A stretch of DNA of 62,920 nt, the filler included, from Reticulomyxa filosa (lineage: Eukaryota; Protista; Foraminifera), in the NCBI GenBank assembly GCA_000512085.1. It is 18 parts of 18 records of this genome, joined end to end, with 100 filler letters (N's around TTAATTAATTAA, not from the genome) between each part and the next. Parts side by side here need not be neighbours in the genome. Positions count along the whole stretch, not along the records: positions 12,450 to 25,421 come from ASPP01008223.1; 17 more parts are not named here. One strand, written 5' to 3'. The stretch's first letter is position 1. Every line of letters starts with the position of its first letter. The position numbers and the translations under genes are program-made. Shown here in pieces: positions 1 to 62,920 of the stretch. Below the pieces are notes generated by a model. It was not told the DNA's origin and searched no databases. It saw only the letters and a list, made by a program, of their open reading frames with translations.

Positions 1-2
1 CC

Positions 3-611
3 GACAACAACAACAATAATAATAATAATAATAATAATAATAACGGCAATTCACAAATAGTACCGGCACTTGATGGTCTTCTCAATAAATTGCCAAAGAT
101 TTTGGAGAGTGAAGAAAGTCTCGAAGTCGACACGAATCAAAACGTCCGAAACGAAGTTGCACGTGCCAATGCGAATACGAATACGAATGCGAATGGTCGC
201 AATCTAACTATCGATACTACGAACACTGCAGCTGCAACAACAACAACAACAACAACAGCGACAGCAATCCAGAATGAAAATGCACAGAAAAATAATGAAA
301 GCAACAAAATACTAACTCAAGCAACAGACAACAATGTCTTACAATCGCCTTCATTGTCCCCACAGTCACAAGCTGTCATGATCGAAGATGAATTTCCTTT
401 CGAAGTCGATATGAGCGTTGGCGAGAAGGAAAAACCAAGCGAAATGGAAGAAAGCCACTCTTTTCATATCACAAATCACAACAACTCAATCAAAGCGGAC
501 CAAACGGATTATTTTGATCTTTACGCTGAAAAAGAAAAAGAAAAAGAATTATCTTGGTCACGCTCCAATTCTGAATGGTTAATGGTACCTTTGCCTCCCA
601 ATAGTGCCTAA
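3..611 (+). CDS. 3' end of a low-complexity (poly-Asn/Thr) protein of unknown function; 5' partial
   Basis: Frame is open from position 3 through (AAC/AAT)n to TAA at 611, followed by T-rich UTR-like sequence. Confidence 0.55.
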   Translation, partial: DNNNNNNNNNNNNNGNSQIVPALDGLLNKLPKILESEESLEVDTNQNVRNEVARANANTNTNANGRNLTIDTTNTAAATTTTTTTATAIQNENAQKNNESNKILTQATDNNVLQSPSLSPQSQAVMIEDEFPFEVDMSVGEKEKPSEMEESHSFHITNHNNSIKADQTDYFDLYAEKEKEKELSWSRSNSEWLMVPLPPNSA

Positions 612-2909
612 TATTATATAACTTGTGATCAAAAAAAATCTAAAAAATAGGGGAAAAAAAATATATACATTATATCATAATTTTCCCCCCCCCTCTCAAA
701 TGTTCACTGTTCTTTCGCTTTTTTTTTTTTGGTCATTGTTTACTTTTTTTTTTCTTTTTCTGCTCATTTGCTTTTTTTTTCTTTAGTTTTATATTGTACA
801 AGCTTATGGTAAGCACTTGATAGATTATTGTTCGCATTTATCTTTTTACCTTCTTTTTTGAGTTCTATTTTCAATGTTCGAGAAGAGACTGTTCGTCACT
901 ATTTTAATGAACTTTGTGCAAGATATATTCATATTAGCTTTACTGATTTACTTTTACATTATTGTGCAAGGTTACAACAATTTCTTTCAGTTGAATCTTA
1001 TCAAACATGAAATTAATACAATCGACGCAAAAAAAAAATTAAAATAATATCATATAAACATTTATAGGTTCATAAAAATCACATTTTTTCAAAATTTTCA
1101 TTTTCTTTGCAAAGAAGTTAATAATTTGAAAAAAAATTCTATTGTATGAATGCTATAATGTTTAGTACAAGCTCTTGTGGAAACAGTAAGCAAATCTACT
1201 GTCCAGTGCGTTCAAAACTGTCCAAGTGAAGTTGAAATGTGCAAATATGTATATTTGTGAGTACATACAGTTTTGCATGCAACGTGTAAATACAGACAAA
1301 ACTGTCGCGAGCTTATAATATATATACGTTATCTTGTTGATATATTTCTTGAAACGCCAAAAGTGCTGATTTAAATTGCATAATATTTCTACGAAATACA
1401 CGTTTTTCTTAAAATTGTGAACCTTCATTCAACTTTTCTTTGATACTGTTTTCTTTTTGTGATCAATTGTCTTTAAGTTTATTTGACGTCCGTTTCGTCA
1501 AATATTCTTTCCCTACGACAGAAAAGTAAAAAAAAGTCTCTTAACAACTACTTTGACTACTTTTGAAAAAAATTATACTTATTTTTATCACATAAAACTA
1601 ATCACACTTGAACATTTGCAACAACTAACTAAAGACAATGTTTTATTTTAACAAGAAAATACAATCTGATTTATCATTGCACACACTTCATTGTAAAAAT
1701 TTTTACATGATAAAAATTAATACATTTGATGTAGTCTAATCTTTGCGAAAATAATAAAAGTGTGTGATATTGATTTGTTATAAAAGACCAAATTAACTTT
1801 TTGTTATTTCAAAACAGATTTTTTTATTAATATTGTCATTACATTTGTTTTTTCATTTACTTCATGATGACAACACTTTTTTTACACTTGATCTAGTCAA
1901 AAATTTCTTCGAATCTGCAACTTCAAATCTTCACCTGATTTGCACACAACAGCAAGATCCAAACAGTTATAACTTTTTGAATGAAAATAAATTACATAAT
2001 AAATAATAAATAAAAAAAAATTACTATATTATCCTGATAGTTTTTAATAGTTTAATAAATTATTAGTTTGGAAAATAAAGTAAGTGTATTCTAAGTAAAC
2101 ATATAATCGTTAGAACATGTTTTAAATCTATGCACATGTAGTGTAAATACATATTATAAATTACAAAATTCTAATTGAACTTTGTAGCACACATTATGCT
2201 AAACTTTCTTCAAAAACACTAATAACTTTTTTCTATTAGTTTATTTATGAAAAAGAAATATTTTTTAAATTCTTTTTCCAAATAATATTTGCATATTTGT
2301 TAATCTAAAAATATATTTGGTTTTTGATAAAGATTTGTAAGAGCTATTGCTGCTGAAGGAGACTGCTCTAAATGTAATACGAAAAGTGATAAACTCTTTC
2401 GAGCAGATTTTCAATAACTCAAAGTAATTTAAATAAATAAAGACGAAATGGCAAAAACAACAACGAAAGAGTAAAGGGAAAAAACACAAGAAAGGTTGTT
2501 GTGAAGAGTTTTGAAAGTTTAACCCACAGTGAGCCCATCAGCTCCTTTTACTTTATAGGAGCTTCTCCTACAGATGTAGCAAACAATTAAAAAGTAGTGA
2601 TTTTTTGAAAATTTGAATAAAGTAATATTATGTTTTTTCTGGATATACTTAAAAAATTTTTATTTTCACGAATAAACTCATAAATGTTTATGTATGTTCA
2701 CTTTATGTGATGTCTTTTTTTTTATATCAATTGTATTTTGCGAACTCATTTGACACAAATTACTTTACTTATTGAAGTAGAAATCAATCGACAAAATATA
2801 TCATCAATTCAGAACAAATGTTTCAAGAGAAAAAAAACACAACAAATATTTCGAAATTTCATCTGTACACGAAAAATATTTCTTTTTTTTTTTTTTAACA
2901 AGATCAGGC

Positions 2910-3850
2910 TCATGAATTTTTCTCACTGCTTTGTACAACTGTCATAAGGCCTTGCAGTGCTTCAACCCAACGTTGACACACCTCATGCGAAACTGTCTCC
3001 AAGCACACATAGAAATCTTTGCTATTTGGATCTATAGCAATAATTTGGATGCACTTCTCAGGAGGTACACCCTTTAACCATGGATGATCATTTCCCGGTT
3101 TGATAGCCTTCACTGAAGTCATGAAGATTTGTTTAGCTTGTTTATCCGCGTCTGACGCTCTGGTGTCGTCGGGGTTTTGTAATAACAACTTTGTGCACGT
3201 GTCATCCACACGAAGGATTTTTTTGTGAGGATTTGTGCCTCGTCCTTTGTGTTTAATCACAATAGTACCTCCGGTTAACAATCGCAGATACGCACGGTCC
3301 AAACGATCACTAATAGGCACGGAATAGTGATTGGCTCCGACAAGTACAGCATTTTTCTGTGATTTCAAACGATAAGCTTTGACAAATTCCTGCCATTCTT
3401 TTTGTACAGCTCGATCGTCTTTGTCTTCTTGCGCGAGCTCTTCGAAAATAGAATAAGCATTTGTTTTGAAGCATTCCTCGCCTGTGCGACTTTCAGTATA
3501 CAACAAATTGGTCATTGTTCGAAGATAACGTGCCAACAGATTTTTTCGATCTTTGTTATCCATTGCGGATTTGACTATGACAGCTACTGCACCACGTTTG
3601 ACCAAGTATCTCGAAGCAACCGGATACAATGACATACTTGACAATGCAGTGGCAGCGTTTTGTAAAAACATAACTTCGGTGTGCTTTTCAATGGCTTTCA
3701 ACAATGGCACTGCGGCTTTATGGGCATACGCTTGTGAATTTTCTTCCGCGCTGCATAAATTGACAATAACTTTCATAACTTCATTGTACAACTCCAAATT
3801 GGCCCAGTTATTGTTTTCCAGTGAAATTCGTATCATTAGATCAATCACAC
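2910..3850 (-). CDS. Last exon of an ARM-repeat protein with a C-terminal PH-like domain; 5' partial
   Basis: Helical ARM-like repeats (LQNAATALSSMS, LVKRGAVAVIV), then a PH-like domain (LTGGTIVIKHKGRG...KKILRVD...CQRWVEALQGL). CAG acceptor at about 3851. Confidence 0.7.
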
Positions 3851-3871
3851 CTGTTGGTTTTTTTTTTTTTT

Positions 3872-3971
3872 NNNNNNNNNNNNNNNNNNNNNNNNNNNNN
3901 NNNNNNNNNNNNNNNTTAATTAATTAANNNNNNNNNNNNNNNNNNNNNNNNNNNNNNNNNNNNNNNNNNNN
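3872..3971. other. Artificial contig-joining spacer (N44-TTAATTAATTAA-N44); first of 17
   Basis: Identical 100-bp spacers, with stops in all six frames, at 3872, 5588, 9262, 10396, 12350, 25422, 29691, 33324, 34645, 36894, 40870, 43806, 45007, 46861, 54444, 57107 and 61562. Adjacency across them is not biological. Confidence 0.98.
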
Positions 3972-3992
3972 AACAACAACAAAGAGACAAAC

Positions 3993-4521
3993 TCCAAGCC
4001 AAATGGCCACATTGTCATACGACTCAATAGAAGCGTATCCATATAATTGGTCGGCCAACGAGAATTGGACGATGGATGGATTATCTGCTTTACTATCGTC
4101 AGTATTCGATCCACTACTTGTCAAGTCTTTTTTTTGCTTTTTCAAATGCTCGCACACTTCGATGTTTTTTTTCATTTCCTCGATTTGGTCTTTTAACATT
4201 ACCTTTTGTTTTATCAGTTGACTTTCCATTAATCGATACTTCCTTTTTTTTTTTTTTTTTTGTTGTTTTTATTTATCGCTTTGGCACGCCTTTGGTCTTT
4301 GATTTTTTATTGTTATACCCTCCACGCTGTCTTAGTTCCTCCACTACTGCTTGCACATTTTGCTTCGATGCAACTTCGTACGGATCTTCCTGTTTTCAGT
4401 GTTCAGTTTCCCACGTCATTTTTTTTTCGTGTGGTTATATTGATATTTAAACTATATATGGGGCAGCTGGGATTTTCCTTGAGTTGGACACTTTCTCCTC
4501 GTCACTTTTTTTTTCGGTCAT
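3993..4521 (-). CDS. PFDN3: Prefoldin subunit 3 (VBP1); multi-exon, 3' truncated
   Basis: Exon 1 from ATG 4521 reads MTEKKSDEEKVSNSRKIPAAPYI; the next exon reads EDPYEV...VVEELRQR; a later exon has QFSLADQLYGYASIESYDNVAIWLG, matching the PFDN3 motif F.LAD.LY..A.....V.LWLG. Confidence 0.85.
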
Positions 4522-4842
4522 GGCTGAAAATGATAATTTTTTCAACTTTGTGTGCAGACCCTGTTTGGTGTCGCACGTCTTTTACATAATATTACTATTT
4601 TTTTAATATAAAAACAAGCCTGATCAATCGTCTTTGCTTTTTGTCTAGTATCAAAATTTTTCTGGCATATTTGTGCATATTACCTTTTTCATTTCTGTGG
4701 AATGTATTTCCTGCAAAGGAAATAGCGTCTTAAGACCAGGGAGTTACAAAAAGTTCGGAAAAATCCTTTACGGTACGGTTTTTCTAAGGAGTATTCTTTC
4801 ACTTTTCGCTAGCAGAAGGCGTGCCCAAAAAAAGATATTTCC

Positions 4843-5471
4843 ATGTTGATGTGCAACAAGGACGGCTTTTTCTCTCAAAACGAATGTGGAATCAAGTCAC
4901 TCACACCAACCAGTTCTAGTGATTCTGACGACGATTTGGGCAAGTGTCCCTTACTGTTCACAGCATCAGAACCATCTTCTACTGATGCAAAAGAACATAG
5001 ACCAATATCATTGAATTTTATTTCCACCCTAACGCTGAGTAGTCTCAAAACTTCGCATTCTGATGAGCCACTTATCACGGTGGATGCTGGTGCGACTTTT
5101 TAGACCTGACAAAACTTTTTTTATTTAAAAAAAAAAAAAAACTGGTCATTTTTTTTTTTTGTGTGCTTTTTGTAATGCAGGAGGAGAAATTAATTTTGTA
5201 AAGCAATACAAGTTAATAAAGCCGTTAATGGAAGGATCATCTTCAATGGTATATATTGTACAATCCAACGAAGGCGGAAAAAACCGATTTGATGCTATGA
5301 AGATCATTTCAGTTGCAAACCAGTTTTTTTTTTGTTTTGCCATGGGGTACTTTTTTTTTCATAATGAAAAGTATACGTTTTGAATAATAAAAAAAAAAAA
5401 AAATAACAGAGAGAAGCAATGGAAACAAATGAATCCTTGTTCTGGACAGAAATTGATCATTTATTTAATTT
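4843..5471 (+). CDS. Ser/Thr protein kinase, N-terminal exons (subdomains I-III); 3' truncated
   Basis: YKLIKPLMEGSSSMVY (Gly loop), AMKII (VAIK Lys) and FWTEIDHL (alphaC Glu) lie in exons at about 4843-5089, 5181-5310 and 5410-5471, separated by GT-AG introns. Confidence 0.75.
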
Positions 5472-5769
5472 GTATGACGTATTCGGAGTAGTCAAGTGAA
5501 TCATTAAAAAAAAAAAAAAAAAAGAATACGTTCAAAAAAAACAATTTATTTTGACAAAAACAATAAAAAAAAAAAAAAATAATTTATNNNNNNNNNNNNN
5601 NNNNNNNNNNNNNNNNNNNNNNNNNNNNNNNTTAATTAATTAANNNNNNNNNNNNNNNNNNNNNNNNNNNNNNNNNNNNNNNNNNNNAAAAAAAAAAAAA
5701 AAAAAAAATGAACTTTCATTCCAATAGTTAAACTTTTTTTTTTTTTATGTGTGTGTGAAAAAATATGAA

Positions 5770-6239
5770 CGGGGATTAGCCTAAAGAAAAAATGGGATAT
5801 AATATATTCCAAAACGAAAGAACATTCGTGGCACTTGGGACAGTACGTGGCGTTGTATAAATTGGTGTGTGCCATTGTACGTCGGATATTTGGTACGCCC
5901 AATCATTGGCTGGTCCACTTTTTAAGTGGCGCAATTGCAGGGGGTATCATTTGGGGAGAAAAGACTGCGGTGAATCATCAGATTAACTTGTATGTGTTTT
6001 CCAGAATTTGCTTTAGTATGGCGTTGTCTGGGATCGAACGAGGCTATTGGAAAAATTACAGCTCCTATGGCTATAAAGTATTTGCGGTTCTCATCTGGGC
6101 AATTGTCATGTATTTGTTTGAATACGAAGAACACAATGTCAATCCATCTTTGAAGGAATCCATGGATTATTTGTATCACAATGACAAAGATGTCACTGAT
6201 TGGACTGTCAATTCTGTTCTCAACTTTTTTAAGGCGTAA
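5770..6239 (+). CDS. PXMP4: Peroxisomal membrane protein 4 (PMP24, Tim17-family fold), C-terminal exon; 5' partial
   Basis: FLSGAIAGGIIWGEKTAVNHQINLYVFSRI and LIWAIVMYLFE...SLKESMDYLY are characteristic PXMP4 motifs. Confidence 0.85.
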
Positions 6240-8372
6240 CTTTGTCCATTTTTTTCTTTCTTTACCTATCCCCTCTTCTACTATTCCTCAACTTGCCATG
6301 CAAAAGGAAAAAAAAATTCATTGCTTTAACTATTCATTTTTTTCTTTAGTCTTTAATAAATTAGAAAAAAAAAAAAAAGGATCAAAAACTTATTTCCATT
6401 TTTTCTGTGTTCAGCTGGAGAACACTATGGAAAAAAAAATAATGAGTAACAAAGATTTTTTTTGTACACTGCGCTTTTTGTTTGTTTTGCGCAAGGCCGC
6501 ACCAAGTATTGTTCGTGGCCAAAGTGTGTATCTTATCATTATTTGAATTTAATTGTTGAGATGGTCTTTATGTTATGGCCGAGCATAAACAGATATTTGT
6601 TGCTTCATGTGCGACAATCACGTTTTGAGGTTGTTGAAAGAAAAAGTTGAAAGTGGTACTTATAAATTTTACACCCCACAATTAAAAGAGATATAATCAC
6701 ATCTTTTTACAACACACCTTTTCGAAAATAAAATTAATCCTCCAATAATTAATATCAATCGTTGCGTTCAATGAATTGTTATAATTTTATTATGTTATTT
6801 GATTTCGATATTTTCTTTAGTTTATTTTGCAAATTCAAATTTAGTAGGTACATTATGAATATATTCATAATACATTGCATTAGACCAAATTCTAAGTAAT
6901 TGATTTTTTCGTGAGCACAAACATTTCATCCAGCTTTTTTAAAATTAACTACTTATTGTTCTTTTTTAATTGTTTGTATCATAAAATTTTTTTAAATAGA
7001 AATTGCTATTTCTTCTTCAGAAATAGTGTTATTTGTAAAATGCAATGTTTTTGTAATGATTAAAGTAAAAGTTAAAACTTTATTTTGGCTCTTTTCTGTT
7101 TTTGCAATAATTTAATGGTCTTTGAATTTTATCTTAAAAAATTATGATAAATCCAACAAAGATAAATATCAATGAATTAAAAATGCACAAGTTTGACTAA
7201 TTTAACAGTAAGAAAATTTGTGATGTGGAATTATACTTCATGTATCACCAAAAACAAAATATAACAGAACAAAAGAGTTTTTGAAACCAAAAATTGCATT
7301 TCTTTTGGAGTATGTTTTTAAAAATAAATTTTTCAAAACGGATTTTATTCTGGGACGTTTGATTAAAAAATATATCAATTGACATATACAGACGAAAGCA
7401 GTCGTAATATAAGTGCTTGATATTACTAATCTTTTTTTTATTTGTTTTTGAATTATTATTTGATTATACCATAAAAATTGGTTAATTTGAATTATATAGT
7501 ACATAGCTACAAATTTACATTAATTTTGCTCAACTTTTCATCAAATTCTACATTTATGATCAGTCGTAAGGAATATATTGATCATTGTCTACTATGTTAG
7601 GAGACACTTTTACATCACTAAGTTTTGTGTTGACTTTTTGTTACTATTATTGTTTGTTTATTTTGTGTTATTTTTCATATCTCTGTATTAAAATCATTGT
7701 GATTTGATTTTTTTGTTCTAAATTCCTTTGATTGTTTGCGTTATCATGCTTTGTCGACAATAATACTTGTTGAGATTCAAGACAATATGTCAGAGTCAGT
7801 AAGTGTTTAATTTTTTTTTATCAATGTGAGCCACTATTTGGCAATACTTATTAACATGACCGTATTTTTATGATTGTGGTTCGGTGATATATCTCATTCT
7901 TTAGCTTAATATCTTTTATAACCACTTTCCTTGATTATAATTTTTCTTTTTTGAAACAAGTTGTGGTCGATTTCTTCAAAAAGGTAGTCTAGATATTTAC
8001 ACTTGAAATTGACAATAAAAAATGCAAAAAGATTATGCGAACTAAAAATTCCAAATGTCTACAATTTGTAGTAAAAAATTGGTCGACTTTCTTTGAAGAA
8101 CGGAATTTTCTTTTTGATTCAAAAAAGACGCAAACCAGAAACAGGGTCAAAACCCCATCAAACAATGTGGCACCACATGAAAACCAAAAAATTACATTAA
8201 AAGACGCAACTCAAAACAGAAACAAAACATTGAGAATGGAATTAAAAGAAAAGGAAGAGAGTAGAGAGATATAGGGGAGAGGAGACAAGAAGATAATGAA
8301 CAAAACAGATCAATATAGCAACAAAAAAAAAACAAACGCAAAACATGTTATTTAAAAAAATAAAAAAAGTTT

Positions 8373-9215
8373 TCAATAAAAGACAATTCGTTTATCATAA
8401 AAAGTTTTGTCCAGAGTGTTATCATCAGAAATGGTGTTAGCAGGACTACTTTGTGTGTTTGTGAATTTATGAACATAAAATTTGATGGCATCTCTACGAT
8501 GCACCAATCCTTGAGAAAAAACTTCATTTAATATGTCCACTCCCGCTTTGGTGATTTTGGTGCCTTCCATCGATATTTTCTTGAGTCTAGTTGTTCCTTC
8601 TTTCATTAAATTTGGATCAAACAAATGTGAAAAGCCTATAATGTATACACTTTACAGATGTATATAACGATATTCCAATTTATTTTTTTTTTTTACTTAA
8701 ATATTAAAAAAAGTTTCACCCTTGGCACAAGTTCAGTGCTCCCCCTTTTCTCCAAAAAAAAAAAAAAAAAAAAAAAAAGGGAATAACTTTTGCGATCATT
8801 GAAAAAGGAACAATTTTGAAACAAATGAAAAATCGCTTTGCAAGTGCCATCACCGATATTCGTATGATCCAAGTAAAGAGTCTTCAATGAGGGTAATTTC
8901 TTGGCGATGCAAGTGCATAAATCCTCGGCGATATCATCATTGAGTTTGCGATTTCCGGTGAAGTTGATGACCGTGATGGGACTGTAGGCATTGCGTTTGT
9001 GCAATGCGTCAAGCAGTCCGCGCAATTTGGTACTCGTCAAATCGCTGTTGCTAAAATCCAGTTCGGCCAGACTGCTGTACTCGCTGACGAGCACCGATTC
9101 CAGCCAACCCAATGGATTTTTGCTGTTATAAGTGAACCACGCCACTTCCAATCGCAGCAAATTAACGAAGCAATCTTCAAATTCTTTGACCATTACTTGT
9201 TCTTTTTCCGTTAAG
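8373..9215 (-). CDS. RNI-like leucine-rich repeat protein, last two exons; 5' partial
   Basis: LRR units LAELDFSNSDL, ITVINFTGNRKL, LKTLYLDHTNIGD and LKKISMEGTKIT. Confidence 0.75.
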
Positions 9216-9223
9216 TCTTTTTC

Positions 9224-9260
<37 letters not shown>

Positions 9261-9361
9261 ANNNNNNNNNNNNNNNNNNNNNNNNNNNNNNNNNNNNNNN
9301 NNNNNTTAATTAATTAANNNNNNNNNNNNNNNNNNNNNNNNNNNNNNNNNNNNNNNNNNNN

Positions 9362-10395
9362 ACAATGACAATATCATGGAATACGTTTGTCAGCTACTAT
9401 CTCAGACACACATGGAAATCGAGAATGTGGAAGTGTGTGCAATGTCCACAATTCTGTAACAGCGTAAGAAGAGTGTCTTTGATGCAATTAAAAAATTCAC
9501 GTATACGCATTTTTAAAAGCACATTAATAATCGACCCAATGCAATCCAATGAAAGTGCAAATACAAAAATGCCAATGAATATTTTCAAATCTACATCGAG
9601 CATGTTATCAACATCATGTGCACGAATCATCAAATCAAAATGCAGGTAAATAACAATGATTGAAAGATTTAATTGAAGAAAAAAAAATGTTCATAAAAAA
9701 AAAGGGAGGTTTACGTATATCAAGAATAATAAGGAGGATGAGAGATTGTATATATGGTTGATTTGATTTAAGATGGATTTTTTTTTAAAAAAACAAAAAC
9801 ATAGTGACTTAGCGGGTTAGCAAGTATATCACCATATTGTTGGTGCAGAACAAAATTGCATGTGTTGAAGCAATGGCTTGGATGCGGATGTTGGACTTTG
9901 CAAAAATTCAGAATCACAATTCGTTTGGGTTTGTATACGATATGTTGTAAACGTGGAATTGCTGCAACTTTATATAGTATTGGTGTAAAATTCAGTGTTC
10001 GTGACAATGTGTTCATTTGACAGTGGTGTAAATATCATCTCGATTACATCCTCAGCTACTTTTCACTCGCCAATGCACAAATCGGTTTGTAATAACATTT
10101 TGCAAATATTATCCAATATTGCGATGTTAGTTTCTTTTTTTTTACAACATTTTTTTCTTAAATACAAACAAACAAAAAATAAATAAATAGATCTTACGAC
10201 ATAGCGCAGTTTACATTGGACATGGACGGACGAGGACGATTTGACAAATGGACAGGCCAGTTGCGATCGCAGTCGACAAAAAGTCAGTCGTCACGACATG
10301 GCTTAGCACCTGCCTTATGGTGATAGAAGCGCTGTTTGCGCAAATGAGGATGTGTGAAACACAACTGACGAGCAATCGAATTGCAAGTCAGTGGT
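9362..10395 (+). pseudogene. Unidentified degraded coding sequence
   Basis: Exon-like, higher-GC blocks between polyA introns, but every frame is interrupted by stops. No motif recognised. Confidence 0.25.
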
Positions 10396-10519
10396 NNNNN
10401 NNNNNNNNNNNNNNNNNNNNNNNNNNNNNNNNNNNNNNNTTAATTAATTAANNNNNNNNNNNNNNNNNNNNNNNNNNNNNNNNNNNNNNNNNNNNGGGGG
10501 GGGGAAAAGTTTTAGATCA

Positions 10520-11139
10520 AACCTGAACACGCTTGTCATATTGTTGAACCACTCGTCGGATATAACCATATAGTCTGGGTTGCGGTCGAACACGTCTCGA
10601 TCGTCGGCGTAACTTATGTCTCCAACGTGCATGATAAAATCGACACTGTTGTTTGCCTCGCTCACCAAATGCTGCATGCTGGTGATCGTTTCCACACCGT
10701 CCACGCCCAAGTCGCCATAAATGACAAACGACAGTGTGGGCGCTCCGTCGTTCACACTGAAATCGCCTTTGCTCGTGCCGTTGCCGCGGTTGGGCGCAAT
10801 GAACGAGTAAATGCTCGCGTTCGTCCCCGGCTGGTAGTAGTACACTTGTCCTGCGATCAATGGCTCGGTGACACAGTGGTGATATACGTGCGAGTCTGCG
10901 TCGTCCAAGTTAATGCTGTAACCCATTGTCGTCGTGCAGTTCTTTGTCGCTATTCCATTCTTCGTCGTTGACAGGTACAACGTTGGCAACTCGTTGTTTG
11001 GATAGCTTCCCAGTGTCATCCAGGATATCGCTATCTGATTGTTTGGATTTAACGCTATATGTGGCTGCTGTGAGAAGGGAATGCTCCCTCCAAACACTGA
11101 TTCCGCCAATGCTAGGACTAATACACTTGCGACAAACAT
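10520..11139 (-). CDS. Secreted purple acid phosphatase (FN3-like N-domain + metallophosphoesterase); 3' truncated
   Basis: Signal peptide MFVASVLVLALAES; PHIAL..IAISWMT; HHCVTEPLIAGQVYYYQ; metal-binding motifs YGDLG and HVGDISYAD. Confidence 0.9.
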
Positions 11140-11613
11140 TGAAACACAGAAAACTAAAAAGTGATAATTTTTTTTTTTGAGACCTCTAAGCAACTGCAGT
11201 TTTCAGCGACTTGTAATTTTGTTGTTCGTCGCTCATTTGAAGTTTCTATCTTTTTTTCAAATCTAAGATTTCAAAAAGAATAAGATTGCATGTGGTCACG
11301 TGCCATTCGACTTTGTTTCCAATTTTAAGATAAATAATTGTTCTCTAAAAAAATTAAGTTAGAAGGAATCTGTTTGTTTTTTTTTTTGGTAAAATATTTG
11401 TGCAGTTTGTTAGAAAAATAAATATTCAACGAATTATTTGAAACGACATATTGTTGTCATTTTATAAATTGGAGAGGCTCTGAAATATTTTTAAAAAAGA
11501 TTTTTTTAATTCGATAGAATATAAGAAAGGATAAGCAGAATAAAGTGATTGATTGAAACCAAATTAAATTGCATATTTCTTGTAAAAAAAAAAAAAAAAA
11601 ACGGACAAAGATT

Positions 11614-12349
11614 TTACACAGATTTTCGTTGTTGAAAAACGATGTCGTAATTAGTGGTGTCTTGATTTTCAACACAATAATAGTCATTTTTATTGCTAAG
11701 TTCTTTTCTAATATCTCGCAACATTTGTATGAGCGTATAGCCACTCTTATATGTTGATGTGATAATATTGTTCATGGTCTCACTAAACAATGACAAGTCA
11801 ACAGTTTCATTTCCTTTGGTAGTCGACCAAATGATAAAAAATCCATCATCCTTGTGTAATCCTTTTTTTCCTCGCGTTGCAGGTTTTTGAGGCTCTGAAT
11901 CACTCTTATTGCGACAAATATCAATGATAAATATCTTAGGGAAATCTTCAAATGATTGCATTTGACTGCAATTAAAGGAATTTCGAAATTCATCAATGGG
12001 AAAATTTTTTCCGTCACTTGTAATCAATGCATCTCCTTGATCTTTTTGATTTCCATGTCCACAAATAATCAGAATTAATCCGTCATATTTTTTGGTATTT
12101 TTGCGAAGTCCGTGATCGATGATTACTCCATCCATAAATTCTTGAACGTCTTGTTTTGTCATTTTCGGTGACGAATTGTATACAAATGTATAATTCAATT
12201 CTTGTTTAAATAATTGTTCAAAATTTTTAATGTCGTCTTCTTTCACACTTGAAAGATTAGGCCATACTTTATTGTCATTATATTCACTAATTCCAATCAT
12301 TATTACCAATGCATTTTCTATCCTTTTTTTCGTTCCAGTTATCATTGAG
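11614..12349 (-). CDS. Caspase-like (peptidase C14) domain protein with intact His/Cys dyad; 5' partial
   Basis: ALVIMIGISEY, LIICGHG (catalytic His), PKIFIIDICR (catalytic Cys) and a p10-like FFIIWSTTKG. Confidence 0.85.
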
Positions 12350-12654
12350 NNNNNNNNNNNNNNNNNNNNNNNNNNNNNNNNNNNNNNNNNNNNTTAATTA
12401 ATTAANNNNNNNNNNNNNNNNNNNNNNNNNNNNNNNNNNNNNNNNNNNNTTTTTGTCTCTAGTTTGCACTTTAATGATTTCCATTAGAATATCTCTCTTG
12501 GGATAATGTACTTCTAATACATAAGCGAACTTGCAACAGTTCTTGTTCTAACACAAACCAAAGCTGTTTCATTTCCCCTTTCACATTATTTTTATTATCT
12601 TTTTCATATAAGGTCATTCGAGTAAGTACTTGGTAACAATCTGTAAACAAAAAA

Positions 12655-14165
12655 ATGTCACAAGAATCCTCTCAACCTCATAATCCAACGTTACAAAAGC
12701 AACCAAGCTCATTGAATAAATTTTGGGAAAGTGTAGAGAAAGCGACAAAAACAGCAGGAAAGTCAATTTCTCACGGCTATGTAAAAGCAAAGCAGTATTC
12801 AGTCTCAAAAATGGGCGTGGAGCCAACAGCAGAGTCGCACGAGGTGACCCGTGCATTTGAAGTTAGTCATTCGGAATGTCCCAATGTTTTTGCCCCTTTT
12901 TTTTTTTTATGAGCTTGTCTTTTGTTATTTTGTGCACGTTTCCTCCAAAACACTTTCTAGGCATTGAAACTGACGAAAGTGGAGATAACTTCATTGGCTG
13001 CTGCTTGTCGAGGAATGTATCAAGCTAGAGCAGGTAATTGAGCAAGTGTAGCAATTTATTGTGTTTGTTGGCAATGGGATGGGAGGGGGGGGGGGGAGCA
13101 AATTGGTTCAGTGTTCATTGCCCCTTTTTTTTTTTTTTTTGTTCAATGCACAACAAAATCTTTTTTTTTGGGGGGGGGGATGGATGTTAGAATATTCCCG
13201 TCAAAATGTAAGCTTCAGCGAAGCAGCAGAGCAAATGAAAGTAAGCGAAGACGATCGGTTGGGGAGTTTTACCAAAGAATTGGGCAAAGTGCTGATGTCA
13301 ATGGATGTTAGTTGTTGTTGTCCGCCAGTATTGTGTAGTATGTTACATATATGTGTGTGTGTGCGTAAATGTATGGAAGCTCACAAAAAAAGAACCACAT
13401 GCAAAGTAGCTTCCCCCTTTTTTTTTTTTAAAAAAAAAAAAAAGATGAGTGAACAAGAGTATTTAAATCAATTGCTAAACCAGTTGGTAATTCCCTTGGA
13501 ACGTTTTCGTGATGAAGATATCGAACAAGTAAGCGCGCTGAAATGGAAATACACAAACGCAAAGACGGAGTATGACTACGCCGTGAACAACGTGATCAAA
13601 GCCAACAAGCCAGACACAACACCCGAAAAATTGCAAGACCTAAAGCAAAAGCGCGACGCCAAAGAGTCGGAATTGAATAACTTGCGATCTGAATTCATTG
13701 TAAGTTACGCTTTGTTTTCACTTTGCCATTGTGATTCTTCTTTGGTATATCAAACACAACAACAACAATTGGAAAGATTTGGCTTTGGTTGTTTGTTTGT
13801 TTGTCCATTTTGTAACGTATAGACATCAGTCAACAAACTTGAAGAAAAAAAATAATGAACTGCTTGCCAATGCGCAACGCTTTTATGGGTCATTGCTGAC
13901 ATATGCTAAACACATATCTGGTATTGTCCACGACAATCCCATTGTCCCCAAATCCACGAATGGCTTGGAACACAACAGCTATCTCACGTTTCAAGACGAA
14001 AATGACAGAAAGGATATCGATTTCTCGTCCCGCAATATTTATACGCCCGTTGACACCATACACGACAGCAGCGCCAATCATACACATGTCTATTTGGAAG
14101 GTGTCCCCATTTCTGATACTGAAACAGCTGATAGCAATGGAAGGAAAAATATGATCAATCAGTGA
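12655..14165 (+). CDS. BAR-domain-like protein (about 5 exons)
   Basis: Exons at about 12655-12859, 12961-13033, 13190-13306, 13444-13699 and 13823-14165. Amphipathic helices with QLVIPLERFRDEDI...KYTNAKTEYD are typical of BAR domains. Confidence 0.65.
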
Positions 14166-14610
14166 ACAAACTTCCTTTTTTTTTTTTCCTTTTTGCACGT
14201 GTATGTCTCTTTAGGACATACACTTACACAAACACATACATATACATATATAACTATTGTCTTCCTTGAAATGCCTCTCCGTTAATATATCTTTTTCTCT
14301 TTGTAATCTTATCCTTTTCCCTGCAACGCTCTGAAAAAACGTCACATGACCGAATTCTTGCTTTTCTTTGGACTGTTGACTGCGTGATGTGTGCAAAGAA
14401 TTTGACAACATTTATCTTAGGAATGAATTGTGCCAAATGTTCGTCCACCTTTCACACATTTGTTTTAGTTTTAGTTTTAAAGTTTACTTTAACCAAAGGC
14501 GTCAAACAAATTTCTTCATCACCTCTCTACTATTCTAAAAAAATATCATCAGTAACAATCTTTCAGCAAAATTCTAAAAACAAAAATTTTTGAATCTCGA
14601 ATAATATAAG

Positions 14611-15730
14611 TTGGTTAGCCCTCCAGGGGTTCACAAAACCAGCATTGGAGAGAGTATTGTCAGTGCCTTGAATCGCAAGTTTTACAAATTCTTGTCGGAC
14701 GACTCGCACGTGTTGAAGGGCTTCTTACGAACCTACATGGGCAGAAATCCTGGCAAAATCATCTAATAGCCTTAAGCAAACCACCGTTTGCAATACCGTT
14801 ATTTTGGTCGACGAAATCGACAAATTAGGCGCTAAATATTCGGATCCAAGCCATGCCTTATTGGAGATTTTTGGACCCTTCACAGAATCAGTTTATTTAT
14901 ATGCATTCAATAAAGGATTTGTTGTATATATGTGTATATGTATATATTGTCAGCGCGTTTGTCGACAACTACATGGATGTCCCTGTGGACTTGTCCGTTG
15001 CATTATTTGTGTACTGCAAATGACAAAAATCGCATTAACCCGAGTTTGAGCGATCGATTGCAAATCATTCATCTTCCTGGTTATGACTATGTTGAAAAAC
15101 TCTCAATTGCCAAAAAGTATTTGCTGCCCAAATGTCTACGAAAAAGTGAGTTACAAACTGACAATATTCAAACCAGCGATGAGGCCGTTTCCAAGTTGAT
15201 TCGTTGGTATTGCATAGAAAGCGGCGTGCGCTCTTTAGAGCAGCACTTGGAGCGAATTACATCTAAAGTTATATTTTCAAACACAAACAACAAATAATAA
15301 TAATAATATTAATATTAATAATACAAAGGTAGCATATTTGCGTGCGAAAAGTGGATGTATTGGATTCAACAAAGATAAAACATCAACAACAAATTCCGTC
15401 AATGGTACCAACGTGTCCTCATCGTCCAAATTTTCCACAGCGTTTGAACGGATGAAAAAGGCTATATTCAAGAATTACGCTAATGCCAAAAGTGAGGGTC
15501 TTTTAAACGAGCTTCCTGTCGTTTGTGTCACACCGGAAAACTTGTCCCAATTTGTCGAGCCAAGAAGATTCACATTCGATCATACATACGAGGATGACAA
15601 CACTACATCTCAAATGAAATCAAAAAAATTCAAATCAACTTACGTTTCCTTTAATCAAACTTTTTTAAAAAAGACTTTTTTATTTATATTATTATTATTA
15701 TTTGTAATGGTGAAATATCAACATATATGA
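14611..15730 (+). pseudogene. Lon protease AAA+ fragment pseudogene
   Basis: Mutated Walker [14 protein letters not shown] (consensus GPPGVGKTS), LRTYMG, ILVDEIDKLG..DPSHALLE, DRLQIIHLPGY, ESGVRSLEQ. Contains frameshifts and stops; N-domain and protease domain are absent. Confidence 0.85.
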
Positions 15731-16420
15731 CATTATTTTCATGATCATTAAAACAATGTAATGATTTTGATGTTTCAAGATCCCATAAACGAATAGAATT
15801 ATCACCAGATCCAGGACACAAATATCTACCACCACTAAATGGTGAAATTTCAATATAATAAACTTTTTATATGTTTATTAAATATTTATAATTGTCGATT
15901 ATTTTTAAAGCCCCAAACGAATTGTTCTATCATAAGATGCAGAACAAATAATATTTTGACGATAATTACGATAATTATATGATAAAAATTTCACACAATA
16001 CAAATGTCCTGAATGTCCGTTGAATGATTGAATTTGTTTGTTGTTATCGACATCCCATACACGAATTTTTTTTCATATGATCTAGAACAAATGAATTGAC
16101 AATAATCAAATGCTAAATAATCAATACTCCACAAAACCCTTGTATGTCCATTGAATGTATTAATTAATTTAGATGATGAAATAAATTTATCAAGCATAAA
16201 AACAGTAGCTGCATATGTCAAATAAACATTTGAATGTTTTAATTATTATTTTTTTAAAAAAAAGAACAAATGAACTAACACAATTGACAACAGTTTGTCA
16301 AACTCATTTATCCATCCAAAGTTAACGTGTAATATTCGAACCCAATGTTGTAAGACTATTTTTATGTTCTCGTTAACTGATTCCATTGACATTTAAATAC
16401 AATTGATTAAAAAGAGTTCA
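15720..16420 (-). pseudogene. WD40-repeat gene pseudogene
   Basis: TFNGHTRVLWSIDY and FSPFSGGRYLCPGSGDNSIRLWDL remnants with frameshifts. Confidence 0.75.
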
Positions 16421-16429
16421 ACATCAAGA

Positions 16430-17440
16430 CATAAGTGAATTTTATGCAATTATTTATTATTTTCCAAAATTAGCAAAAATGAATTTTTTAATAATATTTT
16501 AAAAATATTTTTGTTATAACTTTGATTAGCTAATATCCGTTTGTTTTTTTTTAAAATGTATGCTCCAGGTCGTGTTTTGTCTCGAAGATTGTTTGTTGTT
16601 TTCTCTTGTTGTGATATTTTAAAGAACACTGTGCATTTGACACAATGTTTATCATCGGTGTACTGGACATTTTACAAGACAGATTGCATGTTTTGCAAAT
16701 TAGATGGAAAGCTTTGTGTCAATAGTATATATCAATATACACGCGACTACACGACGAATCCTGTCATGTTCGCTGATGGATTTATCAGTACGCTACACGG
16801 ATAAGATATGGCAGATTTAGGACGTTTTTTTGCACAAGTTGGGTGATGATGTACAATTTTTACCTGATGGTAAAATTATGTCATTTGCTAGCATATTTCA
16901 ATTGTGGGACGCAAAGTTAGAGACATAGCGTAAAAGAATAAACTTAGATATAGATTCTTTCTCAAATAGAATTTCTATAGATGGAAACAGAATCATTTGT
17001 TGTGAATGGGATGACACTGTCCAAATTATGGATATAAATTCTGGACAGGAAATAAAAAATATATATACCTTCCTGTATACGCTTTTCACCTGATGGTCAA
17101 TATATTGTAGCTCCACTTTATGATTCTACAATTGAAACATGGGATTGGATATTATGTGAAAAAGTAAAAGTGTTAAAAGGTTATTTCGTAAGCAATATTT
17201 TCTCCTGATGGACAATTCGAGTATGTGATGTCAAATAAAAAATTTGAAGTATGCATAGTGAAGTAAGCCATCTACACTTTCTTTTTGATGGTAAAATCCT
17301 TGCATCTTTGTCTCAGGATGGAATAATATAAATATGGGACATAATGCTTGGAGTAGAAATACAAAATTTCAAAAGAAGGAATAGCATACATGGAATGAAT
17401 ATTGCACGAAATACAAATATAATTGTAACGCATTCTTACA
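16430..17440 (+). pseudogene. Heavily decayed WD40-repeat pseudogene
   Basis: Repeated FSPDG-like and ..D.TI..WD remnants broken by stops and frameshifts. Confidence 0.6.
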
Positions 17441-17559
17441 GTTAATCGGTTCAACTTTGAGAACATTGTATAGATAAAAAAAAACATTAAACCAAAATGT
17501 ATAATTTATTGAATTGTATACAAAGATGACTTAAAAAAAAAGAAAGAAATTGAAAAGAT

Positions 17560-18480
17560 AATTAGTTATTGAATCAATTCATCATTAGTTGAAAATTTAA
17601 ATTGATTGATGATTTTAACATTACCGTCTTACGATACATTTTGGTAAATACCTTTCATTTGAAATATAATATCAACTTGCAATATACAAAACAAACAAAC
17701 AAATATAGATGAATATTTCAAACCATCAAAGATTTTACAAGGATAATCAAGTTGGGTGAACAGTGTAAAGCTTTCAGCAAATGAAACTAAAATCATTTCA
17801 GCTTCAAATGACAACGCAGTTTGAATATGGGATATTCCATTGGGAAGAAAATTCAAGGGTTACAAGGATTTGACAAACTGTAATAATACAAAATTTTCAC
17901 CAGATGAAAATATGATTGTATCATGTTCAGATGATAATACAATTCGATTATGTGATATCAATATGTCGATGCAAATGAAAAAAATGGAGGATATCCAAAT
18001 CGAGTGACAGGAGTAATTCGAATATGGTTGTATCATCAGGATAAGAAATAAAAAGAATGATGGGACATTCCGATTATGTAAATAATGTACAATTTTCATC
18101 TAATGGTGAACAACTTGTTTCAGCAAGTGATGATTACACATTCATAATTTGGAATGTCCAATTATGTGAAACGATAAATAGGTTTTACGGTGGTCAATTT
18201 TTTGTAGATGGGATGCAATTCAAATATGGGACGTGATATCAGGAAAACGACTGAAAATATTATGATTTTCTTATACTGTAATGCATTTAAAATTCTTTCC
18301 AGATTACCATACTATCGTAGTATGTTTAATTGATGGAACAATCCGATTATTTGATGTAAAATTAGGAATGGAACTACAAAAATTGGTAAAATATCCAAAT
18401 TATGCGATATAAATTGATATTTCACGAGATGGGAATACTATTGTATCTTTTTGTAATCATAAAGTTCAGCTATGGACACC
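17560..18480 (+). pseudogene. Decayed WD40-repeat pseudogene
   Basis: KFSPDENMIVSCSDDNTIRLCD and IISASNDNAV*IWD remnants with in-frame stops. Confidence 0.7.
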
Positions 18481-19417
18481 ATTATGACAAAAAGTGTTCC
18501 TAACAATACATTCAATAAAACACACAAACGAAATATTTTTTTTACAGCACCAAAGCTGTTTTGAAATTTTTTCATTGATTGTAGCATAACCAAATAAGTA
18601 CTACATTTCTTGTTGTCCTTAGTATATGAAAAAACAATTTTATGACAAATATGAGAAAGTGAAAAGTATTTTGAATTGCTTTTTGAAAATAACAACATAA
18701 TTCAAATACCAAAAAAAAAAGAAATTAAACCAATTTTCAATTCTTATAGATATCATTTTAAACAATACTGTCAGCATAAAATATTTTTTCCAAGCATCTT
18801 TGCCATCATTTTATTTTATTTGCGTTTCTATTTTCATAAATATTTCCATCAATTCTGTTTTATTGTGATTCATTTTCAATTACAACTTGAATCTTATATT
18901 TTTTGAAGTGTTAATTCGTTTACCAAAGAATCTCAATCTTTGTCATAACAACCAGAAAGGGAAAATGTTTCTCTTTTCTTTTTTCTCCTAACGACACAAC
19001 CAATAAAATGTAAATAATTTCAACAAAAAATTCTCCAAGAACAAATTTACAGAAAAAATATTTTGAAGAAAAGATAATGTCGTTGTAACAATCTTTTTTT
19101 GAAAAACAACTACTTAAAAAAACTCAAAAAAAAAAATAAAGGATCTTTCACTCCACTTCCTAAGCTTGAAAGGAAACACAACCTCTTGTAACTCGAAAGA
19201 AAATTGACCAACATTTGTGAGATGTTAAAATGTCCAATTAATTTTTTTGCAATTTTTTATTGAAGGAGGATCGCAAATAATGTTACAATCGAAAAATTGC
19301 AAGGCCTTATGAATAACTTAAGCTTCTTCAAACAGATTAAATTTCGCTCGGTGTTCTTCTTACTCGAAGTTTACATCAGTGACAAGCAAGTAGAACGTTT
19401 TAAAAAAAAAAATCTTC

Positions 19418-20203
19418 ATGGCACAGATGTCTGTATTAACAGATTTCTACAATACGCCACGACAACATCCCAAAGCTTTTTTTATTGGGTTTGGTGTTGG
19501 TTTATTTGCTTGTGTACTGGCATACAACGGCCGTAGATGCTGGACTGGACCAAAGAAGACACCAAATGGCGATAAGGTGAATAAGCTACTTGCAGTTGCG
19601 TTTATGATCATGGAACAGAGTCCAGCATCCATGTTTTCCACAATTCGTTCTGAGACCAGATACAGAGCGGATGAGGAGGTTAAAACAGAACTGTTGCCTC
19701 AAACGCGTGTGATGTCCAAAGACTACATGGAACTAGATATGAAAAATGATCCAATGTTGAACAATATTTTTTTTGGCACTAATGTCCAGTCTTCAAAAGT
19801 ACTGGACCTTAAATGGTATAACAATGTATGTATAACTTTTGAGGATGTGCAAGGAGGCGGCTACGTTACGCTGTATGGAAAATGCCAATGTTGTGATAAC
19901 GAGACGAGTATTGCCCGGCTCAAAGATAAATGGAAATCTTTTTTTGTAAACGCCGATTATCGCACAGATTTTCTATTGTTGCACTGTACAATTGAATTTA
20001 TGGAAATTGTTTCTTATAAGTATAAATTTTTTTCCGTCAGAAAGGATTGGAAACCATTTGTATTGAAAAAAGGTAAAATGCTATTTCTTGAGTTTATGAT
20101 ATTTACAACACAAATATCGCCACTCTCTGGGTTTTTTTTTAATTTTAAGCCAACATACTTTCAAAAAAAATAATTTAAACAGATGCCAACAAATGGATTT
20201 TAG
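19418..20203 (+). CDS. Membrane-anchored pyridoxamine 5'-phosphate oxidase-like FMN-binding split-barrel protein (general stress protein 26-like)
   Basis: N-terminal TM segment (FFIGFGVGLFACVLAY), then PQTRVM, IFFGTNVQSSKV.DL...NVCITF, GYVTLYG and KWKSFF. Probable intron at about 20072-20181 and a short last exon. Confidence 0.7.
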
Positions 20204-20824
20204 AAACAGATGCTTCTGTTGCTTAAAAAGAAGGAACAGACAATATTTTGTGGTTTTCAAAGTAACGCAAACATATTTTTTGTTTTGTTTAGACATTATT
20301 GTAAGACTTTTAACTCCAATTGACACTTGTTTCAAACGGAGTTTGTTTTTTTTCTACAATACAAACAACATATTACAAGCATTTTCACAAATGCAGTACT
20401 TTTGGATTACTTTGCATTGAAGGAAAAGCTAAAGTGTATCAACATATTGACATCAGACCTAAAATCTGGATATTCAAGTCTGTAATAACTTTCTCTACAT
20501 TGGAACAACATTTTTGCCAAGAAAGACGTTCTGCCTTATTCACATAATTTTTTGTCTTTGTCTTTACAAAAAAAAAACAGCTTGTTTCCCTATTTTCTCT
20601 GCTTGAAAGACAATTGAGCTCGCCATTTAGAAATTTTAAACAGCAGTGAAAAAAATCCAAAAGTCTAAATTTACCTTTGGATGACCAACCAAAACTTATT
20701 TTTTAAGTGACGAGGCCAATTTTTGCAGCTGCAAAGACTTATTTTGAAGAACTAGCTTATAACAAATAAAGAAAAGTTTGTACTTTTTTTTTTTAACAAC
20801 ATTTGTTTGCACAAAAAAAAAAAA

Positions 20825-21036
20825 TTATGGTGTAAATGAAGTAAACAACAATTCATCTTCACTGGTATCATCATCGTCCACGGCAGGCACAGTAGGCATC
20901 TAAAGTATCACCATCCGTTGTTGTTTTAACAGCTGAAAAAAAAGCGACATAAAAAAAAAATGAAAAAGAAACTTGTGTGACAAGACGATTGATTGATTTT
21001 GTAGTGAGTTGGACCGGTATATGGGAAGAGATGATA

Positions 21037-21069
<33 letters not shown>

Positions 21070-22628
21070 CGCTCAAGTGACCATTCAGACTCAAGCTATT
21101 GTTTAGACTGGTATTTGTGTCTAAGACAGTGTAATTTCTCGTTGGATGAGTTTGAGCAGCGTTGTGCAGGCACGTGTCTTTGCTCTCTTCATCGACGAGA
21201 ACATCGGGTATTGTTTCTGTGATGAGTGAAGGCGTAGTCAGGTGGTTGTTCTCATTAAGGTTGGGTTTACATTGCCACATGGACGACGAGCCATTGCCAT
21301 TCACGTTGTCCTCTTCTCTGTTAAAAGTCAAACAAGCAAATACAAGTAAACATGTATTTATTTATGTATTTATGTGTTCATGTATTGTAATTGGTTTAAT
21401 AATAGATACAAGAAAACAAAAGACCCACCTACCTATCGTATTGCTTAGAAATAGCAGTGTCATCATTGCTACATTTCCGTCTTTTTTTTTTTACGTTTGT
21501 TGTCATTTCGTCAGTCCATTCTTCGCCTTCACTGAGAATGCGTTTGCGACTTGTCCTCTTCTTTTTGCTTTGCTTCTCTTCCTCTTTGTCGTTTTCATTG
21601 CTTTGCGCTTTGCTTTTTTTCTTATTTTTGCTTTTGCTTTTGCTCTTGCCATTGGTGTTGCTGTTGCCATTGCTTTTGTTTTTGCTTTTATTTTTGCTAT
21701 TGCCATTTATAGTATTCGCATTTGTATTTGTATTTGCATTCGTATTCGTACTTGCATTTGTGGCAGCTTTGTTTGACCTTTTTTTTTCACACAATGGCCG
21801 TCTGCAACCTTATTTTTGCAATCAGCTTTTTGATTGGGTGTCGAATCGCTCTGCGATGAAGTCTCCTCTGTTGGCGAGAAGCAATGCTCGGCTTCTTTTT
21901 CGACTGTCTCTTCGTTCTCATTCAACTCTGTCCTCTTGTTGCCTCTCTTGTCCGCCATCACACTCTCATTCGCAGTCACTTTCACTTTTCTCGTCGTCAA
22001 TTGGGAGTCTGTCACCATTGGCAACACGCTCTCTTCACTCTTGTTTCTTTCGGAATTCGTCCACCTGTTTCCCAAATTTGCACTGTCAGCATTTTCTTTT
22101 TTTTTTTTTTTTTTAAAAAAAAATTGTATTATAGTAATAAGTGTTGTTATTATATGTACCACATAATATTATATAAATATACATATATGTATGTTTATAT
22201 AAATAAATGAAATAACAATTAACAAAACTTTTAATTTGATTTACTGACATTTTTGAAGCAACATCTGGAGACAAGCGACCCAAATGCGAAAAATGAGAAT
22301 GATTGGTTTGATTGCAATGGCTTGGATGAGGGTGGTTATTGTGTGTGGTCTTGTGGTCGGACATTCGCCGAATTATTGGGTATACCGACCACCACACATG
22401 ACCACAACCATCTCCACATACCAATCGACGAAGTATTTCCGCTTGCTCGTTTTCATTGAATTCTTGTAAAATTGACATGCGATTCTGCCACATCATTTTA
22501 TTTTGTGTGCAACGTCGTGTGTTTTTCCTCCCCCCCTCTTCGTTTTTGTTCTTTCTCACTTCGGCTCCCTCGCCCAAACAGATATTACCTACTTCAAAGT
22601 CATATTGAAACGAACAGAGAGAATACAT
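20825..22628 (-). CDS. Multi-exon low-complexity Asn/Lys/Ser-rich protein of unknown function
   Basis: Chain of minus-strand ORFs with poly-Asn, KSKNKS repeats and basic NLS-like clusters (KKKRRK), separated by polyA introns. Ends are approximate. Confidence 0.45.
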
Positions 22629-23214
22629 GGAAGCAGATTACAAATCACTAATCCTTATAGTTAAAAAAAAAAAAGAATAAAGAGGGGCCGACTAGACTGA
22701 GAAAAATAAAAAAATAAAACGACCCTGAACTCGCAGGTTGAAAATAAGAGTAATTTCAGCATTAAAGCGTTTTTATATTATTCAAAATAAAAAACTTTAG
22801 TCAATTTTTTTGCAACTGGTTTTTTTTGTTGTGGTGATTATGCATTGAAAAAAAATATAGATTGAGAAGGTGTTGGAATTCCTCTTAGAAAGAAGATACA
22901 ACTTATCCAGAGAATACAACAACTAAATATAAAAAGGTTTGAGGAGTATGGATAGCAGGCTACAATCAATTTGCAATGTTTAAATTAACTTTAATAAAAA
23001 AAATAAGTAACGCCAGAAAATGTTTGTGGCAGAGCAGATTAACTGTTTAAAAAAGGACTGTTTAATTAACTAATTTCTTTTGTTTAGCCTAAGTACAAGA
23101 CCGTCAAAGAAAAGAAACGAACCACACTAACAACAACAAAAAGAGTGAGACAAAGTCTTGGTTGTAAACCTGAAAGGCACAGCAAAATTTGAAAAAACAA
23201 ACAATCACGAAAGC

Positions 23215-25421
23215 ATGGCAGTGTCTCAAGTAATTGCGACGCATACGTATACAACAAAAGATGAAGGACATTTATCATTCAAAGCAGGGGACGTGATTGA
23301 CGTGGTGCAAGAAGACAAAAGTGGTTGGTGGGTGGGTAAAGTGAAGAACAAGCAGGGGTATTTCCCAGTGACATACGTGAAGAAATATGACGGAGCAAAA
23401 AAGAGTGCAGCAAAGAGCGGAACAACAAAAAAGCCAGCAGCAAAGAAGCAAGAGACAGCGAAACAAGCAACGAAAGAGAAGGATACGTACAAGGAAAGCC
23501 TCTTGACTGACACAGAAAAAAGCACAGCAGCATACATGGAAATGTCTTCAGACATGGATGTGACAACATCCACCAATCAAAAGACTGACCCAAATGCTGA
23601 AATGTATTATTATAGTGAGGTGTTGAATCTCAAATTTAACCCCAATGCAAAGTCTCGTTTTGGTATGCCCTAATTTTTTTTTTTTTTTTTTAAAAAAAAA
23701 ATGCATGAAATTGAAAAACAAAACAAAAAAAAAAGGTGTGACGGCACATTATATGTCGATATGCGCAATCATTGCAAGTTTTTTTTTGGGCACGAGTGCA
23801 TTTGCATGGGGAGGTGCAGACGCCAGTCCAGCGTTGGAGGGGAATAAGTCATTGATCACTGGTTGTGGGGTCTATTGTTTTTTTTTAGGTTTACGTATCG
23901 TATTTGTAATTTTATGTAATGGGAAGAGGAGGAAGGAGGAATATACTCTCTCTTTGATATTAATAAACAATATGCGACTTACCAATTTTTTTTTTTTTTT
24001 TTTTTGATTGGGTGTGATTCCGGGTTCTCCCTCTCCTGACAGCACCACTAATGGCCATCTTCGAATATCGATACGGACAAAGACGAAACAAAGGAGGTTT
24101 GCCTTTGCGTGGAATGCTATATCTATCGGTCGGAATACTCCCTTACTTTACCATTGTCACAGCCTTGGTAGGCGGGATGTGGACCATCACCGCAATGTTC
24201 GATATTTTGGCGTGGTTTGTTAAGTATTACAAACAATGCAAATAAAAAAAAGAAACATATATATATATATGTACATATGCATATATATATGTATATATGC
24301 ATATATATATATGTGTATATATGCATATATAATAAATCTATGAAGAAAAAAGAAGAATATGTAATGGAAACGGGTAACAAAGAAAAAGAATACGAGAAAG
24401 AATATAAAGAGAGATGGAAGCAATATGTGATGTATTCCAACTATGTAAAATGGATGAAAGGGTGGTGGAAAGAGGTTCGTCAGCAATCGAAAGTTCGAAG
24501 ATATGTGTTTGTCTTTGCCTATATGTTGTTTACAATAATCTTTGTGAGTCTGCAATGTGCACATTATGAAAGCGTCGCATCGGAGGACAATGCAAGTGGG
24601 TCAAAATACAGCAGCACATTGCATAGTAAGAATGCGGGGTCGTTGACCCCAGCGCAAAAGTCAATGGCGGAGTTGTACGACGACAACGGCGGGAGGATTT
24701 ATGGCAGTTGGTATCCAATGGCAAAGATGTTTGGCAATCTGTGCGACATCAACTGCGCCTTTATCGTATTGCCCGTGTGTCGATCGTTTATTGCGTCGCT
24801 GTACAACATATCGACGAATCAAAGGATGTCTTCGCGGGCCGTTCGTTTTTGTCTGAGTTTCATGCCATTGGACAAAGCCATGCAATTTCACAAATTATGT
24901 GCACTGTTGTCAGCACTGGGCGCAGTGCTGCACACATGGGCACATTACAATCACTACTCGCAAGTGCCCAAGACCTATCAAACTGTGTTCGGACCCACGG
25001 TGTGGATATCCGGAGTCCTCCTGCTCGTCGCCATGCAACTGCTGTACAGCACCTCCTCCGAGTCCGTCCGCCGAGGCAAGTTTGAAATGTTTTGGTACAC
25101 CCATCACGTGTTCGTCGTGTTCTTTGCCGCATTGCTGTTCCACGGACGCAACTCGTGGAATCCAAACTTTTGGAAGTGGTTCCTAGTCCCCGGCTCGCTC
25201 TACGTCATCGAGCGCGTCACCAGGGAGATCAAGGCCGCCAAGCCCGTCGGGCTCATCAGCGTCACGCACATGAACAACAAGTTCGTTAAAATGTTTTGTC
25301 TACAACTTGAAAAGACGGGGCCCATTCGACAGCATCAAGAAGGACAGTATCTCTTCTTAAACTGTCCCATCATCACACGATTTCAATGGCACCCATTTAC
25401 TATTTCGTCGCCACCAGAGCA
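23215..25421 (+). CDS. NADPH oxidase fusion protein: SH3 + p22phox-like 4-TM module + NOX (gp91phox-like) ferric-reductase TM and FAD-binding domains; 3' truncated by contig end
   Basis: Exons 23215-23662, 23736-23888, 24043-24218 and 24346-25421 join in frame through GT-AG introns (phases 1, 1, 0). SH3: LSFKAGDVIDVVQEDKSGWWVG...GYFPVTYV. p22phox-like: GVYCFFLAPLMAIFEYRYGQRRNKG...RGMLYL...ILAWFKKEEY. NOX: LPVCR, heme His pairs FHK-x12-H and YTHH-x11-HG, FAD motif QWHPFTISS. Confidence 0.88.
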
Positions 25422-25613
25422 NNNNNNNNNNNNNNNNNNNNNNNNNNNNNNNNNNNNNNNNNNNNTTAATTAATTAANNNNNNNNNNNNNNNNNNNNNNN
25501 NNNNNNNNNNNNNNNNNNNNNAAAAAACAACACGCAAACTACGTATACATTTCGTTTTGTTTTTAATTAAATGGAAATAACAGAAGGATTAAATAATGTG
25601 TATAAAAACGTAT

Positions 25614-27991
25614 AGGTCAAATATGGCTTTACAAAGTAGCAATTTTGGTTGGATGCATAGCAGCCGGGGGCCTTTTTTACTTTTTAGCGTTAATAGTAGT
25701 AGCGTGTTATGACGAGTACCGTATCAACCGTAACCGGCCTTGCTGTTATACTTGCATATCGTGTGTCCAGCCTTGCCGACGGGACGTCAATACGTGTTGC
25801 AGCTTTTGTGAGATCAATTGCAGGGATATGTGCTACTTTGCTTTTGTGCAGCCTTCACGCCAGCTGTGCTGCTCTGCATTTCGAAACCTTGGGCAAAAGT
25901 TTTTTGATTTTTGGAGCTTTTTGTTCATTGGTTAAGTATACAATCACCACGAGGGTACATATTTGATCATTGATTGAGAGCAACACACATACACACATAT
26001 ATGCATATATACAAATGACAACAAAAATAGCGGTGCTGTATATGACATTAATGCCCACCGCTTGCGTCTTTTTGTTTGGAATCTTTATCATGTGTGTGGA
26101 AATTGCCAAGTTCAGCTTTCTTCCTTTCTTTTTGCAACAGCTGGATCCGGGATATAATTATCAGGTGACGTTGTATAAACCCTTGTTTGCATGGCTTCTC
26201 TCCGCGCCAAACAAGTTCGATTACCACTTGCGCTTGGCCGTGGCCAATTACGTCTTTATGAAAAACTATGTAACTGACAATGGTATGTCGTTCGAGGAAA
26301 TAGAACGACAGCAGCGCTATCGCTCCAAAAAAACTTTGTCATGTGGATATTGCAGCCAAAGAAAAAAGAAGTCAAACGGCCCAAAGACGAGGCCTCTCAG
26401 GGAGTTCCTCTCGTTGTCAACTCTAATTTCAATCAAATCATTAGTCGGACAACACTAAAACAAGTACAGCCACCACAACTACAACTAGAACCACAATCAC
26501 AACCAACCCAAGTGCAATCTCGTCCATCTCAAATCGGAACTGATCTTCAACTTCAACTTCAAAATCAACTTCAACCTCAGCTTCAGCTCGAATCTCAATC
26601 CCAACCTCAATCTCAACCTCAAATTCAATCTGAATCTCAACCCCAACCCCAACCCCAATCTGAATCCCAACCCCAACTTCAATCTCGATCCTCGGCTCAT
26701 GATAATATCAACACCCATATACAAAACGTGAACGTAAATACAATTCCAGCGCAAATGCAAATATCAGAAAACTTCCAAAATCGAATGCCCATGGAAACTT
26801 CCGCCTTGTCGACAGACATTGCTCTAGAAGACACAATAAATCCCTATATTCATGATTTATGTAAGTGATGCGGATGTATACAAACAAAATAGAACACGAT
26901 GGAGGGGAAGGATTTACAAATCATATATTATCTCTTTTAAAATATCTTTTGTTAATGTGTATATGTATACGCAATAATAATTCCCACGATAGATCCTGTG
27001 GAAAAACTTGATTATAACTCAGCTGAAAAAGAGATGAGTTTTGGGTACGCTCATTTGTTTGCAGTGAGACCAAAAGATTTAAGGCACTTTGGCGAGATGT
27101 CTTTGCGCTTTTTTATTCAGCAATACTTTGGTATCACTATCTTACTTTTTGAAGACCTGAGAGGGGAACAAAGATGAAGAGTGGAGGAGAATGAAATAAC
27201 TAAAATAAAAACAAAACGGATATATGCATAAATGAATGAACCAATGAAATAGGTGCTGTTAGATCACTGTATGTAAATGACATAAAACAAAACTGGCCAA
27301 ATGCCACTTGGCGAAGCAGACTGTTAATGATTGGGGCATTGGTATTGGTATTCTTATTTCTTTATCTGTTAGTACCTTGCATGGTCATATACGTGATTGG
27401 TAGTTTGGCCTTTCCGATAATTTGCTTAGCTATTACGCCGTGGCATGAAATGCAATCACTCCAATTAACACTCACTATGGTCTATGGCGGCATGATTTTC
27501 TTGCTGTTGCTGTTGTCCTTACGCACTTATAAATTTGAGCACGCCAACTACCACTTGATTGCTTCAAGAATATATATGTGGAGAGCACAAGTCCGTTGCA
27601 TCAATACTATAACGACTTTTTTTTTTTCCTCATGCTCCTATTATATACACACACACACGCATATTTATGCACATGGGGACAATCCTTTTTGTATGTTTAA
27701 ATGGTAACACTCAAACAGAATATTGAACAAATTCGTTCGTTGTACATTTCTTTGATTGCAACAAACTTGCGCGACAAAATGGTACAACGCTTCTTTGGTG
27801 ATTTGTCCAACATAATGTTTGAATTTCTACCGGAATTACACGAAGTCGAAGATGTCAATATTAAAGATATTTACTTGCAATATGAGCCCAGCTTTGACAA
27901 TCGATTATTTGACTTGAAGGATATTCAAGTCAATGACGAAATGCTTCGAGAATTAGATAGAGAGTTTCAAATGAGTCAACACAATCAATAA
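25614..27991 (+). CDS. Multi-exon, multi-pass membrane protein with a Gln/Pro-rich insert; function unknown, 5' partial
   Basis: Several hydrophobic exons (25645-25890, 26030-26340, 27250-27590), a QPQSQ repeat exon, and a terminal exon ending at TAA 27991. Confidence 0.55.
26455..26690 (+). repeat. Coding hexamer-like repeat (CAACCT/CAATCT/CAACTT) encoding QP/QS/QL
   Basis: Visible degenerate tandem repeat within ORF 26341-26868. Confidence 0.7.
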
Positions 27992-28457
27992 TGACCTCTT
28001 TGCTCTTTCTTTCTGTAATTGTTGTATAGACATTAATTTTTGTCTGCTACTATTTTTTTTTTTTTTGCATTTGTAAAAAAATTGGTTTTAAGTGCGCGTA
28101 TTTTTTGAAGAAGTAGGCGTTGTCTCGTTCCCAATTGTAGCTTAGACAAACAACTTTGCAAATTCTTTGATAGACAGATTGTTTCGATGAACACAAACAA
28201 TTTTTTTTAAATAAACGCACATGTTCATCGCAGAGACTTTAATCCTGCAAATTGCATACCGAATAATGTGCAAAAGAGGTTTCCGTACAACCTACATGCT
28301 AAAATTACACATGCAAGCCATTTGAGTTAGTGCCAGCGTGCCTTGACTGAGTGAAGATAAAGAGGGTCGTTTTTCTTGACTGAACATCTCTAATTTTATT
28401 AAAAAAAAAAGATAAAATCAACTCTAATAATATCCTTTGGAGAAATACGTTTACGTA

Positions 28458-29423
28458 ATGGCAGACACAAAAGCGCAAGAACTACAAAACTGGCTCAAAG
28501 ATAATGACTTGGTAGAGCCTGAAGTGTTGGAGCTTCTGGTACAGCATAAAATCTTGCTCTCGACATTAATGGAAGCTGATGTTACGGATATTCGAGAGTT
28601 ATGCAAGGAATTGCACTTTTCAGCACCAATTCGATTAAAATTATTAGCAGCCAAGGCGTTGGAAAACAAAAAATTGAGGGAAGCGACGGAAGAAGAAGAA
28701 GAGGAAGAGGAAGAGCAAAACGAGGAGACAGAAGAACAAGTACAATCCCCCAAGGAAGAAGAGGAAGAAGAAGAAGAGGATACACACGACGAAGAAGAAA
28801 AGCAACATATTGAAAAGGACACCGAAAAAGGAGACGACGATAGAGGTGAAGAAAACAATGAACCAGTAGTAGCAGAAAAAGAAGAGGCGGTGACAGCAGA
28901 AGAACGACAAGAAGAAAAAAAAGACGAGACGAATGAATTCACAGAAACAGCAAAAAGGTTCGAAGAAGATGCCGACTATGCATTCAATCTCCAATTGAAG
29001 GAACTCGAAAATGACATGCATACAAATCAATCAAATTTGACAGATAATGCCAATCCGCGGTATTATCCAAGTGATGAAGAATTTGCCCGGATATTGGCAC
29101 AAGAAGATCAACAGCCGCCACTACAATCACAACCGCAGTCATCATCACAGCCACAACGACAACCATCAGATCCTATTCATCATGAGGAGCCCTACATCGA
29201 TATTGACTCGGATACGGATGTTAATAATGTCCTGGTCCCTCCCATTGCCGACATGGGTCGTTGTATAGTTTGTGAGCAACCTTTTGCCTTAGACGATATC
29301 ATCGTTCATCTTCCCCAATGTGACTGTCGGGTTCACAACGAATGCAACATTGAGTGGATCCAAAGTGCCAAGAGAATGGGCAGCGTGCCCAGGTGCCCTG
29401 TTCACCATCTTGTCATTGATTAA
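28458..29423 (+). CDS. Putative E3 ubiquitin ligase: SAM-like N-terminus, acidic linker, two UIM-like motifs, C-terminal RING variant
   Basis: LQNWLKDNDL...DIRELCKELHF..PIRLKLL (SAM-like); EEDADYAFNLQ and SDEEFARILAQED (UIM/MIU-like); CIVC...LPQCDCRVHNEC..EW...CPVH. Single exon. Confidence 0.75.
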   Translation: MADTKAQELQNWLKDNDLVEPEVLELLVQHKILLSTLMEADVTDIRELCKELHFSAPIRLKLLAAKALENKKLREATEEEEEEEEEQNEETEEQVQSPKEEEEEEEEDTHDEEEKQHIEKDTEKGDDDRGEENNEPVVAEKEEAVTAEERQEEKKDETNEFTETAKRFEEDADYAFNLQLKELENDMHTNQSNLTDNANPRYYPSDEEFARILAQEDQQPPLQSQPQSSSQPQRQPSDPIHHEEPYIDIDSDTDVNNVLVPPIADMGRCIVCEQPFALDDIIVHLPQCDCRVHNECNIEWIQSAKRMGSVPRCPVHHLVID

Positions 29424-29790
29424 TCCCGTTCATTGCTTTTTTTCCCTCAACATCTAAAACTCAATTTTTACTCTGCACCCTTTTTTTTTTTTTTTTTGTG
29501 TTTTGGGGTGACTCTAAATTTATTTGTTTATGGGAGTCAAAAAAAGAGAAGCCAGAAAATTTTAAAAAAAAGGAAAAAGAGCGTGGAGATGAATAAAGGC
29601 GAATGAAAATAAACACTTTTCAATGTTTCGGTTTTTGTTTTTTCCTTTCCATGGACAAACATATACTGGCCAAATTGTGTCCTCCCCCCCNNNNNNNNNN
29701 NNNNNNNNNNNNNNNNNNNNNNNNNNNNNNNNNNTTAATTAATTAANNNNNNNNNNNNNNNNNNNNNNNNNNNNNNNNNNNNNNNNNNNN

Positions 29791-30388
29791 GTATTCTCTT
29801 TGGCATCGGCTTTATTAAGGTTTCACAAATGTTTATTTCTATTTTTTCCCATTCTGTTTCAAATTTGTTCCAAAGTTCTTCTGTGGTATTAAATAACCAT
29901 TGTCTTTGCTATCCACCAAAGATTTTCATTGGATTTAAATCAGGTGAATTTGTAGCAAAATTTATTGATTTTTATTTTTCTTTTATTTGTTTTAACTATT
30001 CCATAATTTTTTCCGATTTATGACTGTTGCATTATCTCGCTGGAAAATCCGATCATTTTTATTTTCTAAACAGCAAATGATGCTCTTCAGCATTTCGTCA
30101 GATAAATTTCTTTATATATATCAGTATTTACTTCACCTTCCGCCTTGCAAGAGTAACCTGCTCATAATGTTCCAAAACATGACCAGACTAAAATACTTCC
30201 ACCACCAGATTTTGCTCTTATGTTATGGAATTATATCTAATGGTTGTCGATCAATATTTCGGCACGAGAAAAACACGATTGTCAACTTTTTTTAAGAAAT
30301 TTTACCAAATCAAATGAAGATTAAATTTTTGAAAAAATTGTAAAGACTTAATAAAAAACCAAAATGATATTTAAAACTACACGATTTG
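29791..30388 (-). mobile_element. Internally deleted Tc1/mariner DNA transposon relic with one terminal inverted repeat
   Basis: Minus-strand remnants IFQRDNA and NSPDLNP of the DDE domain. The end ...AAAACTACACGATTTG|TA is the reverse complement of the start of the copy at 54544. Confidence 0.8.
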
Positions 30389-32071
30389 TATATATTTTTA
30401 AAAAAATTTTGATTAAATGTTGTTTTTTAATGGATAAACACAATAACCTCTATAAGGTGGCATTTTATGCGTCAACTTTCTTTTTTATCTTCATCTTTCT
30501 TTTTTCATCCATTATCAAATAGTCCACTCAATGAACGCGTTAAAATATCGATATCAATCAACTGTTGCAAAAACAATTTTGACTGTAAATCGTCATGAAT
30601 TACAGTAAGGTCGCTCAACTGAATCCTCCATGTCATTGTTTTCGAGTTGTTGAAGTATAAAAAAAAAGTTGTATACGCTATAAAAAAATTTACTGTGAAA
30701 AAAATTTTTTTTGTACTTTATTTTCTTTAAACTTTGTCTTTACTTCTCTTTTGCTACAAACTTTACCCACGACGAAATAGTTGAAAATCTTTGAAATGAT
30801 ATTTGCCCAACATCCAAACTAGCACTGCCATTCCAACTACCACTCAAATGTCACTCACTGTGAACTGCCCCAAATTAAAAATGCAATTTCTCTTTATTGC
30901 AATACTGCGAATCACAATACTAGATTTGATAAGTTGTAATCAGTCGAAGCTTACTCAGAATTTGTGCTAATTTAATTTATACATTTTGTATTATCAAGCC
31001 AAGATCAGTTTTTGATAACGTCCAAAAATATATCAAAATTGATTTTACATTAGATGTTACAGCTCGTTGTAGATCTTTTAACTGATTTTGTTTCGAAAAG
31101 ATATTTCAATTTAAGTTAAAAGTCCCATTTTTTGATTATGATAAAATTTAAATTTTTTTGTTTTGATTTAATCAAAACTTAAATGTTTTTTTTTTGCGTT
31201 GTAAGATTTTTGGATTTTCTTTATTTTGTTTTTGTCTTTTGATTACTGTGTTCTATTTCTTAGAACGATGTGATTTTTTAATTTGAAAGACTGAGTTTAT
31301 TAATGTATATATAGCAAAAAGTATTGCAAGTTGATTATGAAGCAAGTATTAGTCCAATACGCTTGACACGCCTCCGTCGCAACTAATCTAAAAAACAAAT
31401 GCGAAAACTTTAATAAAAAAAAGATATTCCATCGTTTTTGTTTCATCAAATTTAGTAATTGTTGTAGCAAGCTTTTGGAAAATTGTTGATTGATAAGCAT
31501 ATCTTTAAAGTATCTTGCAACTTGTCTTCCATATTGACATTATTTGTTTCTTATTTGATGAATTCATTTTATATTAAAATAATTCAATGAATTTCCAACT
31601 CAATGTTTATGATCCGCGATATGATTAAAAAAACACTGCAAGATTTAGATACTATACCGATCAAAAAACGTTGTGTAATCTTGTTGTGCCTTTTGGTTCT
31701 TTTTTCCAATGAAATTTTCCGATAAAATTTTAAATACTAAATTCAATTCTAATTAAAAATTTTTCAATTCATAAATCCTTTATTTTTGTTCTGTACATAA
31801 TTCAGGTTAAGTCATTTGAGCTTTTTTACAGCTCTCAAAATTATCATATTATTATTTCATTATACTCAAGTTTGTTTAATGATTTAAAATATCCAAGATA
31901 AAGCACATTAGTGCGAAATACCATAATTTCCACACAAATAAACTTTAATCTATAAATAAAAATTTAATTCTTTACTTGCAACTACTTAAAACTTAAGCTT
32001 AAGCAGAAAGTGTTGCAGTTGGCTCACTTTTGACAGTAATAAAAAACAAAAAAAATCCTTTTTTAGATATA

Positions 32072-33323
32072 ATGAGCCAACATGAGGCAAGACGTCCTTC
32101 CTCAATTCAAATAATCGACGAAATACAAACGCAAAGTGAGTTGAGTAATGCAGAGCAATGGAAAATAATTCGGCAAAAGTCGAGGGAGGAAGCACAAAAA
32201 AGAAAGCAAGCCCGTTTAGACAACTTGGATCAAACCACACAGCGAATGATAAATGAAGCACAGAAAGAGATACCGTTAATATCACCAGGATCAGCACCTA
32301 CGTCGGACTCAGAAACGTCACCGATAATGGCAAGCACAAATCCCCCCAGTGAGGAGGGTGCCCCAATGTTTGAAGTTTTTGGTATACGCGACAACAGCAA
32401 ACGTAAATAGAAAACTTTGTGCCAAATCTGACTTTGTGTCTCTATGTTATTGCATCAGAGGAGGGGTCAAATCGAATTTGGATGCCCTGAGCGCACGACA
32501 GACGCCCCTGGGAATGCGTCGAATAACCTTTCGCTCTTATGGAACATTGGATAACAGCCCCAACAGTAGTGCCAATGGTAACACCGGTGCGGAGGCGAAT
32601 ATGAAAAAAGCGGATAGAATAAGCGATGTTGAAGCAAACAAGCAGCAAGCAAAAAAAAGAAGAAAATTGAGACAGCAGATGCTTGCAACAAAAATGCAAA
32701 TGTCGATTTTGAAAGCAAAATTAGGCATTATATATATGTGTATATGCATATATGTATGTATAAGTATACATAAATCGTATCAATGATAATGCCATGTGGT
32801 AGCACGCATGTGCGATGGTATATGCAACAAAGCAATGAAATAGGTCTGAGACAAATGTGCATATTCAATGTATGTGCGTGTCTTAAAAAATATTAGGATT
32901 GCGAAAGTCGACCGAACTGAAGGATGAACAAAAAAATATCGAGGTCGCATTGGCCGAATTGAAGGAAACCGAGAAGTTAGAGGACATTGCAGAGGAAACG
33001 AGTAGTATGTCTCCTTTGCCATCGGAAGAAAGTGTGCTTGGCAATGCAGACAAAGAGGAGTCGTCTGGCAAAGATAAACATCAATCACGAATATCGTCAG
33101 TATCCTTTAGCATTAATTCTTTGGACATTTTTGAAAAAGAGCTGATTGAAGCCATTGGCCAAGTTGAAAGCATGCGACAAGAATTAAAACAAGTCGGTCC
33201 TGATCCCAATAACGTATTGAAAGAAGAAAACGAAAAATTAAAAAAAGAGTTGTCTGATTTGTCCGCTCGATTTCATGCCTTACAAATCGAACATGAAAAA
33301 ATTAAGAAATCCACTGCCAATGC
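32072..33323 (+). CDS. Multi-exon coiled-coil protein of unknown function; 3' truncated
   Basis: Three consecutive ORF blocks separated by GT-AG introns; heptad-rich sequence (LKEENEKLKKELSDL). Confidence 0.6.
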
Positions 33324-33423
33324 NNNNNNNNNNNNNNNNNNNNNNNNNNNNNNNNNNNNNNNNNNNNTTAATTAATTAANNNNNNNNNNNNNNNNNNNNN
33401 NNNNNNNNNNNNNNNNNNNNNNN

Positions 33424-34074
33424 CGGGTTGAAGCCACCCGCCACCGACACCGCCTGCATCACGGTCATGCCGGGTTCCAGACGGTAGCTGCCGGGGCGGT
33501 TGACTTCACCGTAGACGTAGAATTGCTGCATGCGCGGGATGTAGATGATGTCCCCGCCCTGGATGCGCAGCTGGCGGTCGGCGTCGCTGCCGGCCATCAG
33601 CTTGCTGATGAAGTATTCGTCACGACGGTCGCCGCGCAGCACGATCACCTTGTCGCCACCGCTGCTGTTGACGCCACCGGCGATCGCCAGCACGTCGATC
33701 AGGTTGGCCATGCTGTCCAGCGCGTAGCGGCCAGGCTTGTAGACCTCGCCCACCACCGACACACGTACGCTGCGGTACTGGGTCACCAGCACGTTGACGT
33801 TGGCCTGTTTCAGGAAACCGCCGCCCTGCAGGGCTCGGGCGATCAGCGCTTCGGACTCGGTATACGACAGGCCCTGCAAGCGCAGCTTGCCTACCAGCGG
33901 AAAGGTGATGTCGCCATCCTTGTTAAGCTGGATTTCGGTGTTCAGATCGGCGTGGTCGTACACGCTGATCTTCACCACGTCGCCCGGCCCCAGCCGGTAT
34001 TCGCCGGCATTGTCGGCCGCGTGCAGCAGCGGGGCCAGCAACAGGGTGGCCAGTATCAGCAGACGGCGCATCAT
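33424..34074 (-). CDS. epsE: Bacterial polysaccharide export protein EpsE (Wza/Poly_export + SLBB domains); 3' truncated
   Basis: Signal peptide, YRLGPGDVVKISVY, DGDITFPLVG, VSVVGEVYKPGRY and YVYGEVNRPGSY; GC-rich and intronless. Confidence 0.85.
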
Positions 34075-34644
34075 TTCAGGCCCTCGACAACAGATTCGGT
34101 ACTCAATGCCGGCTTGGCCGCTGCCGGCGTGGCAGGGTTGGCCGCAGCCGGTGCCGCTGGTGCCGCCGGCGTGTCAGGTTGGCTTACAGCAGGCTGGTGA
34201 CGCGCGACGTACTCGATGTTGGCCGCTTTGCGCAGGGCAGCCAGCTTGTTCTGGACGGTGCGCTCCAGGTCTTGCCGTTGCAGGTACTGCTTGATCTGGG
34301 CGTCGGCGTCGGTACGCGATACCGGCATGGTTTCGCTCTCGCGCAACAGCATCAGTACCAGTTGCTTGCCTTCCGGCACCGCCAGTACGTCACCCGGCTT
34401 CACATCGGTCATGCGCTCCAGCAGCGGCATCGGCAGCTGCTCGGCAGCCAGACGGACGCTGCGCTGCTGGTAGCGAATACCCGCTTCTTGCATGACGGCC
34501 TGCATTTCGGCCACCGTCTTGATCTTGTCCAGCTTGGCCCGTACGCCGGCAGTCACCGCGTCGGCGCTCACCTGGAAGGCCTCGAAACCGAAATCTTGCG
34601 CTCGGCAACAGCGCCGGGTGCTCGCGGTAGACTGGTCCATGGCG
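34071..34644 (-). CDS. epsD: Bacterial EpsD-family peptidyl-prolyl isomerase-like protein; 5' truncated
   Basis: AAEQLPMPLL...KPG, QIKQYL and LAALRKAANIEYV followed by an Ala/Pro tail. Its stop overlaps the epsE start (ATGA), as in betaproteobacterial eps/PEP-CTERM loci. Confidence 0.75.
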
Positions 34645-34744
34645 NNNNNNNNNNNNNNNNNNNNNNNNNNNNNNNNNNNNNNNNNNNNTTAATTAATTAA
34701 NNNNNNNNNNNNNNNNNNNNNNNNNNNNNNNNNNNNNNNNNNNN

Positions 34745-34787
<43 letters not shown>

Positions 34788-34909
34788 CAAAAGGGGGGAA
34801 GAGGAGGAGAGAAAGGAGAGAAAACGCAAATAATGGTCGCTTTTTTTTATTTATTTATTTTTTTTCAATCGCAAAGTAAACTTTATTCGATTTTTTTCGA
34901 GTATTGGGT

Positions 34910-35763
34910 GCCTGTATGCATTATTTGTGTATATGTCTGCGGTGAGTGCGATCCTTGTTTCTTATGGAATGCAACGAAAGTTTATAGTGGTAATGTGGAC
35001 AATCTTTTGCTCTTCGTTTGGATCTCTGGCCATGCGCTACGTCCCTGTCCGCACCTACTCAAACAAGGAATATTACGAAGACCAAAGCATAATGCAAGCA
35101 GCTTACGCAGCTGCTATTGGGGTTGCGTCCATGGTGCCCATATCTCAATGTTTCAAAAAGAGTTTTGGTTTGACGGATTGCAATATTCACAACAAACCTA
35201 TCTATGTAATGAATGAACAAGGTGAAATGACTTGCATCAAAATCCGAAAGAAAATGGAACGTCGTCGAAGTGCTTTGAAAAAGAATAAAAATAAAAATAA
35301 TAATAATAATAATAATCATCATCATCATCATCACCATCACAAAAAAGATGATTACGAACCGCACAGACATTTAAGCCACACTGGCACCACCAATATGACT
35401 TTTGTCATGCCCTTGTCGCCACGCTTGAACGAACACAGCTCGAGACAAGATATTGCTCCTGATGACAACTTGAACCAGCCCTTGGTTCAAGAAGTTTTGC
35501 TTAGTGAAATCCCTTTGAAACTGAGCGAGGCTGACACTCTTGCTATGGACGAATCCAGCACTCAAATTTCTAGTGGCGATGATAATGACAGTGATGACGA
35601 TAATGATAACGATAACGATAATGATAATGATAATGATAATGATAATGACGAGTATGATGATGAGTATGATAATGCTGATGGCTCATCCTCAAAACCAAAA
35701 CATTCATGGACAAATACTAATGGTCGTCACTCCAATTATAATACCAACAACATTTCTTTATAA
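34910..35763 (+). CDS. C-terminal exon of a membrane protein with a poly-Asn/His/Asp-Asn tail; 5' partial
   Basis: Three hydrophobic segments followed by (AAT)n, (CAT)n and (GATAAT)n coding repeats; stop at 35763. Confidence 0.55.
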
Positions 35764-36250
35764 TCCTAATGGTATCATATGTCACAATGTTGCATTTTTT
35801 TTTTTTCCCCATTTCAAATACCCCCTTGTACAAATCCATTTTTTTTCCCCATAACATCGTTTTTTTTTAATTTGTTTCTCGCTCTTTTTTTTCCCCCCTC
35901 TGCCTTTCTCTCAAATACAAAAATAAAAAAAGTGTTTAAGTAGTACTTCTTAAATAGGTTTTCAATAATTCAACTTTGTTTTTATTTCCACAATCACTTG
36001 TAAAATTGAATCATCTCAATAACAAAAAGTATAAACTTTGTATTAACAAAAATGCCAAAAAAAAACAAAAATAAGGAATCGGTCAACGCTTAAGTTCTAA
36101 ATTTTAAATCTTTGAGGCGTAAAAGCGGGAAAATGCTCCCCAAACAAAAAAGCAGTTTACAAAGTTGTTTTGTAGAAACTAAGTTTCGAAAGGGACAAAC
36201 ACAAAAACGTTTCGAAAACACATACTATAATAATAAAGTATCCAAAGGAA

Positions 36251-36893
36251 ATGGCAGGAGTAAGCGAAAAGCGAAGATATATGGTGATTTTGTTGTTTTT
36301 GTGTGTATTATTGTGGTTACTGCTGTGGTGGTCGAGTTCGAGTTGGGATTATGACAAAGCGAACGACAATGGACGTGGAGGGATAGCGGAAGTGCAGATA
36401 ATAAGAGGATATAACGACAATAATAATAATAATAATGATTACAATGCAGAAATAATAACAAGTAATGGAGAAGAAAGATATAACACAGAATTTGATGTAA
36501 ATGAAATAGCAAGAAAAGGGAAATGGAAAGGATATGATTATGCAAATGAAAAAGAAGAAAGAAGAAATAATTTTGAAAAAGAATTGAAAGAGAATGAAGA
36601 AATAGGAAAAAGATTATTAAAAGGAGAAAGAGAAGCATATAAAAATAAAGAAAAATATTATGTAGATCCAGAAATATATAAAGAATATACACGTGAATAT
36701 ATACAAAATGAATGGAAAAATAAAAAGGGACATGTAAATGAAAAATATTTAAAAGGAGGACATCCATCATGTCCAATAATTGAATCAAAGGATAGCGTAT
36801 TATCAAAAGAAGATAAAAATATAGAAAAAATAAAAAAGATGTCAATATATTTTACACATAATTGTTGTAAAAAAACAGGACCACCACATGAAG
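36251..36893 (+). CDS. Type II membrane protein (Golgi glycosyltransferase-like topology); 3' truncated
   Basis: Short basic N-tail KRR, one TM segment (MVILLFLCVLLWLLLWW), a charged stem, then the start of a Cys-containing domain (FTHNCCK). Confidence 0.55.
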
Positions 36894-36993
36894 NNNNNNN
36901 NNNNNNNNNNNNNNNNNNNNNNNNNNNNNNNNNNNNNTTAATTAATTAANNNNNNNNNNNNNNNNNNNNNNNNNNNNNNNNNNNNNNNNNNNN

Positions 36994-37072
36994 ATCTTTA
37001 TTTTTCATGGAGAAAATCGACTCTCTTCATATAGTGCATTTAGGTATGTCAGTTTTTTTTTTCAATCTACTG
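36994..37072. mobile_element. Terminus of a second Tc1/mariner-type repeat (5'-CAGTAGATTG TIR) inserted at TA
   Basis: Near-identical to 51103-51181; both copies end ...CAATCTACTG|TA. Confidence 0.7.
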
Positions 37073-40000
37073 TATTTGGAGTTATATTATAAGATGTGAC
37101 AATGCAATGCAAAAATAACTCCCAAGAATCTTCACTAATAAAGTCCAAATTTCGATCAACTACAATGGTCACTAATCTCTCTTTCAAATACCTATAAAAT
37201 CGTTCTAACATTCCGTTTGTTTGAGGATGATACGTCGATGTAAAGAGCTGTTTCATTCCCAAGACTTGAGATGTTAACTGTGCAATTTTACTAGTAAATT
37301 GAGTTCCGTTGTCAGTTATAATCGTTTCGGGAACACCGTGGCGACAAATCCACTCATGTACAAATGCTAATGCAACTTACTTTGATGTATGTGTTCGTAA
37401 TGGGATTGTCGTTACCCAACGAGTGAATCTGTTCATCATTGTTAAAATGTATTCATAACCACTATCCGTTTTGGGTAAGGGTCCGACGATATCGAGTGCG
37501 ACCATTTGGAAAGGTCTGCTTGCATGAAAGTGTTGTATTTCGCACAAATTTGCATCGTGTGATCCTTTGGCTATTTGGCATGTAAAGCAATTTCTACAGA
37601 ATGTTTTCACGTCATTTGTTATTCCAGGCCAATAAAGTCTTTCTCGAATAGTAGCAAGCATTCGTTGCGTTCCTTGATGTTGAGCAAATGCATGACAATG
37701 GAAATATCTCATTACATCGCTACGAATTAGTTTTGGTACAATTGGTTTGTTATTGAATGTTAATACTCCTATTTTGTTAACTTCAATTTTTCCTTTGGTA
37801 AAAGAGTTCCTCCATTTGATAGGTATATCGTCAATAGAGTGTTGATTTGTTTTGTTTCTTTCTTTCAATAATTTTATAATTATTTCAATATCTTTGTCTG
37901 TTCGTTGTGCTTCGCAAAATTTACTTGTTTCAAATAGTCCGTCGTAATCGAATATTTCAATGCGATTACTGAATGCTTTTTCAATTTGATACGTAATATT
38001 ACTACTACTCGAATTTTGCTTCTGATTGTAGTATGTGACTTTCATATTCTTATCCGAATGAGATCTAGTTATAACAAGCAACCTTTCGGCTGATTCCAAA
38101 CTTTTGGGATTTCTAGACAAAAAATCAGCGATAAAATTTTCGTTTCCAGGAAAATATTTCGCTTCGAAAGAAAATTCGCTTAGTTGTATCGCCCATCTGG
38201 CCAGTCGACTATTTACTTGTTTACCTGATAGTGCAATAAAGATGCTACATTTTTAGGTCAGTGTACGCTATAAATTTACGTAATAACGAGTAGTGCCTCC
38301 ATTTTTGGATAGCGTATACTAACGCATAAAGTCTTTTTCCGATGTGTGCCAATTCAATTGATGTATATCGAATTGCTTGGAAATAAATTCGATTGGTGCC
38401 AGAATACCATCGTGATTTTGCAATAATGCTGCACCTACAGCTTCGTTGGATGCGTCACAATGTACAATTAATGGTTCGTTTTGCTTTGGATGTCGCAATA
38501 CTTGAGCCTGTGCAATGGCCATTTTTAATTTTCCAAATGCTTTTTCATGTACGTCGTTCCAAACACATTTTGAATTCTTTCGACGTAATTTGGACAATTC
38601 TGCTGTCAACTTGGCCAAATTTGGTATGAATTTAGCAATACATTGAATTAACCCCAATTAATTTTTCCAACTGCTTTTTTGTTTTTGGTTTCGGAACATT
38701 CAATATCTTTTTGATATAGATCGAGTTGCTGATATGCATTTTTCTGATATTACATGTCCAAGAAATATAATTTCGCTTTAGAAAAAATTCACATTTATCT
38801 ATTGCCAATTTCAAGTTATATTTCGAAAAACGGCAAAATACTTCAGTTAATACTTTTAGATGGTATTCTTCAGAATCATTTGATATTAAAATGCCGTCTA
38901 TATAGACATCTACGTCGTCCATGTCATCAAATAAGGACGCCATTATACGTTAGAATGTGGCTGGTGCATTAGTGAATCCAAAGCCCATACGACTTCATTC
39001 ATACAGACCATTTGGAGTGATAAAAGCAGTTTTAGAACGATCTTATTCTCTAATTGGCACATGTAAATACCCCGATCGGACGTCCAGTTTTGAAAATATT
39101 CTTTTGGATGCCAATTTTTTTAATAAATCGTTCATATTTAGTAGCGGCCATTCGTCATGTACTGTTGCTTGATTTAAGCTTCGATAGTCGACGCACATAC
39201 GGAATGTTCCATTTTTCTTCTTTACTAATAAAACTGGAGATGCAAATTGTGATTAGCTTTTCCTTATGATGACTTCTTTTTCCAATTCTAAGACTTGTCG
39301 CTTCACTTCCTCTTGGTATGCTTGATTTAGCGGATAAGGTTTTTGTTTTATATACTTTATTTTCATTTCTGCATTTGGAATTTGCCCAATGTCAAACGTG
39401 CCAAATCTACTAACTTTTGATAATTGATCTAATGCTCTTTTTGACTTTGTGCTAATTGTTGTTCCAATTTTAGCTTCACTATAAGTCATCACTTTGTATT
39501 TTTCTTCCAGGATGTTCAATTCTACGTCGTTGCTATCAAATTTTGCGTTTGGGTCAATGTTATCATTTTATATATTCTTATTATCCACTAGTCGGTCATT
39601 GTTTCTCAAATTATCAACATTGCTTGCCGCATTTGTTCCAATATCTGGCAATGACTCCAAATCTTGACCGTCCAATGCATCATCAGAATGAACATGTTCG
39701 AACTTCTCATGTTCTAATTTTAATGAATATCCCAACTTGCGTAATACACTTCTGGATAAGATGAAATTGTGAAGAAGATTTGCAACTACATAAGAATCCT
39801 CTTGAAAAGCCGGTATGTGGTTACTATCACATAAAGTTAATTTTAATTTATCTTGCAGTGTCATATAACCCCCTGCATGCGCAACATTAAATGCTCTAGC
39901 ATCTTTTGTTAACAATTTACTAAATGTGTTTGCTATTGCTCCCTTGACCGCACAGTATCTGCGATTGCTTTTATTCTTCCAATTTCTTTTGTATCCACAT

Positions 40001-40869
40001 CGATCTCAATTGCATTGGGTCCTTCCATAACTTTGTCCAATCCTAACATTGGCAATATATGTTCGACATTCTCTTGATTTTCTATATGATGTTCAATGAC
40101 TTGAATCTCTTTTTTATCACCAGGACAACCACGTTGTTTATGTCCATGTTTTCCACATCTCCAACATTCGTTGTTCCAATGCTTTTTTGCTGTTACTATT
40201 GTTATAACTTTGCTTATTCTTTGGATAAGATTTACTAAATTGCCCATTACTTTGTTGTATCGTTGCTTGTTTTGTATTGTAGTATGTTTTCCAATACTTT
40301 GTGGTCGCTTCTTTGTTAAGTGTAATACGATTGTTATTGAACTTTGTATTATCACTATTGCTCTTCATAACTATTGATACTTTATTTTTTTGACCATTGT
40401 ATTTCCTATTTCGTGATTGGATTTCTTCTTTAAATCTATTTTGTGTAAATGACAGTGCCTCTTCCGTTTCTTCTAGCGTTGTTGGATTTTGTTCATACAC
40501 CAATTTGCGTACTAATCCATTTAATGAATCAATTAATGTCCCCATTAATCTTTCGTCCGATGGTTTTAACATTTTTCTTGCAGGCACTTTACATTTAGCA
40601 GCATAATCCAATTCCAACTTCAGTGCGCACTTTTCTTTACGCCAACGTAACAGTATATCAGCTGATCCTTCGTCAACTGTTGTTCTAAAGTATAACAGAT
40701 CATTTGTTCTTTCAGTAACATGATGTTCCTCTCCAAACATTGTGCATAACCACGTCATCAATTCGTTGAATGTTTGATGATGTTCAGTTGAAACAATCTC
40801 CTGTACTTCTAATGACAAGCACTGCGACAGCAATGGAATTGCTTCCACCATCGCCACCATCAATGACGG
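37073..40869 (-). mobile_element. Degenerate Ty3/gypsy LTR retrotransposon internal region (gag-PR-RT-RH-IN)
   Basis: Gag zinc knuckle CWRCGKHGHKQRGC; protease IADTV; RT KTAFITPNGLYE and YIDG (YxDD mutated); RNase H VHCDASNEAVGA; integrase H-H-C-C (HQG...YWPG...CFTC), ALDIVGPLP and YHPQTNGMLER. Domain order is gypsy-type; multiple frameshifts. Confidence 0.93.
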
Positions 40870-40969
40870 NNNNNNNNNNNNNNNNNNNNNNNNNNNNNNN
40901 NNNNNNNNNNNNNTTAATTAATTAANNNNNNNNNNNNNNNNNNNNNNNNNNNNNNNNNNNNNNNNNNNN

Positions 40970-43805
40970 TTCTTCTTTTTTTGTTAGCGTTGGATTTGAT
41001 TCGACGTGAATTTTGATATTTGAATCGCATAGGAACCTTTGGCGCAATCAAAATCAAATCGAACCATAACACGCAAAATAACAAAGAAGAAAATGTCAAT
41101 GCAAAGAGAATACAACTTGGAGATTCGTACCCAATTACAAATGCTCAATGTCACTTGCGAGCTCGCGATTCCTTCCATCAGCACACATTGATCAAAATCC
41201 AAAGTTGCGCACATCCGCACGCACACGATAAATTTCAACACGAATGGTCCATATGTACGTTTTGATTGTTCTTTCGCGCCATAAACTTGTAGCATATACC
41301 GAGATCGCAATTTTCTTTGGTGAATTTGCTACAACTGTCGATAGCAGAGGCCACACACCATGTAAACTCAAGTAGAGTTTGTAGCTTAAAAACTCGTGTT
41401 ACATTCTGGATATCGTCGTTTCGGCGACTTGGATCATCATCGTGGCTACGCTTTAATCATATCACAAGTATTTATCGCTTTAGTGGACATGCAAATTAAC
41501 GTATTCCTTTGTATGCGCTATTGTGCACTCCATACCAATCTGCAAGTTTGTTGCGAAATTAGTGGTTTCAATGAAACGGATCGTGACCAATATGCTATTG
41601 TTCAATTACATGCTCTCGCCCAGATCAAAAGGTTAATCGTCGATTCTATCTGTCTTGAGACTGTTCGAGTTGCGTCGTTGTCTTGGTCGAACGTGGGTAG
41701 CAAATTGGCCGCAATGCTGAAGCACGAGTAAGTGATTATGTGTCATTTTCAAACTAAAGCACCTTGTTCATTACATCTCGGCGTTTGTTGGCTATTCGGT
41801 CCACATGTCGAGTTTCGATACCAGATATTTCACATTTTCTATTTTTTCAATTTATGATATGAGTCCATGACATTCACTGCGCAATTTCGCCCGGTCTCGC
41901 AAATATACCGCCATCCAGGTCTTTTTTTTAAAAAACAAACATAATTATTGAATTTTGTTTTGTTCATTTGTCATCATCTATCTTCTATATCAATGGCCGT
42001 TGACAAATAATAACAAAACTGCAGTTGAGTTTTCTTATTTGCATTAGATATTCTTTTCTAACTCCAATGCCGTGTACGCCGTCTCCTTTCGCGTCCCTTC
42101 CAATGTATAATGTTGTCTATTGTTTCAATTTCAAAGTTCAACATTATACGTCGTTTAAAAAAAATAATGGTCAGATTAATTTTCTTTTTTTTTGCACTCG
42201 CCGTTATATGCTGGATTTCCTTTTTGTCGTCGCTTTCATATGTTGCTATCGTTTCCGGAACCAATCGAATCTTGAAAATTGATCTTCGTTTGGCGAAGGC
42301 ACATATTCTTTTTGGACACTACATTTCACATTCGAACCAGGTCACTCTCAATTGATATATCTTTTGACTACAAACAAATATCTCAAAACAAAAAAAGAAA
42401 AAAGAACAAACCTAAAAGTAGAGATATTTGTTGATCATCAGGAATCCATAAGTCTATAAAGAAGACACAAGATATCATTATATATTTAAAAAAATTATTT
42501 ATAAACAAACAAACTTAATTCAATGTCAATGTTCTATCGACAGTGAGGCGGCACGAAAAATTATATTTAATCAATCTGGAACGATTCTTGATTGAATTGA
42601 CCTTTTCTTCAAATTGCAATTGACTTTTCCAGTTTCTATTTCTCTGGTTACAATCTTTTTGCCGAGCAAAGTTATTGATATTGAGTTGGATGAGTGGTCC
42701 GCGAACGCTCACCATAGCAGCACCAACACCGATATCACCTTTCACACGTTATCTGGATGCGGTATATTTGCAAGACGAGACGAAAGCGTAAAGTTTGATC
42801 AAATCTATTCAATTCAACCTGTTGCCGCCCCATTGGCAAAAACTGTGCGATCGTCAGGTTTAAATGGTTTCAATTTGAATGGCGTATTAGAGGTTTTAGG
42901 GTCGAACAGATTCACCAAAGAAATCGCTACTTGAGAAATGAAGGCTCTTCGCTTGAAATGGCCACGACATACATTGGCTGCAAAATATTTCTTTCATCGC
43001 ACTGTCCGTGAGTGTTCTACAAACTACTTTTCCTCGAGATAACTTAACGTATGCTCGAATCTTAAATTTGATCTTCGATAATGGCGCTTGCGGAGGTGAC
43101 GTTGCGCCGTCTTCGTCATCGAGGTCGTTGTCATTGCTGCCGTCAATTTGCTTTCCAATATTGCAATAAAATCCAATACAAAGTTCTGCTGATTGCATTA
43201 GAATTCCAACTATCCAACGTAATTTCATTAACTTTTTCATTGAAAAACTCCACGTTGCCAAGTTAGCGCAAGACACATGCTTTACTCTACAAGATTCGAA
43301 CTCGATTGCTGACAACCGCATCACCAAATTCACCTTGTGAGTTGGAGGATGAGATGTCCCCAAATGGGAGGCTATTTTCAATTTGCTGACCAACCGCTGT
43401 TTGTACTTTTCAATGCATTGCAAATGTTTGGAAAGTCGGGATATTCGTGTATTTACTCGGCTTATCTATTTGCTCACGGGGTCCTACTTTACATTTCAAT
43501 ATTAGCCACTGAACGTCGACTATCAAAGTACATACGGTTTTTCGCACAATGTATTGAAAACACAATTATGATAACACAAAGTAAGGATAGTGAACTTGTA
43601 CGTCTTTACTTCTATCATGATCATTGATCTACCAATTAATTTACAATATTTCTTCGCAGCGATTAAAGTCAGTCATGTCGATCCAGCTCATAACACTTTT
43701 ACGACCACAATCCAATCCAACTGATTGCCAATTTTGATTTTTTTGTTTCTTGGATTGGTCTAATCATAGTCGTCTGCTACTCCTTGCAATTCACATCGCC
43801 ATTGT
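40970..43805 (-). pseudogene. Long unidentified decayed coding region
   Basis: Exon-like composition with fragmented ORFs (e.g. 42896-43423). No motif recognised and strand is uncertain. Confidence 0.25.
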
Positions 43806-43905
43806 NNNNNNNNNNNNNNNNNNNNNNNNNNNNNNNNNNNNNNNNNNNNTTAATTAATTAANNNNNNNNNNNNNNNNNNNNNNNNNNNNNNNNNNNNNNN
43901 NNNNN

Positions 43906-44877
43906 ATGACCTTTTCCAATGGCTTGCCAAGTCGTCCCAGGTCCTAAATAAGCCACATTTACACATTTACAACAATACAATACAATTAATTATTGAAATT
44001 ATTTAAATAAAAACATAATTGGATATAATATTTAATATAGATCATTACAAAACTTTAATATATTTGCCGTCACCGAACTTGGTGAGGCTATCACCAAATA
44101 GTCGATGCGCAATGACGCAATCGACATCAATTTTATCCAACACGTAGTTGGCATACGGCGCCCCAGAGGCAGTAAATACGACGATATCGTATTTTTTACT
44201 GCACTCTGACAGGAAGCGGCGCAGGAATGGACGAACTTTTACTTTCGTCTTCACACGACCTGACTTGCTCATCCCATCAATCACAAAGTCAGGATTTTTC
44301 ATTTCCTATTTTGTTTATTGTGTATGTTTGTTTTGTTTCGATTGTTTTTCTTTTTGTGTTATCTATAAATACAAAACAAAACAAAACTTCAAATGTGCTG
44401 AAGACCATAGTCTCATCTAGGTCCATCACCAGCAACTTTCTTTTCGATTGAATTAATTCTTGGGGGAGCAAATATTGCATCACCCCTTGACCACGTTCAT
44501 CGGCTGGCTTTGTCTCTTGTTGGTGCAGTTGCTGAGGTTGCTGTTGTTGGGATTGTTGTTGTTGGCGTTGCTGCAGCTGTGGTTGTTGTGATTGTGGCTG
44601 CTGTGATTGTTGTTGGTGCTGATGTCGCTGCAGCTGCGGCCGTGATTGTTGTTGGGGTTGCTGCTGTTGGTGGTCTTGTGCATGTTGTTGCTTCTATTAT
44701 TGGTCACAAATCATACAAATTCAAATGATAGTCAATGCTAATCTATTTACTCAATTATTCAACATACATAATGCAACATACCCTTAATCTTCGGCAACAT
44801 AGCCTCTCACAGCATTTGCCCAATGTATCCATCCATCCATTGACGCACGAGCATATGCTGTCATACATCTGCAACAT
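43906..44877 (-). CDS. FCP1/SCP-family (CTD small phosphatase-like) HAD phosphatase; 3' truncated
   Basis: KLLVMDLDETMV (DxDxT), VKVRPFLRRFL, VVFTASGAPYA..VLDKID and YIK|DLGRLGK. Cys-rich first exon and a Gln-rich linker. Confidence 0.9.
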
Positions 44878-45127
44878 CTATTTCATTCATCGTCATTTCC
44901 AATTCAAATCACCAAAAAAAAAATATCGTCATTAATTCTGTGCACGCTTTTTTTTTATAAACGCAAAAAAAAAAGTAACTCGTGCTCGTTTTGATGTTCG
45001 CACTGCNNNNNNNNNNNNNNNNNNNNNNNNNNNNNNNNNNNNNNNNNNNNTTAATTAATTAANNNNNNNNNNNNNNNNNNNNNNNNNNNNNNNNNNNNNN
45101 NNNNNNAAAAAAAAAAAAAAAAAGAAA

Positions 45128-46840
45128 TACCAGCACAATCACCAGCCAACAAATGCATTTCATTAGTAGTGAAACACAGTGCGGTAACACTTGCAAACTC
45201 AAAGTGACTACTGTTTTCTCGCGACCGAATAATGTTGAGTTTATCTATGACGTCCATGTTATTATGACTTTGAACATAATACACACAAATGAGTCCATGC
45301 TGTTGTCCCCAGTCCATGCTCCCGCCTGCCGCCACTAGTGTTCCCTCTATACTGACTGTCAGACATTGTGCCGTACTCCATTTCTGATTAAGTCCCGGCC
45401 AATTGGATACTTTTATTGGTTTCACCCACTTTCGTTGTCGGTGGACTTTCCAAAATCGAATTTGTCCATGTTCATCTGCGCTCACGATCAACTGGCCATT
45501 TGTGTGACTGACCATTGCACTGACTTTATTTTTGTGAGTTCCGACAATGTCATCTGCCAACCATTGCTAGTTTTTTTTTGTTTTTTTTTTTTTTTTTTGG
45601 TTAATAATTAACATAAAATTTGTACACAAACAGGCCAGATTAACTGGTTTTTTTTTTGGTTTTTTTTTTTTTTGTGCTGTGTAATTGTAACTTGTTCATC
45701 TTGATCGCATTTCTCAATTTCGATTTCAAGTACTTTTGGTCGTGGTGTTTCTTGCTGTTCTATCGCGTTACCTGTGTCATCACTGTTTTCCACAGAATAT
45801 TCAGGTGACAGCAATTTGTTCTGTTTGTTTTGTGTGGTTGTGTTTTTATGGGTGAGTTAATAGATATTACCCTCTCACTCCTTTTTAATTGCTGTTACAA
45901 TTGAAAAAGGCTTTGCACCTGTTGGTGAGAGGTTTCGACGAAATGGTTGCTGGGCATTTCTGAATACATCTTTTGTGAGTCCTCGGCAATTTTTAGTGGC
46001 TGTAAAGAGGGTGGAGATATCAGCTCCCTCACTTCACAGCTCACTGATGTCTCATTGGGAGGACTCACCACCACTACCAAATGTTTCGTTTTGTCTTTAT
46101 GCGTTTCCAACATCGCATCTTCTTCATCGCTCTGACTGGAATACTTAGAAAACTCGTTCGCATTGCTGTCCATCCCCCGGAGTCGCAATACTCCTTTGCC
46201 ATCACCCCAGTTTTCATAAGAACGAGTGGAATTTCCACTCAGCGGCCCTTTAGCACAAACAAATTGCAAAAACAACATCCCCTCCCCTTAAAAAAAAAAA
46301 AAAATGGATCATTAATTGTACGTATACAATTTTTTAAAAAATATAGGCTACGGTAAGTATATGTGTGGTAAAGCAAATGCATAAATAAAAAGAAGGAAGC
46401 GCGTAGTAGATACCATTGATGTTCGACCGCAAGACGGGGGCATTTCTGCGAATGAACAATATTTCGATCATTGTGATCAAAGTGTCCATACGATTGTTGT
46501 GTAGTCTTTTAGCAAGGAGTCTTTCAATGGCTTGCTTGTTGTCATTGCCATTATCGCTGTTGCAATTACTGTTAGCAGCAGTCGTATTGGTAATACCGTC
46601 ACCTTGGCTTATTTTTTTCGACTTTCTTTTGATATTGAGACCAGGGTTATTGGATAACTCTTCCTCGATTTGTGTTCGCAGATTGCTCACTTTCGCATCA
46701 AAATCACGAGCATAGATTGCATCTTGTTTATATAAGTAAGCATGCACGTAATCATGAATACTGTCCACAGATTGAAGTACGCGTTTTACTTCTTCACATA
46801 AGCACGTAGCCAGTGCATTTAGCCGAAGCATTTCACGTTC
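45128..46840 (-). CDS. Internal exons of a large protein with WD40 repeats; both ends truncated
   Basis: HKNKVSAMVSHTNGQLIVSADEHGQIRFW and VTALCFTTNEMHLLAGD, preceded by helical and low-complexity exons. Confidence 0.65.
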
Positions 46841-46960
46841 CTTTTTTTTAAAAAAAAAAANNNNNNNNNNNNNNNNNNNNNNNNNNNNNNNNNNNNNNNN
46901 NNNNTTAATTAATTAANNNNNNNNNNNNNNNNNNNNNNNNNNNNNNNNNNNNNNNNNNNN

Positions 46961-48812
46961 AATTTTTAATGATTTTTCATAATATTCAATTGCTTTGTCA
47001 TATTTTCCTTTCTTATTATAAACAACTCCAAAATTGTTGTATGAAATAGCAACAATAGGATGATCAGATCCCAATTTACTCAATCTAATTTTTAATGATT
47101 TTTCATAATATTCAATTGCTTTGTCATACTCTCCTTTCTTTTTATATGCTCTGCCTAACCGAGCATAAGATTTTGCAACATCAATATGAGAATCATATAA
47201 TGTTTGTAATCTAAAACAAAGTACAAAACGAAGTAATTGAATTGCTTCATTCAATTTTGATATTTCTAATGTATTTTTTCCCAATTTCGTTAAATTTTTT
47301 ATATCAATAGGCCAAGGGCAAGTAAAAACATGAGAACGAAAGTGATAACGAATAATAGATTGATTAGTAGGAATAAGCTGTTGGGTAATATGACAATTTC
47401 CAAATCCGTCAATAGTACAATCAACAACATAAACGGATCCATCGATTGTGATATTATCAAATGTAATATTTTTTGAATAAAATGAAGAAATAGCATATGG
47501 TCCAATTATTAATTTCTGTTTCATATATTGATTTGAATTGATCATCATTGAGAAAGGGATATTATCTTGGGATAATCGATGATTTGATTTTTCTAATTTG
47601 TCTAGATTTGTTGCAACAACTACAATTCCTTGTTGTTTGGTATTAATCATTTCATTTACCATTTTATGTGCTTTGTTATTTGCTTTATTCCATGAATGAT
47701 CTTTATCAATTTCAGTGTTTGTATTTAATAAATAATTATTACTATTAAGACAAAGGAAGACATTTCGATTGCGAGTTGTAGTAATTTGAATAATTTGTCC
47801 ATTCAATGCTTTTTGTTTAACCAATTTAGAAATTAATATTAAATTGTCATCTAATGATTTTGATAATTTAATATTTTGTGACATTACATTGCAAAAACAT
47901 TCAGCAAAATGACTTCCTTTTTCTTTATCTGAATTTATTGAATTGAGTATTAATTTTTCAGGAATTGTTGAAGTTATTATAAAAGTATTTGATCCACAAT
48001 TATACTGTTGTTGAGGTTGCTCATTTACTCGATATGCATTTTTAATATATATTTTAGGTTTATTTATATCGCTTGTAAACAATTCTTGTATTTTTTTAAA
48101 TGGTTTGTATCTATTATCATCTGATGTTATTAATATATACCCTTCTTTTGATGTTGTATTACAATAACCACACCAAAAAAATATTAATGAATCATAATTC
48201 TTTTCATTATTATTTGCTTTAACTAAATTTGTATAATGTTTTATCAAAAACCGATTTAATTGCTTTAATGTTAATGATTCAGTCTCAGGTTTATTTGGAT
48301 CATAAGTGCAATGTACTTCATATCCGTATACTTTTTCAAATAAATTTCGAAGTATCATTAAATCTACTTTCACTTCATGCAAATCATCTAAACTCTTATA
48401 TTTTGAAGCTCCTGTTAATATCACTAACGGATTTACTATTCTGTAAAATTCATTTTCTTTTTCATCTTCAGGATATTTCTTTTCATCGTTATCATCATTA
48501 TCTAGTTTGTAAATCAATTTGGTTTTAAAATAAAAAAAGCAAACAAATAATTGAATAAAAAATAGAAACAAAACTTTGAATAAAATGAACAAAAAATAAA
48601 ACAGGTTTTGTCTTGAATGCATTCCTTAATTGTCTGTTACTGGCAATATCTTGGCTATTATTATCGACAATTTTAAAATCAATTTTATCGTTTCCATTTT
48701 TTGTTGTGTTAATAACCTCTAACACTTTTTCTTTCAATCTTTTTAATCTCAGAAAAACAAGTGTCACTTTATGAACCTCTTTTTCAATAGAAACAAAAGC
48801 CTTGTAAGGCAT
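46961..48812 (-). CDS. PB1-like + degenerate caspase-like domain + TPR-repeat protein; 3' truncated
   Basis: Exon 1 MPYKAFVSIE...FKIVDNNSQDIASNRQLRNAF; intron at about 48503-48574; caspase fold NPLVILTGASKY, IFFWCGYC and PKIYIKNAYR; 42-aa TPRs (GEYDKAIEYYEKSLKI...HPIVAISYNN). Confidence 0.8.
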
Positions 48813-49229
48813 TCTTCTTTAGTTTGTAGTTAGCAGTTAGTAGTTATGATAAATAAAAAAGTTCTGTGTCAACTCCAGTTTTTTTTAGAACCTTTCACGT
48901 GTTTATGTTTTTTTTTCGAGAAAAGTAGCAGAATATTTTGTATATTTAAAAATTTTTCTTTTTGATAAATTATAAGATTGGACAAAAAGAAATAGTTGTA
49001 TTTGTAATTCTGTTTTATGAAATGAATGATCTTTTCATATTTGTGAATGTGACTTATTACAATTCAATATTTTGCCGTTATGATTAGGTTACAAGAGAGA
49101 ATAAAAGAATATTCTAATTCAATGACATAACAAAGGAAAACGATTGATTATTGTAATCTTTTTCTTTTTTGTCTTCGTTAATTTGATTTTTAGGTTGATA
49201 TCAATCTGATGTATGTCATGAATGATATG

Positions 49230-50269
49230 TTTATGTGAAATGGAAATAAAGAACAAATGATACCAGTTGTTGTTTTAAGATTAGATTTTCATTATTTATT
49301 TTTGTAATTTCTTCATTTTGTTTTTTCATTTAATTTTTTTCCTGATTTTAATTATTTAATTTCATCCTATATTTGTTTTTACAATTAATTATATATTTGT
49401 ATTTTCAATGCAATCAAAAGGACAAATACGCAAATATTTTTAAAAAAATAGAAAATCCTTACATTGAGTTTTGCATTGTTTATCATTGTTGCTTTTTAGA
49501 ATTTCTTCCAATTTGATGATGCAAATATCAAATGCACTTTGACATTGTTTGATTTGTTGAATTTCTTTGATTTTTTCGTTATCACTTTCTTTTAGCTTTT
49601 CAATTTCTGCATTACTTTCAAGTTCGTTTTTCTTAGTTCTTCCTTTTTAAAAAAAAGTATTTCCCTTTGTTTATTCATTTATCAAAATTATTGAAAAAAA
49701 CTCAAAAATAATGACAAAACTATTTGTAATTTTTCAGCGTGCAATTGCGATTGTAGCTCTTTGGCCAATGAAATAATTTGTTGAATTGAGATCAATCGAC
49801 ATAAATTGTCAAATGATTTTCATTTCACTTATTTTTCCTTTGTAGTTGCACTCATCTTCGTGTCCTTCTTTTTCTCCTAATTTTGTCCATTCTTTTGCTT
49901 GATTATTTTTCCAAACGTATTATCGAGGACATATTACCAATAAATCTGAAACTTGTTCAAAGATTGGTTCTTCACAAATTCACAATGATCGTGTTGTTGA
50001 ATTGGGCATTTGTCATTGCTTTGTTTCAAGTACGTTTGCAAACACTTTTCTCCGACCAAATATACTTGTCGTGTATTTTCATGTTCATTGCATTGCAGTT
50101 TCACTGCGTTGTTTGCAATTTGGTTGCAAATGCAACAGATTAAATGGCTCAATTTCTGTTGATTGTTGGTTAACAAAACCAAGTCTTTGTTATAACAACC
50201 AGAACTGAAAAATGTTTCTATTTCATTTTCCAGGTTTATTTCATCTCTTTCCACATTTAAGGCTAACAT
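49230..50269 (-). pseudogene. RING/TRAF-type zinc-finger + coiled-coil gene, frameshifted
   Basis: LICCICNQIANNAVKLQCNEH...VGEKCLQTYL...CPIQQHDHC, followed by broken frames and coiled-coil remnants. Confidence 0.65.
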
Positions 50270-50984
50270 TATCTATCCTTTTCTTTATTATGATGAATAG
50301 TTTTTTCTTCAAAAAAAAGTAATGCTTAAAAAGGGATAACACGAAACTATATTTTTATAAAGTAGTTAGCACTATTGCACAATTTTGTTTATTTATTTTT
50401 ATGTTTGAAAAAAGTAAATGAAAACAACAGCAAAAATGCAATCTTCATTTTATAATACTTTGTTAATGTTTGTGGATCTTCAAATTACATTAATTTCGTG
50501 TTTAATCCTGTTTAAGGTGAGTAAATGGAATGAAGGAAGTAACAATTGAGTCTTTTGCACATTCAATTTCCGAAAGTATCAATAAGCAAAAGATTGTGTT
50601 GTTTGGAAACAATTTAATAAAAAAGCAAGAGCAGATTAATAATAAAAGTAACGCTGTGGCACAATGAGGAGTATATACGGTTACATAAAACAAAAACTAT
50701 GATTATTGATTTAAGTGTAGTTGTGATAAAAGGAAGTGCAAATTTATTTGAATTTATTATTATGTATCAAAGTATATCATATTTCTATTGCAATTATCCC
50801 TTGCGTACTTTTCTAGAATCAAATGTTGTTTGTAAATCACATTTGTTTAACATAAACAACAAAACGAATACAAGTGTTCTTTGTAATGTCTATTTAAACT
50901 CATTGTCATACAACTCAACAAAAAGATTAAAAATTTCTTATTTTCAATACATGTTCAATTTATATGAAGTCCTTCGAAATTTTT

Positions 50985-51181
50985 AAAAATCATTTCAAAA
51001 AATCATATTTTTCATAAACTAGGAAAAACTTACATAAAACCAATTTCATATTTAAAAACTACAAGATTAGTAGATATTTTTTTTTAAAAAAATTAGGTTT
51101 AAATCTTTATTTTTCATGGAGAAAATCGATTCTCTTCGTATAGTGCCATTTAGGTATTGCAGTTTTTTTTGCAATCTACTG
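50985..51181. repeat. Copy of the CAGTAG-TIR repeat terminus; further diverged copy at about 51565-51662
   Basis: ATCTTTATTTTTCATGGAGAAAATCGA...CAATCTACTG|TA is shared with 36994-37072. Confidence 0.7.
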
Positions 51182-52434
51182 TATTAAAAAAATAAAAAAA
51201 TGCGAAAAAGAATGAAAAAGCGAAAAAGAAAAATTTTAGTCCAGGCAGCGCCAAGAATAAAATATTTCTTTTTGGTTTTTTATTCGTTTGCCAAAATTTT
51301 TCAAACAAAAAATTTGGCTTAAGGTTTACATTGTTATTGATACATTTTTTGCAATGTGATAATTATTTTAAAAATGATTCAGTAAATTGTTTTGAATATA
51401 TTATGAATAACAATTGTGATACAAACTTTTTCAAAATAATAACGTAATTTTTTTGCAAAAAAAAAATTTGTTGATTCAATTGTTGTTTTTGCTTTTTAAT
51501 GCTATTGCAGTTGAATATTTTTTTTTATTTTTACATTTTAAACAATTATAATATTTTTTTAAATGAAAAAAAATTAGGTTTAATTGTTGATTTTTCGTGG
51601 AGAAAATTGATTATTTTCATAAGGTAGCATTTTAAGTGTTTAGTTTTTTTTGCAGCCTACTGGTCTAAAAAAGAAAGACTTCCACATAATTATAGATATG
51701 ATTCCAATATAAACGAATTCGTCATCTGACCATGAGTTCTTAACAGCAAATGGCAGTGAAAAAGATGAGATGTTATCGACATCAACATATGAAACAAAAA
51801 AAAAGAATTGGACAGCAACAACAACAAACTTGACAATACAAAAGAAAACAAAAATGCAAAAATACCGTTGAATGAAACCGAACTCTTTCAAAGGTGTTTG
51901 CAAAAATTGCCATTAGAGAAAAGAGAGTTGGCAAGTGACTACACTAAGAGAAAAGCTGGCTACTTTGTGATTCAATGATTGAGGTTGAAAACAGCTTAAG
52001 TAAACATAATCTACTTGATTTGTTTGCTGTAACAGCTGAGATTGACCCATTAACATAATTTCGTAGAAAATTCGTACTTGCACGAGATAAGTTTCCTTTC
52101 ACTTGCAGAAATTCAAATCGCAGATTGTTCGTGGGTGGCGTGTGCTAAGTGTCGGATGCACATTTATCTATATCACAAGTGTGAGCGTATGTATAAATAT
52201 TTTTTCGTTTTTCTGCTTTTTTTTCAAAGGGATCCCTTTTTTAGAAAAATTTTAACATATTTTCATGTTCATCAATATTAAAAACATGAGTAATCAAATA
52301 ACAAAATCTTTGTTAATTAAATCATAAACTCAAAAGCGAATACAAGTGTATAAAACAATAACAAAGACAACAGTTGCCATCTAGTGTTTGGCAAATCAAA
52401 AAAATTAAAGAGCAATAAAAACATTACAAGCTTT

Positions 52435-52549
52435 TAAAAAAAAAGCAAGAAGGAAAAAGCAAAAAAGAAAAAGTGAAATAAGGCGGCGCCTCAGGCGCCG
52501 CCCAATTTCACCTTTTCTTTTTGCTTTTGTCTTCCTTTGCTTTTTTTTT
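52435..52549. repeat. Long imperfect inverted repeat with GC-rich core GGCGGCGCCT-C-AGGCGCCGCC
   Basis: Perfect 10-bp arms around C52492, extended by about 45-bp A/G-rich and T/C-rich complementary arms. Confidence 0.85.
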
Positions 52550-52809
52550 GCTTTCCGAGCTCTAAAAAAGTGTGTTTTTGGTGTATCTTTTGAAATCTCA
52601 ACTGTATCGAGTAAAACTTTATTCTACGTATGGACGGATTTGCAAAAATGATAGCGATGCGTCATATCTTTTAGTGATATATCCTCTGGATCCTTTTCCA
52701 ACAGGTGATTGACAAGCAAGATTACCTTCGCGGCAGGCGTCAAAAATATCCAGAATATGAGTTTGTTGTGCTTTCAATCGCTGTAAAAACCAACCTAATG
52801 AAATGCAAA

Positions 52810-53650
52810 GTTATGATGCCCTAGCCATAAACATACTAATCGATTTCTATACGGACAATCTACATATTTGCTACAACATGCACCAATCCAGTGAATTGGT
52901 ACCACTGGAGGAAAGAAGCTTTGACAAAGCAGCAGAAAAAACAAGACAATTTTTCTGAGCGTCGGTTACTCTACATGCCACGTTAAGTTGATCTCGAGAA
53001 GAGAATCCAAGTAATAGTGAGCAAAAGGCAGTCAAAGTTAATTCTCAAAATTTGGTACACGTAACAAAAAAAAAAGTGGCATCACGTAATGGAGAATGAG
53101 TCATTTGAAAATGAAAACATTGCATCATTAATAAACAAGTATTTCATAAATATTAAAGTGAACAGAGAGGAAAAGCCCGACGCGGACAAGCTATACAAGG
53201 TAAAAAAGTCCTCCACGCACACACACACAATACAAAAGCATATGAAGTCATCAACATCCTTTCATCAGGTTGTACAAATTGATTTGCGTGAAGGCGCCAA
53301 TGCTTGTTTGTGAACCTATAACATAGTCGTTTGTGAAGGCAATCCATCAACACGGAGGTTGGCCGATGTCTGTGTGGCTGACTACTTCGTTGCACCACAT
53401 CTTCGGAACAATCTACTTTCCACCTCAGCAGTTTGTCGGAATCATTTCCAAGATCAGAGCAGGCGAAGAGCGAGTTGGACATGTTCATTCACACTTTGGA
53501 ATGTATGGGCAATGGTGGCGGATTTCATCGCTATTCCGTGGATGAATATTGTCATGTATCGCATTTCGAAAAAATGCTGTATTACAATGCACAATTGCTC
53601 AACTCCTACTTGGAAGGGTTTCAAATCACAAAAAAACCCTTGGTTTAAAC
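52810..53650 (+). pseudogene. SPATA20/YyaL (DUF255 thioredoxin + alpha/alpha barrel) pseudogene
   Basis: [50 protein letters not shown] and GGFHRYSVD...HFEKMLY, with frameshifts and a large internal deletion. Confidence 0.85.
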
Positions 53651-54543
53651 GCATTTGTGAAGAAATGCTTCATCCCGATGAGGGTATATTTACTCGACCG
53701 AAGAGCATATTCCTTGCCTTTGCTCAATGATAAGAAAAAAGTTTCGTGTTTCATGAGGCCTTTTAATGCTTACGAAAATGCGCAACGAAACACATATTTT
53801 TTTTTTGCAAAATGGAAATATATACATATACATATACATAAACATATAATCTAGAAAGAACTTGGTCTAGACACACTGCACACGCGTCGATTCATGAAAA
53901 GCGTGGACGAGTTGAAGTTGCAAAGACTAGTAGCAGTGTACTGCAACACAATAGGTTGAATTTTGGTTGGGCGACAGATCAAAGAAGAGAAACAACAACA
54001 ATGGCAATGGGGAAAATGAACCAAATAGGTATCCGTGTATTCACACTATTGAACGCGCATGTAGGTACGACGGTGTTATATGAGTGGCTTGCACAAAGCA
54101 ACATCCAGTCGTTGCATTCGACCACCAACTCGACTCGAAATTGGACAATGAAGCCGTTGAATCTGGCGCCTGTCGGTATTGAGGTGTATAGAAACCAATC
54201 ATCGTCGTCATCATTGAGTGTGAAGCCCAGACAGCATGTAATGTTGAAGAAGAAGCTAAAGAATGGGAGCGGGATGGGCAAGCCCTTGGCTGTGTCCGAC
54301 ATAATGAAATACGAATTGTATGTCAATAAACTTTTGTATCATTTCGATGGCGCTACTATGTTTGCCGTACTTGAGCCAGGATCAATATTTCACCTTTGTC
54401 AAAGGCTTGGAGCATTGGAGAACAGGTGATAATGACGATAATGNNNNNNNNNNNNNNNNNNNNNNNNNNNNNNNNNNNNNNNNNNNNTTAATTAATTAAN
54501 NNNNNNNNNNNNNNNNNNNNNNNNNNNNNNNNNNNNNNNNNNN

Positions 54544-55515
54544 ATCGTGTAGTTTTTAAATATCATTTTGAATTTAATTTTTTATTAGTCTTTCCAATTT
54601 TTTCAAAAATTTTATTCTTTCATTTACTTTAAAAAAAATTTTTGTGGTTGACTGAGTATGATGATATTGTTTTTTAAAATTTAATTCAAGTTTACCAACG
54701 TGTTAAATCTCATTTGGCTTTTTTAACTGACTGTATTCTCTTTGTCATCGACTTTATTAAGGTTTTACAATTTTGTTTCTATTTTTTCACATTCTGTTTC
54801 GAATTGGTTCCAAAGTTCTTCAGTAGTATTAAATGGTCCTTTTTTGTGAATCCTTGTCTTTACTATCCACCAAAGATTTTCAATTGGATTTAAAGCAGGT
54901 AAATTTGGAGGAAAATTCATTTTTTTATTTTTTTTGTTTTAACAATTTCATAACTTTTTCCGACTTATGGCACGTTGCATTATCTTGCTGGAAAATCTAA
55001 TCTTCTTTATTTTCTAAGCAGAAATTGACGCTTTTTAGCATTTTTCGATAAAATTTATATACATATATCAGTATTACTCCATCTTGCAAGCGTAATCTGT
55101 TCCTAATGCTCTAAAACATGTCCGGACTAAAATGCTTCCACCACCAAATTTTGTTCTTTTTTATGGAGTTTTCATCTAATGGTTGTCAATCAATATTTCG
55201 GCAACAAAATAATCAAATGACAGAAATCAACATCGAACACATAAAAAAAATATCAAAAATTATTTAAAAAAAGATTGTCAAATTTCATGACTACGAGAAA
55301 AACACGATTGTCAACTTTTTTAAGAAATTTTATCAAATCAAATGAAAGATTAAAATTTTTGAAAAAATTTTCTGAAAATGCTTTAAAAAAAGTTGTCAAG
55401 TTTCATGGTTACGACGTAGGCACGATTGTTAACTTTTTCTCGAAAATTTTCAAAAATCAATAAAATATTCAAATTTTTTAAACAATTAGTAAGATTTAAT
55501 AAAAAACCAAAATTA
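54544..55515 (-). mobile_element. Internally deleted Tc1/mariner element (same family as 29791-30388)
   Basis: Minus-strand FGGGSILV, IFQQDNATCH and PPNLPALNPIENLW (D-to-E about 34 codons). TIR at 54544 and a degenerate TIR at about 55470-55515. Confidence 0.85.
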
Positions 55516-56206
55516 TTTTCTTTGTTTGTAACGTAGTTATTATATATCTACGGGAAGCCTCTTCTTGTAAATAATTTTGTAAAAAGCAAATACATTCTGC
55601 TACCTACCTCAAGGTGATGTGGATATTGTGCATAAATTCCAATCATTTTTGAAAATTTCAACAACTTTTCTAAATTTTTGTTTATTGTTTTTACAAACTA
55701 CTTATAAAAGTGTAAACGTATATCCAGTAAACCAGAAAAAATGATCATAATTTGCTACTAAAATTTTTGTTAGAAACACAAAAAGTTCATATTTTATTGT
55801 TGTCTAATTTTTTTTTGTCACAACTGTAGTAGTATTGTTCATCCTGTCAATTTTTTTGTTACAAAAGATCCACATTCCACTTATCCCAGCAGACATTGCA
55901 ATACCACGAAGTCTGATCCTTGTCGAAACGGCCTTGAGTATTCACTCATATGCACATATACAACATACACAGTTTTTTTTTTATGATGGACAAGCCCCGA
56001 CGACAGCGAGAAAGACGTTCTAGAAGAAATGTATTTGGAAAAAGCAAAACAGAAGGGCTTATGGGAAACATCTTTTATTGCAGCTATTTTTACTCTATTT
56101 GAAAAAAAAAAATCCTCGCGTTGTTTTTGTTTCTGTACAAAAATAAATTGCAATCGGACCGGATTACATTTTTGATCAAGAATCTCGTGCAAACTAGACA
56201 ATAGTA

Positions 56207-57106
56207 ATGTTCACTCGTACGAAGTCATTTTTACAAACCATGGAAGAAAAGTGCGTGTTTTTTTTTTGTTTTTTTTTTTTTTTGTCAGTTGCCAAATCCC
56301 TTTCGCCCTCTCCCTTTTCTTGATTTAAAAAAGAAGTGCACTATCGATTGTTGAACACAAACATATGGGTTCATAGTTACTGTTGACGGGGAGTTTGGCA
56401 GTTCCAACTCTTTGGTTCACCGGATCAGTAGTCGCTGGAGATGTATTGAAAGCACATCCACCACATTATCACTTTGAAGTTGAAGAACTATTTAAATCCC
56501 ATGACGTCGCCGCGTAAGTAAAAAAATGGAACCTACTTTCATTTGTTCTATTTTTCCTTCTTTTTTTTTTTTTTTTTTGAATGATTACAAAATTTTAAAG
56601 AAAGGTTATAAAAAAAAAAACAAACAAACAAACAATCAAAAAAATGTAAAGAAATATACGTATTTGCAATAAAAACATTAAAAATAATGAATGTAACAAA
56701 TAGTCTTCGTCGTGGTTATCAAGTATACAAAGAGGTGTGCGCCTCATGTCATAGTTTGCAATATGTGTGCTACCGCCATTTAGTTGGTTACGTATTAACA
56801 GAAAAAGAGGCCAAACGAGACGCGGCGGCGGCGTTGATTGAAGACGGTCCCGATGATCAAGGAGAGTTGTACTTGAGACCAGGCACTCTGATGGACGTGT
56901 TACCACCACCTTATAAAAATGATATGGTTGCCAAATCTGCAAACAACGGTTTGAAAGATTTCAAACTTTTTTGTTGCAATCTTATCTTTTCTGAGATTTA
57001 AAAAAAAGAAAAGTGTTATCACAAAATTGAAACACACACTGTTAATAAAATTTCAAAAAAAAAAAAAAAAAAAAAGGTAGCGGTACCCCTGATTTATCAT
57101 TAATCG
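56207..57106 (+). CDS. CYC1: Mitochondrial cytochrome c1; multi-exon, 3' truncated
   Basis: HPPHYHF, LRRGYQVYKEVCASCHSL (CxxCH), DGPDDQG...RPG, ANNG and PDLSLI. The start at 56207 is inferred and may need a homopolymer correction. Confidence 0.93.
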
Positions 57107-57206
57107 NNNNNNNNNNNNNNNNNNNNNNNNNNNNNNNNNNNNNNNNNNNNTTAATTAATTAANNNNNNNNNNNNNNNNNNNNNNNNNNNNNNNNNNNNNN
57201 NNNNNN

Positions 57207-58170
57207 TCGTCGACTTGCTCCCAACGCAACTCCAAGGACCACATCATCGTGCCGACACGATGTCCTGGCGACCGCAGACCCCACACACGCTTGTTCTCAT
57301 CTGTCGCCGATGCGTCCGGAATCTCGTGCATCGCTATCTTCCATTCCAACCACTCCTTTGGCGAACGCTCCTCAACTCGCGCATTCGACCCAACACGTTG
57401 TCGATGCGCGTATTCACTTCTTTCACCTCATTGCGCAAGTCGTACAGATTGTGCAACGAGTGCTGGATGTTCTTCAAATGCAGCGTCTCCAGTCCCATCA
57501 GCTTTGTATACGTTTTGTCAATTCTCCTGATGTTGGCTTCGTCGATGCTCTTCAAGCTCGAGTGAATACCTTTTGCAACAACATTTTCATTTGCCATTTT
57601 TTTTTTTAAACGATATGATGTGGGGTGATGGTACCAGAAATTTCTAGAAATTTCTGGTACCATCACCCCACATCATATCTTCTTATATGTATGTATGTAT
57701 GTATGTGTATATGCGAAGATCAAACCTTCCAATGTGACGCATATGTTAGCCCAAGCTTCTTTAGATGCTTGTATGTCTTGCGATGATTGTAATGGTTGTG
57801 GTTGCGGTGGCGGTGGCGGCAGAGTACTTGCAGTGAAAGGGATATCTTCAGTTATACTTGTGTTTGATTCCGTGGGAATGGACGACTCCACACTTGGAAT
57901 TACTGTCTCCTTGCTCACAACGTTCTCGTTTTGCACGTTTTTTTCGCTGATTTCGGCCTGTTGGTCGTCCACAAGGCCTGGGTCTGCTTTTGCTGTGTCG
58001 TCTAACAGCTTATTCAGTATCTGCTGCAGTTCCGGTTTTTTTGGGGTTGAAATTACCCCGTCTCTTTTTTGAAATTTCTTTGGAACCGATTTTGCAAAAT
58101 ACCTCTGCTGCAAAACGCAAGCATGTGCATGTCTGCCTACAATATTCAAAAACTGAGCTCTGGAGAACAT
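57207..58170 (-). CDS. Protein with mitochondrial-type presequence, coiled coil and possible MATH-like domain; frameshifted or 3' truncated
   Basis: MFSRAQFLNIVGRHAHACVLQQRYF presequence; intron 57570-57725; coiled coil; a shifted frame continues EWKI...LRSP..RVGTMMWSLEL. Confidence 0.5.
57612..57679. repeat. Perfect 68-bp spacerless palindrome inside an intron
   Basis: GATATGATGTGGGGTGATGGTACCAGAAATTTCT is followed immediately by its exact reverse complement. Confidence 0.95.
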
Positions 58171-59080
58171 AGTTTTCTCTCTCCTCTCGAGGAAAAAAAA
58201 AAAAAAAACGTCTTGTACTTTCATTATAACTTTTTGTTCTTCGACTTTGCTTAATTGTCAAGTGAAAGCAAATATTTACAGGCAAATACAACTTTTTTTT
58301 TTCATTTGGCAATTTGAAGATAAAGTCATGCATTTGGAAAAAAATTGTTTATAATTCGTTTTTTATTACAAATTTTGTTTTTGCAAAACAAAAATTTTTC
58401 ATGCTTCCTTTTTTGATATTTTGAAAGAGTTGAAATAAAACTTTGATGAATCATTTGAAAGTACTCCAAGGTGCAACAAAGTACTAATTTTTTTTTTTGA
58501 GACAACGTAGTGACTAAGTGTAATACGAAAGGAACTCAGTTCCGAAAATCAATTTCAGTAAAGAGGAAATAAGTTGACAACAATAATTGCAACAAAATAA
58601 AGAAAAGAGTAAAAAGAAACAAGACTAAGACGAGTTGTGTTTGTGGAAAATGTTTTAACCCACTGTTCCCTTGGCACTTAGAAAGTCGTAACAGGGCTAT
58701 ACCCTACAACAATGAAAAAAAAGAAGAAAAACCGTCACATTTTTGTTTAACTTGGATAGCTATCTAACAAAATCAAACAAAGTTGAGAAAAAAAAGAAAA
58801 GTTTGCGATAGGCTTTGAAAAAATATTTGATTCGAAAAACGGTTAAATTAAATAAAGTATTAAAAGAAGCGTAGATCAAAGTATCAAAGTATTAAACTAT
58901 TTAAAGCATTTTAAAAAAAAAAAAAAAAAAATGTTAAGCTACGTAATGAAAAAGCAAGTGTTTGTATGCTATAATTTTCAAACCAATCAAATCGATGTGA
59001 CAATGTCAAAACACGATAGCCAAAACAAAACAAAACAAAGCAAACATCACACACACACATGTATAAAAAAAAAGGATGAT

Positions 59081-60868
59081 TTAATCTTTCTCAGTATTTT
59101 TTTCCATTTCCTTTTCTTTTTCTGTTTGTTTTTCCTCTTGTAGTTGCAACGGCTTAGCAAGTTGGATAGGGACGAGATCGCGCATATCCGCACTAGTGAT
59201 TAAATCCGGAGAGCGATCAAAAGGAATGCCGTGTGTTTTCAGAGTGTCGGACAGACATTCCCTGGCCCTTTGAACGTCCAAAACGATGACGGAATCTTTG
59301 TACAGATCAAAGCGAATGAACTTGGCAGTGGTGGCGTCGACGTAATTGGACAACTCGACCACGTTTTTGAACTCAAGGCCGTCGACGAGCAACAGCATGC
59401 GACACGCATAGCCTTCGTATCCAATGTTTACATCATTGGATAAGACATGCGACAGCACGATTACCTGTTCGTCGGAGTCCTGTTTGTACTCCATCGTGGC
59501 CTTGTTTGACAAATGCAAAGGCGCCTTGGAGAACCAGTTCTTCCCGTAATACGCGCTCAAAAAGGGCCTGGACAAAGGCAGAAACACCAGTCCCCCAAAC
59601 ACACGGTACGTGGGCACATGTGTCAAGTCGTACAAATGCAAAGACACCAAATTCGGAATGTCATCCACGACCACCTTTACTTCCATTTCCTTCCCTTCGC
59701 GCAATATCGTCAGCATCGAGGTGTCGCCCGCAAATTTTTGAATTGTCAAGTACGTATACGGCAAGCGTTCTCCTTTCTATCAAATAAAAAAATAAATAAA
59801 TAAATATATACATATATATATATATATATTTATTTACATCTCGGAAAGGAATGGTGCCGTCGTCTGCAATGACGACTCCATCGTAACGTAACAGGACATC
59901 ATTCGGCTTAAGCTTGTGGAAGGAGTCGGTGAGCGGTATGGCGTGGTTGATATAAATGCCGGTTTGGTCGTCGCGCATGCGCAGAGATAACTTGTGAGAG
60001 GGGTTCTCAAGCTTGCTCCAGCTGATGCCAATGTTGGGGAAGTTCAGGCTTTTCTCGTTGCGTCGGATGCCTTCCAACAAGTGCTCGATCACCGGCACGG
60101 GGATTATATACCCAATGTTCTGTTTGTTGTTGTACGCTTGGAACGCCACGCCGACCACACAATCGCCTTGCAAGCAGGGGCCTCCACTGTTTCCTTTGTA
60201 AGTGTTTTCATTTATATAATATATATATAATATATATATATATTATATATATATAATATATATGTATATTATATATATATTATATATATTATATATATTA
60301 TATATATTATATATATTATATATATTATATATATTATATATATTATATATATAATATATATTATATATATATGTATATAAAACCTGGGTTAATTGCGGCG
60401 TCGATTTGAATTGATAACAAAGACTTCAATCCGTGCGAATACGTGACGAAATTCACTCGACTAACCACTCCTTTGGTAACGCAAATGTTATCTCCACCCG
60501 TTGGATAACCCACCACTACAACCGAGTCTTGCAACTGCGGGATCCCTCCGAAACGCAACGCCTTCGTCTTTTCCCAAAACTTGTTCTCCTTCACCGTCAG
60601 AATCGCCAGGTCGCAATCGTGCCCTACGTACAATACCTGCGCCGTGTACTTCTTCGCCGTTGGGTCACTATGCTTGCGCACGCGGATCGTCTTCGCGTTA
60701 GTCACGCCATGCGCGTTACACAAAATTTGTCTGTCTTCGATCAAAAATCCGCTGCTTGTGCTTTGCGATTGATGCTCCATTTGCCAAGGGTTTGAATAGT
60801 TTGGGCTACACCTCACTACAAAAAATCTTCACCACACTAAAAAAGTGCTCGTGCGATATTATATCCAT
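59081..60868 (-). CDS. Deg/HtrA serine protease with PDZ domains (plant Deg2/9/10-like); 3 exons
   Basis: Catalytic triad CNAHGV, DCDLAIL and AAINPG|NSGGP (split by an intron); VVVVGYPTGGD..CVTKGVVSR; DGTIPFR; GGLVFLPLSRPFL. A one-base homopolymer shift lies near 60820. Confidence 0.92.
60213..60378. repeat. (TA)n-rich intronic microsatellite
   Basis: About 165 bp of TA/TTATATATA repeats. Confidence 0.9.
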
Positions 60869-61180
60869 TTTCAAAGTTGCTGAAAAGAGACTATTTCACG
60901 CAAAATTTCAAGAGTGGTGCCAATGATTTTTTTTTGCCAGTAGTAATAGTTTTTATTTGTATTATTATATTACTTATTTCCTTAATGCACCACCCCCTTT
61001 TTTTTAAAAAAAAAAAATTATTTTCATTCTGAGTAGAACTAAAAGATAACCAGAAGACTGTAAATTTAACTCGCTTTTAAAAATTGTTAAATCTGAGACA
61101 GTGAAAGTATACAAATGAACAAGTAAGCGTGAAATAGGAAATGAAAAAAGAGAAGGAAAGAACGGTGCAAAGAAACAGAT

Positions 61181-61480
61181 CTAAGAGGAGACAATCCGAG
61201 CCACAAAAGATTGTTTTTTGTCAGACGTTAGCGTGGGACTGAACTCGATGACAACAGGTTTGTACTTGATGTCACGTTCATTGTCGACATTGCAAGCATT
61301 CACAAAAATGGTATCCACGCCCAGTGTGTCCTTCAAAACCGCGTGGCCATGGTGGTTATGACAATGGCCAAAGCAGTGCACTTTGGGCGCATCAGACTTT
61401 AGTCCAATTAAATTCGTCAACAATTGCTCGCATCCCGTGTCATCCGTCGATAAAATACCCTTTGCCGGGTTGTGAGTCAC
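61181..61480 (-). CDS. MPPED/239FB-like metallophosphoesterase, last exon; 5' partial
   Basis: THNP..G, GCEQLL, PKVHCFGHCH and IFVNAC...PVVI. Confidence 0.8.
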   Translation of the reverse strand: MTHNPAKGILSTDDTGCEQLLTNLIGLKSDAPKVHCFGHCHNHHGHAVLKDTLGVDTIFVNACNVDNERDIKYKPVVIEFSPTLTSDKKQSFVARIVSS

Positions 61481-62099
61481 CTTTTTTTTTTTTTAAGTTA
61501 ACAAATAATAATAATAATAATAATATATTTATTATTATTAATTATTATTAATAAATAATAANNNNNNNNNNNNNNNNNNNNNNNNNNNNNNNNNNNNNNN
61601 NNNNNTTAATTAATTAANNNNNNNNNNNNNNNNNNNNNNNNNNNNNNNNNNNNNNNNNNNNTTTCTTGTTGTTTTTGATATTATGGTTAATTTTACCACA
61701 AAATTGTAATGTTAAAAAGTTTGAAGTACTGTGTCAATTTTTTGACGATGTGCTTTTTTAACTTGGAAAGTAATATCTTGGCTTTCTAGCCATCATCTAA
61801 AAAAAAAACTTAGCAACATCCAAGTGATTCAGTGCAATGTGAAGTGATTCGCAAAGCAAGAGAAAAACTTGGTATTAAATTGACGAGGAAGGAAGATGCA
61901 TTCCTGAAGAAAAAAGCATCTCAAATTATTTCTATCAAATCAAATGTACAGCCTCAAGCAAAAATTACTCTTATACTGATGCTAAAACAATAATAGTCCT
62001 CGAAAATCAAAGAAAAGGACCAATAGAAAGACCAATAACGATTGATTCAGACGGGGATTGGTGATCGATCAAGAGATGAAATTAACATTACCAATACGC

Positions 62100-62920
62100 A
62101 AACAGATCTATGGATCAGTAGTCTATTGGTATTCCAGAATAATATTAACGTATTAACGGATTTTATTACAAGGCACAAATACTAGAACAGAATTTGCATT
62201 ATAAGCAGCCCCATGCCGTTTATTGCAAAAAGTATTTAGATCGAAGAAGAAGGACATCGATTATAATTTCCAGCATCTATACATTCGTCACTGGATTGAG
62301 ACAGGGCTGGAGTGTTATGTCGAAGGGATTTACACTCAATACCACGATCATTCAATAATGTCCTGATCAAAAGAAATCGTTCAAGCATTCGAGCAAGAAT
62401 TACAATATGCTCAGAAAATTACTGAATACATTGTCATTGGGGAGATTGGAATGCACATCATCCTGCATGATTGATATCACATTATGTTGTCATCTATTCT
62501 TCCATTTGTTAGCAATTGGAGAACAGATGATGTTGAATTAGATGTACACTCAGATCATCTCCCAATCACATGGTCTTCACCACGAATTGAACGACAAAAG
62601 GTTGAGTAGACTTGTAATCTGAGGGAACAATTTAGATTGAGATTGAGAAGAAACATTGACAATCGGATGCAATCTATTGGGTAACACTGGGACATTGAAC
62701 AAAGCAGTTGAATCTTGAACCAAATGTGTGGTGAAGCGACAATTGGTATCAGGACAATATGGAAAGGCAACAAGCCATGATGGAGTGATAGTTTAAGTCG
62801 ATTACGAAAGAGAGTTCAGAGATCAAAGAACCGATTCCGTAAACAAAGAACACCAAGGAATTTGATGCTATATAAGAAGCTGCCAAGCAATTGCGAAGGA
62901 TATCGCAATTAGAAAAATAT
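62100..62920 (+). mobile_element. Decayed non-LTR retrotransposon (LINE) APE-endonuclease region
   Basis: At about 62430-62470 the sequence reads IVIG-DWNAHHPA*, matching the GDFNAHH..W motif; surrounding frames are broken. Confidence 0.55.

Follow-up and report, generated by a model that had tools for sequence, protein, structure and literature searches.

A gene for a predicted single-chain SH3–p22phox–NADPH oxidase in the foraminifer Reticulomyxa filosa

In relatives of a gene from the foraminifer Reticulomyxa filosa (Rhizaria), an SH3 domain, a relative of p22phox and an NADPH oxidase (NOX) core are joined in one polypeptide chain, with no splicing needed. The R. filosa gene is located at positions 23215–25421 of the window (the whole stretch of DNA analyzed, 62,920 nucleotides). 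It very probably encodes a single-chain SH3–p22phox–NOX protein, that is, a one-polypeptide flavocytochrome b558 operating by the mechanism proposed below; splicing in R. filosa itself is predicted from sequence comparison. The module in the middle of the chain is demonstrably a p22phox homologue, as judged from profile E-values and fold.

Exon–intron structure and coding of the R. filosa gene

The initial annotation had proposed four exons joined in frame through GT–AG introns, and all four exons and six splice sites were verified at the positions first proposed. The features are as follows.

23215–23662, plus strand: exon 1, with the start ATG, the SH3 domain, a Lys-rich linker and the lead-in to TM1; phase 1 at its end
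about 23236–23370, plus strand: SH3 domain of exon 1 (Pfam SH3_1, residues 8–52)
3′ part of exon 1, plus strand: conserved 'NLKFNPNAKSRF(G)' leading into TM1
23663–23735, plus strand: intron 1 (73 nt, GTATGC...AG, GC 0.16)
23736–23888, plus strand: exon 2, with p22phox-like TM1, the extracellular loop and the first half of TM2
23889–24042, plus strand: intron 2 (154 nt, GTTTAC...AG)
24043–24218, plus strand: exon 3, with the remainder of TM2, 'FEYRYGQRR', 'PLRG', TM3 and TM4; last residues 'ILAWF'
24219–24345, plus strand: intron 3 (127 nt, GTTAAG...AG, GC 0.17, with a TATATG-type microsatellite)
24243–24245, plus strand: TAA inside intron 3, which would terminate a separate SH3–p22 protein
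24340–24342, plus strand: ATG inside intron 3, the NOX start in the NCBI model P0001
24346–25421 (contig end), plus strand: exon 4, with the 'KKEEY' linker, a pre-TM1 segment, six NOX TM helices and the start of the FAD domain
24886–24945, plus strand: TM3 'FHK...LHTWAH', with two heme-ligand His residues 14 apart and a further His aligned with NOX2 His119
25099–25146, plus strand: TM5 'THH...FHG', the second heme His pair, 13 apart
25390–25401, plus strand: HPFT, the FAD-binding motif, which aligns with human NOX2

Exons 1–3 add up to 777 nt (448 + 153 + 176), which places exon 4 in phase 0. GC content was 0.16–0.34 in the introns versus 0.42–0.47 in the exons, and every intron, if retained, introduces an in-frame stop (a TAA for intron 1). 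The codon split by splicing gives the near-invariant Gly of 'TRFG' in the family alignment, and removal of intron 2 produces a TM2 spacing, G-x-Y-x4-[GA]-x6-E-x3-G, that is exactly the family consensus. The contig ends at 25421, before the remainder of this copy's FAD domain and before its NADPH domain; the window thus holds the 5′ two-thirds of the gene.

Profile A2, built from 20 full-length fused proteins of non-Reticulomyxa organisms (about 855 positions), aligned with the gene in four collinear pieces lying in three different frames and coinciding with the exons: profile positions 4–108 (nucleotides 23233–23583), 131–208 (exon 2), 179–244 (exon 3) and 225–560 (exon 4). The collinearity of this profile agrees with the proposed four-exon structure. 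A2 was also collinear over two R. filosa paralogs, L001 and L002, which share the three intron positions with the window gene (and the phase of intron 1). The start of L001 resembles that of exon 1.

The same DNA might be read as two adjacent genes, an SH3–p22-like protein ending at the TAA at 24243–24245 followed by a separate NOX starting at ATG 24340. This in-frame ATG is present in the window copy, and the deposited protein P0001, which is 100% identical to the exon 4 product, begins there; a shorter, NOX-only transcript is therefore possible. In a variant of this reading, NOX is transcribed from an internal promoter, possibly alongside the fused form. However, the gap between stop and ATG is only 94 nt, and neither paralog has this ATG. 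In L001 and L002 the NOX exon follows a stop without a start codon: the stop is the codon immediately before the exon 4 acceptor in L002 and lies two codons upstream in L001, and neither has an ATG ahead of the conserved KEEYEPE segment. The donor of intron 3 is conserved among the paralogs (GTT[AG]AG), and its interior is unalignable. Moreover, the spliced junction recreates a conserved contiguous motif: the junction peptide (AWF/KKEEY) is uninterrupted in P0065 ('AWWKKEEY') and lies inside one exon of L003 ('AWSKKETY'). The deposited gene models are themselves unreliable, because L001 and L002 are each cut into three 'genes' and intron sequence remains in P0015. Finally, relatives encode the fusion in a single ORF. 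P0065, from a Tara scaffold, is an uninterrupted ORF of 781 codons comprising the SH3 domain, the p22 module and the NOX TM domain, and complete-ORF fused transcripts occur in MMETSP (P0187, P0143 and P0105). The earlier proposal of a single-chain fusion is thus borne out directly in relatives and, for the predicted splicing in R. filosa, supported by comparison. We consider the two-gene reading improbable.

Another concern is that R. filosa has at least three paralogs and that the contig edge cuts off the window copy, so that the architecture could be real in the family and this locus a decaying or silent paralog that makes no protein. Yet all 617 visible codons are open, the splice sites are canonical, and no heme, FAD or p22 core residue has been lost. 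In addition, differences from the paralogs appeared mostly synonymous (judged by eye, uncounted). There is little chance that the locus is decaying or silent.

Homology of the middle module to p22phox

Exons 2 and 3 encode a module with four TM helices, which the initial annotation had called p22phox-like after alignment by eye. All tests used either single exons or homologues that are contiguous in nature. Searched separately against Pfam, the exon 2 and exon 3 peptides gave no match. A phmmer search of PDB returned nothing for exon 3 and one chance-level match to complex I for exon 2 (E 0.12). Against proteins, exon 2 matched P0015 only, and exon 3 matched the middle of many full-length SH3–NOX proteins (E 5.9e-12 for P0065, 1.3e-8 for P0073).

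Two profiles were compared with PDB, A1 from 18 modules of full-length relatives and A4 from an independent set of 46 other modules. A1 matched p22phox chains only (8gz3_A and 7u8g_B, E 2.7e-9; 8kei_A, 1.3e-7); the alignment spanned p22 residues 5–140, and the next match had an E-value of 6.3. A4 matched human p22phox at E 4.1e-15, with the next match at 0.33. Together the two profiles covered p22 residues 4–140, including all four helices, and the gap to the next match exceeded 8 orders of magnitude. All three anchors picked by eye were columns that HMMER aligned in these profile–PDB matches. An invariant or near-invariant Glu and Arg in A1 and A4 align with Glu53 and Arg90 of p22phox, core residues at which missense mutations cause CGD (PMC9568551). 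In the window gene, these positions correspond to the Glu in 'FEYRYG' and the Arg in 'PLRG'.

Structure comparison gave the same answer. An AF2 model of the P0065 module (pLDDT 82.8) consisted of four long helices, and a Foldseek search with it ranked three p22phox chains as the top three matches (probability 1.00, TM 0.55–0.66), followed by a match at E 0.42. The profile and structure checks thus upheld the assignment made by eye.

Could the module instead be a generic four-helix bundle, convergent on p22phox or an unrelated tetraspan of the TVP18 or COPI-associated type? In support of this are the failure of the two exon peptides to match anything on their own, weak Pfam matches to COPI_assoc and Cg6151-P in 3 of the 18 members, and the ESM Atlas, where a feature search gave no usable match and a shape search gave generic helical proteins only. 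The Pfam family Cytochrom_B558a (PF05038; gathering cut-off 25 bits) was reached below threshold in 6 of the 18 relatives (best E 3.3e-4; 17.1 bits for P0039); no single sequence passed the cut-off, and the window exons, scanned one by one, gave no match to it. These observations are outweighed by two independent profiles that match p22phox alone (at the E-values above), the conservation of Glu53 and Arg90, the Foldseek ranking and the fusion of the module to the known partner enzyme of p22phox. The generic-bundle reading is largely refuted, and we regard it as very unlikely indeed.

NOX core, SH3 domain and proposed mechanism

Exon 4 matched Pfam Ferric_reduct (E 4e-16) and FAD_binding_8 (E 2e-7), and its best PDB match was NOX2 (E 2.7e-26). 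Both heme His pairs align with human NOX2, as does the HPFT motif, in agreement with the NOX2-like core described previously; the core has no EF-hands. Residues diagnostic of ROS-producing NOX versus metalloreductases are His101, His119, Thr178 and Gly179 of NOX2 (Zhang 2013, PMC3591440). The window gene has His101, His119 and Gly179 unchanged and Ser in place of Thr178 ('WISGV'). In L001, L002 and the relatives, NAD_binding_6 follows downstream.

The N-terminal SH3 domain claimed for exon 1 was confirmed by Pfam SH3_1 (E 9.9e-14, 51.1 bits; cut-off 22.9), with further matches to SH3_2 (44 bits) and SH3_9 (42.4 bits). A PxxP sequence lies between the SH3 domain and TM1 in about half of the family members (RMPPVPP in L001). 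We considered docking of the SH3 domain in cis on a proline-rich stretch after TM4, mimicking p47–p22, and rejected it as a general rule: a class I/II proline motif after TM4 was present in 4 of 41 SH3-bearing relatives, and no PxxP was found in the linker between TM4 and NOX of the window gene. Because the p22 module has no proline-rich tail, the SH3 domain should not be taken for a mere stand-in for p47phox that docks on p22. The earlier reading of the SH3 as a hard-wired adaptor domain needs this correction.

The product would run from a cytosolic SH3 domain through a linker to the four-helix p22phox-homologous module, then through a cytosolic 'KKEEY' linker of roughly 50 residues to NOX, which would comprise a six-helix di-heme domain followed by the FAD/NADPH dehydrogenase domains (the last part past the contig end). 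With 4 + 6 helices, the SH3 domain, the linker and the dehydrogenase domain would all be cytosolic. We suggest that the p22 module packs in cis on the NOX TM domain and stabilizes the heme-bearing core, modeled on p22phox, which acts in trans on NOX1–4. The SH3 domain may act in trans, recruiting either a cytosolic regulator with proline-rich sequence or an anchor on the cytoskeleton. Electrons from NADPH would pass through FAD and the two hemes to O2, with ROS as the probable output.

Complex prediction with the NOX TM domain of the Amorphochlora protein P0103 and its own p22 module scored 0.48 (best control, 0.00), a weak signal that may partly echo the solved NOX2–p22 complex. Of the 78 solved complexes used in calibration, 51 reached that mark, as did 2 of the 108 mismatches; only 5 of the solved complexes scored 0.60 or below, and so did all 4 of the passing mismatches. 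At least 92% of contacts were shared between runs, with a partner pLDDT of 72.

The closest known system is the animal flavocytochrome b558 (NOX2/gp91phox with p22phox/CYBA; PDB 8GZ3 and 7U8G), which has the same two membrane components, including a four-TM partner to which the R. filosa module is homologous over helices 1–4 with Glu53 and Arg90 kept. Both termini of p22phox are cytosolic (PMC9568551), and the fusion is therefore compatible with the known topology. The animal complex is a heterodimer, whereas here there is one polypeptide with p22 toward the N-terminus. Unlike animal p22phox, the R. filosa module lacks the C-terminal proline-rich tail that docks the tandem SH3 of p47phox/NOXO1, and the SH3 domain is on the membrane subunit itself, so that the SH3/PRR polarity is reversed. 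The fungal system of NoxA and NoxD/Pro41 (known as a p22phox homologue) with NoxR and Bem1 is likewise independent of Ca and regulated through its subunits, pairs the NOX with a small tetraspan protein and involves SH3-containing adaptors (Bem1; PMC9421330), but its components are encoded by separate genes, and Melampsora Nox falls outside the fused clade in our tree. In the Naegleria gruberi NOX (model M17; Zhang 2013, PMC3591440), an SH3 domain is also covalently part of the NOX chain, but it lies within the C-terminal NADPH-binding domain and there is no p22 module. Among our matches, P0129 and P0160 have an SH3 near the C-terminus, and such rows (e.g., P0129) were outside the fused clade. 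The M0/S0 helix of DUOX1 is an extra N-terminal TM element of the oxidase chain itself, packed on the face that p22 occupies on NOX2 (PMC9568551). It differs in being one helix that links to a peroxidase-like ectodomain and is not a p22 homologue, and DUOX1 is regulated by Ca through EF-hands.

Distribution of the fusion and origin of p22phox

The same architecture, which the initial annotation had recommended looking for in Rhizaria/SAR, occurs in at least 63 clusters at 50% identity. The fused architecture was seen in Bigelowiella, Amorphochlora, a cercozoan MAG, Plasmodiophora (exons unannotated), Mucochytrium and Rhodelphis, and a homologue search with the full-length alignment (A2), scoring the 8000 candidates with the most words in common, gave at least 8 proteins, which served for names and not for counts. 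Among the best NOX matches, 58 of 71 long representatives had the module, and in the NOX tree all 63 module-bearing rows fell within one clade. The fused NOX thus apparently forms a large single-origin clade in Rhizaria, a labyrinthulomycete and Rhodelphis. The earlier statement that this protist hard-wires a membrane partner and an adaptor into the catalytic chain holds for the fusion itself and not as a peculiarity of R. filosa, since a large clade carries it. A word-index candidate search with A4 yielded no stand-alone p22-like proteins (78–248 aa), a result that says little about whether they exist.

No published description of an SH3–p22phox–NOX fusion was found in the literature searched. 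p22phox has been treated as an opisthokont-restricted partner (Massari 2022, PMC9421330), its origin has been called unknown (Zhang 2013, PMC3591440), and its earliest occurrence has been traced to choanoflagellates (Kawahara 2007, PMC2121648). With the fusion present, unannotated, in a large clade of protist oxidases, p22phox is therefore much more ancient, and much more widely distributed, than published surveys allow, and its origin moves to a far earlier point in the evolution of eukaryotes. The homologue is covalently fused to the enzyme in each of the groups where it was seen (Rhizaria, a labyrinthulomycete stramenopile and Rhodelphis), a natural 'Rosetta stone' that independently confirms the p22–NOX pairing. 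For structural and biochemical studies, such proteins offer a single-chain cytochrome b558 whose 1:1 ratio is obligate by nature, with no need for co-expression. The presence of an SH3 domain on the membrane subunit suggests a cytosolic regulator yet to be discovered.

A bolder scenario, which we offer tentatively and consider rather unlikely, is that all p22-dependent NADPH oxidases descend from the single-chain (SH3–)p22phox–NOX, with the free p22phox, NoxD and CybA of animals, fungi and amoebae derived by gene fission. If true, it would answer the open question of the source of p22phox and place the p22–NOX partnership near the eukaryote root, not in opisthokonts.

Current annotation hides the fusion. 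In R. filosa the genes have been divided among two or three models, of which one bears the name 'myosin IB heavy chain', and in Plasmodiophora the model of the fused gene is truncated.

Gene structure of the fused NADPH oxidase

Reticulomyxa filosa is a naked freshwater foraminifer (Rhizaria). The initial annotation proposed that one spliced gene, cut by the contig end, fuses an SH3 domain, a p22phox-like module and a NOX core, and inspection of the window sequence confirmed its four exons, their phases and three GT-AG introns:

23215-23662, plus strand: exon 1, SH3 domain (Pfam SH3_1, E 9.9e-14)
23736-23888, plus strand: exon 2, with exon 3 the 4-TM p22phox-like module
24043-24218, plus strand: exon 3
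24346 to the contig end (25421), plus strand: exon 4, NOX core (Pfam Ferric_reduct, E 4e-16, and the start of FAD_binding_8)

The introns are AT-rich (GC 0.16–0.34, vs 0.42–0.47 for the exons), and each would introduce an in-frame stop if retained. Intron 3 consists largely of TATATATG/CATATA-type microsatellite (24255-24335). The predicted N-terminal SH3 domain was thus recovered by Pfam, and exon 4 carries both heme His pairs, the HPFT motif and the equivalent of His119. Among solved structures, exon 4 is closest to human NOX2 (E 2.7e-26), NOX5 ranking next (E 7.6e-24), in agreement with the proposed NOX2-like core.

Five comparative lines support a single gene spanning all four exons. First, a full-length profile (A2) built from 20 fused proteins, none of them annotated as Reticulomyxa, was compared with all forward-frame fragments of the window. 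It matched at the four exons in collinear pieces in three frames (profile positions 4-108, 131-208, 179-244 and 225-560; the ranges overlap and partly extend into intron-derived fragments), the window copy stopping at position 560 of about 855. Second, at least two other R. filosa loci are paralogs of this gene: L001, which is complete and lies on ASPP01000523, and L002 on ASPP01028363. Both share all three intron positions and phases with the window copy. The intron 3 donor GTT[AG]AG is kept in all three, and the intron interiors are unalignable. The exon-4 acceptor directly follows a TAG stop codon in L002, and in L001 a TAA precedes it by two codons; neither locus has an ATG ahead of the conserved "KEEYEPE..." segment, the first ATG of L002 occurring only past TM1. 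The NOX exon of these paralogs therefore cannot start a gene.

Third, the splice junctions restore conserved residues. Junction 1/2 splits the codon of the near-invariant Gly in "TRFG", the helix 2 spacing G-x-Y-x4-[GA]-x6-E-x3-G is recovered exactly across junction 2/3, and junction 3/4 reads "AWF|KKEEY", the counterpart of which is "AWWKKEEY" in the metagenomic protein P0065 and "AWSKKETYERKK", inside one exon, in the metagenomic relative L003 (1752-2156). Fourth, one ORF of 781 codons, without interruption, encodes SH3, 4-TM module and NOX TM domain together in P0065 (Tara Oceans scaffold L005, 1710-4055), so that the fusion there exists without need for splicing. Fifth, complete module-bearing ORFs occur in transcript assemblies of relatives: P0187 (MMETSP, 998 aa), P0143 (Mucochytrium quahogii, MMETSP) and P0105 (TSA-derived, marked complete in EukProt). 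Many 2.7-3.1 kb contigs bearing 830-950-codon ORFs are likewise consistent with an mRNA origin. These sequence comparisons support the one-spliced-gene claim.

Other intron positions vary. The NOX TM domain contains an additional intron in L001 (11212-11313) and L002 (1203-1328) at a point where the window ORF is continuous (~24780-24790, "PVCR|SFIA"), pointing to loss or gain of an intron among recent paralogs. In L003 the introns sit elsewhere again, and its entire p22 module lies within one exon.

Homology of the middle module to p22phox

Searches and structure predictions took either individual window exons or naturally contiguous homologues as input. Searched singly, window exons 2 and 3 matched no Pfam family and no solved structure. 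A profile of the module from 18 full-length relatives (A1) was searched against PDB, and the only significant matches were human p22phox chains over p22 residues 5-140 (8gz3_A and 7u8g_B, E 2.7e-9; 8kei_A, E 1.3e-7; next match, E 6.3). A second profile, from 46 different proteins (A4), recovered p22phox at E 4.1e-15 (next, 0.33). The three anchors that had been matched to p22phox by eye fall in the same columns of the HMMER alignment. Invariant or near-invariant Glu and Arg residues of the family align with p22phox Glu53 and Arg90, corresponding to the E of "FEYRYG" and the R of "PLRG" in the window; both belong to the p22phox core, and missense mutations there are predicted to make p22 unstable and to disrupt its pairing with NOX2 (Noreng et al., PMC9568551). 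AlphaFold2 modelled the module as four long helices (pLDDT 82.8), and in Foldseek the three p22phox chains ranked on top (probability 1.00, TM 0.55-0.66), followed by a gap to E 0.42. On this sequence and model evidence, the middle module is a p22phox homologue, and one chain bears an SH3 domain, a p22phox homologue and a NOX2-like di-heme core.

Single family sequences fall below the Pfam Cytochrom_B558a cut-off (sub-threshold matches in 6 of 18, best E 3.3e-4), which explains why databases carry no p22phox domain call. Deposited gene models obscure the single-gene architecture as well. The fused genes of L001 (9618-13093) and L002 (438-3001) are each split into three NCBI models, one of which, P0015, retains intron 2 sequence and owes its name, "myosin IB heavy chain", to its SH3 domain. 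The NCBI model of the window copy, P0001 ("NADPH oxidase [Reticulomyxa filosa]"), is 100% identical to the window NOX exon, begins at ATG 24340, which is not conserved in the paralogs and might serve a shorter transcript, and finishes in a mis-spliced tail. In Plasmodiophora brassicae, the annotated NOX PBRA_003057 (5001-7097, CDSF01000144) is 579 aa long; upstream on the same strand (4008-4844), collinear exons lacking annotation correspond to positions 3-250 of the fused-family profile, its SH3 and p22 portion, and the model is therefore probably N-terminally truncated.

Three further ORF fragments in the window are presumably exons of neighbouring genes:

13445-13819: BAR-like segment (E 6e-5, below cut-off)
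14932-15294: Lon protease lid domain (E 1e-11)
19418-20170: weak pyridoxamine-phosphate-oxidase-like match (E 3e-4, below cut-off)

Distribution of the fusion and earlier reports

We surveyed the 150 best 50%-identity cluster representatives matching the window NOX exon. Among them, the module lay upstream of the NOX core in 58 of 71 representatives of at least 750 aa, and 41 of 69 with a near-complete module had an upstream SH3. The architecture was found in Rhizaria, a labyrinthulomycete and Rhodelphis; named fused members are Bigelowiella natans, Amorphochlora amoebiformis, a Cercozoa MAG, the labyrinthulomycete M. quahogii (P0143; p22 module, without SH3) and Rhodelphis marinus (P0116; about 275 additional N-terminal residues ahead of the SH3). 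P0105 has two tandem SH3 domains before the p22 module, recalling the bis-SH3 of p47phox. When NOX cores were placed in a FastTree phylogeny, the 63 module-bearing rows all grouped within one clade of 83 (SH-like support 99), the other 20 mostly having short or cut N-termini, and the module was absent from all 18 rows outside; this quick tree, rooted on one fungal sequence, suggests a single origin of the fused clade. The hard-wiring of the partner into the NOX chain stands, but it is not peculiar to this protist, many relatives sharing it, and the fusion is broader and older than the initial annotation supposed.

In the survey of Zhang et al. (2013, PMC3591440), SH3 was recorded only within the C-terminal domain of Naegleria NOX, unlike the N-terminal SH3 of the R. 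filosa protein, and the origin of p22phox was stated to be unknown. The earliest p22phox-like gene was placed in choanoflagellates, with a Dictyostelium candidate doubted (Kawahara and Lambeth 2007, PMC2121648), and p22phox was described as restricted to opisthokonts (Massari et al. 2022, PMC9421330). In the open-access full-text literature, we found no p22-NOX fusion, as the initial annotation had surmised, and nothing connecting Rhizaria, labyrinthulomycetes or Rhodelphis to p22phox. The observation is genuine, and its reading is supported, with the fused NOX a variant of the known NOX-p22phox system.

Topology and proposed mechanism

The N-terminus of NOX is cytosolic. Since p22phox has four helices with both termini cytosolic, its TM1 and TM4 binding TM3-TM5 of NOX2 (PMC9568551), a 4+6-helix chain fits the known topology, bearing out the proposed topological coherence. 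The p22 module would pack in cis on the NOX TM domain and stabilise the heme domain. When the Amorphochlora module (P0103) and its own NOX TM domain were folded as two chains, the score was 0.48 (best control, 0.00; at least 92% contact agreement between runs; partner pLDDT 72), weak support that may also stem from the model having memorised the solved complex of NOX2 with p22. In calibration, 51 of 78 solved complexes attained 0.48, as did 2 of 108 mismatches. Scores of 0.60 or less were given by just 5 of the 78 solved complexes and by every one of the 4 passing mismatches.

The proline-rich tail, one of the defining features of animal p22phox, is absent from the window module: no PxxP occurs in its linker between TM4 and the NOX core, and among SH3-bearing relatives just 4 of 41 carry a class I or II proline motif in that linker. 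Given the lack of this p22-type PRR, the most likely SH3 ligand is a proline-rich partner in trans, reversing the animal arrangement, in which the PRR is on p22 and the SH3 on p47phox. Directly after the SH3, the window copy has no proline-rich motif; such motifs occur there in L001 ("RMPPVPP", ~9800-9900) and L003 ("RPKPPPAPEKK", ~1060-1110), and may serve as an intramolecular SH3 ligand in only some members.
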